The position numbers were made by a program, and so were the translations under genes. This document shows, piece after piece, positions 1-64,000 of a stretch of 64,000 nucleotides of DNA. The notes under the pieces were generated by a model that saw only the letters and a list, made by a program, of their open reading frames with translations, had not been told where the DNA came from and searched no databases. Each line of letters begins with the position of its first letter. The first letter of the stretch is position 1. This DNA is from a bacterium (GTDB lineage Bacteria > JAAXHH01): NCBI GenBank assembly GCA_965262815.1, contig OZ253560.1:1397514-1461513 (forward strand), written 5' to 3'.

Positions 1-714
1 GTCGACGACAGTCCCGATCAATTTCGATCCGCCTTCAACGACCGTACTGCCATGGTGGCGGTCTTTGGCGATCGGGCCGGCGACGGCATCATGACCGTAT
101 CTGGAATCGTCGACATCGCCCACGAACATGGCGTTCCCGTCCTCGTGGACGCCGCAGCCGAGCGCCCGGACGTACCGAATCCTTACCTGGCCGACGGCGT
201 GGACGCAGTGGCTTACAGCGGCGGGAAATGTCTCCGCGGTCCCCAAGCCTCGGGCCTGGTCCTTGGCCGGCGTGACCTGTTGTGGGCGGCGTTCATGAAC
301 GGCGCACCCCATCATTCCATCGCGCGTCCCATGAAGGCCGGCAAGGAGGAGATCATGGGCCTCCTCGCCGCCGTCGAGCGGTGGGGGAATCGGGACCACG
401 AAGCGGAATGGAAGGAGTGGGAGGGATACCTGCAAACCATAGTTGATGCCATCGCCACACTGCCTTCCATGCAGACTGCGATCCGGCAGCCGGGGCGGTC
501 GAACGTGGCACCGGTGCTACAGATCAGATGGGACTCATTGGCAATCGAAATCGAGCCGGATGAAGTGGCCAGGCAATTGTCCGAAGGCGAGCCGAGAATC
601 GAAATGGGCGGGGGCAGAGACGGACTGTCAATCATGCCGTACATGATGGAACCCGGCGAGGACGCCATGGTGGCTGCGCGGCTCAGGGAAATATTGGAGC
701 CGAAGGTCGCGTAA
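1..714 (+). CDS. SelA/DgaE-like PLP-dependent enzyme (5' truncated by window)
   Basis: VLVDAAAE and YSGGKCLRGPQASG (PLP lysine); RPMKAGKEEIMGL is typical of the SelA-like family. Confidence 0.8.
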   Translation, partial: VDDSPDQFRSAFNDRTAMVAVFGDRAGDGIMTVSGIVDIAHEHGVPVLVDAAAERPDVPNPYLADGVDAVAYSGGKCLRGPQASGLVLGRRDLLWAAFMNGAPHHSIARPMKAGKEEIMGLLAAVERWGNRDHEAEWKEWEGYLQTIVDAIATLPSMQTAIRQPGRSNVAPVLQIRWDSLAIEIEPDEVARQLSEGEPRIEMGGGRDGLSIMPYMMEPGEDAMVAARLREILEPKVA

Positions 715-720
715 AAAGAG

Positions 721-758
721 GGACAGATAACATGAAAGTGGACAGATAACATGAAAGT
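721..758 (+). repeat. Perfect 19-bp tandem duplication GGACAGATAACATGAAAGT x2 covering the start of the next gene
   Basis: Read directly: 721-739 is identical to 740-758. Confidence 0.95.
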
Positions 759-1065
759 GATCGTAGATCTGTGCGTTGTACCCATCGGAGTCGGGGTGTC
801 TGTATCCGAATACGTAACGGCCTGTGAAAGAGTGTTGCGGGAGGCGGGACTCAAGACTCTGATGCACGCTTACGGCACCAATATAGAAGGCGAATGGGAG
901 GAAGTCTTCGCCGCCGTGCGGAGGTGTCACGAGACCGTACACGCCATGGGCGCTCCACGCATATCCACGACCATTCGCCTGGGGACGCGAACTGACCGCG
1001 CACAGACCATGGAAGAGAAGATTGAAAGCGTCGAGAAGAAGCTGGGGGACGAAACCTCCTCCTGA
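751..1065 (+). CDS. MTH1187/YkoF thiamine-binding family protein
   Basis: VDLCVVPIG..SVSEYV, HAYGTNIEGEW, GAPRISTTIRLGTRTD. Confidence 0.9.
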   Translation: MKVIVDLCVVPIGVGVSVSEYVTACERVLREAGLKTLMHAYGTNIEGEWEEVFAAVRRCHETVHAMGAPRISTTIRLGTRTDRAQTMEEKIESVEKKLGDETSS

Positions 1066-1155
1066 TGTCGGATGTTTCATATCATTTTGCCGGCATTCGC
1101 GGGTGGGTTGAAAACCCTGGTAGACTGACACCATGTCGTCCCGCACGACGCTGGC

Positions 1156-1540
1156 ATGAAGATCACCTATCTAAAGACGTTTCTCATGAGTGCCTCGCCG
1201 ACCGGCGAGGCATACCGGGCGCTACTGGCTTTTCGTAAAGGTGTACACCGACGAGGGTCTTTATGGTGTAGGGGAATGCTGGGGCTGGCCGCGCGTGGTC
1301 GAACCGACCATACATGACCTCAAACCACTCGTCATTGGCGAAGCCCCTTTCCACATTGAACGTCTATGGCAGAAGATGTTCGCGGCGGTTATGGACATGG
1401 GATGACCGGCGTGGTCGGCAGCGGGGCCATGACCGGCATAGAAATGACGTTTCGGGACATCAAGGGGAAGGCCCTCGACACGCCCGTGTGGAACCTGCTG
1501 GGAGGCAAGATGCGGGACCGCATCCGTCTATACGGTCACG
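1156..1540 (+). pseudogene. Mandelate racemase/galactonate dehydratase-like enolase, frameshifted N-terminal part
   Basis: MKITYLKTFLM, then WLFVKVYTDEGLYGVGE, then GHGMTGVVGSGAMTGIE..GKALDTPVWNLLGGKMRDRIRLYGHA, with frameshifts between the segments. Confidence 0.85.
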
Positions 1541-1925
1541 CCTTCGACATGCCCTTTATCAGTGTAAACCTGAAGAGGTGATGCAACGCAGCGAATCGAG
1601 GTTCCAATACCTTCGGTGGCCTTCGGCGAGAGATGCAGACAGGCTGGAGTGTGAACCTGCATGGGCTCGGTCGACGACTGCAACGTCAGCGGCCCCGTGC
1701 GAGAGCTTGTTCGCCAGCCTGGAGTGTGAACTGCTATATCGCAGGCGATTTGCCACCAGGAAAGAGCCAAAATCACCCTTTTGTAAACATCTGTGGGTTT
1801 TTATATTATCTAAAAGACGACACTCTTCCCTGTGATATCTGTCTCCCATAAACTGTGAATTCAGGTTCAAGAAATCCTCCTGAATCCCAAACAGTAAACT
1901 GTCCACAATAACGGGGAAACATTAC
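1541..1925 (+). mobile_element. Degraded IS3-family transposase C-terminus (integrase core) with probable right end
   Basis: Frameshifted segments SVAFGERCRQAGV*TCMGSVDDC, APCESLFASLECELLYRRRF and RRHSSL*YLSPINCE match the IS3 OrfB consensus; CTGTCCAC..ACGGGG terminal-like sequence at about 1899-1920. Confidence 0.8.
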
Positions 1926-2081
1926 TCGGGCGAAGTCTTGTATTAGCGAAATGGGTTCTTCATGTGAAGACACTACAAGACGCTTCTCCCAAACTCAAAC
2001 CCGTTTTCCTCTGACAATGACCTCAATTCCTAAGTATAGGGATCGGGTCCTTTGGGTGGTCTTCACCCATGAGGGTTAAGA

Positions 2082-3173
2082 ATGCTCTTAGTGTACCGCC
2101 GATTGCTGCAACTAGACATCGGGAATCGGGCCTTGGGAATTGGGACGTTGTTTCTTGGATTTTTTATTCTAGGAGCGTTGCCCACCATCGCCTCCAAGCC
2201 TGTTCCGGCCCCCGATCTTAACGCGGCCATCGAAGCTGCCGAAGATCTGCCCCGCCTTCACAGCCTACTGGTGAGCCGCCAGGGTAAGCTAATTCTCGAG
2301 CGCTACTTCAACGGCAAGAATGCCTCCAGCCTGGCCAACATGAAGTCTGCTTCGAAGAGCGTCATCTCGGCTATGGTCGGCATCGCCATCGATAGGGGTC
2401 TGATCGAAAGCGTCCACCAGCCGTTGACCGCTTTTTTCCCTGAGTACCTGGAAGGGAACGAAAATGCCCCCAAGCGGGAGATCACCGTCAAGGATCTGCT
2501 CACCATGCAGTCGGGACTCGAGACGACGAGCAACAGAAACTACGGGGCCTGGGTTCTGAGCGGCGACTGGGTCCGCTACGCCCTCAACCAGCCCCTGGAG
2601 CATCCGCCGGGCACGCGCATGGAGTACAGCACTGGCAACACCCATTTGTTGTCGGCCATCCTGACCCGCGTCAGCGGGAGCAGCACCTGGGAGTTTGCGC
2701 AGGAGACGCTGGCCGCCCCCCTGGGATTCCGGCTGGCCCGCTGGCCTCAGGACCAGCAGGGGATCTATTTCGGCGGCAACGACATGCTGATGACGCCCCG
2801 GCAGATGCTGGCTTTCGGTGAACTCTATGTGAATGGCGGACGGTATCAGGGCCGGCAGATCGTGTCGGCCCAATGGGTGAAGGATTCTTTCGTTCCTTAT
2901 GCCCGGTCCAGGCGCCAGGGAGACCGTTTCTACGGCTACGGTTGGTGGATCCGAGAATTCGCTGGCTACCCCACCTTCTACGCCTGGGGATACGGAGGAC
3001 AGTACATCTTTCTCGTGCCGGATCTGAATCTGGTGGTGGTGGCCACTTCATCCAGCATGGTCAGTCCCGAGCGGCGAGCGCACCGGCGGAGGCTCTCCGA
3101 TTTGGTGGAACGTCTCGTCATTCAGCCCCTGGCCGAGGCCGGCATGGGTCTTCCTTCAGCCACAGGCCGCTAG
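2082..3173 (+). CDS. Serine hydrolase, class C beta-lactamase-like family
   Basis: SASK (SxxK), LLTMQSG, YSTGN, YGYGWW, AWGYGGQ; N-terminal hydrophobic segment. Confidence 0.9.
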   Translation: MLLVYRRLLQLDIGNRALGIGTLFLGFFILGALPTIASKPVPAPDLNAAIEAAEDLPRLHSLLVSRQGKLILERYFNGKNASSLANMKSASKSVISAMVGIAIDRGLIESVHQPLTAFFPEYLEGNENAPKREITVKDLLTMQSGLETTSNRNYGAWVLSGDWVRYALNQPLEHPPGTRMEYSTGNTHLLSAILTRVSGSSTWEFAQETLAAPLGFRLARWPQDQQGIYFGGNDMLMTPRQMLAFGELYVNGGRYQGRQIVSAQWVKDSFVPYARSRRQGDRFYGYGWWIREFAGYPTFYAWGYGGQYIFLVPDLNLVVVATSSSMVSPERRAHRRRLSDLVERLVIQPLAEAGMGLPSATGR

Positions 3174-3420
3174 CAACTTCAGGGAACAGCCAAACCCCGG
3201 GGAATCTCCCGCCCCACATTGCTTGTAAGAGTTTTACTGAACAGCAATCGATTTGGCTTCATCTATTCTTGTGCGATTCATCCAAACACAGTTTAGCTTT
3301 ATGCAATTGCTGTTCTGGAAGAATGTACACCTATAAGCGTTGCCACTGCACATGCATATGCTGCGACTGATATCTGGCACGGTGTGTATGGATTGCGCCA
3401 GATTCTGCACACCGAACACG

Positions 3421-3630
3421 CCAATGCTGGAAGCCAACCGGTAGTCTCTTCCCATTTCGGATACGCCGGGCCTGGGCGTCGACATCGACGAAAATGTGAT
3501 TGCTTGCCATCCGCCCGGCCCTCATGGAATGCCTGTGGATGGTGCAATATCGGTATACGATTTCCAGTATGTCGCCGCCCATAGGAAACAAGCGCGGTGG
3601 CTGAAAGGAAGAAACGGGGGTGAGCGCTAG
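3421..3630 (+). pseudogene. C-terminal remnant of an enolase-superfamily dehydratase
   Basis: Manual translation PMLEANR*SLPISDTPGLGVDIDENVIACHP contains the PGLGVDIDE C-terminal motif. Confidence 0.65.
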
Positions 3631-4592
3631 TTTCCGACCGGCTCGCTCAGGTGCCCGAAAAGGCGGTTTATTTGCTTTACATACATCTCGGGGAGGGGGC
3701 CCTTGGCTATGCTGCGGATATTCTGCACAATCTTGTCCAGGGTCACCGCGCTGCATACGGCGGTTGTAACACCCTCGGTGTAAACGACGTAGCGGTACGC
3801 CGCTTCTACAAGCGAGTCGATTTCGGGGTCTACAAGGAGGAAGTCGAAGGGGGAGCCGGGATCTATAGTCTCGTCCAGGAGTTCGTGCCGCTGTAACTCT
3901 TCGATGGTAATCGCCAGGCGCGACGGATCCTTGAAAATGTTGCGCACCGAAAAGATGTTCATGATCCCGACGTCGTGCTCCCGGCAGTATGGAAAGACCG
4001 TAAGCTGGGCCGATTGGTTGAGCATGCTGTGTGCGATCATGATGACATCCAGCTTCCCCGTCGGCAATGCCGCCCGCAACCACGCATGGGCACCGTCTGA
4101 CAGTGCTGTCTCACTGGATCCGAGAAAACGAATCTTGCCCTGCTGGCACAGTCTTTCAAGCACGGGCAACAGTTCGTTCAGCTGATGATCGAAGCCTGCC
4201 CGTTCGGTAGCAGCGATGAGGGCCACGTCGATCTCGTCCAGGTTCAGGTGTCGCAGGCTGGTCTCGATGGATTCCGTGATTTCGGCTGGAGTCGCGAAGA
4301 ACGTATGATTCCCTTCATCGCGCCCCGATAGGACCACCCGCGTGGATACGAAGAAACGGTCTCGAGGCATGGTCCTGAACGCCCGGCCCAGAATGGCTTC
4401 GCTTTCCAGGTAACCCGGCGACGTGTCGAAGAGATTGATTCCCAGGTCGAATACCCGGTGGACGAGGCGGTGCATTTCCGGTTCGGTGAGGGGCGGATCG
4501 CTGGATTGTCCCAGCCGGTTGTGGCCCCCGGAACCCATACTCAGCGTGGAAACGTTCAGCCCGGTGCGGCCCAGGGGGCGGTAGGTAATCAT
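3627..4592 (-). CDS. Aldo/keto reductase
   Basis: YRPLGRTGLNVS, GINLFDTSPGY, SEAILG, IETSLRHL, GKIRFLGSS. Confidence 0.9.
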   Translation of the reverse strand: MITYRPLGRTGLNVSTLSMGSGGHNRLGQSSDPPLTEPEMHRLVHRVFDLGINLFDTSPGYLESEAILGRAFRTMPRDRFFVSTRVVLSGRDEGNHTFFATPAEITESIETSLRHLNLDEIDVALIAATERAGFDHQLNELLPVLERLCQQGKIRFLGSSETALSDGAHAWLRAALPTGKLDVIMIAHSMLNQSAQLTVFPYCREHDVGIMNIFSVRNIFKDPSRLAITIEELQRHELLDETIDPGSPFDFLLVDPEIDSLVEAAYRYVVYTEGVTTAVCSAVTLDKIVQNIRSIAKGPLPEMYVKQINRLFGHLSEPVGN

Positions 4593-4742
4593 TTCAACTC
4601 CGGTAGATTGACGGGTCCGACGAGAATCGACTTTACAAATACACCCGTTAGTCCTATCGATTTGATACGGTTTTCAAATCAGATTTCTGACTGAGACCTG
4701 TTCTGGGACATGATGCGTACACTTTAAGAAAAAGGGGTCGGC

Positions 4743-5573
4743 ATGTCAACTGTCGAAGACCTGGTTAAACGAATCCAGATAGAGGGCTGGTGCGTCATCG
4801 ACGGCGTTATTCCCGAAGGGGAAGTGGAGCAGGTTCGTGAGAGTATCCTCGCAACGGCACGGAACCGACCCGATGACCTCGAGAACGGGCGCCACACCCT
4901 TCGCGGAGTTATCGCCTACGACCAATCGATCGCGCCTTACCTTTCGGAAGAACGAATCATGGGCGTCACCCAGGCGTTCTTCGGCGAGAATGTCCGCATC
5001 TCCATGACGACGGGCATCATACTGAATCCCGGTTACCCGAGGGCCAACGGCCCGGGTGGCGGCCTCCACTCCGACTATCCATTCGGTCAGGGGTACGACT
5101 ATCGCGTTCCGGCGCCTTACGCGGACGCGCCGCTGTTGCTGACCAGCCTGTGGATGCTCACGCCTTTCACCAGAAAGAACGGCGGCACGGTAGTGGTTCC
5201 GGGCAGCCACAAGGCGGGAAATAACCCTACGGGTGATAGCAGCCTGGTACCTGATTCAACTCATCCCTCCGAAATCCAGGCGGAGGGCGAAGCGGGCAGC
5301 GTGCTTTTGTTCGACAGCAGAATCTGGCATACCAACGGCGAAAACCGGAGTAATGAGACCCGTATCGCCGTCGTGGCCAGGTACGCGGCGTGGTGGTTCA
5401 ACCTTAACCCGCTGATCCCCGGTCTATCTGATTACGAAATCGACGCGGAGAAGCGCGGATTCCGTCCGGATGATGTCGTTCCGATGACCCCAAAAACATT
5501 CGAGGCACTGCCGGAACGCACCAAACCTCTGTTCCGTCATATCGTCATCGGCCAGCAGGTGCTGCCGTCCTAG
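4743..5573 (+). CDS. Phytanoyl-CoA dioxygenase (PhyH) family protein
   Basis: LHSD (HxD), NGGTVVVPGSH, FDSRIWH, distal R. Confidence 0.9.
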   Translation: MSTVEDLVKRIQIEGWCVIDGVIPEGEVEQVRESILATARNRPDDLENGRHTLRGVIAYDQSIAPYLSEERIMGVTQAFFGENVRISMTTGIILNPGYPRANGPGGGLHSDYPFGQGYDYRVPAPYADAPLLLTSLWMLTPFTRKNGGTVVVPGSHKAGNNPTGDSSLVPDSTHPSEIQAEGEAGSVLLFDSRIWHTNGENRSNETRIAVVARYAAWWFNLNPLIPGLSDYEIDAEKRGFRPDDVVPMTPKTFEALPERTKPLFRHIVIGQQVLPS

Positions 5574-5675
5574 CCGTAATCATCGGTACACGACCGCGAT
5601 CACAGTAGAAAAGTGGAGGTATCGCAACCTCCTGCGGCGTTGTAGTCTATGCGCGATCCGAAATCGGAGAAAACC

Positions 5676-7139
5676 ATGACTCGAAGCGACCGTCCCAACG
5701 TCGTCCTTATTTCCGCCGACCAGCATCGCGGGGACACCCTGGGTATCGCGGGCCACCCGGTCGTGCACACGCCGGGCATCGACGCCCTGGCTCACACAGG
5801 GCACTACTTCCCCCGGGCCATCACGGAGGTGCCTTCCTGTGTCGGCGCCCGACGGACGCTCTTCAGCGGGCAGTGGCCCATCACCCACGGCATGGTCGGG
5901 TTTGACGACATGGCGACCTGGGACGAAACGGACACGCTCTGCCGGGTGTTCCAGCGTAACGGTTACAAGACCTACTGCGTGGGAAAGCGTCATGTTTACC
6001 CCCAGGACAAACCCTATGGATTCGACGAGATCGTCTCGCACGAGGAGGGGCGATTCCTGTCATCGGGATACCGGGATGACTACCTGGACTGGCTCGCGGA
6101 ACAGGGCTGGGGAGATTTCGGCCTGTTCAACGCAGGTGTGACCAACAACGCGTACACCGCCCGGCCCTGCGTATTTCCGGAAGCGTTCCACGTGACCACC
6201 TGGACTGCCACGCAGGCCATTCGCGTGATGGAAGAACACGTCCAAAAACACGGCCGGGATACTCCTTTCTTCCTCTATGTATCTTTCACCAAACCGCATC
6301 CACCCTGGGATCCGCCGACGTTCTTCTACGAGCGGTACGCCGACGACCCGGACCTGCCCGACCCGGTCATCGGGGATCCGGCCCGGGTCGTACGGGAGCG
6401 CAAACCCTTCGTGAAGGTCCATGGTCCTTTTCCAGAAGCGGAATACCTGCCACGCTCATTGAAAGACGTCAGGCGGGCCCGGTCCGGATACTACGGATGT
6501 ATCGACCACGTGGACACCCAGGTCACGCGATTCACTTACCACATGTGGCGTATGCTTCGGCTACGCAATCTCGTCTACGCCTTCGTCGGCGACCACGGCG
6601 ACATGCTGGGGGACCACCATCACTGGGCCAAATCCTTCGGATACGAGGGTTCGATCCGCGTTCCCTTCGTCCTGAATTTTCCTGCACAGATGGACCTCCC
6701 CGCCGGCCGACAGTATCCTGATACGACCGTCGGCCTGGCCGACCTGATGCCCACGCTGCTCGACGTGTGCGGGGTGCCACCGCCGGATAGGATGGACGGA
6801 CGGTCACTCATGCCGCTTGTCAGAGGAGAAACGGACCGGCTGGACCGGGACCATCTACACGCCGAACACCTGGAGTTCGGCCACTACCTCGTCGACCACA
6901 CGGAGAAGTTCATCTGGCATTACCGGACCGGACAGTTCGAATACTACGACCTGAGGGAGGATCCGTACGAATGCCGGAATCTCTATCGCGATGATCATCC
7001 TCGTGCATGTGAACTGCATGAGAGGCTGGAGGCCCTGCTTGTGGACCAGGGCAGGGAGGATGCCTTCATGCGGGACGGGAAGTTGAACCACGAGGTGGCG
7101 CAGGGACATACCCACGAATTTCCGCCCTATGCCGTGTAG
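5676..7139 (+). CDS. Sulfatase (formylglycine type)
   Basis: PNVVLISADQHR, SCVGARRTLFSG, GKRH, KPHPP, GDHGDMLGDH; RBS GGAG before ATG 5676. Confidence 0.9.
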   Translation: MTRSDRPNVVLISADQHRGDTLGIAGHPVVHTPGIDALAHTGHYFPRAITEVPSCVGARRTLFSGQWPITHGMVGFDDMATWDETDTLCRVFQRNGYKTYCVGKRHVYPQDKPYGFDEIVSHEEGRFLSSGYRDDYLDWLAEQGWGDFGLFNAGVTNNAYTARPCVFPEAFHVTTWTATQAIRVMEEHVQKHGRDTPFFLYVSFTKPHPPWDPPTFFYERYADDPDLPDPVIGDPARVVRERKPFVKVHGPFPEAEYLPRSLKDVRRARSGYYGCIDHVDTQVTRFTYHMWRMLRLRNLVYAFVGDHGDMLGDHHHWAKSFGYEGSIRVPFVLNFPAQMDLPAGRQYPDTTVGLADLMPTLLDVCGVPPPDRMDGRSLMPLVRGETDRLDRDHLHAEHLEFGHYLVDHTEKFIWHYRTGQFEYYDLREDPYECRNLYRDDHPRACELHERLEALLVDQGREDAFMRDGKLNHEVAQGHTHEFPPYAV

Positions 7140-7174
7140 TGCCGAAAGTACCCGGTTAGAACCAGAGATGCGGA

Positions 7175-7246
7175 GCGGACCAGGCGGACCAGGCGGACCA
7201 GGCGGACCAGGCGGGCCCGGCGGACCAGTCGGACCGGTGGACCGGA
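7175..7246 (+). repeat. 9-bp tandem repeat GCGGACCAG, about 8 copies, degenerating at the 3' end
   Basis: Read directly in the intergenic region. Confidence 0.9.
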
Positions 7247-7256
7247 GAAACCTATC

Positions 7257-8243
7257 ATGACCACCTATAATCGCAAAGCGCTGAACCCCCCATATCCCGT
7301 CTCTATCGCGCCCGGGAAGATCCGTGAGAAGCTGGTGGAACTCTTCGGCCTGTCCGACATCCCCGAAGCGGTCGATTTCTCCATGGGTGCTTCACGGGAG
7401 GAAGATGGCATTCGCCTTACGCATCTTACCTATGCGAACGCTCTCGGGGAGACGGTCCCGGCTATCCTGATAGAGCCCCTTGACAACCCCGTCGAGTCCC
7501 TCCCGGGCGTGGTCTGCCTACCGGGAACGGGCGGATCGGCCGAGCGTTTGGCCCACGAGAGGTTCTTCATGGATCCTCCCGATGGCGGACCGCTATTTGG
7601 CTGGGGAAGGGAACTGGCACGGCGGGGCTACGTCACCCTGTCGATTTCACCCAAGGGATGCGACGGGCGAGGCACGAACGAAGAATCCTGGTACATAGAA
7701 CTCAAGCACCTGGCGCCCTATGGCATTTCGCAGATGGGTCTGCTCGTGGAGGAAGCGCTCAGAGGCGTCCGCGTGCTCGGAGTCCAGGACCGGATCGGGG
7801 AAAACGGCGTGGGGCTGACCGGCATGTCCCTGGGCGGCAACGCGACGTGGTACGCCATGGCCTGCGCCCCCTGGCTCGAGACGGGCGTACCGATCTGTGG
7901 CGGCGTCGGACAATTGGCCAGCGTCATACGGGAAGGCGATCTGTACCGACACAGCGCCTACTTCTTCGTTCCCCACATGCTTCGCTACTTCGACCATCCC
8001 GAAATCGTCGCGAACTGTATCGCGCCACGCCCCTTCATGATGGTGGCGCCTACGTCGGACGAGGACATGCCCCGGTCCGCGGTCGACGAGCTGATTCGCG
8101 TAGTCGCGCCCGTGTACCGGGATGCCGGTCACGGAGATCGTTTTCGCGTATACCAGCCGCAGGGCAACCACTGCTTTCGATTCGAATACTTCGAATGGAT
8201 GGTGGACTGGTTCGACCGATATCTCAAGCGAGATTATGCTTGA
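7257..8243 (+). CDS. Alpha/beta hydrolase (dienelactone hydrolase/acetyl esterase-like)
   Basis: GMSLGG nucleophile elbow, IAPRPF, C-terminal His (GNHCF). Confidence 0.85.
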   Translation: MTTYNRKALNPPYPVSIAPGKIREKLVELFGLSDIPEAVDFSMGASREEDGIRLTHLTYANALGETVPAILIEPLDNPVESLPGVVCLPGTGGSAERLAHERFFMDPPDGGPLFGWGRELARRGYVTLSISPKGCDGRGTNEESWYIELKHLAPYGISQMGLLVEEALRGVRVLGVQDRIGENGVGLTGMSLGGNATWYAMACAPWLETGVPICGGVGQLASVIREGDLYRHSAYFFVPHMLRYFDHPEIVANCIAPRPFMMVAPTSDEDMPRSAVDELIRVVAPVYRDAGHGDRFRVYQPQGNHCFRFEYFEWMVDWFDRYLKRDYA

Positions 8244-8310
8244 CCGTCGGCGGTCGCCAATCTTACATTATTCGTGTTCCCAAACAACATCTTACAGGCA
8301 GGATGGAATC

Positions 8311-9426
8311 GTGAGTAAATCTGCCCAAGACGACCGTGGATCGGCTGATTCCCGCGAAATAGCCCTCACCGACGAGGAAGTGCTGACCGAGGGTCCGCAG
8401 TACAACGAACCCCTGCCGAAGCACCGGGTGAAGTGGTACCGCTGCCGCGTGACGCGTGAACAACTGGCCAGTCTCAACCGGCGCAGCGACTTCCTGGGTT
8501 TCGTCCAGACCCTGGGCTATCTGGCGGTCCTGGGCATGTCCGCCGGCGCCGCCGTCTTCTCATCCCTCAATTGGCCCTGGTACGTCACTGCCCTGCTGGT
8601 CTTCATCAACGGGCACTTCTGGCATTTCCTGGTCAACGGTTTTCACGAACTGGTCCACGATTCCGTCTTCAGGACCCGCTGGCTCAACCGGTTTTTCCTC
8701 CGTGTTTACACCTTCCTGGGCTGGCACAACCACCATCACTTCTGGGCGAGCCACACCGAACATCACAAGTACACGCTCCATCATCCCGACGACCAGGAAG
8801 TGATCCTGCCCCAGAAGTTCGACATGAGAAACCTGTGGAAGTGGGCGATCATCAACTACCGGTATCCCTACGACCTCGTCAAGGGCAGGCTGGCGGCATT
8901 CGCGGGCAAGATCCCGGACGACCGCTGGTCCCGGGAACTCTTTCCGGAAAGCGACCCGGAACGACGCAGGGCTTATACAAACTGGGAACGGTTCATGTTC
9001 ACCGGTCACGTTTTGATCGCGGGTACGGCGCTGATGTATGGATGGTGGGTCGTGCTCCTGGTATTCACCTTTCCGAAGATGATCGGCGCCTGGCTCCAGT
9101 TCCTGTGCAACGCCACGCAGCACGTGGGTCTGCAGGACGAAGTACCCGACTATCGATTGTGCTGCAGGACGTTTTACATCAATCCCATCCTGCAATTCCT
9201 GTACTGGCACATGAACTACCATACCGAGCACCACATGTACGCCGCGGTGCCCTGCTACAGACTCGGCAGGCTGCACCGGCTCGTAAGGCACGAGATGCCG
9301 TACTGCACCCGGGGCCTGTACGAGACCTGGAAGCAGATCATCGCCATCATGGACCGGCAGGAACAGGAACCCGATTACCAGTTCGTTGCCGAGCTTCCGT
9401 CGCCCGCACCCCGGGAATCGACGTGA
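8311..9426 (+). CDS. Fatty acid desaturase family membrane diiron protein (MocD-like)
   Basis: His boxes HELVH, HTEHH, YHTEHH; TM segments; GTG start 8311. Confidence 0.85.
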   Translation: MSKSAQDDRGSADSREIALTDEEVLTEGPQYNEPLPKHRVKWYRCRVTREQLASLNRRSDFLGFVQTLGYLAVLGMSAGAAVFSSLNWPWYVTALLVFINGHFWHFLVNGFHELVHDSVFRTRWLNRFFLRVYTFLGWHNHHHFWASHTEHHKYTLHHPDDQEVILPQKFDMRNLWKWAIINYRYPYDLVKGRLAAFAGKIPDDRWSRELFPESDPERRRAYTNWERFMFTGHVLIAGTALMYGWWVVLLVFTFPKMIGAWLQFLCNATQHVGLQDEVPDYRLCCRTFYINPILQFLYWHMNYHTEHHMYAAVPCYRLGRLHRLVRHEMPYCTRGLYETWKQIIAIMDRQEQEPDYQFVAELPSPAPREST

Positions 9427-10550
9427 AAATCACCGGCATCAAACTATACATCCTGGAAGATCCGGACCAGCAACAGGGGTACCTCGAACTGAAGCAGGTC
9501 CCCGGCCTTAGGCGCATTCAGTATACCCACGGCAGTAAAACGCATCCGAAGAGCGGTAATCTGCGACAGCATTTCATCCGGGTCGAGACCGACGAAGGCA
9601 TCGTAGGCATGTGCACGACCACGATGACCCCGGAGCAGGTGGAAGTCCTGGGCACGCAGGTACTCGGCAGGAACCCGCTGAACCGCGAAGAACTTTTCCA
9701 GATGCTCCACAAGGGCACGCGCTGGCTTTACCAGAAGCCCGGGTGGTTTGGTGACTTCGACAACTGTCTGTGGGACATCGCAGGCAAGAAGGCCGGTCTG
9801 CCCGTATACGACTTGATCGGGCGCGTGCGTGATCGGTTCCCCGTTTACCTGACCGGGGGAGACTCCGATATCGGGACCTACCTGCGGATGATCGAAGAGG
9901 GCAGGGAATACGGGATCAACGCCTACAAGTTCCATACCTACAAGGGAGGCCGGGCGGACATACCCATATTCCGGGAGGTCCGCAGGATCGTAGGCCCCGA
10001 TTACCTGCTTTTGAACGACCCGGTCTGTTCCTACTCGCTCCACGAAGCTATCGAGGTAGGACGGGTCATGGAAGAACTGGATTTTATCTGGCTGGAAGAA
10101 CCGATGCACGAGCAGAAAGAACACCAGTACCAGGTACTGTGCAGGGAATTGACTATTCCGGTGATGGGCAATGAAACGCTCATGCACGACATGGGGATTT
10201 CGACGCAGCGGCTGGTGTCCGGAGCGACCGACCTGCTCCGTGCCAACGCCCGCTTTGGAACCACTCAGGTGCTGAAGATGGCTCACTTCGCGGAAATGTA
10301 CGACACCAACATCGAACTGAACGCCGAAGGGGGTCTCTTTGGGCTCGTCCACGCCCATCTCGGATGCTGTATCGACAACACGAGTTTTTACGAGACAGGC
10401 GGCAACGGTTTCGTAGACACGGCCAGCACGTGGGGAATGGTTAACAAGCCGCCCATCGAGGACGGCCACATCGCACCGCCCGGCGGACCCGGATGGGGGG
10501 CGGAGTGGGACATGGACCGATTTGACGCCATGACGGTCGCTTCGTGCTAA
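9423..10550 (+). CDS. Mandelate racemase/muconate lactonizing enzyme family
   Basis: GTGA overlap with the upstream stop; DNCLWDIAGKKAGLPVYDLIG, WLEEP, PGWG. Confidence 0.9.
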   Translation: MKITGIKLYILEDPDQQQGYLELKQVPGLRRIQYTHGSKTHPKSGNLRQHFIRVETDEGIVGMCTTTMTPEQVEVLGTQVLGRNPLNREELFQMLHKGTRWLYQKPGWFGDFDNCLWDIAGKKAGLPVYDLIGRVRDRFPVYLTGGDSDIGTYLRMIEEGREYGINAYKFHTYKGGRADIPIFREVRRIVGPDYLLLNDPVCSYSLHEAIEVGRVMEELDFIWLEEPMHEQKEHQYQVLCRELTIPVMGNETLMHDMGISTQRLVSGATDLLRANARFGTTQVLKMAHFAEMYDTNIELNAEGGLFGLVHAHLGCCIDNTSFYETGGNGFVDTASTWGMVNKPPIEDGHIAPPGGPGWGAEWDMDRFDAMTVASC

Positions 10551-10572
10551 GACAGTAACGACACCTTTAGTA

Positions 10573-11046
10573 CTACACCTCCAGGTACCTGATTTCCCCG
10601 CGTATATACTTTGTAGATACCTGTAGTAGGGCGACAGTTACGGGCAGGTTGAAGCGCCGCGGCCCCGCGCTGCCCGGATTCAGATACCATACCCCGTCGT
10701 CACGCTTCTCGAGTAACGGCCTGTGGGAATGACCGTAAATCACCACGTCTATACCCGCGGCCGCGGGATCCAGGTTCAGATCCTCGATATCATGTACGAC
10801 GTAGATCGATCTTTCTCCCACCTCAACGAGTTCGGTTACCGGTAGTCGCATCGCCCAGCGCTGGTAGTCGGTATTGCCGCGAACCACCGAAACAGGCGCG
10901 ATCTCCGACAACGCCTCCAGGATTTCCTCACTACCTACGTCTCCACCGTGAATAATTCGATCCACTCCGGCTAACGCGGCTACGGCCTCCGGCCGCAACA
11001 GGCCGTGGGTATCCGAGATCACTCCTATCTTGACGATCTGGCTCAT
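10573..11046 (-). CDS. YfcE-family metallophosphoesterase
   Basis: SDTH, HGGD, RGNTD, GHSH, NPGS. Confidence 0.9.
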   Translation of the reverse strand: MSQIVKIGVISDTHGLLRPEAVAALAGVDRIIHGGDVGSEEILEALSEIAPVSVVRGNTDYQRWAMRLPVTELVEVGERSIYVVHDIEDLNLDPAAAGIDVVIYGHSHRPLLEKRDDGVWYLNPGSAGPRRFNLPVTVALLQVSTKYIRGEIRYLEV

Positions 11047-11087
11047 AGACTCCAACCGGTGACACACCGCGAGCCCGGTCGTGAATG

Positions 11088-11534
11088 CTATTCCTTCCTG
11101 GTCCCCGGCATCAGGCTATACTTGCCCGGTCCCATGAACCAGAGCGCTACGTACACGGCAAAGAGTTCCATCGCGTGGGACGCGCCGTTAAGCCCAGAAT
11201 TCGGATTGTCCGCAGGGAGGGACAGGTGATACGTCATCGCGACCAACATGGTAAGCGCCAGCAGCGTAGTCGCCGGACGGAAAAACAAGCCAAGGATGAG
11301 CAATATGGAGCCTCCAAATTCGGAGAATCCAGCCATGAAACCCCAGAATCCAGGCAGGAAACTAATACCGAACAACTCCATACGCTCGCCGATGCCAGCC
11401 CACCGCTCGGGTGACGATATCTTGCCCCAGCCGTGAAAGGCGGCCATGCTGAAGCCGATGACGATCCGGACGATGAGCAGGCCCAGGTCTTTCTTCCCGG
11501 GATGGTCCATGAGAAAACATAGTAATTTATCCAT
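11088..11534 (-). CDS. DoxX family membrane protein
   Basis: LLIVRI..HGWGK, EFGG..LILG, GPGKYSL. Confidence 0.9.
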   Translation of the reverse strand: MDKLLCFLMDHPGKKDLGLLIVRIVIGFSMAAFHGWGKISSPERWAGIGERMELFGISFLPGFWGFMAGFSEFGGSILLILGLFFRPATTLLALTMLVAMTYHLSLPADNPNSGLNGASHAMELFAVYVALWFMGPGKYSLMPGTRKE

Positions 11535-11703
11535 TTCGATTGTCCTTCCAGTTCAGGTGGTTACAGATAGGTGGCCACGTCCGGTAATTGTGCGGATGTG
11601 GACCGTCTTGGCAAACAGTCGAATATCCTGCTGTATTTGCCTCTAACTACATTCAACAATACCGATTCACCTCTTGGTGGGCGCATCGACGCCCGCCGGA
11701 TCA

Positions 11704-12702
11704 CTATGTCCAGAAAACCTCCCTGGCTTCTCCGGCCGGTCCGGCCTGAAGTATGGTGTCGGCGATGGCGATGGCCTTGATTGCCTCGGTCCCCGGCGAA
11801 AGGCACGTCACGTCTCCGCGTACGCAGGACAGAAAATGCTCTGCCTGGTAGGCGTACATATCCGGTTCAACTTTAGCTTTTAGCAGGGTCTGTTCGCCTT
11901 CCCGGTCTGTGAAACAACAGTACTGGTGGGGTTCGTCCTCCTCGGGTTGCTCCAGGTCACCGGTGCCGAACTGGATGAATCCCTTGGGACCGATGATGTC
12001 GTGCATGCCATTGCCCCGGGCCGACCAGCTCCAGGACATGAGCAACTGGTTTCCATTCTTGTAGCGGACGATGGCGGAACAGGTATCCAGGGCTGTTGCC
12101 GTGGGATCCATATTAATCGAGCTGGACAGGACGCTTTCGGGATCGCCGAACAGGAAGTTGGCGAAATCGTAGTTGTGCACGGCGCCGTCCATGAGCGGAC
12201 CGCCGCCCAGGTCGTGGTCCATGTACCAGCTTCCGGGACCGAAACTCGCCATGGCGTTGCGCCAGAGAATGGGGGACCCCAGTCTTCCGGAGGCGACGTA
12301 TGCGCCCCAGGACTTCCAGTACGGATCGAAGCGGCGGCAGTGAGCGACCATCAGTACCGTGTCCTTCCGCTCCGCTTCCTCGATCAACCGCTGGCATTCC
12401 TCCACCGTTCGGGCCATGGGCTTCTCCACCAATACGGGTATGCCCGCAGCGAGGGCGGTCGTGGCCGCTGCGCAGTGGAGGCCGGTGGGCACTGCGACCA
12501 CGACGGCGTCGACCTCGCCGCTGTTGACAATGGCATCGGGGGAATCGTACAACCTTGTACCCGGAAAGTTCTGGGCGAATCTATCCCGCATTTCGGGAGA
12601 CGGATCGGCGCCCGCCACCAGTTCGCAACCGTCAACGCTGTCGAAAGTCCTGGCCTGGTGCGAGCCCATGCCGCCGAGCCCTATGGAACCCACTCGTATC
12701 AT
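11704..12702 (-). CDS. Gfo/Idh/MocA oxidoreductase
   Basis: GLGGMG, VEKPMA, GGGPLMDGAVH. Confidence 0.92.
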   Translation of the reverse strand: MIRVGSIGLGGMGSHQARTFDSVDGCELVAGADPSPEMRDRFAQNFPGTRLYDSPDAIVNSGEVDAVVVAVPTGLHCAAATTALAAGIPVLVEKPMARTVEECQRLIEEAERKDTVLMVAHCRRFDPYWKSWGAYVASGRLGSPILWRNAMASFGPGSWYMDHDLGGGPLMDGAVHNYDFANFLFGDPESVLSSSINMDPTATALDTCSAIVRYKNGNQLLMSWSWSARGNGMHDIIGPKGFIQFGTGDLEQPEEDEPHQYCCFTDREGEQTLLKAKVEPDMYAYQAEHFLSCVRGDVTCLSPGTEAIKAIAIADTILQAGPAGEAREVFWT

Positions 12703-12785
12703 GATCTATCCTTTCGTGGAGCGATTTGGTTGTCCAAACCAGTAGATGTTTTAAGTTAATCGTTGTCAAGTACTTATGCCGCCGT

Positions 12786-13160
12786 TCACCACCTTGGAGT
12801 TTCAGCCTTCGGGTCTGGTCCGAACCGGTTATCGCCTTCGTTTCCTTTCAGTATCAAGAACACCAGGAGTACGATGGCGCCGACTAACGGTATCAGTCCG
12901 ATGAGAATCCACCAGCCGCTGCGGTCTGTATCGTGCAGGCGGCGAACCGTTACGGCGATACTGGGAACGATGACAGCGACACCGTAGAGCGTGCCGAGAA
13001 ACCCCGCATCCTCCCCGAGTTTCCATCCCATCTGATTGTCTATCACGCTGAAAAATACAACCACGACGGAGGAGATTAGAGTAAAAAACCAGTACTCCTT
13101 CCTTCTCGCCCTGCCGCTGAAAACCGCGTAGTTTTTTAAAACATAAAGATACCAGTGCAT
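12786..13160 (-). CDS. DUF805 (YhaH-like) membrane protein
   Basis: FSGRARRKEYW, VRRLHDTDRSGWW, NRFGPDP. Confidence 0.92.
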   Translation of the reverse strand: MHWYLYVLKNYAVFSGRARRKEYWFFTLISSVVVVFFSVIDNQMGWKLGEDAGFLGTLYGVAVIVPSIAVTVRRLHDTDRSGWWILIGLIPLVGAIVLLVFLILKGNEGDNRFGPDPKAETPRW

Positions 13161-13209
13161 GGCTCCTCCTTACCTGATCATGTTCGGTCTTCAAGGCCGG
13201 AATGTCGGC

Positions 13210-14340
13210 TCACTGCCACAACGGTTCACCATTTTCCATCTGGCCTGCAAGAAACTCCTCGTTCAATTCCACGCCCAGTCCCGGCGCTTCAGTCAGCATA
13301 ACGTGTCCGTCCTGGATCACCGATTCGTCCGTGGCGAGCACTTTGTCCCAGGTCGGGTCGTCGAATCGGTGGTATTCCAGTACAAGGAAATTCGGCACAC
13401 TCGCGCAGACGTGGGCGTCCCCGACCGTGCTCAGCGCGCTGGAGTTGTTGTGAGGCGCAAAGGGCACGTAGTACATCTCGGCCAAGTTGGCGATCTTGCG
13501 GCATTCCGACAGTCCGCCGCATTTCGAGATGTCCGGCATGATTATATCGGCGGCCTGCTGCTGCAACAGGTCCCTGAATCCATGACGAAGATAGAGGTTC
13601 TCCCCGACACAGATCGGTGTGCCGGTGGCGTGCGTGATCTTCGCCAGGGCATCGATGTTCTCCGGCGGAACCGGTTCCTCGAGCCACAGGAGGTTCAGCG
13701 GTTCCATTTCCTGGGCTATTTTCATTCCGGCGGTCGCGTCATACCTGCCATGGAGGTCTATCGCCAGGTCCAGGGAATCACCGATCCCTTCCCGGATCGC
13801 AAACGCCTGATCTACCAGGGACTTTAACTCATCGGGCGTCACCGACCAGTTCCACGGATCCAGCTTGTGGGGATTTTGCGCGTCGTCGAGGTCGAACTTG
13901 ATCGCCGTGAAACCACGTTCCTTCACCTCGGCGGCGCGCTCGTTGTAGTCGGTGTGCGCGCTGTCCACGTACAATCGGATACGGTCCCGGAACTTGCCGC
14001 CCAGCAGCCGGTAGACCGGGACGCCCTGGGCCTTTCCGGCCAGATCCCAGAGGGCGATTTCGATACCGGTGAGCGCCGAAATGGCGGCGCCGCCCGCGCC
14101 TCCCATGAAAATGTACCTTCTACGGACAAACTCGAAACAGGCATCCACGTCCCTCGGGTCCATGCCGATGAGCATCTGTGCCATGTGGCGGGTCGACTCC
14201 CGCCAGCCACCGTCGATGTGACTGGCCTCGCCCGTTCCGTATACGCCTTCGTCAGTATATACACGTACGTAATTGTAGCGGTAAGTACCTCGCCCGGACT
14301 TCACGGGCACTTCAGCCGTCTTTATATCGGTAATCTTCAT
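13210..14340 (-). CDS. Mandelate racemase/galactonate dehydratase-like enolase
   Basis: EIALWDLAGK, KFD, DLHG, WLEEP, GEN, APHN, PGLGVE. Confidence 0.92.
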   Translation of the reverse strand: MKITDIKTAEVPVKSGRGTYRYNYVRVYTDEGVYGTGEASHIDGGWRESTRHMAQMLIGMDPRDVDACFEFVRRRYIFMGGAGGAAISALTGIEIALWDLAGKAQGVPVYRLLGGKFRDRIRLYVDSAHTDYNERAAEVKERGFTAIKFDLDDAQNPHKLDPWNWSVTPDELKSLVDQAFAIREGIGDSLDLAIDLHGRYDATAGMKIAQEMEPLNLLWLEEPVPPENIDALAKITHATGTPICVGENLYLRHGFRDLLQQQAADIIMPDISKCGGLSECRKIANLAEMYYVPFAPHNNSSALSTVGDAHVCASVPNFLVLEYHRFDDPTWDKVLATDESVIQDGHVMLTEAPGLGVELNEEFLAGQMENGEPLWQ

Positions 14341-14441
14341 CCATTCTCCCGTCTGATCTTGAAACGATCGTGCGATCCAATCACCTATCCGACCACGCTG
14401 TAACGAGTTTATACCTCCGTGTCCTACAACCTGGTTCCTGC

Positions 14442-16562
14442 TCAGTCTCCGATACGGACTACCTTCAACCGGTTATTGCAGTGATCGCTGACGAGCAGCA
14501 CATCATCACCGTAGAAACACAGGCCATGCGGCTCGTTCAGCAGCGCCTCCCGTGCAGCTTCCGGCTGATCGCAGTCGCCGTAATCCCCGCTTCCGACCAC
14601 GGTTTCAATCAGTCCATTCTTGGCGATGCGACGCACCCGGTTGTTGCCCGTGTCTGAAAAGTACAGGCGTCCCAGGCCATCCAGGGTGAGTCCCCGGGGA
14701 GTGGCGATGGCGGCGTGCGAGGCCCGTGAACCGTCCGGGGAGTAGCCCTCTTCCCCCGTTCCGGCTACGGTGGTTATGATCCCCGTGTCGCCATCCACCC
14801 GTCGGATTACGTGGTGCCGGTCGTCTGCAAAGTAGAGATGCCCCGAACCGTCGACCTGCATGGCCGTTGGCGAACCGATCCGGGCACGGATCGCCTTACC
14901 ACCGTCGCCCGAATAACCCTGTAGACCGATACCGGCAACCGTGGTTATGATTCCGGTTTTGGCGTCGATCTTTCTAATGCGGCCGGATCCGGCGTCGCCG
15001 ATGTATACGTCGTCGTTCGGCCCATGGGTCACCGATAGGACGTGCATCAGGCACGCGCTCAGGGCCGGTCCGCCGTCCCCCTTGTCCCACTGAAAGGCTG
15101 CACCCGCGATGTTGTGGATGACGCCCTTGTCGTCTATCCGCCGTACGTGGCCGTGGCGCGTATCAGCAATCACGACCCGGCCGGCGCGGTCCACCGAGAC
15201 GTCGTGGGGATTTCCGAGGTGGGCGTCGACGGCAGGACCGCCATCGCCTCCGTAGGCACGCGCTCCGGAACCTGCGACCGTTTGAATTTCCCCGGTACCC
15301 GGATCAATCGATCGTATGCGCTGGTTCCATACGTCCGCGATGAAGATCCTTCCATCGGGACCGACGGCCAGACCGCCGGGTCCATTCAGAAAACCGGCGG
15401 TCGCGATCTCGCCGTCGTGCACGGTGGTGCCGCCGAGGACCGTGGTTACTATTCCTGTAGGACCATCGCACCGCCGAAGGCGGCCGGAGCAATCCCCCCA
15501 GAACACCGTGCCATCGGGTTCGGCGTAGATCCCCGCTTCCACTGAATTGCACCGGGTGATTTCACCAGGCAGGCCTTCCTCCCCGAAACCGGGTTCTCCG
15601 GTCCCTGCCAGCGTATAGACCAATCCCGTCTCTCGATCCACCTTGCGCACGCGGAACCCGTACTTCTCGCCAACGTAAAGATTGTCGTGGACGTCCAGAC
15701 AGATCGCGTCCGGCATGAGGGTGCTCGCCTCCGAGGCAGGGCCGCCGTCTCCGTTGGAAGCGCGCTGCCCGTTACCCAGCACCGTGTCGATGATCCCGGA
15801 TTGCATGTCGATTTTCCGGACACGGTCGTTGGAATTGTCGCACACGTATAGATCGCCCCGCGAGTCGAATGCCAGGTGTTCGGGGTGATAGAATCCCGCG
15901 TCACGAGCCGGACCGCCGTCGCCGTGGTATCCGCCCAGGCTCAGTCCCCGGCCCGAGTAGGGCCTGCTGCCACCCCGCTCGGAAGGATAGTGCCGGGCGT
16001 GATGGCCGAAGACCGTTTCTATGATGCCGGTCTCCGGATCGATTCTCCTGATGTTATTTGTCCACTCGCTGGAGAGGTATACGGTACCTTCCCGGTCCAC
16101 GGCCACGCCGCAGGTGCAGTCCAGTTCCGCGTCCAGGGCCGATCCGCCGTCGCCTCCCCTGCCTATACGTCCGTTGCCCGCGACGCGGGTGATGATGCCG
16201 GTCTCGTAGTCGATTCGGCGAATGGTGTGATTGCCCAGTTCGGAAAGATACAGGTTGCCGTGGCGGTCCTGGTACAGGTCATGGGGGTGGCGGAACCGAG
16301 CTTCGGCGGCTGGTCCACCGTCACCCGAATTACCTGCGATTCCATCTCCGGCGAAGGCTTGGAGGATGCCGTCCTGGTCGATCCGCCAGATCCGGTGCCA
16401 AAGGTAGTCGATCACGATCAGTTCGCCGTCGGGCCGGCGTACGACGCCCATGGGCCACCCGGCGTCAGCTTCCTTCGCAGGGATACCGTCTCTCTGTCCC
16501 ACACCTGCCAGGACCGAGAGTTCTCCGGCCACCAGGTTCTTTAGTTTTTGGATTATGTCCAT
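14442..16562 (-). CDS. Multi-NHL repeat beta-propeller protein
   Basis: Many repeats of the type TVAGxG..GDGGPA..P..V..D..G..Y.AD..N..IR.ID. Confidence 0.9.
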   Translation of the reverse strand: MDIIQKLKNLVAGELSVLAGVGQRDGIPAKEADAGWPMGVVRRPDGELIVIDYLWHRIWRIDQDGILQAFAGDGIAGNSGDGGPAAEARFRHPHDLYQDRHGNLYLSELGNHTIRRIDYETGIITRVAGNGRIGRGGDGGSALDAELDCTCGVAVDREGTVYLSSEWTNNIRRIDPETGIIETVFGHHARHYPSERGGSRPYSGRGLSLGGYHGDGGPARDAGFYHPEHLAFDSRGDLYVCDNSNDRVRKIDMQSGIIDTVLGNGQRASNGDGGPASEASTLMPDAICLDVHDNLYVGEKYGFRVRKVDRETGLVYTLAGTGEPGFGEEGLPGEITRCNSVEAGIYAEPDGTVFWGDCSGRLRRCDGPTGIVTTVLGGTTVHDGEIATAGFLNGPGGLAVGPDGRIFIADVWNQRIRSIDPGTGEIQTVAGSGARAYGGDGGPAVDAHLGNPHDVSVDRAGRVVIADTRHGHVRRIDDKGVIHNIAGAAFQWDKGDGGPALSACLMHVLSVTHGPNDDVYIGDAGSGRIRKIDAKTGIITTVAGIGLQGYSGDGGKAIRARIGSPTAMQVDGSGHLYFADDRHHVIRRVDGDTGIITTVAGTGEEGYSPDGSRASHAAIATPRGLTLDGLGRLYFSDTGNNRVRRIAKNGLIETVVGSGDYGDCDQPEAAREALLNEPHGLCFYGDDVLLVSDHCNNRLKVVRIGD

Positions 16563-16738
16563 GCGTCAAGGGCGAAACGCTGCGCCAATTTACCCTTCTA
16601 CGCGAAAGCCGTCAATAGCCAGCTGATCGCGGTTGCTCGTATAGTGTTTAAGGGTGTTTAGGACGACTGCTTCGGCAGGAAGCCGTCGAGTCAAGATGGT
16701 ACAGGTTCCACCCATGATTCGCAACTGTTAATTGTGAT

Positions 16739-16767
16739 TTGACAGCAGAGTTGCGAGCGATTACCAT
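16739..16767 (+). promoter_or_regulatory. Putative sigma70 promoter of the PatB-like gene
   Basis: TTGACA-17 nt-TACCAT. Confidence 0.55.
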
Positions 16768-16863
16768 ACCTCGCTATTGGTCGTGGTTTTCCCGGCCCGC
16801 CCGGCCCGCCCGGCCCGCTCGTGCCTGCCCGCATCCCGTATATCCCTGGAGAAAGCCTATACC

Positions 16864-18084
16864 ATGAACTATGATTTCGACCAGCGCATCAATCGCAACG
16901 ATACCCATTCGATGAAGTGGGATTACATCAAAAGGGATGGCCGCCTTGTCCGGTGGGACGAGACCGACGCCTCCCGGCACGATCGCCCGGTACTCCCGCT
17001 TTGGGTGGCGGACATGGATTTCCCGTGTGCTCAGCCGGTGATCGACGCAGTGACGGAACAAGCCCGACAGGGACTTTACGGGTACACGATTCCGCCGCAA
17101 TCATACTACGAATCCGCGGTAAGATGGATGAAACGCCGGCACAACTGGGTCGTCCAGCCGGAGCACATCTGCTTTACACCCGGTGTGGTTCCCGCCCTGC
17201 ACCTGTTGGTCTCGGCCTACGTGAAACCCGGCGAAAAGGTGCTGGTTCAGCCCCCCGTTTACTATCCGTTCTACTATGCCATAGAAAACACGCAGACCCT
17301 GGCGGCGCTGAATCCGCTGAAGTATGAGAACGGCGGCTACATCATGGACTTCGACGACCTGGCCACAAAGTGTGCCGATCCGGACGTTAAATTGGCTATT
17401 CTGTGCCATCCCCACAATCCGGTCGGCCGGGTCTGGTCCCGGGAGGAGCTGATGCGATTCGGCCGGATCTGCATGGACAACGATGTGCTGGTAGTCTCTG
17501 ACGAGATCCACTGCGATCTCATACTCGGCGGCCGCACGTTTACACCGTATGCCACGCTGGGATCGGAATATGAGGACCGGTCCATCATCTGTACCTCACC
17601 GAGCAAGACCTTCAACCTCGCCGGCCTGCAGGCCTCAAACATGGTCATACCCAATGAAGCCCTCCGGGAGACGTTTCAGGACACCGTCGGTAGGTCGGGA
17701 TACTTTACCCTGAACCCCTTCGGCATCGCAGCCGTCGAAGCGGCCTACGACCACGGCGAAGAGTGGCTGGATCAACTGCTTGTCTACCTGGAAGGGAATT
17801 TCCGGCTGGTCGAATCCTTCTTCAGGGAACGCCTGCCCGAGGTGTCCGTCGTTGAAACGGAAGGCACCTATCTCGTCTGGGCCGACTTCCGAAACCTGGG
17901 ACTGGACGGACAGGCCCTGGAGCACCAGATGTTAAATAAGGCGCGTGTGTACTTCGACGAAGGCTACATCTTCGGTCCTGAGGGCGAAGGTTTCGAGCGG
18001 ATCAACATCGCGTGCCCCAGGTCGATCCTCGCCGAGGCCCTGGAGCGGATCGAGGCGGCGGTGAAGGGGCTGAATTCAATATAG
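16864..18084 (+). CDS. patB: MalY/PatB cystathionine beta-lyase-like PLP enzyme
   Basis: MNYDFD, LPLWVADMDF, CHPHNPVGR, SDEIH, SPSKTFNLAGL, RINIACPR. Confidence 0.9.
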   Translation: MNYDFDQRINRNDTHSMKWDYIKRDGRLVRWDETDASRHDRPVLPLWVADMDFPCAQPVIDAVTEQARQGLYGYTIPPQSYYESAVRWMKRRHNWVVQPEHICFTPGVVPALHLLVSAYVKPGEKVLVQPPVYYPFYYAIENTQTLAALNPLKYENGGYIMDFDDLATKCADPDVKLAILCHPHNPVGRVWSREELMRFGRICMDNDVLVVSDEIHCDLILGGRTFTPYATLGSEYEDRSIICTSPSKTFNLAGLQASNMVIPNEALRETFQDTVGRSGYFTLNPFGIAAVEAAYDHGEEWLDQLLVYLEGNFRLVESFFRERLPEVSVVETEGTYLVWADFRNLGLDGQALEHQMLNKARVYFDEGYIFGPEGEGFERINIACPRSILAEALERIEAAVKGLNSI

Positions 18085-18143
18085 GATATCCTCCGATATC
18101 CGCCCAATATTCCATGTTGAAGTTCACGTGAAACAATACATAA

Positions 18144-18533
18144 GTGAAGAACGACACATTCACCTTGACTGTTCAATCAACGATAGTGTTCATGCATGGC
18201 TTCCCGCACCAATCCTTCTGTACCAAAGGCAAACTCACATGGCGGCCACGTACCCGTGAATGGCCACGGCCAGACGCAGACGGGACAATAGTGGTACGCT
18301 TTTGTGAGACGGACCGCCATATGGCGTTGCTAGTACGCGAGGACTGGTTGAAAAGGATATTGCGAGAGACAGGCCATTCTGTTGTTTTTGGATGGCTTGG
18401 TGAAAAAAAACTGCTCGAAGCCGGATTCTTCACAGGATTGGTAGGTGACTGGACCAGGATTAATGGAGTTGCGTCTCTTGTAAAGAACAAATGGGTATTC
18501 GGGAATCGAAGAGTGGAGCGTTTCTCGGTTTAA
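18144..18533 (+). pseudogene. Probable C-terminal remnant of a large STAND/NACHT ATPase (Avs2-like)
   Basis: ALLVREDWL..L......VFGWLGEK..G resembles remembered C-termini of these ATPases; AT-rich; no P-loop present. Confidence 0.4.
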
Positions 18534-18607
18534 GGACAATGGTCTGCCACAATGTAGGTTAAACAGAGGTATAGTGATTCGATCGCTCCAGAATTAAGCG
18601 ACGTTGA

Positions 18608-18829
18608 TCAACGATCAGGGACGATTTCATGATACGCCGATTCGGTCGTCGGCTTGGGTATGGGGTATCCTTCTTCTTTCATCCCATCGAGATGGAATTC
18701 TATCGCCTTCCTCATGTTTGCTTCCACTTCGGATCGTGTAGCCCCCGTTGTCACACAACCGGGAAGGTCGGGCGAAAACGCGGAAAATCCCGTTCCCGTC
18801 ATTTCGATGACAATCAGGTATCGGCTCAT
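18608..18829 (-). CDS. hicB: HicB family antitoxin
   Basis: YLIVIE..GFSAFSPDLPGCVTTGAT..EAN..AIEFHL..G..IP.P. Confidence 0.9.
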   Translation of the reverse strand: MSRYLIVIEMTGTGFSAFSPDLPGCVTTGATRSEVEANMRKAIEFHLDGMKEEGYPIPKPTTESAYHEIVPDR

Positions 18830-19026
18830 GTTCCTCTCCCCTTTGAAATCTGAGACTGCTTCAGGATACTGTTCTGCGTGCCAACGGCTATCTCGTCATT
18901 GAGTTTACCCGGTACAGTTACCAAACCTACCTTCCAAGGATGCTTGTACTGCCGATGACTACCCCGCGTCCTTACGAGATACCAGCCATCATCCTAGATA
19001 AGCCGGACGACTTCCCGTGCCTTCAT
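18826..19026 (-). pseudogene. hicA: HicA toxin with an in-frame TAG at codon 11
   Basis: Manual translation MKAREVVRLI*DDGWYLVRTRGSHRQYKHPWKVGLVTVPG..GTQNSILKQ; ATGA overlap with hicB. Confidence 0.88.
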
Positions 19027-19301
19027 CGTATGTCTTAACTCCGACTCGTCTCTTTGGATGTTTAAAAAAGCCGCCCACAGTGAAGAAGACTTCGTACCGT
19101 CCGGACCTCAATCTATTTAGGTCTTCCCGCCGGAATCATCCAAATTGGCGGTGCCTAAGCCGTTATTTGAAGCTGCCATAATCTTCTTACCAACAGCTTA
19201 AATAATGGTTCATGATTTTATAAATACACAATCTCACTCACGCTGTGAACGGGATTATCAATCCACCATCGTAAGTCATCAAATCTCGGATTCCTTTACG
19301 A

Positions 19302-20777
19302 CTACTTTCTTCCCTGAAATACTGTATCCCGCCGCCCCGCCCAACTCACCACCACCCCCACGATCACGTTGAGCGCCAGTCCCAGCACCCCGGCGTGCCA
19401 GCCCCAAAGCTTACCAAAACCCGCAAGGGTCAAACCGGCCGCCAGCAGCGTGCCCGCGGCCATGCCCGCCGTTGCGCCACGGGCGTTGAATCGCGGCCAG
19501 AGTACCCCCAGCACAAACAGGGGCGCCGTCTGGATCAGGACCTCCATCTTGAGTTCGATCAGCCCCCACAGGGTGAGATCGGGCGTCAACGCGATGACGA
19601 CCAAGATGGCCATGATGGCCCAGGAAAGGCGCTTCCCCCAGGCGGTAAGCCGATCTTCCGGCAGCGACCCCATACGGAAACCGCCTAGTACGTCCTTGAC
19701 AAGCAGGGAAGAGAGGCTGAGCAGTACGGAATCGGCCGTCGACATGATCGCCGCGACGATGCCGGTGAGGACGAAGACGGTCATCACGTACAGCCAGATG
19801 GATTCCGCTGCCCAGACCTTCAGCAGTCGGGGCATGACCTGGTCGGTATCGACGCCCTCAAGGCCCGATAGCTGCGGGATGGCGAGGATCCCCACCAGTA
19901 CCACCGCCGAGATGGTCACCAGCGGCATGAAGGCCATGAAGGTCAACGACCGTTTCAGGCTGCGGGTGCTCCGCGCGGCGAAGATCCGCTGGATGGCCTG
20001 GGGGTAAACCGCCGCCGCAAAACCCACGAGCAGCAGGGTGCTGATCCACGTCCGGATCGTGTCCCCTTCCGGAATAGCCGCTTTCGACGGCTGATGGGCG
20101 ATGATCCACGCCGTGGCCTCCCCGAGACGGTCTCCCCCCGAAACCACGGCAGCCAGCATGCCGAGCAGGCCCACGAAGAGCAATAGTCCCTGGATGCAGT
20201 CGGTCCAGGCCACGGCCTGCATCCCGCCGAGGGTCTCGTAGAACAGGATGATGATGCCCAGGACCACCACGCCTGCCCAGAAAGGAATGGCTCCGCCGGA
20301 CAAACCGGAGACGATATGTCCCACTGCGAGGAGTTGCGCGAGCAGGTAGTTGGCAATGGCGACCACGAACAATACGCCGGCGAAAAGGGTCAGGCCAGAC
20401 CCTCCCGAAGACCCGAAGCGATGGGCGATCCAGTCGCCCGGCGTCACGAAGTGCCACTGACGGGACACGCGATACAGCGCCGGTGCGAAGAGCAGGTAGG
20501 CCACCACGATGGCCATCATGAATCCGATGCTCATGATCCAGGCGAAACCCAACCGGTAGGCCTCGCCGGGATAGCCGATGAGCGTGTTGCCACTGTACTG
20601 CGTGGCGTAGAGGGTGAAGAAGAGGACCAGCGCGCCCAGGTTCTTGCCCGCCAGGTAGAAGGAGGACATCGAATTGTCTCGCCGGCGGGCCCGGGCTACG
20701 TATCCGAGTACGATCATGAAGGCGAGATACGCGACCAGAAACACGAGGGCGCCCGGTCCATAGGGCTGATCGGCCAT
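19302..20777 (-). CDS. Sodium:solute symporter (PanF-like)
   Basis: FYLAGK, ATQYSG, GGMQAVAWTD, AAIMSTADS; many TM helices. Confidence 0.92.
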   Translation of the reverse strand: MADQPYGPGALVFLVAYLAFMIVLGYVARARRRDNSMSSFYLAGKNLGALVLFFTLYATQYSGNTLIGYPGEAYRLGFAWIMSIGFMMAIVVAYLLFAPALYRVSRQWHFVTPGDWIAHRFGSSGGSGLTLFAGVLFVVAIANYLLAQLLAVGHIVSGLSGGAIPFWAGVVVLGIIILFYETLGGMQAVAWTDCIQGLLLFVGLLGMLAAVVSGGDRLGEATAWIIAHQPSKAAIPEGDTIRTWISTLLLVGFAAAVYPQAIQRIFAARSTRSLKRSLTFMAFMPLVTISAVVLVGILAIPQLSGLEGVDTDQVMPRLLKVWAAESIWLYVMTVFVLTGIVAAIMSTADSVLLSLSSLLVKDVLGGFRMGSLPEDRLTAWGKRLSWAIMAILVVIALTPDLTLWGLIELKMEVLIQTAPLFVLGVLWPRFNARGATAGMAAGTLLAAGLTLAGFGKLWGWHAGVLGLALNVIVGVVVSWAGRRDTVFQGRK

Positions 20778-20780
20778 GGG

Positions 20781-20999
20781 CTATCCTTCCTCCCGCCAAA
20801 ACCTTTGAATTACGAATGCGGTGAAGCACGCGATAGCCAGGCAGACACCCAGGCAGATCACGACCCAGAACGGCACGCCGAACCAGACCGGAACCGGGTC
20901 GAACTCCGGGATGTACCAGGGTATGGAGAAAGCGAACAGGACCAGGTAGACGGCCCATATCCAGCGGGGAAACCGGTGGTCGGGACTGGGACGATTCAT
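20781..20999 (-). CDS. Small two-TM partner of the SSS symporter (DUF997/DUF3311-like)
   Basis: PWY..WFGVPFW; lies directly upstream of the SSS gene. Confidence 0.75.
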   Translation of the reverse strand: MNRPSPDHRFPRWIWAVYLVLFAFSIPWYIPEFDPVPVWFGVPFWVVICLGVCLAIACFTAFVIQRFWREEG

Positions 21000-21013
21000 G
21001 ATGGAACCGGTTC

Positions 21014-21856
21014 CTATACGCGGACGTATTTATGCACGAGGTTCTCCACGCCCACCTCGCCCACGTAGATGTCGCCGTGGCGGTCGACCCAGACGCTGTG
21101 GGCGCCATGGGGACGATCGATTGGACCACCCCTGACGACCCACTGGGCGATGAGTCTACCGTCCATGTTCAGGATGGTGATCCCGCCGCCCTCGCCCAGG
21201 AAGACCGTATCCTCGTCATCGACGAACAGGCCGCAGGGCGCGGGACGCCCGGGCCATTCCGCGAGGAAGCTCCCCTCGGAATCGAATACCTGTATCCGGT
21301 TGTTTGTCTCCCGGTCGGCCACGAGCAGGCGGCCGTCGGACGCGGGAAAGATATTGTGGGGGAGTGTAAACTGGCCGGGCGCGCCACCCCTTCCGCCCCA
21401 GGTGTGAACCAGGTCTCCCGAAGGCGTCATCCGGTGCACGTAACACTGTCCGTAACCATCGGAGACGTAGAGGTCCCCGGAGGACCCCTTGACGACGCGT
21501 GTCGGCATGTTGAAAGGTTTGCCCGGTTCTCCTGTCTGGTTCGGCTCACCCAGCGTCTGCAGCAGCGTGCCGTCGGTAGTAAACACCCGGACGGTATGGT
21601 CTCTACAGTCCGGAATAAAGATCCTGTCCTCCCCGTCGATCCATATCTCGTGGGGTAGTGCCAGTATGTCGTGACCCCATTCGTTCAACAGGTGGCCGTC
21701 CCGGTCGTAGACCACCACGGCGGGATTCGGCTCCCGGTCGACGACGTAGACCCGGTCCCGTGAATCCACGGCCACGGCCGTGGCGATGCCCAGCGTCCGC
21801 TCGGACCCCCATCCGGGCACCTTCTCGTAACAATAATCTCCCGATCCCCAGATCAT
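21014..21856 (-). CDS. NHL-repeat protein (peptidyl-hydroxyglycine lyase-like)
   Basis: VAVDSRDRVYV, YVSDGYG, GQFTLPH, ADRETNNRIQVFD. Confidence 0.85.
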   Translation of the reverse strand: MIWGSGDYCYEKVPGWGSERTLGIATAVAVDSRDRVYVVDREPNPAVVVYDRDGHLLNEWGHDILALPHEIWIDGEDRIFIPDCRDHTVRVFTTDGTLLQTLGEPNQTGEPGKPFNMPTRVVKGSSGDLYVSDGYGQCYVHRMTPSGDLVHTWGGRGGAPGQFTLPHNIFPASDGRLLVADRETNNRIQVFDSEGSFLAEWPGRPAPCGLFVDDEDTVFLGEGGGITILNMDGRLIAQWVVRGGPIDRPHGAHSVWVDRHGDIYVGEVGVENLVHKYVRV

Positions 21857-22109
21857 AGTCATGTCCTCCACGTAAATGTAATCGAACTTCTAACCGGTGT
21901 CCGGTCAGTAGTAAGGGTTATCGCAACGAATCCGATGGGTACAAATGTTTTGTTCCCCCTGACCATGGTGTATATACTTTGTCGATACGGCAGAAAGTAG
22001 CCTACGCCTGGAAACCCTGAACAATATTTCTACGCCGCTTCCGTGCGTCCGAAACCTTTACCGAAGATCTTTACTTCAGGCCATACATCGGAATGACAGG
22101 AGCCATCTC

Positions 22110-22892
22110 ATGGGTGTACTCGACAGCTTTACATTGAATGGACGCACCGCCGTGGTCACGGGCGGCGCCGGACCGCAGTTCGGCAGCAGCATCTCCGAAG
22201 CCCTGGCCGAAGCGGGGGCGACCGTGGTCGTCGCTTCCAGGGACCTCGAAAACAACCGGCGGTTCGTAGCCGGACTGAACGACCGGGGTTTCGATACCCA
22301 CCCCGAAGAACTCGACATCACGAACACCGAATCGGTCGATATCCTGAAACAACGTGTGATGGACCGTTTCGGCCGCGTGGATATCCTGGTCAACAGCGCG
22401 GTGGTCGGCCGCGGCGGGGGATTCGACGAGCAGACCCCCGATTACTGGGCCGCGAGCGCCCAGGGAAACATGGTGGGGCTTTTCGCCCTGTGCAAGGCCT
22501 TTGTCCCGGAAATGGCCGACCAGGGCAGCGGCAACATTATCAACATTTCCAGTATATACGGTGTCGTCGCCAATGACCCGGGGCTGTATGAAGAAACCGG
22601 GATGAAGCAACCCCCGGATTACACCTTCGTGAAGGGCGGGATGATCAACTTCACCCGGTACCTCGCCACGTATTTCGGCAAACAGGGCGTACGGGCCAAC
22701 TGCATCTGTCCGGGCGGCTATTTCAACGAGCAGGCCAGCCCTTTCCTCCGGCGGTACGAACACCGCGTTCCCCTTGGACGGATGCTGGACAACGAGGATC
22801 TCAAAGGCGCCGTCGTCTTCCTAGCCTCCGACGCGTCCAGGTACGTCACCGGGGCCACACTGATGGTGGACGGCGGATGGACTGCCCTCTAG
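22110..22892 (+). CDS. Short-chain dehydrogenase/reductase
   Basis: TGGAGPQFG, NISS, YTFVK (YxxxK), VDGG. Confidence 0.92.
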   Translation: MGVLDSFTLNGRTAVVTGGAGPQFGSSISEALAEAGATVVVASRDLENNRRFVAGLNDRGFDTHPEELDITNTESVDILKQRVMDRFGRVDILVNSAVVGRGGGFDEQTPDYWAASAQGNMVGLFALCKAFVPEMADQGSGNIINISSIYGVVANDPGLYEETGMKQPPDYTFVKGGMINFTRYLATYFGKQGVRANCICPGGYFNEQASPFLRRYEHRVPLGRMLDNEDLKGAVVFLASDASRYVTGATLMVDGGWTAL

Positions 22893-22960
22893 CTTGACAC
22901 GGCCCGTGCCTGCTTCATGACGGTTTACGGTTTCGGTACGGTTAACTCATCCAGACCCGC

Positions 22961-23665
22961 TCAGGTCTCCGGCTCGACGATCGATTTGTCCCGAGGATGA
23001 TAGCCGATCGCCTTGCGCCCGTGGTCCAGGTCGTATAGCGCCCATGTGCTGTCCGACACGCCGAACACAACCTCGAATCGGATTCCGGGATGTATAACCG
23101 CCCTTTCGAAAACCAGTACGGCATCTCCATGGCTGAGATGATGGGGATGCCCAGGCAGGTCCCTTTGACGCTGGAAATTCCCTATGCGCACGCACACGAC
23201 TTCCATGTCGGACCGTGTCGCGTACATGTAGCCCAGGCTTTCTCCGAAGACCTTGCTGGTCGAATAATAACTCTCCGGCCGCGGCGTCATGTCCACCGTG
23301 CGGAATACGTCCTGCGGATACGGCGCCAGCAGTCCCGCCCGGCTGGCGAAGGCGACGCGCCGCACGCCATTGCGGCTTGCCGCTTCGAAGAGGGTGTATG
23401 TCCCGATGAAATTGGCGTGCAGGATTTCCTCCCAGGACGCGCCGCCGGCGGGGTTGCCGGCCAGGTGGATCACCGCGTCCATGCCTTCCGTCGCCTGGAG
23501 CACCGCGTCCATGTCTGTGATATCTCCGACGACTTCGTCTTCCATCCCCGGGGTAGATACCCGGTCGAAACAGCGGAGGGGATAGCGGTCTTTAAGTCCT
23601 TTTACGATGGTTGTCCCGATGACGCCGGCCGATCCCGTGACGAGTATACGAGGTGTTTCGTTCAT
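22961..23665 (-). CDS. NAD-dependent epimerase/dehydratase (uronate dehydrogenase-like)
   Basis: TGSAGVIG, IHLAG, YSTSK, VRIG. Confidence 0.85.
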   Translation of the reverse strand: MNETPRILVTGSAGVIGTTIVKGLKDRYPLRCFDRVSTPGMEDEVVGDITDMDAVLQATEGMDAVIHLAGNPAGGASWEEILHANFIGTYTLFEAASRNGVRRVAFASRAGLLAPYPQDVFRTVDMTPRPESYYSTSKVFGESLGYMYATRSDMEVVCVRIGNFQRQRDLPGHPHHLSHGDAVLVFERAVIHPGIRFEVVFGVSDSTWALYDLDHGRKAIGYHPRDKSIVEPET

Positions 23666-24888
23666 TCCGACTCCTTGCGCTTGAATGGTCCAGTCCGTTC
23701 AATCCAGTCGTAGGTTTCCTGCCAGGGCGTGCTGCCGTCCTCTTCCCAAATCTCCAGCCGTATGCCGCGGATGTTGCCTTCGCGGAATCCCGTGAGTCTG
23801 CTGACCGAAGGATAGCCGATGGTATAGTAGATGTTGCCCCCGGGAAGATAGGTCTTACCGATGTACCGGGGCAAGACGGTCTTCGGATTCCCGGCGATGC
23901 GCACCAGTTCCTCTTCGTCGACCTCGACACCGAGACCGGGCCCTTCGGGCACCGGCGAACTGCCATCCGCCACCTCTATCCGGCCCCCGGTGACGTCCTC
24001 GCCGTACTGGTCGTCCAGGTTGACGGTATGCGAAACATTTGGAATCACCGCGCCAAGGTGCAGCGCCATCGCCTTGCAGAGCGTTCCACCGGTCAACTGG
24101 ATGACGGTCGACACGTTCACTTCCGCACAGGCGAATCCTCTCTTAAGGCTCATACCGATGCCGTGCTCGCCGAGCATGTAGAGGTCGGCGCATCCCAGCA
24201 CGATCTCCGGTCCGCCCCCGAGTTGCGGCACGTGCATCAGCAAGGGAATCGACGTCTTTTCGCGCAGGCGGCGCCATCCGTCCACGTCGCGCCAGATCAG
24301 CGGGTCTTCGATTACGCCGACGACGGGGGATTTCTCCAGGTGTTCGATGATGCGGGATACGTCTGCATAAGAACGGTTGTGATTAAAATCGTAGTGCATT
24401 TTGAATCCGGAAGGGGCGACCTCTTCCACGGCGCTGTTATGTTCGTAAACATCGAAGTACTCACCGGTGTGCATCTTGAAGATCATGTATCCCTCGTCCA
24501 CCGCGCGTTGCACTTCGGCGGCCAGGTTTTCGGGGGACGTAGTACGCGTCCAAGCCGCCACGGGTACCCGGTCACGCACCTTCTGTCCCATGAGCTTGTA
24601 GGCTGGTATTTCGAGATGTTTGCCCATGAGATCGTAAAGGGCGCCCATGAGACCCACCGGAAGATCGGATCCGATATAGTCGAAGGGATTGCTGTCCGTC
24701 AACCGATCCACGTCCCTGATATCCATCGTGACGTGACCCCGGCTTTCGCCGTAACCGACCACGCCGTTGTCCGCGGTCACCTTGAAGACAGTCTGCGTAT
24801 CGATATCCCGGAACAGGACCTTCCTATCCACGTTCCGATCGGCCAGCATGGGATTGATATGCGTAATTGCTACATCGGTTATTTTCAT
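23662..24888 (-). CDS. Divergent mandelate racemase/enolase family protein
   Basis: ALYDLMGKHLEIPAYKLMG, IEDP, PGLGVEVDE. Confidence 0.88.
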   Translation of the reverse strand: MKITDVAITHINPMLADRNVDRKVLFRDIDTQTVFKVTADNGVVGYGESRGHVTMDIRDVDRLTDSNPFDYIGSDLPVGLMGALYDLMGKHLEIPAYKLMGQKVRDRVPVAAWTRTTSPENLAAEVQRAVDEGYMIFKMHTGEYFDVYEHNSAVEEVAPSGFKMHYDFNHNRSYADVSRIIEHLEKSPVVGVIEDPLIWRDVDGWRRLREKTSIPLLMHVPQLGGGPEIVLGCADLYMLGEHGIGMSLKRGFACAEVNVSTVIQLTGGTLCKAMALHLGAVIPNVSHTVNLDDQYGEDVTGGRIEVADGSSPVPEGPGLGVEVDEEELVRIAGNPKTVLPRYIGKTYLPGGNIYYTIGYPSVSRLTGFREGNIRGIRLEIWEEDGSTPWQETYDWIERTGPFKRKESE

Positions 24889-24985
24889 GGCCAGTCTCGT
24901 TCCCTTGCGATGTTGGTTTAAGCGTGGTTTCTGAGGAAAACACTTAAAACGTAGAGATCACCTGCGTTTTGCCAGAGACGGAACC

Positions 24986-25870
24986 TCAGGGATTGGTCAA
25001 CGACTCCGGTGTCCCCTCCTGGTTCATCCCGTCCCGCACGGTGAGGGCGATGGGCCAGCATTGGCCACCCCGTTTCCTGTACTGATCCTCCACGCCGCAC
25101 AGCCAGGTAAACATGCGCGCCGCGGCGATACCGCCCTGGAACTGCTCAAACACACCCGCCGGGGGATTGAAGTCGATCCTGCTGAAATCGATGTCGTCCT
25201 GTCTCACCCAGTCCCGGGCTGGCGGTGCGGTACGCCAGTAGTTGTACTTGAGCAGATTGCGGTACCGGCTTTTCCCCCGCGGACCGGAGACGGCCTTCGA
25301 ACGCCGGTGCCATACTCCGTAGACGGTCAGGAAGATGGTTCCCGCCGGACTCGCTGTCGATACGGTCCCCTGGATTGAACCGAGGTGGGCCATCATGGGG
25401 GCCTTGTTACGCATGAAATGAGAGCCGGGCAGCAGGACCGTAGGCCCCATTTCCTCGTTGCACTCTTCCGGGTAATAGAACACCTGGAGATACTCCAGCG
25501 CGGAGGTGTAGATCGTACCGCCGTCCCGGTGCCAGCTTTGAGGATGGGTGTAGGGCAGAGGTCCGCGGTGGTTGCTGATGAGAAGCGGCAGGGTGAATCC
25601 GGAGCCCAGGAGCGACCTGACGGCGCCTGACGCCTGTGGATTCATGAGCACGCCGTCCACGAAGAAGGACTCCTTCATGATGGGGGTAGGTTCGTGGGTG
25701 CTGTCGACGCGTTCGAGGTAGTCGACGACCTTTTCGTTTATTTCGTCCGGGACGACACCGGGCAGCATCAGGTAGCCGTTTCTGCAGAAATCGATCACCT
25801 CGCGATCCGTGAGCGTCGGAACGCAGTCCATGTTTTTTCCGTAAGGCGCCTGCGTCATTGTCGTCTCCAT
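24986..25870 (-). CDS. PhyH family 2OG/Fe dioxygenase
   Basis: WHRDG, MGPTVLLPGSH, VWHRR. Confidence 0.85.
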   Translation of the reverse strand: METTMTQAPYGKNMDCVPTLTDREVIDFCRNGYLMLPGVVPDEINEKVVDYLERVDSTHEPTPIMKESFFVDGVLMNPQASGAVRSLLGSGFTLPLLISNHRGPLPYTHPQSWHRDGGTIYTSALEYLQVFYYPEECNEEMGPTVLLPGSHFMRNKAPMMAHLGSIQGTVSTASPAGTIFLTVYGVWHRRSKAVSGPRGKSRYRNLLKYNYWRTAPPARDWVRQDDIDFSRIDFNPPAGVFEQFQGGIAAARMFTWLCGVEDQYRKRGGQCWPIALTVRDGMNQEGTPESLTNP

Positions 25871-25873
25871 CTT

Positions 25874-26239
25874 CTATCTCCATCGTTCGAGGACGAATTC
25901 GTACCCCAGGCCGTACGTATCCTGTTCACTCATGGCCAGGGACATGTCGGGAAACTTGATGATGCGCCAGCCGTCGTCCAGCGCGTCCTTGATCGACCGG
26001 TATCGAAAAGCCCCAGTTTCGTCAAGACCGTCGGAATCCGCACCGTCTTCGTAAATACTGATGCCGACCACCGCCGAATGGGGATTGGTCGAATGCGCCT
26101 GCAGGTAGAGCAGGCTCTGGCGCGGTCCCGACGAGGCGCTCTCCGCCATCGCCAGGGCCGCGTCGATGTCATCTGCCGTAAGCGCGTTGTCCTTAAATTG
26201 ATTTCTGATATGCTTCAACTGCGCCGTCAGGTTATTCAT
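25874..26239 (-). CDS. Conserved hypothetical protein coupled to PhyH
   Basis: 121 aa from MNNLT; YRSIKDALDDGWRIIKFP..YEFVLE; ends 3 nt before the PhyH start. Confidence 0.7.
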   Translation of the reverse strand: MNNLTAQLKHIRNQFKDNALTADDIDAALAMAESASSGPRQSLLYLQAHSTNPHSAVVGISIYEDGADSDGLDETGAFRYRSIKDALDDGWRIIKFPDMSLAMSEQDTYGLGYEFVLERWR

Positions 26240-26343
26240 CGTTCTATCCTTAGACGAAACGCCGGAGTCCGATATAGGGTTGTGTGGAGAAATATGACCA
26301 AACATAAACGGACGGATGGTATGTGCAAAGAAGAAAACTGCAT

Positions 26344-27279
26344 TCAACGGCGACTCGCTTTCACCATGAGCAGAAATGAGCACTCGGCACAGATCAGCAT
26401 CGTGGCCAGCGTGAGGTGCAATACCTGGACAGGCCGTGGCAGTCCGCCGTAGGCGAGCGTTATACCCAGCAGGATCTGAAGTACGATACCGGCCAGGATG
26501 AACCGTGAGGTCAGCGCAAGCCGTCCTTCCCTGCCATGTCGCCTCGCGGACCGGTAAACCAGCACCCCGGCCAGGAGCACCAGCCACGATGACAACCGGT
26601 GTACGTGATCGACGAGTCCCACCTGGGCCAGCCATTCGCCACGGGGCAGTCCGCCGTCATCCTTGATGAAGGGGTCGATACCCTCACGGACCTGCGTGCC
26701 CAGCAACAACTGCAAGGTGGTTACCGCCAGTAGCGCGAAACCCAGCCTCAACAGGATGGTGCGCCCCTGGTCCGAGAGATCGACACGGACCCTCTTTTCC
26801 ATGGACTGAAAGGTAACAAAGAGCAGGAGGCACAGAAGCATCACCGCCAGGGCCATATGGAGGGTTATGATCCCGGGCTGCAGCCCCGATCTGACCACCT
26901 GCCCGCCCAGCCAGCCCTGGAAGCCTACCAGCAGGAAGCTCAGGCCAGCGCAGTAAAAAACAACCGGTTGTGATCTTCGGTAACGAAACGAACGCAGGAA
27001 GGTCAGGAACACCAGGACCCCTATTCCCACGCCGACGAGTCGATTGGCGTATTCGATCCACATCTTGGCCGGGTTGAAGGAAGCGGTGTCGTAGCCCTTC
27101 TCGTGGAGGTAGTCCAGGTCCAGGTCTTCGACGCTGGCTGGCGGCAGCCATGAACCCCAGCACCTGGGCCAATCGGGACAGCCCAGGCCCGCGCCCGTGA
27201 TCCGTACGAGGCTGCCGACGGATATGAGCAGTACCGTGGCTACCAGTGTCGCCAGGGCCGTTTTCTGAAAGGTGTTCAT
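26344..27279 (-). CDS. ctaA: Heme A synthase (COX15/CtaA)
   Basis: GLGCPDWPRC, EYANR, QGWLGG, conserved His in TM helices. Confidence 0.9.
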   Translation of the reverse strand: MNTFQKTALATLVATVLLISVGSLVRITGAGLGCPDWPRCWGSWLPPASVEDLDLDYLHEKGYDTASFNPAKMWIEYANRLVGVGIGVLVFLTFLRSFRYRRSQPVVFYCAGLSFLLVGFQGWLGGQVVRSGLQPGIITLHMALAVMLLCLLLFVTFQSMEKRVRVDLSDQGRTILLRLGFALLAVTTLQLLLGTQVREGIDPFIKDDGGLPRGEWLAQVGLVDHVHRLSSWLVLLAGVLVYRSARRHGREGRLALTSRFILAGIVLQILLGITLAYGGLPRPVQVLHLTLATMLICAECSFLLMVKASRR

Positions 27280-27362
27280 GATAGGCCATCATAGACCGTC
27301 ACACCCAATTCGGCAAGGGATATCGAAGGGGTTGTGTTGGGAACTATTGGTCGGTTTTCTGG

Positions 27363-27391
27363 TTGCCATTTCGGCCCGTTCGATGTATTTT
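27363..27391 (+). promoter_or_regulatory. Putative sigma70 promoter of tRNA-Trp
   Basis: TTGCCA-17 nt-TATTTT upstream of the tRNA. Confidence 0.4.
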
Positions 27392-27418
27392 GACCTGAGC
27401 GGTTCAAAGCGGTTTTAT

Positions 27419-27491
<73 letters not shown>

Positions 27492-27554
27492 TTTCACGAG
27501 TATACATCAAGCGCCGGCGAGGGGTTGTACCGGACCAGACGGATCAGTAGGGCC

Positions 27555-27920
27555 ATGTCATTCTACGAAGTGGAAACCTGGGTACCCAGGCCCGGCCGGA
27601 AAGTGGATCATGATGAAATGATCCGGACCTGGTTCGCCTTCGTCGAAACCCACAAGGAAGCCCTGTTTCCCGAGTGGCTCTCCGCACGCTATTTCCGCGA
27701 AGTTGAGCGGAATACCGGGCTGCACACAGGCCGGTACGTGATGGTATTCGAATACGTTTCCCACGAAGGATTCCTTGCGTACAAAGCGCGGCGGAAAGAC
27801 TGGTCGGGACCCTACGCCGAATACAAGAAGGTGGATCCCTACCAGTTCTTCGACCTGAGCACCGTCACCGAAACCTGCTGGATTCCAGAAGAACAGGACC
27901 GGTGGCTGGACTTCACGTGA
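27555..27920 (+). CDS. Hypothetical protein, possibly dimeric alpha-beta barrel (NIPSNAP-like)
   Basis: Clean 121-aa ORF; ETWVPRPG..GRYVMVFEY pattern. Confidence 0.55.
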   Translation: MSFYEVETWVPRPGRKVDHDEMIRTWFAFVETHKEALFPEWLSARYFREVERNTGLHTGRYVMVFEYVSHEGFLAYKARRKDWSGPYAEYKKVDPYQFFDLSTVTETCWIPEEQDRWLDFT

Positions 27921-27936
27921 TGAGATCGGACGCATC

Positions 27937-28701
27937 GTGAACAACCAGTACATACTGACTCCGTACTTCCTTGACCGTCATGACCCGGCGCTGATGGATC
28001 TCGCGCGGGAAGACTGGGTCGTCAACACGCCTTCTCTGCAGGGCGACGGCGAAATGGCCCGCACGCTCTGCGTGCACCGTCCCCTTGCAGATCTGGTCGC
28101 CGAAGCGGTGGCGAAGGGCATGCGCCCGGTCAGCGTGGCCGGCGACTGCTGCGCGACCATTCCGGTGATGGCTGGACTCAACCGCGCGGGCATCCATCCA
28201 GTCTTCCTCTGGCTGGATGCCCACGGCGATTTCAACACCTGGGAAACCTCGCCGAGCGGGTTTCTGGGCGGCATGCCGCTGGCCATGATGGTCGGCCTCG
28301 GCGAACAGACCTTCATCGAGAACGTAGGCATGAATGCGCTGCCCGAAGCGGACGTCATCCTTTCAGATGGCCGGGACCTGGATCCCGGGGAACGTAAACT
28401 GGTCGATGCTTCACGGCTGAGACATTTTCCCGACGTGCTCGAACTCCTGAACTGCGACCTGTCGAACCGGCCGGTCTATATCCATTTCGACACCGATATT
28501 ATCGATCCTTCAGAGGCGCCCGCCATGGGCTATCTCGCACCCGGAGGTCCCCCTTCCGCCGACCTCGAACGCGTATTCCGGCACCTCTCGGAGCACTGCG
28601 ATATTGCCGCGCTGTCCATATCCACCTGGCGCACCAGCATGGATGAAGACGGCCGAAGCGAAGCGATCTGCATGCGGCTTTTCGACCTGCTGACTGGTTG
28701 A
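27937..28701 (+). CDS. Arginase/ureohydrolase family protein
   Basis: WLDAHGDFN, SGFLGGMPL, HFDTDIIDP. Confidence 0.88.
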   Translation: MNNQYILTPYFLDRHDPALMDLAREDWVVNTPSLQGDGEMARTLCVHRPLADLVAEAVAKGMRPVSVAGDCCATIPVMAGLNRAGIHPVFLWLDAHGDFNTWETSPSGFLGGMPLAMMVGLGEQTFIENVGMNALPEADVILSDGRDLDPGERKLVDASRLRHFPDVLELLNCDLSNRPVYIHFDTDIIDPSEAPAMGYLAPGGPPSADLERVFRHLSEHCDIAALSISTWRTSMDEDGRSEAICMRLFDLLTG

Positions 28702-28730
28702 CCTCCGCCCGGCACCACGGAGCGAGCACC

Positions 28731-29942
28731 ATGCCCTCCGCCCGATCCCTATTAGAAGACCTCGTTGTTATTGAAGCCGCGAATGTACTGGCCGGTCCGG
28801 CCGTGGGCATGTTCTTCGCGGAACTTGGCGCGACCGTGATCAAAGTGGAGAACATCAGGACCGGCGGTGATACGACCCGTCGCTGGAAACTGCCATCGGA
28901 AGACGCCCGTACCGATGTATCCGCCTACTTCTCTTCGGTCAACTGGGGAAAGCAGTCTATAGGTATTGACCTGTCCGCGTCGGAAGGTCGCGAGGTCATG
29001 GTGGACCTGGTACGACGGGCCGACATCTTCCTGCAGAGTTTCAAATCCGGTGACGCCGAGAAGTTCGGCCTCGACTATACTGCACTGAGCGGAATCAACG
29101 AACGGCTCATCTACGCCGACATAACCGCCTTCGGCGCTGACGACGACCGCCCTGGATTCGACGCCGTGCTTCAGGCGGAGACCGGGTTCACGGGAATGAA
29201 CGGTACGGAGCAAAGCGGACCCGTAAAAATGCCTGTGGCCCTCATAGATCTGCTTCTAGCGCATCAATTGAAAGAAGCCCTCCTGATCGCCCTCATAGAA
29301 CGAATGCGGTCCGGCCGCGGCTCATACAACACGGTCTCGCTCTTCCACGCCGGCGTTGCCTCGCTCGCGAACCAGGCCGCGAACTACCTGGTGGCCGGGA
29401 CCGTACCAGGCCGGGTGGGATCAGACCATCCCAATATCGCGCCATATGGGACGACTTACAGGACTTTAAATGGCGAATCCATCGTGCTGGCTGTCGGTAC
29501 GGACCGGCAGTTTCGGTCCCTGTGCGATGTGCTTGGCGTCATGGAAATGGCCGGCGATCCCCGGTTTCAGTCGAATCAGAAAAGGGTGGAACACCGGGAG
29601 CGGCTGAACAGGTCCCTTTCGGATCGCATTAGCAGGTGGGAACGGGAACCGCTCCTCGATGAACTCCGGGGCCGCAGGGTGCCCGCCGGGGCTGTCCGGT
29701 CCATGAACGAGGTATTCTCACAGGAGTCCACCGAATCCTTGCTGCTTTTCGGAGAACGTTCGGACGGCACGCCCATCAGGGGCGTACGCACCATCGCCTT
29801 CGACAACGATGTAGTGGACTCGGCCGCAAAACTCAATGCGCCGCCGGATTATAACCAGGATGGCAACGATGTACTCGTCGGTCTGCTGGGCTACTCGGAA
29901 GATCGGATTGAAACGCTGAGGGAAGCCGGGGCTATCCAGTGA
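28731..29942 (+). CDS. CaiB/BaiF family III CoA-transferase
   Basis: VLAGP, LGATVIKVE, GDTTR, NWGKQS, PGFD, HPNIAPY. Confidence 0.92.
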   Translation: MPSARSLLEDLVVIEAANVLAGPAVGMFFAELGATVIKVENIRTGGDTTRRWKLPSEDARTDVSAYFSSVNWGKQSIGIDLSASEGREVMVDLVRRADIFLQSFKSGDAEKFGLDYTALSGINERLIYADITAFGADDDRPGFDAVLQAETGFTGMNGTEQSGPVKMPVALIDLLLAHQLKEALLIALIERMRSGRGSYNTVSLFHAGVASLANQAANYLVAGTVPGRVGSDHPNIAPYGTTYRTLNGESIVLAVGTDRQFRSLCDVLGVMEMAGDPRFQSNQKRVEHRERLNRSLSDRISRWEREPLLDELRGRRVPAGAVRSMNEVFSQESTESLLLFGERSDGTPIRGVRTIAFDNDVVDSAAKLNAPPDYNQDGNDVLVGLLGYSEDRIETLREAGAIQ

Positions 29943-30248
29943 ATGGGATTTGAGACCAGACACAGACAGGGATTCCGGTCGATTACGATGACCTTCTGGC
30001 TTTTTCAGGCAAAGAACGCTTTGCATTACATGTTAAAACAGGACGTCCTGCCTGGCAATAATTGTTTGCCTGGAAAGCGGATAATATGGTATATTACCTC
30101 GTGTTTTTCTGGGACATCGGGATCGTCACATTGAGATCAAAATGACTTATACACAGACCATTCTCAGACGCGGTCCAAGCTGACCTGCACAGCTTCTGTG
30201 CGCGGGTCGGAATCGCACACCGAAAGCAGCCCGAACAAGCCAATCGAC

Positions 30249-30641
30249 ATGAGCGAATTGATCATTGTGGGAGACCGGGTCCTCGTCGAACAGCAGGACG
30301 GCGATCAACTGACCGATTCCGGCCTTTACCTGCCCGCCACGGTAACGGAGAAAGAAAAGGTGGGAACCGGTCGCGTGGTTCGGGTTGGACCCGGCCACCT
30401 GATGCCTAATCCAGACTACACGGAAGGCGATCCGGTCACGAAGCCGATGGAATCGGTGCGTTACCTGCCGCTGCAGGCCGAGACCGGCGATTTCGCCTTC
30501 TACCTGCGCAAGGAATCCATCGAAATCAACTACCAGAACAAGACCTATGTCATTGTTCCCCACAACGCCATACTGGCATTGGTCCGATCAGACGGAGACG
30601 ACGTGCTGGGTGACCTGAAGCATCTGCTGGGCGATGAGTAG
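30249..30641 (+). CDS. Stand-alone GroES-family co-chaperonin
   Basis: VGDRVLV, TDSGLYLP, EK..GRVVRVGPG. Confidence 0.85.
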   Translation: MSELIIVGDRVLVEQQDGDQLTDSGLYLPATVTEKEKVGTGRVVRVGPGHLMPNPDYTEGDPVTKPMESVRYLPLQAETGDFAFYLRKESIEINYQNKTYVIVPHNAILALVRSDGDDVLGDLKHLLGDE

Positions 30642-30768
30642 ACCGGTGACCGAAAATCCATTACACGAATAGCAAAAACGGCCATGTGTACCGATAATAA
30701 TCTTCGACGGGATCAGAAACGAGGCGGCAAACTTTAACGCCAGCCACTTTCCAGGAGGAGCACGACCC

Positions 30769-31476
30769 ATGAACAGGACAGCAGCCTATTCGGTTCAGAG
30801 GGAAATCCCCGTAGCACAGCTTGGCGTGGATGTGCGGGGAGCGTTCATTACCCGCACCTATACCCACCTCCTGGGTGCAATCCTGGCCTTTGCGCTGATC
30901 GAGATCTACCTTTTCCAGACCGGCATGGCGGAATCGATCGCCCGGGTATTGCTCGGCGGTTCCTGGTTGATCGTGCTGGGCGGATTCATGATCCTGAGCT
31001 GGATCGCGACCCATTTCGCCCACAGTTCGACGTCTACGGGCGCCCAGTACGGCGCACTGGGGCTCTTTGTCGTAGGCGAAGCGATCATATTCACCCCGCT
31101 GCTATACCTGGCCGAAACCGTGGCGCCGGGCGTGATCGAAAGTGCCGCCACTGTGACGCTTCTCGGGTTTCTCGGGTTGACGATCGTCGCTTTTCATACC
31201 AGGAAGGATTTCTCCTTCCTCGGCGGACTGCTTCGCTGGGGCTTCATTTGCGCGATCGTGTTGATCGTGGCCAGTGTGCTATTCGGCTTTCAGCTTGGAA
31301 CGATCTTTACGGTGGCCATGATCGTCCTGGCCGGCGGTGCGATCCTTTACGACACCTCGAACGTCCTGCACCACTATCCCGAGGACCGGCACGTGGGCGC
31401 GGCACTCCAGCTTTTCGCATCGGTGGCGCTGCTGTTCTGGTATATTCTGCAGTTTTTCCTGGCTTCAAGAGACTGA
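30769..31476 (+). CDS. Bax inhibitor-1/YccA family membrane protein
   Basis: FITRTY.HL, TRKDFSFL, ILYDTSN, AALQLF. Confidence 0.9.
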   Translation: MNRTAAYSVQREIPVAQLGVDVRGAFITRTYTHLLGAILAFALIEIYLFQTGMAESIARVLLGGSWLIVLGGFMILSWIATHFAHSSTSTGAQYGALGLFVVGEAIIFTPLLYLAETVAPGVIESAATVTLLGFLGLTIVAFHTRKDFSFLGGLLRWGFICAIVLIVASVLFGFQLGTIFTVAMIVLAGGAILYDTSNVLHHYPEDRHVGAALQLFASVALLFWYILQFFLASRD

Positions 31477-31540
31477 ATATCGTTTTTTCTCACAATTACA
31501 CCGAACCCGCATAACGCGCGAAGAAAATAGGAGCGTACCA

Positions 31541-32203
31541 ATGAAAACGATTATCCCCCTGATGTTGATTCTGTTGCTTACAGGCTGTGAAGGAAAAACT
31601 GGTCCCGCCGGACCTCAGGGATCCGACGGACCGACGGGCGCGCCCGGTACTGATGGGGCTGTCGGACCGGAAGGGCCTGCCGGACCAGAAGGACCGGAAG
31701 GATCCGAGGGAACCCCAGGTGAAGTACTGGTAATCGACCAGGCCCTGGTCGGATCGTGGAGTCTGCGGGGCACTGATATCGCCGAGACGCTGGCGCAGAA
31801 CCTGCGGGATTACCTGCTGAGTCAGCCGGACCCGAATCTGAATGAGGCAGCCATCGACGCCATCGTCGCCGAATTCTTGCGGGAGATGGAGATGGACCTG
31901 AACAGCTCGCCCATTGCGACCATCCAACTCAACGCGGACGCAACGATCGTAGACAATGGGGGTGTCGAGGGAGTCTGGACCGTCAGTGCAGGGATGCTGA
32001 CTTTGAGACAGGACGACTCCATCGTGTTTCAGGCAAGCTACCAGGTCGAAGGCACCAACCTGACGTTGACTCTGACAAAAGCCCAGATGCTTCAGCTGAT
32101 CACCAGTTCGTCCGAGGAACCCTTGACCGAGGATGACCTCGCTTTCTTCGACGTCATGTTTGGTGAGGACGGTGTTATCAATTACTTCTTTGAACGGGAT
32201 TAA
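31541..32203 (+). CDS. Collagen-like lipoprotein
   Basis: Lipobox LTGC followed by 15 consecutive G-X-Y triplets, then an LVGSW lipocalin-like start. Confidence 0.8.
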   Translation: MKTIIPLMLILLLTGCEGKTGPAGPQGSDGPTGAPGTDGAVGPEGPAGPEGPEGSEGTPGEVLVIDQALVGSWSLRGTDIAETLAQNLRDYLLSQPDPNLNEAAIDAIVAEFLREMEMDLNSSPIATIQLNADATIVDNGGVEGVWTVSAGMLTLRQDDSIVFQASYQVEGTNLTLTLTKAQMLQLITSSSEEPLTEDDLAFFDVMFGEDGVINYFFERD

Positions 32204-32214
32204 ATGAGGACAGC

Positions 32215-32814
32215 ATGCATCCTAGAATAAAGACCATCGGCCGGGAGATCCTATCCTTCGGGCTCATCGCACTGGTATTGCTCGCCGCCCGGTCGACGCT
32301 GGCCGATCACTACACCGTCCCTTCCGGTTCCATGGAGTACACGCTTATGCCGGGCGATCGGATCTTTGTAGCCAAGTATTCCTACGGATTCCGCGTACCA
32401 TTCACGGACTGGAAACTCACCCAGGGCCGCGATGTGGTACGCGGCGAAGTGGTCGTGTTCGATTCGCCCGTGGAGGACATCCGCCTCGTGAAGCGGATTG
32501 TCGCGGTGGAAGGCGACACCGTTTCCATCCGCAGCGGACAGGTTTCCATCAACGGAGTCCCGATGGGGTTAACCTCGGATCTGCGCGAAGAATTCTACGG
32601 TGAACGCCGGATCCGTCTGAACCAGAGCTACAGTGGCGGGGAGGATTTCGGTCCGACGGCCATCCCCCCCGGATTTCTCCTGGCCATAGGAGATGCCAGG
32701 GGGAACAGCAAGGACGGCCGCGCCTTCGGATTCATTTCGGAGGATGCAGTTTACGGCAGGGCCGTGGCTGTCTACTACCGGAGCGGCGACGGCCTGTGCT
32801 GGCTGAAGCTGTAG
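32215..32814 (+). CDS. lepB: Signal peptidase I
   Basis: VPSGSM..TL..GD, LVKRIV, GD.RGNSKDGR.FG. Confidence 0.92.
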   Translation: MHPRIKTIGREILSFGLIALVLLAARSTLADHYTVPSGSMEYTLMPGDRIFVAKYSYGFRVPFTDWKLTQGRDVVRGEVVVFDSPVEDIRLVKRIVAVEGDTVSIRSGQVSINGVPMGLTSDLREEFYGERRIRLNQSYSGGEDFGPTAIPPGFLLAIGDARGNSKDGRAFGFISEDAVYGRAVAVYYRSGDGLCWLKL

Positions 32815-32827
32815 GGAAACACGGTGC

Positions 32828-35191
32828 CTACCGCGTTTCCGTCTTCGCATCCTGCGCTTCCTTCTCCTTTTCCTCTGCCCTGTTCTGCCGCTGCATCGGG
32901 TTCTCCGGCGTCTGCTGGCGCTGTTTGAACAGTTGGAAACGCGTGGGCTTCGATTGCGGCGGCCAGACGTTGTTGCCCAGGTCGGTATCCGCGGTCTCCA
33001 GGAATGGATCGAGGGTGATCCGTTCCACCGGCTGGTCCATGGCAAACACCTTGGTTACACGGTCGTCCCGCAGTCGCCATATCTCCACCGGAATCTGCTG
33101 CACTTCCTTGGTACCGTCCTCGAATTCGAACTCCAGGATCAAGGGCATCACCATCCCGCCGATATTCTCGAAGGTCAGTTCGTAAAAGTGCTTGTCGCTT
33201 TCCAGCAAGGCCATGTCCTCGGAGTCCAGTCGCTTCAGGTAATTCTCGTACTCCTCACGGTCGAGGATGGATACTGCGAAAGGATCGTACTTGTTGTAGA
33301 AATCGACCAGCGTCGAATCCTGTTTGACCATCGGGGCCGATATGTCGGACTGGTTTCGCGTGTGCCCGATACCCCTGTTCTCTTCGTCTGTGCTTGCCCG
33401 GGAGATTTCCTTCTCCACTTCCGGATTCCGGGTATTGATTTGGAACCATTTCACCTCACCCAGCCCGATATCCACGTGGTCCGTTCCGTAAAACCATCCA
33501 CGCCAGAACCAGTCCAGGTCCACCGCGGACGCATCTTCCAGGCTGCGGAAGAAATCCTCGGGGGAAGGATGCTTGAACATCCAGCGCTGTGAATAACTGC
33601 GGAAGGCATGGTCGAACAGCTGTCGCCCCATGATCGTCTCCCGGAGGATGTTCAACCCGGTGGCGGTCTTGGCGTAGGCGTTGGCGCCGAGTTGGAAGAC
33701 GGACTCCGAGTTGGTCATGATCGGAGATATCCGCGTCTGGTCGCCCTTCATGTAACCCACGATCCGGTGGGCCGGGCCGCGGCGTGACGGATACTCGGTG
33801 TCCCATTCCTGTTCCGCCAGGTACTGGAGAAAGGTGTTCAGCCCTTCATCCATCCAAGTCCACTGCCGTTCGTCCGAATTGACGATCATGGGAAAGTAGT
33901 TGTGGCCGACTTCGTGGATGATGACGCTGATCATGCCGTACTTGGTCCGCTCGCTGTAGGTGCCGTCTTTTTCCGGCCGGCCGCCGTTGAAGCAGATCAT
34001 GGGGTATTCCATGCCGATACGGTTCGTATGCACAGATATGGCCGTGGGATAGGGATAGTAAAAGGTGTATTTCGAATAGACGTCGAGCGTATGGGCTACC
34101 ACCTTGGTGGAATACCGTTCCCAGAGCGGGTTGCCTTCCTTGGGATAGTAGGACATGGCCATGACTTTCTGGGGTCCGGATTGAACCCCCATGGCGTCCC
34201 AGATGAACTTGCGTGAACTGGCGAAGGCGAAATCCCGGACGTTATCACCGTGGAACACCCAGGTTTTCTTTTCCGTCGCCCGTCCTTTTTCCGCTTCGAT
34301 CGCTTCTTCTTCGGTAACGATCATGACGGGATCGTCCGCCGTTTGGGACCGGTCAAACCGCGCCTGCTGCTCCGCGGTCAGCACATCCTTCGGATTCTTG
34401 AGTACGCCCGTGGCCGCGACGATATGATCGGCCGGTACCGTAATGCTGAACTTGTAGTCCCCGAAGGGCAGGGTGAACTCACCCCGGCCCAGGAATTGCT
34501 TGTGCTGCCAGCCTTCCACCTCGTTGTACACTGCCATGCGGGGAAAGAACTGGGCGATCGCGTACAGGTAGTTATCGTCTTCCTCGAAGTACTCGTAACC
34601 CGATCGGCCGCCGATTTTCATCCGGTCGTTGATGTTGTACCACCACTTGATCTTGAAGGTATAGGACTTGCCCGGCCGGAGTGGTTCGGGTATGTCCACG
34701 CGCATCATCGTCTTGTTGATGGTATGGGGAAGGGGGTTGTCGCGACGGTCCCGCACCCACTCGATTTTGAACCCGCCGTCGAAGTCGTTCAACAGCCGCC
34801 GCAACTGGGAAAAGCTCATCTGTCCAGATACCCGGCTGCCCGAGATTTTACGGGTGTCCGACTCCTTGGCGCGTACGTTCTGGTCGAGTTGCACCCAGAG
34901 ATAGGACAGTTCGTCCGGCGAGTTGTTGTGATAGGTTATGGTCTCGGTACCATGAAGCCGTTGGGTCGCATCGTCCAACTCGATCTGCATCTCGTAGTCC
35001 GCTTCGTTCTGCCAGTACAGGTGGCCAGGCGCACCGGAAGCCGTCCGGTAAACGTTGGGGGTCGGGGCCTCCTGCTTGATCTGGCGGAACTTGCTCCGGT
35101 TGATCGATTCGGGGCCCTTCTGGGCCGAAACGGTGGTAGAGAGGCACGCGATGCTCAATATGCACAGGAAATACAAAAGGCGCTTCGCCAT
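32828..35191 (-). CDS. M1 family aminopeptidase (secreted)
   Basis: GMEYP, HEVGH followed by MDEG, signal peptide. Confidence 0.92.
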   Translation of the reverse strand: MAKRLLYFLCILSIACLSTTVSAQKGPESINRSKFRQIKQEAPTPNVYRTASGAPGHLYWQNEADYEMQIELDDATQRLHGTETITYHNNSPDELSYLWVQLDQNVRAKESDTRKISGSRVSGQMSFSQLRRLLNDFDGGFKIEWVRDRRDNPLPHTINKTMMRVDIPEPLRPGKSYTFKIKWWYNINDRMKIGGRSGYEYFEEDDNYLYAIAQFFPRMAVYNEVEGWQHKQFLGRGEFTLPFGDYKFSITVPADHIVAATGVLKNPKDVLTAEQQARFDRSQTADDPVMIVTEEEAIEAEKGRATEKKTWVFHGDNVRDFAFASSRKFIWDAMGVQSGPQKVMAMSYYPKEGNPLWERYSTKVVAHTLDVYSKYTFYYPYPTAISVHTNRIGMEYPMICFNGGRPEKDGTYSERTKYGMISVIIHEVGHNYFPMIVNSDERQWTWMDEGLNTFLQYLAEQEWDTEYPSRRGPAHRIVGYMKGDQTRISPIMTNSESVFQLGANAYAKTATGLNILRETIMGRQLFDHAFRSYSQRWMFKHPSPEDFFRSLEDASAVDLDWFWRGWFYGTDHVDIGLGEVKWFQINTRNPEVEKEISRASTDEENRGIGHTRNQSDISAPMVKQDSTLVDFYNKYDPFAVSILDREEYENYLKRLDSEDMALLESDKHFYELTFENIGGMVMPLILEFEFEDGTKEVQQIPVEIWRLRDDRVTKVFAMDQPVERITLDPFLETADTDLGNNVWPPQSKPTRFQLFKQRQQTPENPMQRQNRAEEKEKEAQDAKTETR

Positions 35192-35498
35192 GAAAATCCT
35201 CCTGGAATTCGTGTTTTCATCCGCATTTCGGAATATAATGATGGTATGAATACGACAACTGGGGAATATAAACAGTGACCGGGATCGTGTAAAGCACAAC
35301 CCGACTGGATAGGGGTTTGACTGCAAGGAACCACGTTTTAAAGGCGGGTCCGGACCAAAGATGCCATGATTCCAGGGTGGGTCCGGGCCAAAGGCGTCCG
35401 GTCTCAATTTAGTGCGGGTAGAATCTGTTTGCGGCGTCGGAAGAGTTCGGATAAGTTCAAATTACACGGCCCGCACTGGTTCTCCGTACCAAATCGGG

Positions 35499-36071
35499 AT
35501 GAGCGGAATGCGATCACGACACCCCTTAATCCGTCTCACGGCCATGCTGCTGGCCGGCGCGATGCTGGTCGGCACGAAGCCGGCGACCGAAGCCAAGCCA
35601 ACCGTCTCTACGGACTCTCAGTCACCTGGAGCCCACCCATTCTACATCAGTATATGCCAGATCGATCACAACCCCGGTACGGACGCGCTGGAAATGTCAT
35701 TCCGCATCTTCACGGACGACCTGGAACAAGCTCTTGAATCGATAGGAACGGACCGGCTTCACCTGGGTACGGAGCGCGAAGCGGAGAAAGCGGATCTATA
35801 CATCGGCCGTTATCTCGCGCGTCACGTCGAATTCCAGGTAAACGGCAGCCGGGTCAACGCGGCTTTTCTCGGCAAGGAAGTGGACACCGAGGCGACCTGG
35901 TGCTACGTGGAGATCGCGGACATACCGGACCTGGACTCCATGACCGTCACGAATACGCTGCTTCTCGAGACTTTCGAAGACCAGGTCAATCTCGTCCATG
36001 TCAATGCCAACGATCAGAAAAAGAGCCTGGTGTTCAACAGGCAGTTGGTCAGGCAGACGCTGGACTTCTGA
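35499..36071 (+). CDS. DUF6702-like exported protein
   Basis: AHPFYIS, RIFTDDLE, N.LL.E.F.DQ.N.VH; divergent from the M1 peptidase. Confidence 0.7.
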   Translation: MSGMRSRHPLIRLTAMLLAGAMLVGTKPATEAKPTVSTDSQSPGAHPFYISICQIDHNPGTDALEMSFRIFTDDLEQALESIGTDRLHLGTEREAEKADLYIGRYLARHVEFQVNGSRVNAAFLGKEVDTEATWCYVEIADIPDLDSMTVTNTLLLETFEDQVNLVHVNANDQKKSLVFNRQLVRQTLDF

Positions 36072-36113
36072 GCCCCAAGCTTCGACCGACGCCAAATCAT
36101 TCGAGCCGAGTCC

Positions 36114-36626
36114 ATGTCCCAACAAGCGCGTGATGCCGCCGTCATCGTCGAGATGAATGAGTTTCCCGGACTGAGCGTGGACCTGGGGACCATTGTCGCC
36201 ACTTCGGGCGGGTACGACCCCCTCCATCCCGGGCATGCTTCCTGCCTGCTGGATTCATCCCGTTACGGAGATACACTGGTCGTCATCGTGAACGGGGACG
36301 GATTCCTTCGCCGCAAAAAGGGCAAGCCCTTCATGGACCTCAAGGCCCGTTGCCAGGTTGTCTCCTGTATGCGAACCGTGGATTTCGTCATTCCCTTCGA
36401 GATCGAAGACGACGACACGGTCTGCGAGGCCCTGCGGGTGATCCGGCCCCATGTGTTCACCAAGGGCGGCGACCGGACCGACATGTCCAATATACCCGAA
36501 TGGAGCGTCTGCACGGAACTTGGGATCGAAGTGATTTCGGGCGTGGGGCTGGACAAGGCCTGGAGCAGTTCCGACTACCTGGAAACCTGGGGTCGGTTCT
36601 GGTCGGAACAGGCGGGACGTTCCTGA
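36114..36626 (+). CDS. Cytidylyltransferase-like protein (HxGH)
   Basis: SGGYDPLHPGH, VIVNGD, KGGDR, SSS. Confidence 0.85.
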   Translation: MSQQARDAAVIVEMNEFPGLSVDLGTIVATSGGYDPLHPGHASCLLDSSRYGDTLVVIVNGDGFLRRKKGKPFMDLKARCQVVSCMRTVDFVIPFEIEDDDTVCEALRVIRPHVFTKGGDRTDMSNIPEWSVCTELGIEVISGVGLDKAWSSSDYLETWGRFWSEQAGRS

Positions 36627-36639
36627 CGCCGCCGGTTCC

Positions 36640-37641
36640 CTAGCCGATTTCTCCCGCTTCCAGCATGGAAAGGAAGGCGGAGTCGTCCACGGCGAGGGGA
36701 AGATGAACGCGGCCGCGCCTGCGGCTCGATTCGTAGGTTGCGAAGATCAGTTCGGTCGCCTTCAGGGCCCGGCCGCTGTCCAGTTCCGGCGTTCGACCCT
36801 TGTCGAGGGCATCGACCAGGTCGAGTACGGTCGATACCGTTGCGTCCTCGTTGCCGGTTTCTTCAAGCGGAGGTTTTTCCCAGGCTGTGCCGCCATGCCG
36901 CATAAAACGGAGAGGCGTGTCTTCGTCCACGCCGACGTCGATGATCCCGTCCGTACCGATAAGTCGATTGGCAGGTCCGTTCATCCCCGCGGCGCCGGTG
37001 GCGAGCATCCCTTCCACCCCGTTTTTCCACCTGATCCACGATATCCCGGCAGAGTCAATGGGAATACCGAATGCCTTCCTGTCTTCGGACGCGTCGATCT
37101 GTCCCAGGACCCATTCCGCCGGCGCTTCATCATTGTAGAAGAAGAACATGTCGAACCAGTGGGTGCCCCAGTCGAACAGGTTGGAGCAGGTGGCTTCGAG
37201 CCGGACGAGTTCGCCGACGGCGCCTTCTTTCAACAAGCGCCGAGCCGTTAGGAAAAGGGCTTCGAACCGACGCTGGTGGCAGCAGGTGAGCAACGCGCCG
37301 TGCTCGCGGCATACGCGATCCATGGCCTTGGCTTCACCCCAGGTGGGCGCCATGGGTTTCTCGCAGTGCACAGCTTTCACACCCCGGCCCACCGACGCGA
37401 GCACCATCTCGCCATGATCGGCAGGCCAGGTGCAGATGCTGACGATGTCGAGCTGTTCACTCTCGAGCATGTCGCGGTAGCTTTTGTAGGTACGGGGCAC
37501 CTCGAAATCTTCCTGAAACGCCCATCGGGCTTCCCCCACGGGATCCGCGCAGGCCACGATCTCGGCTTGGGGACACGTCAAGTAACCCTGGGCGTGCCTC
37601 TTGCCCCTTCCTCCGCAACCTATTATGCCGACCCTGTACAT
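36640..37641 (-). CDS. Gfo/Idh/MocA oxidoreductase
   Basis: GCGGRG, CEKPMA, HQRRF, DWGTH. Confidence 0.92.
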   Translation of the reverse strand: MYRVGIIGCGGRGKRHAQGYLTCPQAEIVACADPVGEARWAFQEDFEVPRTYKSYRDMLESEQLDIVSICTWPADHGEMVLASVGRGVKAVHCEKPMAPTWGEAKAMDRVCREHGALLTCCHQRRFEALFLTARRLLKEGAVGELVRLEATCSNLFDWGTHWFDMFFFYNDEAPAEWVLGQIDASEDRKAFGIPIDSAGISWIRWKNGVEGMLATGAAGMNGPANRLIGTDGIIDVGVDEDTPLRFMRHGGTAWEKPPLEETGNEDATVSTVLDLVDALDKGRTPELDSGRALKATELIFATYESSRRRGRVHLPLAVDDSAFLSMLEAGEIG

Positions 37642-37834
37642 AGCGATCTCCCGTTTACGGACCCGGCCGCTCATGGCAAGGCCACGATGTTGTATTTGTT
37701 TCTTGTCCAGCGTCCGGTGCCACCATATAATCCACCATATACCGAATGCATGAATGTACCTGTCGTACTTGCAGGCAATATAAACGCTGGATCGGGGAAA
37801 TCACCCTCATTCTCTCGACTGTTCCGGAGGATAA

Positions 37835-38938
37835 ATGGCCAGAAAATACCGTGCCGCCGTGATCGGACTGGGCCGCATGGGCAGTACCTTCGACGATGAA
37901 ATAGACCAGGGCGGATCTGTTTTCCTGCCTTACTGCCACGCGCCATCCTATCACGCCGCACCCGACGTGGACCTGGTCGCCGGGGCAGATCCCCACGACG
38001 AACAGCGGTCTATTTTCGGCGTACGCTGGGGTTTGGAAGACCACCATCTGTACGCTGACTATCGTGATTTGCTCGAGAAGGTAAAACCCGATTTGCTGAG
38101 CGTTTGCACCACGGCGCGGATACGATCCCAAATCGTTCAGGACGCCGCCAGGGCCGGCGTTAAGGCCATCTGGGCCGAGAAGCCGATCGCCCTTACCCTG
38201 GCCGAGGCGGATGCCATGGTGGAGACCTGCGCGGACCACGGGGTCGCCCTGGCCATCAATTGCGCCCGGCGATGGCATCCTTTCTTCGCCCGTGCGAAGA
38301 CCATGATCGAAGAAGATGAACTCGGCGAGATCGTCCAGGTGACGGGTTACGGCCAGTGCGGTCTTTCTCATAACGGCAGCCACCTCATCGATATCGTCCG
38401 GTACATGGCCGGCGGAAGGGTGGAATGGGTATACGGCGAGATGGAATCGGACGAGGCGGCCGCGGGCGAGAAGGACCTGATGGGCAACGGATACCTGGCT
38501 TTCGACAACGATGTACGAGCCTATATCCGCGGCATGAACTGCGGGATCTCGAACTGGGAAATCGACGTCCTGGGCACTATGGGCCGCTTCCGCTCGATCG
38601 CGAACGGCCAGGACGTTGAACTGACCAAACTGCACGCAGGGGGCTTGCGCGGCAGAGGCGTACCTGCGCGGATTCCCTTTCCCTGGCCCGCCCGCAACCC
38701 CGCGATGGGACTTGCGATCGTATCGGACCTGGTCTCGGCCATAGAAAACGGCCATCCACCGAAGTGTTCCGGGAAAGACGGGCGGGAAGCCCTGGAGGTG
38801 GCCGTCGCCCTCCGCGAATCTCACCGCCGGGGCGGACAGAAGGTCCATCTCCCGCTGGAGGACCGCGGCCTGGGTATCCTTTCCTCGGAAATACACCGGG
38901 ACGACGTGCCCGCGCGCGTGCGGCGTCTTCAGGGTTAG
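37835..38938 (+). CDS. Gfo/Idh/MocA oxidoreductase
   Basis: GLGRMG, AEKPIA, HNGSHLID. Confidence 0.92.
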   Translation: MARKYRAAVIGLGRMGSTFDDEIDQGGSVFLPYCHAPSYHAAPDVDLVAGADPHDEQRSIFGVRWGLEDHHLYADYRDLLEKVKPDLLSVCTTARIRSQIVQDAARAGVKAIWAEKPIALTLAEADAMVETCADHGVALAINCARRWHPFFARAKTMIEEDELGEIVQVTGYGQCGLSHNGSHLIDIVRYMAGGRVEWVYGEMESDEAAAGEKDLMGNGYLAFDNDVRAYIRGMNCGISNWEIDVLGTMGRFRSIANGQDVELTKLHAGGLRGRGVPARIPFPWPARNPAMGLAIVSDLVSAIENGHPPKCSGKDGREALEVAVALRESHRRGGQKVHLPLEDRGLGILSSEIHRDDVPARVRRLQG

Positions 38939-38967
38939 AATACATTAGCGATGAAAGAGGAGATGAG

Positions 38968-39732
38968 ATGAAGCTCGGGTTCGTAACCTACCAGATCGGC
39001 AGGGACTGGGATGTGCCGGCCATCATCGACATGTGCGGCAGAACGGGTTTTACGGGAGTGGAACTGCGCACGACCCACGCCCACGGCGTGGAAACCGAGT
39101 TGAGTTCGAGCAAACGGAGGGACGTCCGAAGGCAGTTCGAGGACGGAGGCGTGGATCTCGTGGGACTGGGTACGGCCTTCGAGTACCACGCGGTCGACCC
39201 GGCCGAAGTACGTCAGAATATCGAAGGAACGTTCGAATACGCGAAGCTGGCGGCCGACCTGGGGTGTCCGGGCGTCAAGGTGAGGCCGAACGGGCTGCAG
39301 ACGGAAAAGGGCGTCCCGGAAGAAAAGACCCTCGAACAGATCGGAAGAGCCATCGGGGAATGCGCGGAAGCGGCCGACGGCCTCGGCGTCCAGATCCGGG
39401 TCGAGGTGCACGGCAGGGACACGCAGGAACCGCGGCGCATGCGGGCCATCATGGATCACGCCGATCATCCCAATGCGCGTATCTGCTGGAACTCCAACTT
39501 CGGCGAGGTCGTGGACGGGTCCATCGTGAAAAACTATCGATTGCTGAGCCACAAGATCGGCCTGGTCCATATCACCGAGATCTACCGTTCCGAGTATCCG
39601 TGGCTCGAATTGTTCCGCCTGCTCAAAGCAGACGGCTACGACGGCTATACGCTCGCCGAGATCGCCCACAGTCCCGAACCTGAACGACTGATGGGCTACT
39701 ACAGGGCCCTCTGGCAGGCCTACCAGGAATGA
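38968..39732 (+). CDS. Sugar phosphate isomerase/epimerase (AP endonuclease 2 TIM barrel)
   Basis: GVELR, VEVHG, VHI, GYTLAE. Confidence 0.85.
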   Translation: MKLGFVTYQIGRDWDVPAIIDMCGRTGFTGVELRTTHAHGVETELSSSKRRDVRRQFEDGGVDLVGLGTAFEYHAVDPAEVRQNIEGTFEYAKLAADLGCPGVKVRPNGLQTEKGVPEEKTLEQIGRAIGECAEAADGLGVQIRVEVHGRDTQEPRRMRAIMDHADHPNARICWNSNFGEVVDGSIVKNYRLLSHKIGLVHITEIYRSEYPWLELFRLLKADGYDGYTLAEIAHSPEPERLMGYYRALWQAYQE

Positions 39733-39791
39733 CCTGGGAACGCGACGGGAGAGCGACGCTCCTGTTCCATTTGAAAGGGTGTTGACAACCC

Positions 39792-41117
39792 ATGACTACA
39801 GTACAGGTATCCTCGCAGGAATCTGTGTACCGCAGCCGGACACCGGGATCCTACGAGGCGTTCAAACGGTCGGGTGAAGTCATGCCCGGCGTCGCCAAGG
39901 GCGCCTACTATTACGCCCCGTACCCGATTACCATGGCGCGGGCCGAAGGTTGCCGTCTATTCGACGTGGACGGAAACCGGTACGTGGATTTCGCCAATCA
40001 CCATACCACGCAGATACTGGGACACAATCATCCCGCCATAATCCGTGCGGTGGAGCGCCAGCTCGAAAGGGGCATTGCCGTGGCCGCGCCCATGGGCATT
40101 GAAACCGCACTGGCGGAAACGCTGTGCCAGCGGGTGAAGTCCCTCGACAAGATCCGGTTCTGCAATTCCGGGACGGAGGCCACGCTTCACGCCATCCGGT
40201 TGGCCAGGGAGTACACGGGCCGGCACATCATCGCCAAGTTCGAGGGGGGATACCACGGCAGCCACGACGCCGTCGAAATCAGCGTCGCGCCCGACCCCGG
40301 TCTGGCGGGACCCGCGACGCGGCCCGTACCGGTACGAGGAGCCGGAGGCATGCCGCCCAACACCATCGACAACGTCATCATTCTCCCCCTGGATGACGAA
40401 GCGGCCGTGGAAACGCTCATCGAGGAACACCGGGACGAACTGGCGGCCGTGATACTCGATCCCAGGACCGGTGTCCTTCCCCAGCGCCCGGCGTTCATCA
40501 GGGCGGTGCGCGAGATCACGCGTAAAAACAACGTGCTGCTCATATTTGATGAAATCGTTGGATTCCGCGCGGCGCCGGGAGGCGTCCAGTCGCTGTGCGG
40601 CATCATGCCCGACCTTACGACCTACGGCAAGATCGTTGGCGGCGGTTTTCCCGTAGGGGCCTTCGGCGGACGGAAAGACCTGATGTCCCTGCTGGACCCG
40701 ACCCTGGGGAAACCCCGGTTGTCTCAAAGCGGTTCCTTCAGCGGACATCCCGTGGCCATGGCCGCGGGTCAAGCGATGCTGGAGGTGCTCACGCCCGAAG
40801 TTTACGACAGGCTGGACCGCCTGACCGATCGCCTCGTGGACGGACTCCGGGCTGTATTCGCCCGTACCCGCACGGTGGCGACGGCGGTAGCGTCCGGTTC
40901 AACCTTCAGCATCTACTTCACCGGAGGTCCGATGAGGACCTACCGCGACGCGGCAGCAGCGGACAAGCGGCCCGTACCAGGTGTTTTCCTTTCTCTGCTC
41001 AACAGGGGATACTACCTGGCCAATGGTCTCGGCATGAACTGCCTTTCCGCGGCCATGGACGAATCGCATGTCGACGGCCTGATAGGAGCCATGGGCGAAG
41101 CACTGGAAGAGGACTGA
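39792..41117 (+). CDS. Class III aminotransferase (GSA-aminomutase-like)
   Basis: DVDGNRYVDF, CNSGTEA, GGYHG, FDEI, TYGKIVGGG. Confidence 0.88.
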   Translation: MTTVQVSSQESVYRSRTPGSYEAFKRSGEVMPGVAKGAYYYAPYPITMARAEGCRLFDVDGNRYVDFANHHTTQILGHNHPAIIRAVERQLERGIAVAAPMGIETALAETLCQRVKSLDKIRFCNSGTEATLHAIRLAREYTGRHIIAKFEGGYHGSHDAVEISVAPDPGLAGPATRPVPVRGAGGMPPNTIDNVIILPLDDEAAVETLIEEHRDELAAVILDPRTGVLPQRPAFIRAVREITRKNNVLLIFDEIVGFRAAPGGVQSLCGIMPDLTTYGKIVGGGFPVGAFGGRKDLMSLLDPTLGKPRLSQSGSFSGHPVAMAAGQAMLEVLTPEVYDRLDRLTDRLVDGLRAVFARTRTVATAVASGSTFSIYFTGGPMRTYRDAAAADKRPVPGVFLSLLNRGYYLANGLGMNCLSAAMDESHVDGLIGAMGEALEED

Positions 41118-41168
41118 AACCTGGCCGGGATACGCCGGACGATCAACATTTAAAACAGGAACGAAACC

Positions 41169-42830
41169 ATGTCCAAAACAGTAAAGTGCGCTTTCTGCCT
41201 GCTCGGAGCAGTTGCCTTTTTCTTTCTAGTTCCTCTGCTGATTTCGGCACAAAACGACGGTTCCGGTAACTCAGCGGCAAGGCCCCTGCCTCCGGACGCG
41301 GCGCCGAGGGAACAGCAGGTCATGAGGTTCATGAGCCCGGAACCTCGAACGCTCGACTCCGCCATCAACGACTATGACACGGAAGACACGATTATCCCCT
41401 TCGAGCCCCTGCTTCGGCGGGACCCTAACTGGCATCCCGAGCCCGCGGCTGCTGATGGTTACGAATCGACCCCTGACGGCAAAACGTGGACATTCCACCT
41501 CAGGCAGGGCGCACGATGGAGCGACGGGCGTCCGGTCACGGCCCACGACTTTGTATATTCCTTCCGGCGCATGTTGGATCCGAAGGAGGCCAACCCCTAC
41601 GGGTTTTTCTACCACGATTTCAAAAACGCACGGCCCATAAACCGCGGCGAGATAAAGGACCTGACCCAACTGGGTGTCCGTGCTGTCGACGATCTCACGC
41701 TGGTCATCGAGACAGAGAAATCGGCGCCGTACCTTCCATTTATCGTATCCTACGGGAACGCCCTGCCCGTACCCCCATGGCAGGTGGAAAAGTACGACAA
41801 GAAATGGACCCGGCTGGAGAACATCGTCTCAAATTCAGGCTTTAAACTATCCGAATGGGTAACGGGCAGCCACATGACCCTGGTTCCGGATCCCATGTAC
41901 AACGGTCCCCACAAGCCCTACCTGGAGAAGGTCATCCATCCCTTCCGCAACGCGGCGGTCGCCACCGTCCTCGCCTACGAAAACAACGAGGTGGACCGCG
42001 AACTCGTCGACGTGACCGACATGCCCCGCATCATGGCCGACCCCGAACTCGCGCCGGATCTGGTCAAGGTGGCGGCGAGGGGATCGTGGTATCTCTTCTT
42101 CCGTACCCGCCAGCCGCCTTTCGACGATGTACGCGTCAGGGAAGCCTTTACCCGGGCGATCGACCGGGATGTGATCAGCAACATCCTGCTGGGCGGTACG
42201 GCCGTACCCGCCTATTCCATGATTCCCCCGGAATTCGCGGAATACAACGGAACAGCCATGAAGCGGCACCAGGATTATGACCCCGCGAGAGCGAAGGAAC
42301 TTATTCGAGAGGCCGGCTATCCCCGGGGAAGGGGATTCCCTCGCCAGGAAATGTGGCTACGGGCGCCCAACCCTACCATCAAGCGGGTGAGCGAGGCGAT
42401 TATGGCCATGCTCAAGGAGAATATCGGGGTGGACGTCACCATCCGCGCCGCCGACCGCACCATGTACATGAACAATATGTACAACTGGCGCATGAACCTG
42501 GGCCTAATCGTGTTCTACGCGGATTACCTGGATCCGCGCAACATGCTCGACATGATCTGGCACACGCAGCCGCAAGGTTACGGACGGTCGGACTGGACGA
42601 ACGGCGAATTTGACCGGCTCGTTGAGGAGGCGGCTTCTGAACTGAACAAGGAAAGGCGGCGTGAGCTTTACCTGGAGGCGGAGGAAATCATGGTGACGGA
42701 CTACGCCGGCGCTTTTCTCTTCCATCCGGTGAACCTGGAACTCAGAAAGCGCTGGGTGAAGGGCATCCCCGAGAATCCCGACGGCACGGTCGGCGCCATG
42801 GATTATACACGGGTGTACATCAGCCGGTGA
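41169..42830 (+). CDS. Family 5 ABC substrate-binding protein (OppA-like)
   Basis: WTFHLR..WSDG.PVTAHDFVYS, PFDDVRVR.A; signal peptide. Confidence 0.92.
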   Translation: MSKTVKCAFCLLGAVAFFFLVPLLISAQNDGSGNSAARPLPPDAAPREQQVMRFMSPEPRTLDSAINDYDTEDTIIPFEPLLRRDPNWHPEPAAADGYESTPDGKTWTFHLRQGARWSDGRPVTAHDFVYSFRRMLDPKEANPYGFFYHDFKNARPINRGEIKDLTQLGVRAVDDLTLVIETEKSAPYLPFIVSYGNALPVPPWQVEKYDKKWTRLENIVSNSGFKLSEWVTGSHMTLVPDPMYNGPHKPYLEKVIHPFRNAAVATVLAYENNEVDRELVDVTDMPRIMADPELAPDLVKVAARGSWYLFFRTRQPPFDDVRVREAFTRAIDRDVISNILLGGTAVPAYSMIPPEFAEYNGTAMKRHQDYDPARAKELIREAGYPRGRGFPRQEMWLRAPNPTIKRVSEAIMAMLKENIGVDVTIRAADRTMYMNNMYNWRMNLGLIVFYADYLDPRNMLDMIWHTQPQGYGRSDWTNGEFDRLVEEAASELNKERRRELYLEAEEIMVTDYAGAFLFHPVNLELRKRWVKGIPENPDGTVGAMDYTRVYISR

Positions 42831-42857
42831 TATCATAGACACGGCGATCGTGAAAAC

Positions 42858-42897
42858 AAAAAAGCCTCCGCGTGAATGGATCGGCGCGGAGGCTTTT
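42858..42897. terminator. Bidirectional intrinsic terminator
   Basis: AAAAAA-GCCTCCGCG-loop-CGCGGAGGC-TTTT between convergent genes. Confidence 0.85.
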
Positions 42898-42927
42898 ACT
42901 GTTTAGTTCTTCGTATCTCGACGCTGC

Positions 42928-43521
42928 TTACCTGATGGCGTCCTTCATCTGTGCGACGATGTCGCGTATGGACTTGGCATTTCGGTCCCTGGGCGCCAGG
43001 CTCAGGAAACTCTCGTAGGATTTGATCGCGTTCGGGTAATCCTCCCTGGTCTGATACAAAATACCCAGGTTGTAGTGCCAGTTCGCCTTCTTGGCATTTA
43101 AGCGGATAGCCGCCTGGTATGCACGGATGGCGTTGCTGTTGCTTTTGATCTTGCGATAGGCGCTGCCCATCGCGGCATGGGCGTCGGCGTACCTGGCGTC
43201 GAGCTGCGTCGCCTGCTTGAAGGACTTGATAGCATTGGAAGTCTGACCGGCCTTCTGCTGGGACAGGCCCAGGTTGTAGTAGGCTTCCTTGTAGTCTTCC
43301 TTCAACTCGACGGCTTTTTGAAAAGAGCCGATGGCGTTCGCGAACTGCCCCGCCTTGAAATAAGCTATGCCAAGATTGTAATGACGCGGGGGATCGTCCG
43401 GCATGGCTTCTATTTTAGCCTTTGCTTCCGTGATCGACTGGGCCTGCACCGCCGGAGCGGCGATCAATGCGAACAGAACCATGAGAGCGGCAAGGTAGTT
43501 CAGTTTCTTGATGCGTGCCAT
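42928..43521 (-). CDS. Secreted TPR-repeat protein
   Basis: Four YNLG/A..A type TPR repeats, signal peptide, GGAGGA RBS. Confidence 0.9.
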   Translation of the reverse strand: MARIKKLNYLAALMVLFALIAAPAVQAQSITEAKAKIEAMPDDPPRHYNLGIAYFKAGQFANAIGSFQKAVELKEDYKEAYYNLGLSQQKAGQTSNAIKSFKQATQLDARYADAHAAMGSAYRKIKSNSNAIRAYQAAIRLNAKKANWHYNLGILYQTREDYPNAIKSYESFLSLAPRDRNAKSIRDIVAQMKDAIR

Positions 43522-43703
43522 CCTAATTCCTCCGTTGGATAACTGAGAATCTGTGGACATGGAGTATTTGTGGACATTTGGGGTTTTTGATCATATATTG
43601 AGTCCAAGATAAATAAAATATGGTATTCTCCACTGAAATGCAAGTCTAATGTGGGGTTTTTTTGTGGAAAAGATCCTGTAACCGAATTTCACGGGAGCCA
43701 TCG

Positions 43704-44252
43704 ATGATACGATATACAGTCGCTGATTTTCTGGGCGACGCCCGGCGAATTGTACGAGAAAACGGCATAAAAGACGGATTGGACGCCATCAGGGGAAACA
43801 CCGAACGGTTGCTCCGCCAGCCCGACCTGCTGGAAACCTACGTGAACATGTACGAATACAAGGGCCATACCATTATCGGCCACGACCCGGAAACGGACAT
43901 CTACGTGATTGTCCACGGCGGCCGTAAAGGCGGCAGTTCGCCCCCTCATGATCACGGTCCCTGCAGTGTGATCTACGGAAACTTTACGGGGCACACGGTT
44001 ATGAAGCGGTGGAACCGGCTGGACGGCGGGGGCTCCGAGGGACAGGCCCGTCTCGAGGTAGCCAGAGAATACACCGTCGGCGCAGGCGAAGCGACGGCAT
44101 TCGCCCAAGGCGACATCCATTCCATCGACTATCCGGACGGCGCCTTCTTCGTCCGGGTGACCGTGGGTGACGTGGAACAGCAGAAAACGCACCGTTTCGA
44201 CCTGGAACGGGGTATCGTGGAAATCGACGACCGCACGGCGAAAGCCATGTAG
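43704..44252 (+). CDS. Cysteine dioxygenase-like cupin
   Basis: SPPHDHG..IYG, GDIHS. Confidence 0.7.
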   Translation: MIRYTVADFLGDARRIVRENGIKDGLDAIRGNTERLLRQPDLLETYVNMYEYKGHTIIGHDPETDIYVIVHGGRKGGSSPPHDHGPCSVIYGNFTGHTVMKRWNRLDGGGSEGQARLEVAREYTVGAGEATAFAQGDIHSIDYPDGAFFVRVTVGDVEQQKTHRFDLERGIVEIDDRTAKAM

Positions 44253-44327
44253 CCAACCGCGGTCGGTGATTTTATCAGCCAGTAGCATGTAACATTCCGG
44301 ACTACCCGGTTCTGCCATTACCTACCC

Positions 44328-45281
44328 ATGTCATCCGTTGAAACCACAAAACAGCGACCCACGGTAAAACCCTCCGACATCGTTCCGTCAGACCGGCTGA
44401 ACGAACTGCTCCAGCGTCGGAACCTGCCGGGTTTCATCTACCTCGCGGGACACGGGGCGGCCACGTTGCTTACCGGATACCTGGTGACGCTTTCCCTGGG
44501 GACATGGTGGCTGGTGCCGGCCCTGCTGGTTCATGGAACCGTCGTAGTACACTGGTTCGCGCCTTTTCACGAATGTTCCCACGGCACGGCCTTCAGAAAC
44601 ACGTGGATGAACCGGATCGTCGGCTGGATCACCGGTGCGGGGCTGTTTCTCGTTCCTACATATTTCCGCTACGAGCATCTCGCCCATCATTCCCACACAC
44701 AGATCACAGGGGACGACCCCGAAATGATCCCCATGGCGGAGCGGTTGGGAGGCTATCTCTACTACGCCACGGGAGTTCCCTACTTCTACAGCAACCTGAC
44801 TACGCTGGCACGCGCCCTGTTCGGTCGATTCAACGAGGTCGAAATGAAGTTTCTGCCCATGCGGAAGCGTGGTACAGTGGTGGCGGAATCCTGGGGTATG
44901 TGTCTGGCCTACGGGGCGCTGGTGGCCGGGTCGTTCTGGTTCGATACGACGGTGGTTGTTCTGTACTGGCTGGCTCCTCGTTTCCTGGGCGAACCCGCCA
45001 TGCGTCTCATCCGCATGTCCGAGCACACGGGGTGCCCACGCGTTCGCCATATCCTGCACAATACCCGGACCGTGTTGACCATTCCCCTGGTCCGGTGGTT
45101 GAACTGGAACAACGCGTACCACGCCGAACATCACGCCATTCCCACCGTCCCCTTCTACGCCCTGGAAGACCTGCATCGGATCATGGGACCCCATTTCGAA
45201 GAAGTACGCCCGGGGTACGTAGATACGCAATTGCACCTGGTGGCTAACGGGATGAAAAACAGTACCGCGCAGGGCGGCTGA
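44328..45281 (+). CDS. Fatty acid desaturase family protein (MocD-like)
   Basis: HECSH, HLAHH, YHAEHH. Confidence 0.88.
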   Translation: MSSVETTKQRPTVKPSDIVPSDRLNELLQRRNLPGFIYLAGHGAATLLTGYLVTLSLGTWWLVPALLVHGTVVVHWFAPFHECSHGTAFRNTWMNRIVGWITGAGLFLVPTYFRYEHLAHHSHTQITGDDPEMIPMAERLGGYLYYATGVPYFYSNLTTLARALFGRFNEVEMKFLPMRKRGTVVAESWGMCLAYGALVAGSFWFDTTVVVLYWLAPRFLGEPAMRLIRMSEHTGCPRVRHILHNTRTVLTIPLVRWLNWNNAYHAEHHAIPTVPFYALEDLHRIMGPHFEEVRPGYVDTQLHLVANGMKNSTAQGG

Positions 45282-45289
45282 TCGATGGG

Positions 45290-45685
45290 TCAGCCTGCTG
45301 TAAGGTCCGGAGGGTTTTCTTTGGGGGGAACGACACACAGGAATCCAAGTGGTTCCTCTCCGACGCTTTCGAACTGGTGCTGTTCGTTCGGGGCGATGTA
45401 AACCACGTCACCCGGCCCCACATCGTGCATGTCCCACCCGATTAGAACCTTCGCGCGGCCCCGCAGTATATAGATACCGTGGTCGTGGGCGTGACGGTCG
45501 AAGGAGGACTGGCCCCCCGGTTCGATTTCGAAATACCGCACGGAGAAGTTATTCGCCCCGTCATCGGGACCGATGACCACCCGGACCGACCCACCTACCG
45601 CTCCGCCCTTGGTGTAGGGGACCATGTCCACGCCCGACCAATCGTTCGCTCCGTTCTGCCCGCGGTGTTTGTGTACGACACCCAT
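45290..45685 (-). CDS. Cupin_2 domain protein
   Basis: RYFEIEPGG, HAHDH, PGDVVYI.PNEQHQF. Confidence 0.88.
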   Translation of the reverse strand: MGVVHKHRGQNGANDWSGVDMVPYTKGGAVGGSVRVVIGPDDGANNFSVRYFEIEPGGQSSFDRHAHDHGIYILRGRAKVLIGWDMHDVGPGDVVYIAPNEQHQFESVGEEPLGFLCVVPPKENPPDLTAG

Positions 45686-45731
45686 GCCACGCCTTTCCTG
45701 TCAAAAACCACTTTTCGCTTAAGATGATGTA

Positions 45732-46787
45732 TTACATGAAGTTGCGTACGCCGCTGCCGTGCAGTTCCGAGATGCGCTCGGCGGCCGCTTGTTCGAAGCC
45801 GATGGATACTAATTCGCGCACACGCTTCCGATGCATCTCTTCGTATAGTCCTATCACCGCGTCCCGCCCCCGGGCCAGTTGTTCGGGATGCGATCCTCCG
45901 CCGGCCATTGTCATCATGGCCTTCAGCACAAAGGGACTGGTACCCGATGCCTGCTGCAGGAACATGGTGCGTTCTTCGGCCGCCCGCATGAGATCGTCCC
46001 GGATGGACGGTTCCCTTTCGATGTGGTAGGCGAAATGGGAAATGCCGTACCCGACGTGCCGGCCCTCGTCCTGGCGGGCCAGCTTGAAGGTCCGCGCGGT
46101 CACCGGATCGGGTGCGACCTGCTCCAGGAACATCAACAGTTCCATGAAAGTCCCTTCACCGAGGACGTGCATCAGAAAGGAACCGTTCGAATAGTCGTCC
46201 TGCGCCAGCAGACTGCGCAGGGACCATTCGGTCGCGGCCGAGACGTACTGGAGTCCCCCGCCGTTGGCGAGGGCCCGCTTGGTGAAGACCTCCGCGTGCC
46301 TGGCCTCGTCCATGACCTGCGTGGCCAGAAAGAGGACCACTTCGGAGTACTGGGGATCGATCCGGTTCATGAACTTGGCCGGCAGGTACATGGCCAGGTA
46401 TTCGTTCTGAATCAGGAAGGTCATGACCTGGCATACCGCTTGTTCCAGGTCGTCCGGGAGAACGGGCAGATCGTCCCAGGGGATGTCGGTCGTCGCGTCC
46501 CACTGTCCCGCCTTGCCCTGCTCGTACAGCTCCGCGATGTTATCGGCCCATACCAGCTTCTTCTCCCGAATGGTAAAACCGAAATCCGGCGTGCCGGGAT
46601 CGACTACGGACCCGCGCTGGGCAAGTCCCTGCCCTTTGGGCGCCACGTCCGGCACCTCGCCCGCCCTGCCGACCTGGCAATCCCGCATGAGGATGCCCCG
46701 GCCGCTCACGGGTTTGACTTTTATACCCTTATCGGGTTTCCCCCATTCCGACGTATCGGGAAGAGGGATGCCGAAATCTTCAGACAT
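45732..46787 (-). CDS. Ferritin-like diiron protein
   Basis: QNE, DEARH, GEG, DEGRH (two ExxH motifs). Confidence 0.8.
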   Translation of the reverse strand: MSEDFGIPLPDTSEWGKPDKGIKVKPVSGRGILMRDCQVGRAGEVPDVAPKGQGLAQRGSVVDPGTPDFGFTIREKKLVWADNIAELYEQGKAGQWDATTDIPWDDLPVLPDDLEQAVCQVMTFLIQNEYLAMYLPAKFMNRIDPQYSEVVLFLATQVMDEARHAEVFTKRALANGGGLQYVSAATEWSLRSLLAQDDYSNGSFLMHVLGEGTFMELLMFLEQVAPDPVTARTFKLARQDEGRHVGYGISHFAYHIEREPSIRDDLMRAAEERTMFLQQASGTSPFVLKAMMTMAGGGSHPEQLARGRDAVIGLYEEMHRKRVRELVSIGFEQAAAERISELHGSGVRNFM

Positions 46788-46811
46788 GTATGAACCTTTC
46801 CCTTACTGAAA

Positions 46812-46840
46812 TTGACTTAACCCCTGTTGCGTCGTATATG
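46812..46840 (+). promoter_or_regulatory. Putative sigma70 promoter of the ClC gene
   Basis: TTGACT-17 nt-TATATG. Confidence 0.45.
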
Positions 46841-46894
46841 TATGATACTGCGATTCAAGGTAGTTGACAAGTCGAAGGTTGGGATGCGAATCCA

Positions 46895-48961
46895 ATGAAT
46901 CTGTCGAGGCTGAGGGTATTTCGTCTGTGGCGCGTGATGGTGCGGCGCTTCAAGCAGCGCCTGCATGCCAATGTGGAGCGCATGCGGACGACTGATCAGG
47001 TTTTCATGATTAGTGCTGCAGCGCTGATCGGCGTGCTCGGCAGCGGTGGAGCCATTGCCTTCCGCTGGTTGATCGATACCATTGAATACTATGCCTGGGG
47101 CGGAGCTGTGCCGGAAGCCTCGGCCGCTGATTCGCTGCTCGTAATTGGCGTTCCCACGGCTGGCGGCCTGATCGTCGGTATCCTGATTTACTTCAGCACC
47201 CGCGAGGCCCGTGGACTGCCCGACGTTATTGAAGCCGTAGCTTTGCGCGGGGGCCGCATTAAACCCCGCGTCGCCGTGGAAACCTCCATGGCCACCGCCA
47301 TAAGTATTGGCACCGGTCTCTCGGTGGGCCGGGAAGGACCCATTGCCCAGATCGGCGCCGCCCTGGGATCCACTTTCGGGCAATTGTCCAGGGTAAACAT
47401 GCATCGCATGCGCACCTTCGTGGGCTGCGGCGCGGCGGCGGGCATCGCCGCCACGTTCAACACGCCGATCGCCGGAGCGCTGTTCGCCCTTGAAGTGATC
47501 CTCGGAAATTTCTCCTTCAACCGGTTCAGTCCCATCGTGATCTCCTCGGTGGTGGCAACCGCCATATCGCGTCACTACCTGGGCAATCAACCGGCGTTCA
47601 TCGTTCCCCCACACAGCCTGAACAACCCCCTGGAACTCGCGTTCTACGCCGCTCTGGGCATACTGGCTGCCATCGTGGGGACGTTTTTTGTCAGGACGCT
47701 CTACGGCGTGGAAGATCTATACCGGAAAGTGCCCCTCCCGGAGTTCCTGAAGCCCATGACCGGGGGACTGCTTGTAGGCGTCATCGCCCTCTTCTATCCC
47801 CATATCCTGGGCGTGGGATACGATACCATGGACCGCGCGGTCTTTTTCGAACTGGAATGGAAACTCCTGGTTATCCTCATATTCATGAAAATCGCCGCTA
47901 CCTCCTTCACCCTGGGTTCAGGCGCGTCGGGTGGCGTGATCGCCCCTTCTTTGTTCGTCGGATGCATGCTGGGTGGCGCGTTCGGCGCGTTGGTGAACCT
48001 TCTTTTCCCCACTGTGAGCGGCGTTCACGGCGCCTATGCGCTGGTGGCCATGGGCGCCCTGGTGTCCTCGACCACAAGGACTCCGTTGACGTCGATACTC
48101 ATGATTTTCGAAATGACCGGCGACTACGCGCTGATCCTGCCGCTGATGATCTCCATCATTATCAGCACGGCGTTGTCCGCGTACCTGCTGAAGCCCTCCG
48201 TATACACCCTGCGCCTGTTGAGGAGAAACGTGGACATCGACAAGGGACAGGAGACGAACATACTCCGGTCGCTCACCGTGGCGGAGATCCGCGAGCCTCT
48301 ATTCGAAACGATCCCTCCCCAGGCCCCGCTCGACGACCTCATGTCCCGCCTTGCCGAGAGTTCCTACACGGAGTTCTACATCACGGACGCCGAAGGCCGA
48401 TACAAAGGCACCGTCACCTTCGACCGCATTCGAAGTCTCGTCGCATACGGCCAGGATCTTGAAGGGGTCATCGTGGCACACGATATCGCCCAGTTCGATC
48501 TTCCGACGGTAAGGGACAGGGATACGCTCGACCGGGTAATGCTGCTTTTCGGCCAGCACCACGTCAATGCGTTTCCCGTGGTGGACCCGGAGACGGACCG
48601 CCTGGTCGGCGTCATCAGCCGTAAACACGTCATAGACGCGTACAACCGGGAAATCGCGAGAAGGGACCTGGCCGGTGAATTCGGCAGCATGGTGAACACG
48701 CTGACCGGAGGGCATGTCGTTCAACTTGGCGCCAACTACGCCATGGTCGAAATCAACGCTCCCCGCCGTTTTATTGGCAGCGGCATCCGGCGTCTCCAGA
48801 TCCGCAGCCGGTACGGGGTACAGATCCTGCTGATAAAAAAGCGGGAGGACCACGGCGACCTTGCCCATTTCGTTCCTTCACCAGACTACGTGATACAGGA
48901 AGATGACCTTCTTCTCGTGGCGGGTGAACACGACAAGATTCAAAGAATCAAGAATCTGTAA
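46895..48961 (+). CDS. ClC chloride channel/antiporter with CBS pair and TrkA-C domain
   Basis: GREGP, FNTPIAG.LFALE, GGVIAP, EMTG; CBS pair; C-terminal RCK-C. Confidence 0.92.
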   Translation: MNLSRLRVFRLWRVMVRRFKQRLHANVERMRTTDQVFMISAAALIGVLGSGGAIAFRWLIDTIEYYAWGGAVPEASAADSLLVIGVPTAGGLIVGILIYFSTREARGLPDVIEAVALRGGRIKPRVAVETSMATAISIGTGLSVGREGPIAQIGAALGSTFGQLSRVNMHRMRTFVGCGAAAGIAATFNTPIAGALFALEVILGNFSFNRFSPIVISSVVATAISRHYLGNQPAFIVPPHSLNNPLELAFYAALGILAAIVGTFFVRTLYGVEDLYRKVPLPEFLKPMTGGLLVGVIALFYPHILGVGYDTMDRAVFFELEWKLLVILIFMKIAATSFTLGSGASGGVIAPSLFVGCMLGGAFGALVNLLFPTVSGVHGAYALVAMGALVSSTTRTPLTSILMIFEMTGDYALILPLMISIIISTALSAYLLKPSVYTLRLLRRNVDIDKGQETNILRSLTVAEIREPLFETIPPQAPLDDLMSRLAESSYTEFYITDAEGRYKGTVTFDRIRSLVAYGQDLEGVIVAHDIAQFDLPTVRDRDTLDRVMLLFGQHHVNAFPVVDPETDRLVGVISRKHVIDAYNREIARRDLAGEFGSMVNTLTGGHVVQLGANYAMVEINAPRRFIGSGIRRLQIRSRYGVQILLIKKREDHGDLAHFVPSPDYVIQEDDLLLVAGEHDKIQRIKNL

Positions 48962-49060
48962 TGATTTGATTGACAGCAAACGATTACAGTGTATTTTTGC
49001 GATCAATCTTTTACATCGAGAGGTTCCTTTTCCATCACATCACAACATGGGGGCGTGAAA

Positions 49061-50161
49061 ATGGGTAACTTCTTGTCTCGAAGAATCGCTTCGTGGCTTC
49101 CGGTCATGCTGCTTGCGGCCATGCCGGCCATCGCTCAGGAGAACACCGCGGACGCCGAAGACGGCATGGAGAACGGCGATGGGAGTTCCGCCATTTCGCA
49201 TTTAATCGAAATCTCGGGGTTCGTAGACGCCAGCTATACCTACACCGGCATTGATGGTTCGAACACCTTCAGCCTGGACCAGGTGGAGATCGATCTATCG
49301 AAAGATCTGGGCGGCATTGGTACGCTCAACGCCGACCTGGAATGGGTGAGCGACGGTGAGGGCGGCTTTACGCTCGACGCGGAGCAGGGTTACGTGACCC
49401 TGGATCTCGGACTGGGCCGGGGAGAGGGAAACTACCCGACCCTGACATTCGGAAAATTCAACGCACCTATCGGTTTCGAGCTCCTGGACGCACCGGACAT
49501 GTACCAGTTTTCTCACGCGCTGGTCTTCGACATGGGGTTGCCGACCAACCTGACCGGCGCCATGCTTTCCATGGACCTGGGCAATGGAGTCGACGTGGTG
49601 GTCCACCTGTCGAACGGATGGGATCAGAACGTCGACGTGAATACCGACAAGATGATCGGCGGCCGACTCGGTTACAGCCACGAAGAACTGGGGGGGATCG
49701 GATTCTCTGCCATGCGCGGCAATGAATCCGGGTTGACAGGAAACCTGACCGTCTACGACATCGACCTGACACTGACACCGTCACCCGGACTGATCATCGG
49801 CGGGGAGTACAACAACGGCAAGACGGATCTGGATGAAATCGATGTGGAAAACAGCTGGAACGGCTACATGGTGATGGCGCACTACGATATTAATGACGTC
49901 GTGGGACTGACGGGCCGGTACGATCGGTTCAACAGGGAAATATCGAGCAGCCTCTCTAGCCTAGGTGGGGGAGCGGATCCCCTGGAACTGTCCCAGCAGG
50001 CTTTCGCCATAGCGCCGACATTCGCGCTGACCGACGGCCTTGGGTTCCTCATGGAACTCCGGAGGGACTTCTCGGACGATGAAATCTTCTACAACTCGGA
50101 TACGGGGGAATCGGAAACGTCGCAGGTCAATTTCGCCTTCGAGATGACCTACTCTTTCTGA
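49061..50161 (+). CDS. Outer membrane beta-barrel porin (BBP2-like)
   Basis: Signal peptide, ISGFVDASY, GKF..PIGFE, NGWD, C-terminal YSF. Confidence 0.8.
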   Translation: MGNFLSRRIASWLPVMLLAAMPAIAQENTADAEDGMENGDGSSAISHLIEISGFVDASYTYTGIDGSNTFSLDQVEIDLSKDLGGIGTLNADLEWVSDGEGGFTLDAEQGYVTLDLGLGRGEGNYPTLTFGKFNAPIGFELLDAPDMYQFSHALVFDMGLPTNLTGAMLSMDLGNGVDVVVHLSNGWDQNVDVNTDKMIGGRLGYSHEELGGIGFSAMRGNESGLTGNLTVYDIDLTLTPSPGLIIGGEYNNGKTDLDEIDVENSWNGYMVMAHYDINDVVGLTGRYDRFNREISSSLSSLGGGADPLELSQQAFAIAPTFALTDGLGFLMELRRDFSDDEIFYNSDTGESETSQVNFAFEMTYSF

Positions 50162-50221
50162 CCCGCGCGGCCAGACCTTTGCAGTGCCCGATCTGTTAAG
50201 AACGCCCTATCGGTGTTCGGT

Positions 50222-50839
50222 TCAATACAAATCGGCCGCAGCCGCGCCGGACCGCAGGATCTCGGGCTCCTCGCCGGTGAGATCTACCACTGTAGAGGGC
50301 TCCGAAACGGTGGCTCCGCCATCCACGATAACGTCCACGACCTTGCCGTAACGGGATTGAATGGTATCGGAGTCGCTCATCGTGGTTCCGTCATCCGCGG
50401 TCGCGATACTGGTACTTAAGACGGGCCGGCCGAGCACCTGTACGATTTCGAGGCATATCCGGTTGTCCGGTACCCGGATACCCACCGTCCGCCGCTTGCC
50501 TATCATGAATTTCGGCACGTCCCTCGAAGCCTCGAGGATGAAGGTATAGGGACCGGGAAGCAAACGCTTCATCATGCGGTAAGACGCGTTGGAGATATTC
50601 TTCGCATACTGGGCGAGATCCTTCAGATCGGCGCATACGAAGCTCAATGGCTTTCCAGCCGGCGCCTGCTTGATCTGGTAGATCCGGTTGATCGCCTTGC
50701 GGTTGAAAATATCGCAGCCCAGGCCATAAACCGTGTCCGTCGGGTAGATGATCACACCGCCCCGGCGCAGTTCTTCGACTATCCGGTCGACATGCCTCTT
50801 CTGGGGATGTTTGGGATGAAGTTGAAGGGTGGTGGCCAT
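50222..50839 (-). CDS. Sua5/YciO/YrdC family protein (YciO-like)
   Basis: YPTDTVYGLGC, LPGPYTFIL, KRRTVGIRVP, PSTVVDL. Confidence 0.88.
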   Translation of the reverse strand: MATTLQLHPKHPQKRHVDRIVEELRRGGVIIYPTDTVYGLGCDIFNRKAINRIYQIKQAPAGKPLSFVCADLKDLAQYAKNISNASYRMMKRLLPGPYTFILEASRDVPKFMIGKRRTVGIRVPDNRICLEIVQVLGRPVLSTSIATADDGTTMSDSDTIQSRYGKVVDVIVDGGATVSEPSTVVDLTGEEPEILRSGAAAADLY

Positions 50840-50845
50840 GGCTGC

Positions 50846-51886
50846 TCAGGAAACGCGGGTCAATACCTTCCTGCAGATGTCAATGGCCCGGTCGACCTGT
50901 TCGGTGCTTACATCGAGGTGGGTAACGGCGCGGATGACGCCGGGTTTCATGGCGATCATTCTGACGCCTTCCTCCGCAAGACGGTCGACGGCCTCGAAGG
51001 GATCGATACCGTCCCGCAGGCTGAAGAAGATCATGTTGCTGTGAATCTCTTCCAGGTCGATCTCGACGGTGTCGAGTTCGGCCAGCGCTTCCGCCAGGCG
51101 ATAGGCGTGGGCGTGATCCTCCGCGAGCCGGGAGATATTGTGCTCCATGGCGTAGAGGCCGGCTGCCGCCAGGACACCCGCCTGACGCATGCCGCCGCCC
51201 AGCATCTTACGGAAATACCTCGCCGCGTCAATCGCGCCCTGGTCACCCGCCAGCACACTGCCGACCGGAGCGCCAAGACCCTTGGACAGGCATACGGAAA
51301 CCGTATCGACGTACCGCGTATAGGTCTGGGCGGTCAGGCCTTTTGCAACGCAGGCGTTAAACAACCGGGCGCCGTCCATGTGGATGCGCAGGTTGTTTGA
51401 CCGCGCGCACTCGCTGACCCGGGAAAGGGCGTCCACGGGCCACGGATATCCCGCGGACTTGTTGTGGGTGTTCTCCACGGCGACCAGTGCCGTCCTTCCG
51501 TAATGGACGTTGTCGCCCCGCTGCATCACTTCATCCATCTGCGCCGGTGTGAATACGCCTCGATCGCCCGTCAACAGCCTGACCTGAACCCCGGAAAGCG
51601 CACCGAGGGCTCCGGCTTCCGCGTTGAACAAGTGGCAGTACCGTTCCGCAATAACGTCATTGCCATGATGCGTCTGCGACCTGACTGCCAGTTGGTTGCC
51701 CTGTGTACCGCTGGTTACGAACAGCCCGGCCTCCTTGCCGAGCATGGCGGCCATGGCTTCTTCCAGCCGGTTGACCGAGGGATCCTCTCCAAAACAATCG
51801 TCGCCGACTTCGGCGTTTGCCATGGCCCGGCGCATGGCAGGCGTAGGCTTGGTCATGGTATCGCTTCGAAGTTCTACGTAACTCAT
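50846..51886 (-). CDS. ltaE: Low-specificity L-threonine aldolase
   Basis: LRSDT, SGTQGN, ENTHN, HMDGAR, CLSKGLGAPVGS. Confidence 0.93.
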   Translation of the reverse strand: MSYVELRSDTMTKPTPAMRRAMANAEVGDDCFGEDPSVNRLEEAMAAMLGKEAGLFVTSGTQGNQLAVRSQTHHGNDVIAERYCHLFNAEAGALGALSGVQVRLLTGDRGVFTPAQMDEVMQRGDNVHYGRTALVAVENTHNKSAGYPWPVDALSRVSECARSNNLRIHMDGARLFNACVAKGLTAQTYTRYVDTVSVCLSKGLGAPVGSVLAGDQGAIDAARYFRKMLGGGMRQAGVLAAAGLYAMEHNISRLAEDHAHAYRLAEALAELDTVEIDLEEIHSNMIFFSLRDGIDPFEAVDRLAEEGVRMIAMKPGVIRAVTHLDVSTEQVDRAIDICRKVLTRVS

Positions 51887-51895
51887 TGAATCTCC

Positions 51896-52336
51896 TCACT
51901 GTCCATACTTGATCATCGTCAAACTGGTACCTTTTTCCGATACGTCGAACTCTACTTCGTCCATGAGAGCTTTGATCATCAAGATCCCTCGGCCATTCTC
52001 CTTGAGCAGATTGTCCGGGTTGCGCGGGTCCGGAAGGGATTCGGGATCGAAGCCACAACCACAGTCGCAGATGTGTATCCGGAATTCGGTCGAACTGCAG
52101 TTGCAGGTGATGGTGACCTGCTTGGATTCGTCGCACTTGTTTCCGTGAAGTATCGCGTTTTTAACCGCTTCGTTCACGGCAACCATGATGTCGCCGCGGA
52201 TTGCCTGGTCGTAGCCGATCCGCGCAGTCAGATCCTCTATACAGCGATCCACTTCCGCTGTCAGGTCGGGATTGCTGGGAATCGTAAGTTCCAGCGTTAC
52301 GCCGTTTCCGGCTGAGTCCTGTTGCCTCTCGACCAT
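51896..52336 (-). CDS. rsbW: RsbW-like anti-sigma factor/HATPase
   Basis: EAVKNAILHGN, D.GCGFD, GRGILMI..LMD. Confidence 0.85.
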   Translation of the reverse strand: MVERQQDSAGNGVTLELTIPSNPDLTAEVDRCIEDLTARIGYDQAIRGDIMVAVNEAVKNAILHGNKCDESKQVTITCNCSSTEFRIHICDCGCGFDPESLPDPRNPDNLLKENGRGILMIKALMDEVEFDVSEKGTSLTMIKYGQ

Positions 52337-53023
52337 GTAGGACGCTCCATGAGGCCGCCACAAGTAATGTCGGTGAACGACCAGTATCCACCCCGGGACA
52401 GGACGCGTCCCGGTACACGGTATCTACATTGCAGATTAAATAAAAGTATGGAGTTGGAGATACCGTGTCAAGTACGGGGAAGGGGATGATGCGGCGACGC
52501 GACTATATCGCTGCGTTATGCTTTTTATGATCCCCCACCCCCATATTTCGTTGTTTCGATACGAGTCACAGGAGTGCAGTGGAGTCCTCCGTTCCATTTC
52601 ATACTCTATAACCATAGGTCGTGCCGTCAATACAACGGGTTCGGATATCTGTGATCTTATGCCCAAGGGGATTTAACCTATAGCAGGCGATCATATTAGC
52701 CGTTAATGTTATTGCCTTTGGCCCACGGTGCGTTTTGCTGCCTTCGCTAAAGTATTCAGTTTACGAAATCTGGCACAACCACTACTTTACGTTTTATCGT
52801 CCATATGATCTTCCAAAACAACTACTTGTTTGAGCAACATCCCCGATTTGTCAAACCCTCGAATGGTTTCATCAAGCGGTATGGGGTCTATTATGACTGA
52901 AGTCATTCCTTACAGGTGAATTGAACGGATGAAATCTGCAGAATCGGACGCCCACTATCGATGCAATTTAAAAAGCGTCGAGGGTCGTATCAGTAAAGCT
53001 AAGGTTGTGGAGGAGTGTGGGCC

Positions 53024-54166
53024 ATGATCAGATCGGGTAACAGACTTTTGATAGTGTTTCTTGTCTGCAGCTTTGTGTTTTTCGCGGTGGCATTGATTGT
53101 GGAGGAGTTCGCGTTATTTGATTCCGACGTGGATGTGCAGCAAAATGGCACATCAGGCGGGGCGTTTGGAATAGAGGATGCAGCAGAAAGCCTGGCATCC
53201 GCTTCGGCCACGGCGAGCGGGGACCAGGTCACGCTCTCGAGCCAGCAGTTCCAACTCGTTTCCACGGCGTTGTCGCCATTCACCAATGTGCCAGGAAAGC
53301 CACGGTTCGCCCTCGATCTGGTCAACGTGGCTCTCGAACGTGTGGGGATCACTGCCACCACGGTAATCGTGGACGAGGCCAGTCTGACGCTTGGTCTTCT
53401 GAGCGGAAAGTTCGACGGAAGCGTGTCACTCTCGATGTATGCGGAGCAAGGACGCGCGCTGGTTTACTCGCAGCCGTATCTCGAGAACAGATTGATCCTC
53501 GTCGGGCGGCAGGGCAGCGACGTGTCTGCGACCTCACTGGCAGACCTCACCGGCATGCGGGTCGCCCTCGTCGCCGGATACGCGTACGGTGAATCGGTCG
53601 AGTTGACGGACGGACCGATCTACGTTGACTCGGACAGCGAAGAGGACAGCGTCTCAAGACTCCTCAACGGCGATGTAGACTACACACTGATGGACGACTT
53701 AGTCATACAGTACCTGGTCAGCAACCACGAAGAAGAAGCTCGAACACGTCTGGCGATCGGTTCGACGCCGCTGCTCACAAGTTCGATACACTTCGCCGTC
53801 CGCCGATCGCTTTCGGATGCCGATTCGATCATCTCGCGGTTCAACGACGAACTGCGCGGCATGATTGTCGACCAAACCTACCATCGCCTGCTCCATCTCG
53901 ACTGGATTCGAACGGATGTCGACAGCGACGGTCGCACGGAGTACGTGCCTCACGATGATCGGCCAGGACCGCAACCGCCAGAGCGTTCTTATGAACTTTT
54001 CGTTTCGGGCGGTCCGCCTGAGGAATCCGGTACGATGCAGCGCTATTACTTCGGAGGCAACATCTACGAAGGGTGGCCGGCCGTACCCGGGCGTTACAAA
54101 GCCCCGGACTCCAGCAGACCCGGACCGCGTCTGCGCACAGTCAATCTCTTCAACTTCACGTGGTAA
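53024..54166 (+). CDS. Family 3 substrate-binding protein with N-terminal anchor
   Basis: YSQPYLENRL, VAGYAYG, LLNGDVDY; C-terminal DVDSDG motif. Confidence 0.75.
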   Translation: MIRSGNRLLIVFLVCSFVFFAVALIVEEFALFDSDVDVQQNGTSGGAFGIEDAAESLASASATASGDQVTLSSQQFQLVSTALSPFTNVPGKPRFALDLVNVALERVGITATTVIVDEASLTLGLLSGKFDGSVSLSMYAEQGRALVYSQPYLENRLILVGRQGSDVSATSLADLTGMRVALVAGYAYGESVELTDGPIYVDSDSEEDSVSRLLNGDVDYTLMDDLVIQYLVSNHEEEARTRLAIGSTPLLTSSIHFAVRRSLSDADSIISRFNDELRGMIVDQTYHRLLHLDWIRTDVDSDGRTEYVPHDDRPGPQPPERSYELFVSGGPPEESGTMQRYYFGGNIYEGWPAVPGRYKAPDSSRPGPRLRTVNLFNFTW

Positions 54167-54358
54167 CAGGTACCGATTCAATGCGCTTTTTGTTACGTGG
54201 TCCTACAGAAGGATCCAGACTCAGGCTACCGTCGCGAGTCGTCAACGGATAGTGGAAACCGGGGTGGAGACGCTCGCTGTGAAATCAGGAAATTCGAGGA
54301 CACCCAGGCACTGTATTAGCCTGGGCCCGTAGCGTGGGGTATTTTGAAAGGAGCTGAT

Positions 54359-55267
54359 ATGCTCGACCATATTGTCGTCCGACTCGTGGTTCATTATTTC
54401 GCCTCATTCCTTTTATTCGGGGCCCTGTGGGAGTTGCTTCCAGGTTTCTTTCTCGAACTTCAAGTGGCTGAGAGGATTGAATCAAGCTCCCTTTCTGCTA
54501 TGAATTTTGAACAATCCGAGGCCGATTCGGGACTGACCCAGGTTTTTGTGCCCGTGACGATGTCGTTGCTGTTTTCGTTTCTCTTTGCCCTGCCCGTGGT
54601 CTGGGTCTATCGCTGGACTCGGCCCCGAAAGAAATACAGTCAAGCCTTTGCCCAGACCCTGCTCGTCGTGCCTATTGCGATTGCCCTCGTCGTGTTTCTC
54701 GTAAAGGACAGTATCGCCCTCGCCTTCAGTATCGCCGGCATTGTCGCCGCGGTTCGCTTCCGCACGTCGTTGAGCGAACCTATGGATGCCACCTATATGT
54801 TCATCGTAATCGGTATCGGATTGGCTGCCGGGATCCAGTACAGTTCAGTGGCGATCCTGGCATCGGTGGCTTTCAACGCCGTCGTGCTTGTCGTCTGGCG
54901 CATGGACTGGGGAGCAGAGCCCGCGGTCCTATCCGGATTCAGGCTGGTGCATTCGGGAAATGCGGGCTCGTCGCCGGGCGTGACCGACGCCCAGACGGGT
55001 AAAAAGCCCAAACCGTTTAACGCCAGCCTCAGGATCCATACGTCGCAGACCGGTGCAGCACAGAAAGCCGCCGAAGCGCTCCTTCCGACCTTTGCTGCGC
55101 GCTGGCAGTTCGCGGGAATCGTAGATCAGAAATTCGAAGATTCGATTGTCGAGTTTGACGTGAGGCTGAAGAAAAAGACGGATCCGGACACGTTCACCGC
55201 AGAGCTTGAAAAGATCACCGAGGGTCATACCGGTAAAGTAGAATTGGAAGAGCGACCTCAGCCTTGA
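54359..55267 (+). CDS. DUF4956 membrane protein
   Basis: SIALAFSIAGIVAAVRFR, D..Y.F..IGIGLAAG. Confidence 0.85.
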   Translation: MLDHIVVRLVVHYFASFLLFGALWELLPGFFLELQVAERIESSSLSAMNFEQSEADSGLTQVFVPVTMSLLFSFLFALPVVWVYRWTRPRKKYSQAFAQTLLVVPIAIALVVFLVKDSIALAFSIAGIVAAVRFRTSLSEPMDATYMFIVIGIGLAAGIQYSSVAILASVAFNAVVLVVWRMDWGAEPAVLSGFRLVHSGNAGSSPGVTDAQTGKKPKPFNASLRIHTSQTGAAQKAAEALLPTFAARWQFAGIVDQKFEDSIVEFDVRLKKKTDPDTFTAELEKITEGHTGKVELEERPQP

Positions 55268-55280
55268 GGAGATATCGAAT

Positions 55281-56309
55281 ATGAGCACCTCGGGCAATAG
55301 ACTACTGACGGTGTTTCTGTTCTTCAGCATGTTGTTTTTTGCGGTGGCATGGTTCACGCAGAAAGATCCGGCGATAGATCCGGATGTGGATATGCAGCAC
55401 AATGACGCATCAGTCGGCGTGTCCGCTATGGAGACCGCGGCGAGTGACTCCGATGTGAAAGCTGAGGCCGAAGCCACCGCCACCCCGGCATCTGCTTCCG
55501 CTTCAATCCAAGAGCGCGGGGACGATCTCACTCTCGGGAGTTACGCTCTCGAAGAACCGGCTCGGCATTTGAAGTTACCGAAGCGGTTGCGGGAGATTTC
55601 CGGCCTGGCCATGCTCCCGGAGAACCGATTCCTCGCTCACGATGACGAACGAGGCGTGGTAGTAGAAATCGATTATCGCGATGGTTCAATTGTAAAGGAC
55701 TTCGCACTCGGCAATAGGCGCGGATCGGTCGCCGACGACTTCGAAGGTATCGCCGCGGCAGATGGTAGGCTATACCTTGTCTCCAGTTCAGGACGGCTAT
55801 ACGAGTTCGGAGAAGGCGACGACGGAGCAACCGTCCTCTACAGTCGGTATGAAACCGAAATTGGACGAGATTACGAGATAGAGGGCCTCGCCTATAACCC
55901 GGACCAACGAGCACTGTTGCTCATCAGCAAAAATCCAAGAAGATCGGGGCAGGAGGATCTGATAGCGATTTATCTCTGGTCTATCGATACCAGGCGGCTC
56001 ATCGAGGATGGCCGTATCCTCATAGAGGCCTCCGCGCTCGCACCCCGTATTGACCGCAAAAGATTCCAACCATCGGGCATAGAACGGCACCCGGTATCAG
56101 GAAACTATTTTGTCGTGGCGGCCCGCCAGCGCGCCGTTGCTGAGATCACCCCACAGGGTACAGTCCTGGCCGTAACCGAACTGTCGACCAGCCAGCATCG
56201 ACAGGCCGAGGGCATTACCTTTGCTTCGGATAATACGATGGTCATAGCCGACGAAGGGGCGGGAAAACGCGCGACCCTGAGTTTCTACCCCGTTGAGAAG
56301 GTACGATAA
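55281..56309 (+). CDS. SdiA-regulated-like (YjiK-like) beta-propeller protein
   Basis: LREISGL, HDDE, DFEGIA, EIEGLAY, FQPSGI, QAEGITF, IADEG. Confidence 0.8.
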   Translation: MSTSGNRLLTVFLFFSMLFFAVAWFTQKDPAIDPDVDMQHNDASVGVSAMETAASDSDVKAEAEATATPASASASIQERGDDLTLGSYALEEPARHLKLPKRLREISGLAMLPENRFLAHDDERGVVVEIDYRDGSIVKDFALGNRRGSVADDFEGIAAADGRLYLVSSSGRLYEFGEGDDGATVLYSRYETEIGRDYEIEGLAYNPDQRALLLISKNPRRSGQEDLIAIYLWSIDTRRLIEDGRILIEASALAPRIDRKRFQPSGIERHPVSGNYFVVAARQRAVAEITPQGTVLAVTELSTSQHRQAEGITFASDNTMVIADEGAGKRATLSFYPVEKVR

Positions 56310-56387
56310 TTGCGAGGATCGAGAGCTGCCCGTCAGATGTTGCATGGACTGTCGGGAATCCCAGGACGGATCAGGCGTCGCGTTGGT

Positions 56388-57575
56388 ATGCAAAGATTAA
56401 GAGCGGTGTGCCACCGGGTCTTCCGACCGGGAATCACGCTTCTCCTGGCGCTGACTGTAGTCCTTGCGGGTTGCCATGCAGGTCGTCTACGCGGGGAGAA
56501 CTACGACGCCAGCGGGGATCCTTTCATCCGGTGGGACCCCCCGGCGGAATCGGTCGCTGCCGACTCTATAGACACGGCCCGGGTCGCCTATAGGGTCATC
56601 CTGGCTGGAGACACCGGGGAGCCGGTTCCGCAGGATCCCACGCTTGCTGCAATCGGGCGCTGGGCGATTCCGCAGGACCGTGCCGCCGTCGTGCTGCTGG
56701 GCGACAACCTCTACCCTTCGGGGCTAAAGGCGGATGACCGCGCCAGGGGCGAAGCCATTCTGCGCCAGCAACTCGAGGTGACCTCGGCACTTCGGATTTT
56801 CGTGCCAGGCAACCACGACTGGGGTTCCTCTCCGCGAGACTGGACGGGACAACGTGTCATCGCACAGCAGGAGTTCGTACTGGCCTGGCCGGAGGGCGAC
56901 GTGGATTTCCTGCCCCGTGATGGATGTCCAGGTCCGGCCGTCCGCGAGTTGCTACGGCCCGGGGACGGGATGGAGCGGGGAATCGCGGTCGTGGCCATCG
57001 ACTGGATGCCCTGGTTCTCTGAGGTTGCCGACAACAGCACGTGCCCGAAGGGGGATTTTCAGGCACGGATTGATGATGTTTTCGCGGACCTTAAAAAGCA
57101 TTATGTGATCGTGGCGAGTCATTATCCGTTGCGCTCGGCTGGTGCCCGAGCCGACTTGGGTCGCGGGATGATCATCGACAGCTTAACTAACCTGTATCAT
57201 ATGCTGCGTCCTCGATCTCATCTCAATCTGTTCCACCCGGAATACATTCCCCTCGCAGGACAGGTTAAAAACGCGCTCGAAAGACACAGGCCACTCGTCT
57301 ATGCTGCAGGACATGATCACAGCCTGCAACTATTCGAGGCAGACGAAGTCGCCCGGATGCACATCGTGAGCGGGGCTGGTTCCACGGGCAAAGTGTCGCG
57401 CGTCACCGACCTGGCGAGTACGATCTTCGCCCACGCGATTCCAGGTTTCGTAGTGCTGGATTTCGTTACCTTCGACGGAATCGATACCCCCGTCGTGCGC
57501 GTCGTGAGAACAGGTCAGGAAACACCCGTGTTCCAGATGCGCATTCCGCCGCAGGATGACTGGAATGGCAGATAG
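56388..57575 (+). CDS. Calcineurin-like metallophosphoesterase, predicted lipoprotein
   Basis: LAGC lipobox; GDTG, GDNLY, GNHD, HYP, GHDH. Confidence 0.88.
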   Translation: MQRLRAVCHRVFRPGITLLLALTVVLAGCHAGRLRGENYDASGDPFIRWDPPAESVAADSIDTARVAYRVILAGDTGEPVPQDPTLAAIGRWAIPQDRAAVVLLGDNLYPSGLKADDRARGEAILRQQLEVTSALRIFVPGNHDWGSSPRDWTGQRVIAQQEFVLAWPEGDVDFLPRDGCPGPAVRELLRPGDGMERGIAVVAIDWMPWFSEVADNSTCPKGDFQARIDDVFADLKKHYVIVASHYPLRSAGARADLGRGMIIDSLTNLYHMLRPRSHLNLFHPEYIPLAGQVKNALERHRPLVYAAGHDHSLQLFEADEVARMHIVSGAGSTGKVSRVTDLASTIFAHAIPGFVVLDFVTFDGIDTPVVRVVRTGQETPVFQMRIPPQDDWNGR

Positions 57576-57647
57576 CCCGCCAACCTTGAACGTCTCAACA
57601 TCTATCCTCGTCGATCATATCCCGGTTGGGAAACCACGCAGTCACCA

Positions 57648-60299
57648 CTAGAACATGAACCCGACGAACAGGTACAGGTCGGTCTTGTCCTTACCGTCCA
57701 TCATCGCTACGCTCATCGTCGCCCGCCGTTCGGCAAAGGAGACCCAGAGCCCACCGCCTTTGCCGACATGCCAGTCATCAGCCTCCGACGGGTCGTCCAC
57801 GAAGAATACCCTCCCCGCATCAACGGCAGCGAACGCGCCGAGTTCACCGGGAATCAGGAACTTGATTTGGGTCAGCCGAAACCGAAGCTCGCCGTTCCCG
57901 TAAATTGCGGAATCCCCAGCGAAGCGGTACTTTCGAAATCCCCGCATGTTGCCGGAGCCTCCGATGGCGGCCGCTTCGTGGAACGGGTACTCACCGTGGA
58001 CGGTCTTGCCGCCCACGCGCAGGGCGAGGGTAGGGGAGGTGGGAACGTTCGCCGAAAGGTATGTAGATGCCTCGCCGGCAACGTGGCCGAATGTCGATTC
58101 GACATCCCACAACTCAGGGTAGAGTTCGCCTGCGAGCCACAGCCGGACTCCCCGTTGGGCATGGCCCGGATTGTCGCGGGTGTCAAAAACGAGTTCCCCA
58201 CTTACGCCCACCTGTCCAAAGGCTTCCGTCCCGTACAGCGGAGATTCATAGGTGGCAATAAACTTCTCCTCGTGTCCGTCCAAAGAGGTGTTGGTGATCT
58301 TGACGACGGGCCCGCCCGATAGATTCCATTTCCCATGCGACGAACCGGAACCCGTGAATGAAAGCGCGGGCGCGAGAAGGAACTGTGCCTGATCCACCTC
58401 GTAAAACGTCTCGTCCCGCGTGAGATCAACGTCGTTTCCGAAACCGTTGAAGCGAACCATGTTGATGCCGGAGTATCCCACCTCGAGCTGACCGTCGAGG
58501 GACCGAAGCATATGCCGGAACGTCCCGGAATAGGAAACGAAGGGCTTAGTTCCGCCCCGTGAGGCAACTCCGACGTTTATGGCATGCCGCGAGGCAAAAG
58601 GGTTCTTTCGATAGCCAAAGTTCTCCCTGGTGTAGCGCAGCCCGGCGTAGACACCGAGGTCAGAAGTGTATTGGACAACCGGCTGCACGCCCGAGTTCCC
58701 GCCCCAGTCAAGTTTGTACACGTCCTGCGAAATCGTACTTTCGTTTTTCGGACGGTTGTACGGCCGCTCGTTAATATGCGCCCGTCTGTCGTCGAAGCGG
58801 TTCCGGCCGCGCGCGTCGTAAAACCGCGTCATCCTCCGTCCGGCCCGGGACCGGTTCGCGTACGCGTCATCGCCTCCGCCGCCGTCCACGTGGACCCTGA
58901 TCCTGGCTCGCCCACCGAGGACAGCGATTTCATCGTCCCCACCGTGCATGTAGATCCTGACTTCCCTGGTCTCGTGGGGATACAGCGTTCGGCGAAAATA
59001 CGGGGCACTTTGAGTTCCCGCCATGCTGATTCGAACCTCCAACGCACCGTCTTCACGGTGTTCCAGCTCGAGGTATTCGTCCTCGTCCGTTCCCCTGATC
59101 TCGACTTCTCTGCTGATCAGTCCGTAGTACCGGGCGGCGAACTCGTCGAGTAGGGCGCGACGCGACTTCAGCGTCCGGGTGAGAAAGTCCCCCACCTGTC
59201 TGTAGTAAGGTCCTGGAATACGTCGGACGGTATCATCGATCACCGAGTCCGGCAATTCGGACTGTACCGTGGCGACCATGTCCTCCCACGCGCTCCACTC
59301 CAGTTCGGCCAGCAACCTGCGGTCCAGCTCCCAGCCGGTGCGGGAGAGTCCCCGGTGGTTCGGATACTTCTCCTGGAAGCGGACGAACTTGGACTCGACA
59401 CGACGCACCAGTTTCATGAGTTGGCCATCCAGATCGACAAAGGCCTTGTCTCTATCTTCGGGAATGGGCAGCCATGTATAGCAATCTCCAACTGGGAACC
59501 TCGCCCAGCGCCACTGTCCCCGATGCCGGTCCGAGTCTCCTATGAGAAAGTCGATGAGCCGCGCCTTGAGATAGGCTCGCGCGTCCACGCGTTCGCAGGG
59601 GGATTCTTCGAGACCCTCGTACAATCTTTCCGTACCGCTCACCTGCCGGGATCCGGCAAACCCTGGTTCGTTGTCCGCGGCTTCGGAAGGATGCTCCTGC
59701 AAGGTCCCGATCAGCCCGGCATACTCCTCACGAAAAGATCCCAATCTCGGGTCGTCGGGTATCACCACCAGCCGGTGCGGCGCATGCAGGACTCCCGTCG
59801 CCGCCATCAGGGCATCCACCACCAGGCCCGCCGCCGGCAGATGGGCGCTCACGAGATCCTGAATCACATCCTCGACGACGGTATCCTTAAGTTCCTCCAT
59901 CAACCGTTTGGAAGGATCTTTGTCAATGGAGCGCACCGTGTAGCGGCGGCCATCCTCGCCCATAAAATGCAGCGAAATGGACTGACCGGCGCCTCCCGGA
60001 CGCATGGGTGACAAACCGCCGCCTACCGTATCGAGATCGAGGACCGGCACCTCGACAGGCGTCGTCCACAACTGGCGGTAGTTTTTGCCATAGATCCACT
60101 CACCATATCTGTTTGCCTTGAATCGAGCGCCGGGTACGAGGGTATGCGTCGTATCGCCCTTCTCCGGTGTAGCGCGGTGAATCAGCCGGCCGGCCTGTGC
60201 CGCTGCCGCATCAGCGCCTCCAAGAGACAGGACGACGACTAGCAGAGTGGTAGTCCAGTAACGCCGCCAGGGACGGATGAAACGCTCGTTCTGGATCAC
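57648..60299 (-). CDS. Omp85/BamA-TamA-type barrel protein with N-terminal atypical kinase-like domain
   Basis: Signal peptide; GGAGQS, VRSIDK, DFLIGDSDRHRGQW, PEDRDKAF; C-terminal MRGF..RFAG, DAGRV, terminal F. Confidence 0.75.
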   Translation of the reverse strand: MIQNERFIRPWRRYWTTTLLVVVLSLGGADAAAAQAGRLIHRATPEKGDTTHTLVPGARFKANRYGEWIYGKNYRQLWTTPVEVPVLDLDTVGGGLSPMRPGGAGQSISLHFMGEDGRRYTVRSIDKDPSKRLMEELKDTVVEDVIQDLVSAHLPAAGLVVDALMAATGVLHAPHRLVVIPDDPRLGSFREEYAGLIGTLQEHPSEAADNEPGFAGSRQVSGTERLYEGLEESPCERVDARAYLKARLIDFLIGDSDRHRGQWRWARFPVGDCYTWLPIPEDRDKAFVDLDGQLMKLVRRVESKFVRFQEKYPNHRGLSRTGWELDRRLLAELEWSAWEDMVATVQSELPDSVIDDTVRRIPGPYYRQVGDFLTRTLKSRRALLDEFAARYYGLISREVEIRGTDEDEYLELEHREDGALEVRISMAGTQSAPYFRRTLYPHETREVRIYMHGGDDEIAVLGGRARIRVHVDGGGGDDAYANRSRAGRRMTRFYDARGRNRFDDRRAHINERPYNRPKNESTISQDVYKLDWGGNSGVQPVVQYTSDLGVYAGLRYTRENFGYRKNPFASRHAINVGVASRGGTKPFVSYSGTFRHMLRSLDGQLEVGYSGINMVRFNGFGNDVDLTRDETFYEVDQAQFLLAPALSFTGSGSSHGKWNLSGGPVVKITNTSLDGHEEKFIATYESPLYGTEAFGQVGVSGELVFDTRDNPGHAQRGVRLWLAGELYPELWDVESTFGHVAGEASTYLSANVPTSPTLALRVGGKTVHGEYPFHEAAAIGGSGNMRGFRKYRFAGDSAIYGNGELRFRLTQIKFLIPGELGAFAAVDAGRVFFVDDPSEADDWHVGKGGGLWVSFAERRATMSVAMMDGKDKTDLYLFVGFMF

Positions 60300-60538
60300 T
60301 CTTCAATCTCCTGTTCAATAATTCGAAATGGCTGAACCCGCTCGCTGAAGATGAGGTACGGGGTCCCGGTATGAGTCGCTACATACAACACAAGAGATAA
60401 CAGGTATGCTTGACCGGGTCAACTCCAATCAGATTACCGATCATCTTGTGGAGCATCGCGTTAGCAGTCAGTTCGAATAGGTTCCTATACTGATGGAACC
60501 AGAACTGTAAAAACCTGAGATTCTAGGGACGTAGAGAC

Positions 60539-62359
60539 TTACGGGGTCCTGTTGAATCTGCGTTCGATCTCCTCAAGAGGCATACGCACCAAGACGGGTC
60601 GACCCCGGGGGGTCGCATAGGGCATTTCAGTGGCGAAAAGATCGTTGACGAGCACATTCATCTCCCGCTGTGAAAGCGAATCGCCTTTCCTGATTCCCGC
60701 GTGGGAGGAAAAAGTGAGCGCGATACGTTCTTCCGCCTTGAAGTCCTGCGCGTGCAGATCCTGCAGGTTTTCGATCATACGCTGAAACAGTGTATCTACA
60801 CCCTGGTTGTTCGCCATACAGGGAACCGCGTCTACGACCACGGTCCGTTCGCCGAACAGTTTCACACTGAATCCCAGCTTGCCGAATAGATCGAAATGTT
60901 CCTGGACGAGGGCGAACTGTGGTATCATGAGATCCATGGTCACCGGAAACAACAACTGCTGGGAGGGAGCGGATTCGTGATCTATCGTTTTTAACGCCCG
61001 TTCGAACAGCACACGCTCATGGGCGGCATGCTGGTCGATGAGTACAAATCCACCCTTGATCTGGGCGAAGATGTAGGCATTGTGCAGCTGCCAGAGTGGA
61101 ACCATCTCGCCGTCGGGATCCTCACGAACGGTTCCATGCTGCTCTTCATTATTCCCTTCCCGTACCGTGTCGCCCGGGGTATAGGTCCAGTCCACCGTAG
61201 TAGCGTCGGCACCCGGGCGCTTGAAATCGAATAGACCGGTTTGCGTTCTGCGCTCCATGGTCGATTCAGGACCGGGACCGGGTACGTCCCCGTTTCCAGG
61301 CGCCGTGGCCGACGTCATGGCGGATATGCCCTGCGTATCCGTCTCAAAAACGGGTACCACATCCGAATTCTGCAACGCCATCCGAATGGCTCGCAACAGC
61401 GTCTTATATACCATGGATTCGTCGGAAAACCGGATCTCACGCTTCGTGGGATGGACGTTGACGTCCACCTGGTCGAGGTCGATGGTCAGGAAAATGATCG
61501 ATACGGGATATCGCTCCCTGGGGAGGATGGATCCGTACCCTTCGAACACGGCATGATTGAGCGCACGGCTGGATACCGGCCGCAGGTTGATGAAGAGGTG
61601 CTGGTGGGTACGGGAAACCCTGGCGGAGTCGGGACGGCTGATGAATCCGTGTATTTTGACGAGTTCGTCGTCGAAAGTAACCGGTATCATTTGATTCATC
61701 AGCGTGTTGCCCATGACGGCCTGGGCACGGGTATACGCGTTCGACACGGCCGGGAGCGACAGGGTTTCCCTTCCGTCTACCTTCAGGGAAAAGGCGATTT
61801 CGGGATACGCCATCGCGGTAGTCGTAAATACGGAAACGATATGGCGCGTTTCCGTGCCGGTTGTCCGCAGGAATTTCCGCCGCGCAGGCACGTTGTAGAA
61901 CAACTGGGATATGGAGATTGTCGTACCCTGCGCTCGCCCGGCGTCCGTCACCTGGGGGGCCGTCCCGCCATCGATGCGAATCCGGGTACCTGCCGCTTCG
62001 CCCGAGATATTCGTCGTCAGGTCCACCCTGGCCACCGAGGCGATGCTGGACAACGCCTCGCCCCGAAATCCTAATGTACCGATGCGAAAGAGGTCTGCTT
62101 CGTCGTCGATTTTGCTGGTCGCGTGCCGTTCGAAGGCCAGCACCGCGTCCTGCCGGGGCATGCCCCTGCCGTTGTCCATCACACGTATGAGTTGTTTGCC
62201 GCCCGACTTGATCTCTACTGAAATACGCCCGCCACCGGCATCGATGGCATTTTCGACCAGTTCCTTGACGACGGAGGAAGGACGTTCGATCACCTCGCCC
62301 GCGGCAATCTTGTTGGCGAGGTTTTCGGGTAGCACTTTGATTTGATCAGGCATGGACAC
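60539..62359 (-). CDS. mutL: DNA mismatch repair protein MutL
   Basis: KIAAGEVIERP, GFRGEAL, DVNVHP.K, DQHAAHER. Confidence 0.97.
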   Translation of the reverse strand: MSMPDQIKVLPENLANKIAAGEVIERPSSVVKELVENAIDAGGGRISVEIKSGGKQLIRVMDNGRGMPRQDAVLAFERHATSKIDDEADLFRIGTLGFRGEALSSIASVARVDLTTNISGEAAGTRIRIDGGTAPQVTDAGRAQGTTISISQLFYNVPARRKFLRTTGTETRHIVSVFTTTAMAYPEIAFSLKVDGRETLSLPAVSNAYTRAQAVMGNTLMNQMIPVTFDDELVKIHGFISRPDSARVSRTHQHLFINLRPVSSRALNHAVFEGYGSILPRERYPVSIIFLTIDLDQVDVNVHPTKREIRFSDESMVYKTLLRAIRMALQNSDVVPVFETDTQGISAMTSATAPGNGDVPGPGPESTMERRTQTGLFDFKRPGADATTVDWTYTPGDTVREGNNEEQHGTVREDPDGEMVPLWQLHNAYIFAQIKGGFVLIDQHAAHERVLFERALKTIDHESAPSQQLLFPVTMDLMIPQFALVQEHFDLFGKLGFSVKLFGERTVVVDAVPCMANNQGVDTLFQRMIENLQDLHAQDFKAEERIALTFSSHAGIRKGDSLSQREMNVLVNDLFATEMPYATPRGRPVLVRMPLEEIERRFNRTP

Positions 62360-62365
62360 TCATGT

Positions 62366-63508
62366 TCAGTTTTCGTGGGTGACCCGGTAGATTATGCCGG
62401 TGTAATCATCGGATACGAGCAGGGAGCCGTCGGGCATGACCTCCACGTCGGCGGGCCGTCCGTAGACTTCCTCATTTTCCAGCCAGCCCGCTGCAAAGGT
62501 CTCGTACCCGGTGGCCTCGCCGTCTTCCAGCCGCACGAGCATAATCCTGTAGCCGATCTTGTTGTCCCGGTTCCAGGATCCGTGTTCCGCAATGAGGACC
62601 TGGTTTCGGTAATCGGACGGGAACATGCCTCCGGTGTAGAACCGCATGCCCACGGCGGCCACGTGTGGACCGAGTTCCTGGGCGGGCGCCACCGTGGATT
62701 CCCGTGCGCGTTTTTCGCCGAACTGGGGATCTGGAATATCGATGCCATGGTGATAGGGGAAGCCGAAATGCTGTCCCGCCGCGGTCACGCGGTTCAATTC
62801 GTCCGGCGGGATCTCGTTGCCCATCAGGTCTCGCCCGTTGTCGGTGAACCAGAGTTCACCCGACTCCGGATGCCAGTCGAAACCCACGGTGTTGCGCACG
62901 CCGCTCACGTAGACCTCCAGGTCCGTCCCGTCCGGATTCATGCGCATGATGGTCGCGTAACGCGGATCATCCCGCTCGCAGACATTGCACGGGGCGCCCA
63001 CGGGAACGTACAACTTACCGTCGGGCCCGAATCGGATGAACTTCCAGCCGTGATGTCGGTCGGAGGGCAGGTCCCGGTTGACCACGACCGGTTCCGGGGG
63101 ATTTTCAAGCCGGTTTTCGATGTCGTCGTATCGGAGGATTCGGCTGACTTCGGCAACGTACAGCGCTCCGTCGCGTAATGCGATTCCACTCGGCATGTTC
63201 AGACCCGTGTCGAGGGTCAGCACTTCGTCCGCCTGGAAGTCTGCATCCCTGTCCAGGACGGCATACAGGTTACCGGCACGGCGGGAGCCAACGAAAAGGG
63301 TGCCGCCTGGTCCCATGGCCATCGCCCGCGCATTCCGGACGCCCCTGGCGTATATGCCGATCTTGAATCCTTCGGGCAGTTGTATCCGGGACAGGACGGG
63401 ATCCGTTATCGTGTTTCCGTTACCGGTCGCCGGGGCGGTTCCGCAGGAGGCGGCTATGAGCAGGGCCGGCAGGAACAAGCAAAGTATCGAAAGACGGATA
63501 ACGGTCAT
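62366..63508 (-). CDS. PQQ-dependent sorbosone/aldose sugar dehydrogenase lipoprotein
   Basis: HHGWK, FGPDGKLY, GVRNTVG, HGSWNR, GRP.D. Confidence 0.9.
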   Translation of the reverse strand: MTVIRLSILCLFLPALLIAASCGTAPATGNGNTITDPVLSRIQLPEGFKIGIYARGVRNARAMAMGPGGTLFVGSRRAGNLYAVLDRDADFQADEVLTLDTGLNMPSGIALRDGALYVAEVSRILRYDDIENRLENPPEPVVVNRDLPSDRHHGWKFIRFGPDGKLYVPVGAPCNVCERDDPRYATIMRMNPDGTDLEVYVSGVRNTVGFDWHPESGELWFTDNGRDLMGNEIPPDELNRVTAAGQHFGFPYHHGIDIPDPQFGEKRARESTVAPAQELGPHVAAVGMRFYTGGMFPSDYRNQVLIAEHGSWNRDNKIGYRIMLVRLEDGEATGYETFAAGWLENEEVYGRPADVEVMPDGSLLVSDDYTGIIYRVTHEN

Positions 63509-63716
63509 TTAGAGGGATCGGAAGGTGTTGTTGCGGGCAGTTTGTATGGCCGGATGCGCGGCTGTCCGAACCAGGGTCCGTAGGATTGTATCGGCAGCAT
63601 CTATGGTAAGGACGACGGGGACACAAATCAAGGACAAAGTGGTACTTGCGTTTGCCCGGATCGACCGTTAATGTTTACCACGAGTTCATCTGATACCGTC
63701 GATCAGGGAACAGTAC

Positions 63717-64000
63717 ATGTCTCGTATCGAACGCCTGCGCAGCAACGGAATTGAAGCATACCCCGCCCGGGTCAATCGGTCGCATACGGCACGACAGGCC
63801 CGGGAATCCGGTACCATCCGCCACGCCTCGGTTATTGCCGGCCGGCTGGTTCGGATGGATCCTCATGCCCGGGCTGGTGCATTGAAGGACTGGTCAGGCA
63901 CGATCGAACTGGCCATGGGTGATCCGTCCCTGTCCGAGATCATTGACCTGCTCTCCGAGGGAGACCTGGTGGAGTGTTCGGGAACCTGGGGACAGCACGC
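63717..64000 (+). CDS. LysRS-like N-terminal OB-fold protein (LysS or EpmA/GenX), 3' truncated
   Basis: Manual translation MSRIERLRSNGIEAYP..IAGRL..LKDWSGTIEL..L.EGDLVECSG. Confidence 0.6.
   Translation, partial: MSRIERLRSNGIEAYPARVNRSHTARQARESGTIRHASVIAGRLVRMDPHARAGALKDWSGTIELAMGDPSLSEIIDLLSEGDLVECSGTWGQH

Follow-up and report, generated by a model that had tools for sequence, protein, structure and literature searches.

The closest systems described so far come from two directions. On the side of the outer membrane, Heinz and Lithgow (2014; PMC4104836) set apart a 'Metallo' subfamily of Omp85 proteins, in which a PF00149 domain, there termed a metalloprotease, is joined to an Omp85 barrel; where that paper describes the group, it mentions neither a kinase-like domain nor partners or a function. 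PlpD, in turn, is a patatin-like lipase joined to an Omp85 barrel (PMC11116518). On the other side stand the VTC-DUF4956-CotH genes, which a preprint reports as neighbours of Gram-positive pel operons (bioRxiv 10.1101/768473), and which appear as a run of VTC, membrane protein and CotH in a locus table of Clostridium perfringens (PMC2879425). This triad itself is without an established function.

The locus considered here lies in a window of 64,000 nucleotides, the whole stretch of DNA analysed, from a bacterial contig (OZ253560.1). As in PlpD, its barrel appears to carry an enzyme domain instead of an assembly-factor role, but the lipase of PlpD gives way to a kinase fold and a phosphoesterase (PMC11116518). 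The 'Metallo' proteins have the architecture of fused proteins found in Bacteroidota, whereas the window encodes phosphoesterase and barrel as two genes; by the scheme of Heinz and Lithgow (PMC4104836), its 883-aa protein, without PF00149, would count as a barrel with an unknown N-terminus. What is new is the clean insertion of the genes, the kinase fold of residues 40-396 of the barrel protein, its fused and split forms, and the recurring DUF4956, propeller, phosphoesterase and PPK1 neighbours. Literature searches found no publication characterising this module, in keeping with the original prediction of an uncharacterized system.

Table 1. Features of the block and its flanks (positions in the window)
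Feature	Position	Strand	Size	Basis
RsbW-type flanking gene	51896-52363	-		Pfam HATPase_c_2, E 6.7e-30
Whole accessory block between rsbW-like gene and mutL	52484..60534	.	~8.05 kb	blastn
AT-rich non-coding leader of block	52484..53014	.		composition, ORF list
Membrane-anchored solute-binding-protein (SBP)-like gene, lineage-specific	53015-54166	+	383 aa	SBP_bac_3 below cut-off, PDB match
DUF4956 inner-membrane protein, 120-aa soluble C-terminal part	54344-55267	+	307 aa	PF16316
Membrane-anchored beta-propeller, SdiA-regulated/phytase-like	55281-56309	+	342 aa	PF13449 and PF06977 sequence matches
Purple-acid-phosphatase-type metallophosphoesterase lipoprotein	56310-57575	+	421 aa	PF00149, motifs, lipobox
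Omp85 barrel protein with kinase-like domain	57648-60299	-	883 aa	ORF
16-stranded Omp85 barrel, residues 534-883	57651..58700	-		model, Foldseek, PF01103
Beta-rich linker domain, residues 398-494	58818..59108	-		full-length model, conservation
Protein-kinase-like domain, residues 40-396	59112..60182	-		AlphaFold model, fold search
Promoter-like conserved piece upstream of barrel gene	60386..60429	-		nucleotide conservation
MutL flanking gene	60539-62359	-		Pfam

ORF calling over positions 53015-60299 sets four plus-strand envelope genes head-on against the 883-aa Omp85 gene (Table 1), and ORFs and Pfam agree with the predicted arrangement, in which four co-oriented genes converge on the barrel gene between rsbW and mutL. 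In three module-less genomes of the genus, blastn homology ends at 52483 (52479 in one) and restarts at 60533-60537, and at the empty site both flanks are just 6-14 bases apart. The junctions of the block are bridged by contigs from the public runs X5, X6, X10 and X11; X10 and X11 additionally hold a contig that fuses 52480 to 60546, with 8065 bases skipped, and filled and empty forms of the site are both found as contigs within the same runs. The five-gene block is a clean 8.05-kb insertion, strain-variable and missing from three close relatives. The AT-richer flanks that had been described stand out only on the left, where G+C falls to 44.4% (52500-52999), all other 500-base bins between 48000 and 64000 having 53-67%; on the right (60000-60499) the drop to 55% is mild. 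The leader has no ORF of at least 80 aa wholly inside it in the ORF list, and gave no match in a search of Rfam; the other genus loci lack a conserved counterpart ahead of their SBP-like gene. Preceding the barrel gene, a piece of 32-44 bases is 84-91% identical in five of nine genus loci; judged by eye, it offers a TTGACC hexamer, a 17-base gap and TATCTC, a combination unlisted by the consensus scan.

Do these genes belong together? The five occur in identical order in 9/9 other genus loci that hold the barrel gene, and their grouping is not chance. Among 80 related loci, the partners beside the barrel gene are DUF4956 (37), the propeller (35) and the phosphoesterase (30), and 17 loci, many of them short, are without any partner family; such locus counts overstate the evidence, because relatives share ancestry. 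Gene order and orientation vary across the labelled phyla. The SBP-like gene is present in all nine genus loci, and beyond the genus the stand-alone gene appears only in L028, L029, L034 and L036; it is a local, lineage-specific addition outside the conserved module. Of the five-gene module first proposed, four members recur, and the SBP-like gene, restricted to the closest relatives, L034 and L036, drops out.

Fusion and fission tell of the same association. The fused form is seen in P0258, and a search with a 1335-aa protein that unites Metallophos, the kinase-like domain and Omp85 returned, among the best 120 proteins listed, 117 of 1210-1338 aa; the sources assign such fused proteins to Spirosoma, Larkinella, Pedobacter, Flammeovirgaceae and other Bacteroidota. 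One Bacteroidota MAG has a three-gene split of phosphoesterase, kinase-like domain and barrel. Since the three parts are commonly one protein in Bacteroidota, the window holds a split version. The original prediction had described just such a fused metallophosphoesterase-barrel protein, which proves common, and had read the locus as its split counterpart; it depended on co-occurrence or fusion in other genomes, and the genes do co-occur, in varied order and orientation, and do fuse.

The full-length model of the 883-aa protein has 16 barrel strands between residues 534 and 880, and Foldseek matches the barrel to TamA and BamA (E about 2e-9 to 1e-8), with FhaC too among the matches. Pfam assigns PF01103 Omp85 (E 6.9e-8, 32.8 bits against a cut-off of 24) in a match confined to residues 687-838, and also ShlB/FhaC (E 1.6e-5); the score for NCBIfam Omp85_fam, 77 bits, is below the 200-bit cut-off. 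The closest sequence matches are BamA-type, and BamA/TamA is the name that the sources give to homologues. In loop 6, 67 sequences share R786 and G787 without exception and F788 almost throughout, matching what we take to be the Omp85 signature, (V/I)RG(F/Y). On the model, then, this is an Omp85 superfamily barrel. Residues 398-494, with nine short strands (pLDDT about 76-89) and with G473-G476 and D478 invariant, take up the position of the POTRA domains in Omp85 proteins. The account given with PlpD (PMC11116518) assigns Omp85 proteins one POTRA domain or more, whereas Pfam detects none in the 883-aa protein at E up to 0.01.

The N-terminal part had been predicted to be kinase-like, and its fold bears this out. 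The AlphaFold model of residues 40-396 (pLDDT 94.9, pTM 0.92) finds CotH at the top of VIA-align (5jda; Z 15.1, rmsd 4.0, 249 aligned), followed by PI4KIIalpha (Z 14.5 for 4pla and a further 14.4, both in the tie range of CotH) and CtkA (3akj; Z 13.4). Z is at least 8 for 37 PDB representatives, the first 42 rows are kinases without exception, and all 16 Foldseek matches at E <=0.001 are kinases as well (CtkA, E 2.8e-5). With CotH (5jda), PI4KIIalpha (4pla, 4hnd), Helicobacter CtkA (3akj) and HipA/HipT the domain has the fold in common over ~220-255 aligned residues (Z 11-15), but it differs from these atypical kinases in its 9-16% identity, in giving no Pfam or profile-profile match, and in its predicted periplasmic location. 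By sequence the domain matches neither the CotH family nor the PI3/PI4-kinase family: no Pfam family is matched at E up to 0.01, PF08757 (CotH) and PF00454 (PI3/PI4-kinase) included; hhalign of 35 N-domains against 24 CotH proteins gives a probability of 0.4%, that is, no profile relation; the Atlas CotH cluster scores a mere 0.79; and a profile search of PDB sequences with the barrel protein returns Omp85 proteins only and no kinase. On the strength of the model, the N-terminal part is a protein-kinase-like domain, unannotated before and belonging to a family that Pfam does not model. With no CotH match in the window's genome, it is left as the sole kinase of CotH-like fold there.

Invariant in this domain are R123, K127, D250, D255, D257, R258, H259, Q262, D282, R283 and D284, and with them the motifs D-x-D-R-H-x-x-Q and D-R-D. 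By motif comparison, these appear akin to the motifs that PI3/PI4-type kinases have in the catalytic loop and for metal binding; the loops of those kinases presumably have Asn at the position of the Gln. By sequence, the candidate active-site set would be D255, D257, R258, H259 and Q262, with D282 and D284 and with R123 and K127, and the domain may be catalytic.

The phosphoesterase is a Metallophos protein by Pfam (PF00149; E 6.2e-8, 33.7 bits, cut-off 21.5). Across 25 sequences its GDxG, GDxxY, GNHD, H and GHxH motifs are all invariant (G100, D101, G103, G131, D132, Y135, G167, N168, H169, D170, H271, H335, H337), and the lipobox Cys55 is nearly so. All five motifs of what we assume to be the purple-acid-phosphatase signature (DxG, GDxxY, GNH(D/E), VxxH, GHxH) are matched, and on these motifs the enzyme appears catalytically competent. 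Mammalian type 5 enzymes (1ute, 7ov8) have the five metal-ligand motifs, GDxxY included, in common with it; the block protein, however, is a ~420-aa bacterial lipoprotein with long insertions, and purple acid phosphatase type 5, its best PDB match by sequence and the source of its sole matches below E 0.1, is matched very weakly (E 0.016).

The propeller matches Phytase-like PF13449 (35.6 bits, cut-off 27.6) and SdiA-regulated PF06977 (34.9 bits, cut-off 21), each at E 1.2e-8. DUF4956 is assigned by PF16316 (E 1.6e-14, 54.4 bits, above the 30.6 cut-off); the block copy is the only one in its genome, and across 28 genus genomes the family and an intact barrel gene are present in exactly the same 13. 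Among named Atlas clusters, the C-terminal part of DUF4956 lies closest to MgtC_SapB_C (0.80, a lead only), and a homologue gives a weak Pfam match to MgtC (E 5e-4); DUF4956 may, on these leads, have a regulatory role instead of serving as a conduit. The SBP-like protein falls short of the SBP_bac_3 cut-off (PF00497; E 4e-5, 23.8 bits against 26.4), and its residues 97-277 match PDB amino-acid-binding proteins (E 2.7e-7), so that it is at most a divergent relative of family-3 solute-binding proteins.

A link to polyphosphate comes from the neighbourhood. In 26 of the 80 related loci PPK1 is no more than 10 kb away, and PAP2 phosphatases occur in nine; by arithmetic, a single-copy gene would fall within 10 kb of another by chance in ~0.5% of 4-Mb genomes. 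The PPK1-linked loci span five labelled groups and are scattered over a quick tree, the window's own clade included (L035, L043), and their PPK1 bears all four PPK1 Pfam domains. In the nine genus loci PPK1 is unlinked to the module. The window's genome (97.8% complete) has a single PPK1, 1.7 Mb away, and gives no match to VTC or CotH, so that PPK1 is the sole polyphosphate synthase of these families there. One Ignavibacterium genome holds a barrel-gene homologue (KB), PPK1, HD/PycTM, PAP2, HlyD, VTC and DUF4956 inside ~20 kb, with VTC-DUF4956 ~10 kb from the homologue, and in 14 control genomes DUF4956 and VTC were matched in the same three. The Bacteroidota genome L109 has a VTC-DUF4956-CotH-CotH operon; its CotH kinases carry T9SS secretion tails and therefore act outside the cytoplasm too. 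The expected company of DUF4956 with VTC and CotH is thus seen in this operon, as it is in the preprint's account of Gram-positives (bioRxiv 10.1101/768473), and the idea of phosphate or polyphosphate handling, a proposed function, gains support from the independent PPK1 linkage.

The likeness to the triad lies in a DUF4956 membrane protein, a kinase of the same fold class predicted to be extracytoplasmic, and a polyphosphate-making enzyme. The module differs in that this enzyme is PPK1, not VTC, and is not linked in the window's genome; that its kinase-like domain falls outside CotH by sequence and sits on an Omp85 barrel; and that a phosphoesterase and a propeller are added. As there is no sequence-profile relation to CotH, the analogy rests on fold and context.

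Envelope genes for a kinase fold and a phosphatase, whose relatives often stand beside polyphosphate-making genes, make it probable that the module serves phosphate transfer in the cell envelope, as a system so far uncharacterised. A more specific reading, to which we give somewhat less than even confidence, is one self-contained envelope module running a polyphosphate-fed phosphoryl-transfer cycle in the periplasm or outer membrane. Its core would be the outer-membrane barrel, with the kinase-like domain on the periplasmic side replacing the POTRA domains; the phosphatase lipoprotein, part of the same polypeptide in Bacteroidota, would be its fixed partner, inner-membrane DUF4956 and the anchored propeller frequent further ones, and the SBP-like protein a local addition. 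PPK1, or VTC in some lineages, would make polyphosphate in the cytoplasm; DUF4956 would let it, or its phosphoryl groups, pass to the periplasm; the kinase-like domain would phosphorylate an envelope acceptor from this ATP-independent donor; and the phosphoesterase would reverse the mark or trim the polymer. ATP is unavailable in the periplasm. Against this cycle speak the missing linkage of PPK1 to the module in the window's genome and in the nine genus loci, the 17 related loci without partners, the lack of a profile relation to CotH, the regulatory leads for DUF4956, and the fact that kinases of protein-kinase-like fold are not known to use polyphosphate. A wider idea, which we consider unlikely, is that across Bacteroidota, Gemmatimonadota and Ignavibacteria extracytoplasmic kinase-fold enzymes are driven by exported polyphosphate and not by ATP, with DUF4956 as export route and the phosphoesterase as eraser. 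If true, DUF4956 would be the long-sought bacterial inner-membrane route for polyphosphate from PPK1 or VTC, and the users would be the Omp85-tethered kinase-like domain and the secreted CotH kinases of a sister system.

Could the genes be chance or shared-ancestry neighbours with no common function? Simple inheritance could explain the conservation of the block within the genus, but order and orientation vary across labelled phyla, domain fusion and fission are both seen, the fusion data already contradicting this explanation, and the block is gained and lost as a whole; it is hardly credible. Alternatively, the barrel might be a translocator of the two-partner-secretion (TPS) or PlpD type that carries either the phosphoesterase or its own kinase-like domain to the cell surface, to act on external targets. 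Its ShlB/FhaC and FhaC matches and a phosphoesterase that adjoins or is fused to it would agree with this, and Heinz and Lithgow raise such export for their 'Metallo' group (PMC4104836). The proposal is nevertheless highly doubtful: Pfam finds neither a POTRA nor a TPS-type secretion domain, the barrel's nearest sequence matches are BamA-type, the phosphoesterase has a lipobox instead of a TPS signal, and the DUF4956 and PPK1 links are left unaccounted for.

Remodelling of lipid or lipopolysaccharide head groups would give the kinase-like domain a different target: placed at the inner face of the outer membrane, a lipid-kinase-like domain and the phosphoesterase would add and remove phosphate on membrane lipids. 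The near tie of the lipid kinase PI4KIIalpha with CotH, the PAP2 genes, often lipid phosphatases, near nine loci, the automatic label LpxH that one source gives to a fused homologue, and the analogy of PlpD as an Omp85 barrel with a lipid-active enzyme (PMC11116518) all lean this way. We regard it as quite unlikely, as no lipid A or phospholipid biosynthesis genes turned up among the recurrent neighbours, the PPK1, VTC and DUF4956 linkage is not accounted for, and a periplasmic phosphoryl donor would still be required. Phosphate scavenging, in which phosphatase, propeller and SBP-like protein would release phosphate at the envelope from its organic or condensed forms, the barrel would anchor or admit substrate, the kinase-like domain would only bind and PPK1 would store, is somewhat unlikely. 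It draws on the five purple-acid-phosphatase motifs, the Phytase-like match, the PAP2 genes, a weak match of the SBP-like protein to Phosphonate-bd (E 0.0028), a PPK1 linkage compatible with co-regulation under phosphate stress, and the strain-variable carriage of the block, which is common in nutrient-acquisition islands. Yet it offers no role for DUF4956 or for the catalytic-type residues that are strictly conserved in the kinase-like domain and leaves the likeness to VTC, DUF4956 and secreted CotH unexplained; no phosphate transporter gene was found in the block, and conservation of the module does not extend to the SBP-like protein. It nevertheless counts against the polyphosphate-fed cycle that purple acid phosphatases, phytase-like propellers, PAP2 phosphatases and PPK1 jointly fit plain phosphate scavenging too.

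The locus that separates the rsbW-like gene from mutL represents, in two-gene form, a widespread and uncharacterised machine made up of an Omp85 barrel and a phosphoesterase. This machine includes an unannotated kinase-fold domain, and gene context ties it to polyphosphate. The original prediction of an envelope gene set at this position was confirmed by open reading frames and Pfam matches, as four closely packed genes on one strand converge on a single gene on the other. The gaps between the last three plus-strand genes are only 13 and 0 bases. By eye, the SBP-like and propeller proteins each have one N-terminal hydrophobic anchor, and five or six hydrophobic stretches can be made out in the DUF4956 protein. 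The lipobox of the phosphoesterase reads L-A-G-C; the 883-aa protein starts with a signal peptide that ends in an Ala-rich site. It is very probable that the five genes form a functional unit.

Features of the inserted block and its two neighbours (window positions)
Feature	Position	Strand	Match or remark
RsbW-type anti-sigma kinase gene, left neighbour	51896-52363	-	
SBP-like protein	53015-54166	+	SBP_bac_3, E 4e-5, below the Pfam cut-off
N-terminal segment of SBP-like protein	53015-53260		similar to that of the propeller
DUF4956 membrane protein	54344-55267	+	E 1.6e-14
C-terminal soluble part of DUF4956 protein	54913-55264		residues 190-307
Propeller	55281-56309	+	Phytase-like and SdiA-regulated, E 1.2e-8 each
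N-terminal segment of propeller	55281-55550		similar to that of the SBP-like protein
Phosphoesterase (Metallophos protein)	56310-57575	+	E 6.2e-8
883-aa protein (barrel gene)	57648-60299	-	sole Pfam match Omp85, residues 687-838
Conserved piece upstream of barrel gene	60386-60429	-	promoter-like pair by eye
mutL, right neighbour	60539-62359	-	

The SBP-like protein and the propeller resemble each other in their first 50-90 residues, a membrane anchor followed by an acidic linker, with 33-47% identity between the two in five of the nine other loci of the genus (tblastn). This common stretch may serve both proteins for docking or targeting. It is also the reason why the SBP profile picked up the propeller; its counts were discarded, and the presence of the SBP-like protein was judged from separate second matches alone. 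Among the loci examined, it was seen as a separate gene only in the nearest relatives and at two loci labelled Latescibacterota. Upstream of the barrel gene, a short piece resembling a -35/-10 pair is 84-91% conserved in five of the nine genus loci, and one locus (L018) has a second occurrence. A consensus scan was uninformative (promoter-like sites, 2 against 3.4 expected; terminator-like sites, 10 against 6.7), and Rfam, searched over 52300-60600 with E up to 1, returned a single snoRNA match at chance level (E 0.5).

The full-length model of the 883-aa protein (pLDDT 70.2) has three parts: a mixed alpha/beta region (residues 40-396), a beta-rich region (398-494), and 16 barrel strands (534-880). 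The barrel resembles TamA and BamA (Foldseek E about 2e-9) and keeps the RGF motif of loop 6; because its number of strands is even, the N-terminal domains should, by Omp85 topology, sit in the periplasm, like POTRA domains. Barrel matches swamped the Foldseek search with the whole protein, and the N-terminal domain was therefore modelled alone. The resulting model of residues 40-400, built on 122 diverse homologues, reached pLDDT 94.9 and pTM 0.92. Its top match in an all-against-representatives structural search is the CotH kinase 5jda (Z 15.1, rmsd 4.0, 249 residues), followed by PI4KIIalpha (Z 14.5 and 14.4), CtkA (13.4), and a bacterial Ser/Thr kinase, ATM and HipA/HipT (about 11-12). Foldseek returned CtkA (E 2.8e-5), PI4KIIalpha (2e-4), HipT (5e-4) and CotH (1.3e-3).

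Sequence methods found no such kinship. Pfam has no match to the kinase-like domain, phmmer against the PDB gave nothing relevant, the family profile run on PDB sequences recovered Omp85 barrels only and no kinase, and an Atlas search led to unnamed clusters only. Membership in the CotH family was tried and rejected, with an hhalign probability of 0.4% against the CotH alignment. The domain is thus a protein-kinase-like family that lacks a Pfam model and stands outside CotH. Across 35 N-terminal domains from at least eight labelled lineages, the residues R123, K127, D250, D255, D257, R258, H259, Q262, R264, W265, D282, R283, D284, D326, D351, R380 and R381 are invariant. In the model, D-x-D-R-H-x-x-Q comes after a long helix and D-R-D after a beta-hairpin, which would match the order of catalytic loop and then metal-binding Asp in such kinases. 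Predicted structure and conservation together show an Omp85 barrel whose N-terminal domain has a kinase fold and keeps residues of catalytic type; the modelled fold is close to certain, and the domain is somewhat more likely to be an active phosphotransferase than an inactive one.

The partner of this protein is a motif-complete, purple-acid-type phosphoesterase, to judge from 25 homologues from the related loci, in which GDxG, GDxxY, GNHD, a lone His and GHxH, the metal ligands of purple acid phosphatases, are invariant, and the lipobox Cys nearly so. Below E 0.1, its PDB sequence matches are limited to purple acid phosphatases of mammals and are weak (E 0.016). When the kinase-like domain was modelled in complex with phosphoesterase residues 56-421, with separate alignments, the score was 0.06 (mark 0.32), which is neutral on binding. 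The two proteins can share one polypeptide: a 1335-aa representative combines Metallophos (69-266), the kinase-like domain (481-918) and then Omp85. When its first 900 residues served as query, 117 of the 120 best listed proteins were of the fused kind, 1210-1338 aa long; they come from Spirosoma, Larkinella, Pedobacter, Adhaeribacter, Catalinimonas, Flammeovirgaceae and others, and are named "metallophosphoesterase" or "BamA/TamA family" in databases. The idea that the window holds a split version of a fused module was thereby borne out. A Bacteroidota MAG even has three consecutive genes, for a kinase-like protein (537 aa, no Pfam match), a Metallophos protein (452 aa) and Omp85 (383 aa). 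Such one-, two- and three-gene arrangements are the classical signature of the parts of a putative single machine. The fused Bacteroidota architecture matches the "Metallo" Omp85 subfamily catalogued in 2014, whose PF00149 domain was taken for a metalloprotease; the relevant passages of that survey do not mention a kinase (PMC4104836). Going by these passages, the family had been catalogued only as a barrel plus a "metallo" domain.

How widespread is it? The kinase-like part has 2938 cluster representatives at E ≤ 0.001 and 1351 at ≤ 1e-30, and the family members mostly measure 815-970 aa. Among the pattern matches listed for contigs from one genome per species, 598 of 600 encode a relative; the best 80 of these 598 are labelled Gemmatimonadota, Latescibacterota, Poribacteria, KSB1, Acidobacteriota, Ignavibacteria, Chlorobium, Bacteroidota and Calditrichaceae. 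In a quick tree of the 35 N-terminal domains, the 9-row clade of the window is well supported, has short branches, and unites the labels Gemmatimonadota, Latescibacterota, Acidobacteriota, KSB1 and Poribacteria. This mixture of five phyla suggests either transfer between lineages or loose, unreliable MAG labels. Several related genomes (loci L082, L088, L033, L035) encode two kinase-barrel paralogues of full length, either in tandem or with a few kb between them, and such pairs sometimes bracket propeller and phosphoesterase genes.

Within the genus of the window, the module behaves as an accessory element. In three genomes of the genus without the barrel gene, the rsbW-like gene adjoins mutL; their flanks share 80-94% DNA identity with the window, and their homology ends at 52483 (52479 in one) and restarts at 60533-60537, so that the window has an extra 8.05 kb. 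The block opens with a 530-base AT-rich leader (44.4% G+C), and no target-site duplication is evident at the junctions. Contigs of four public sequencing runs from four studies span the junctions, so the block is no assembly artefact. In two of these runs, another contig leads straight from 52480 to 60546 without the block, which shows that carriers and non-carriers coexist. One contig of run X5, at a low depth of 3.15, misses one base at position 54623 in the DUF4956 gene; this could be a frameshift variant or a fault of the assembly.

An intact barrel gene is present in 13 of the 28 genomes of the genus, that of the window included, and DUF4956 in exactly the same 13. The five genes keep an identical order in all nine other loci examined. 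In the other genomes of the genus, the block lies at one shared site that is not the site of the window, and the flanks of this shared site map elsewhere in the genome of the window. Three further genomes have decayed copies (G043:C219:6912-7527, G018:C140:1040979-1041152 and G020:C8:1679113-1679319), one split into three frames and two reduced to short remnants with a stop codon; some lineages of the genus are losing the module. It is an envelope gene set inherited together and lost together.

Which genes accompany the barrel elsewhere? Longest-ORF calls with single-linkage clusters fused unrelated proteins, such as a cyclase-TPR protein, with the barrel family, and the counts therefore come from profile searches of 80 loci, with flanks up to 10 kb and many loci shorter. 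DUF4956 was found at 37 of them, the propeller at 35, the phosphoesterase at 30, the polyphosphate kinase PPK1 at 26, a PAP2 phosphatase at nine and an HD-PycTM membrane protein at six, with at least one of the six families at 63; gene order and orientation vary between lineages. Both PPK1 examples that were checked have all four PPK1 Pfam domains. The PPK1-linked loci (other Gemmatimonadota 18/41, Ignavibacteria 4/9, Longimicrobiales 2/7, Bacteroidota 1/2, KSB1 1/1) are scattered across the quick tree and reach into the clade of the window (L035, L043). A run of about 20 kb in one Ignavibacterium genome has genes for cyclase-TPR, propeller, barrel, PPK1, HD-PycTM, PAP2, DPBB, HlyD-like, VTC and DUF4956 proteins. 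The module is thus repeatedly linked to DUF4956 and polyphosphate synthases. The genome of the window has one PPK1, 1.7 Mb away, and one DUF4956, in the block; VTC and CotH have no match in it.

A related triad forms a VTC-DUF4956-CotH-CotH operon in one Bacteroidota genome, which encodes the barrel family as well. Both CotH proteins of the operon end in T9SS sorting domains, so that the kinases of this canonical triad, too, work outside the cytoplasm. In a set of 14 controls, the genomes matched by DUF4956 and by VTC are the same three, Bacteroides thetaiotaomicron, Corynebacterium glutamicum and Methanosarcina acetivorans; CotH matches these and Bacillus subtilis. In the openly accessible full texts searched, nothing was found that pairs CotH with Omp85 or DUF4956 with polyphosphate. 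Passages of earlier reports describe pel operons of Gram-positives with cotH, DUF4956 and a gene for a polyphosphate polymerase next to them, and suggest no more than a regulatory role (10.1101/768473), put DUF4956 next to DUF2490 in a table for B. thetaiotaomicron (PMC10434189), and list VTC, a small membrane protein and CotH consecutively in a Clostridium perfringens locus table (PMC2879425).

A further question is what such a kinase would use as donor. The periplasm lacks ATP, and a kinase-like domain placed there would need another phosphoanhydride. Gene context points to polyphosphate, made by PPK1 or VTC and possibly passed or gated by DUF4956. The phosphoesterase would then take off the phosphate mark or trim the polymer, and the propeller and SBP-like protein would bind or present the substrate. 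The handling of phosphate or polyphosphate, already part of the original prediction, draws support from the PPK1 neighbours; a relation of the module to polyphosphate is a balanced bet, and a polyphosphate-driven periplasmic kinase is unlikely.

Several rivals share this ground. The module might remodel lipid head groups at the outer membrane, a reading favoured by the score of PI4KIIalpha, which lies in the tie range with CotH. It might also be a secretion device, or serve phosphate scavenging; if only the latter is true, the outer-membrane enzyme architecture would still be new, and its physiological meaning ordinary. As for DUF4956, it might act as an MgtC-type regulator instead of a conduit: the nearest named Atlas cluster of its soluble part is MgtC_SapB_C (0.80), and a homologue (L107:6247-6918) has a weak MgtC Pfam match (E 5e-4). 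Both are leads only, and a remote kinship of DUF4956 with MgtC-type membrane proteins is possible.

The module is a concrete and widespread test case for kinase action in a compartment devoid of ATP, and it bears on the role of bacterial VTC-DUF4956-CotH clusters and on whether, and how, bacterial polyphosphate exits the cytoplasm. Cultured genera of the Bacteroidota, Pedobacter and Spirosoma among them, encode the fused kinase-phosphatase form, and the clean presence or absence among close relatives and within the same runs offers natural carrier and non-carrier strains for comparison.

A last point concerns loci from Ignavibacteria and Longimicrobiales, where the neighbours of the barrel gene encode an adenylate/guanylate cyclase-TPR protein and a protein that joins an HD domain to a membrane domain of the Pycsar-effector type (L079:6881-8824, L066:5765-7846 and L079:15420-16667). 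These neighbours hint at nucleotide signalling around the module.
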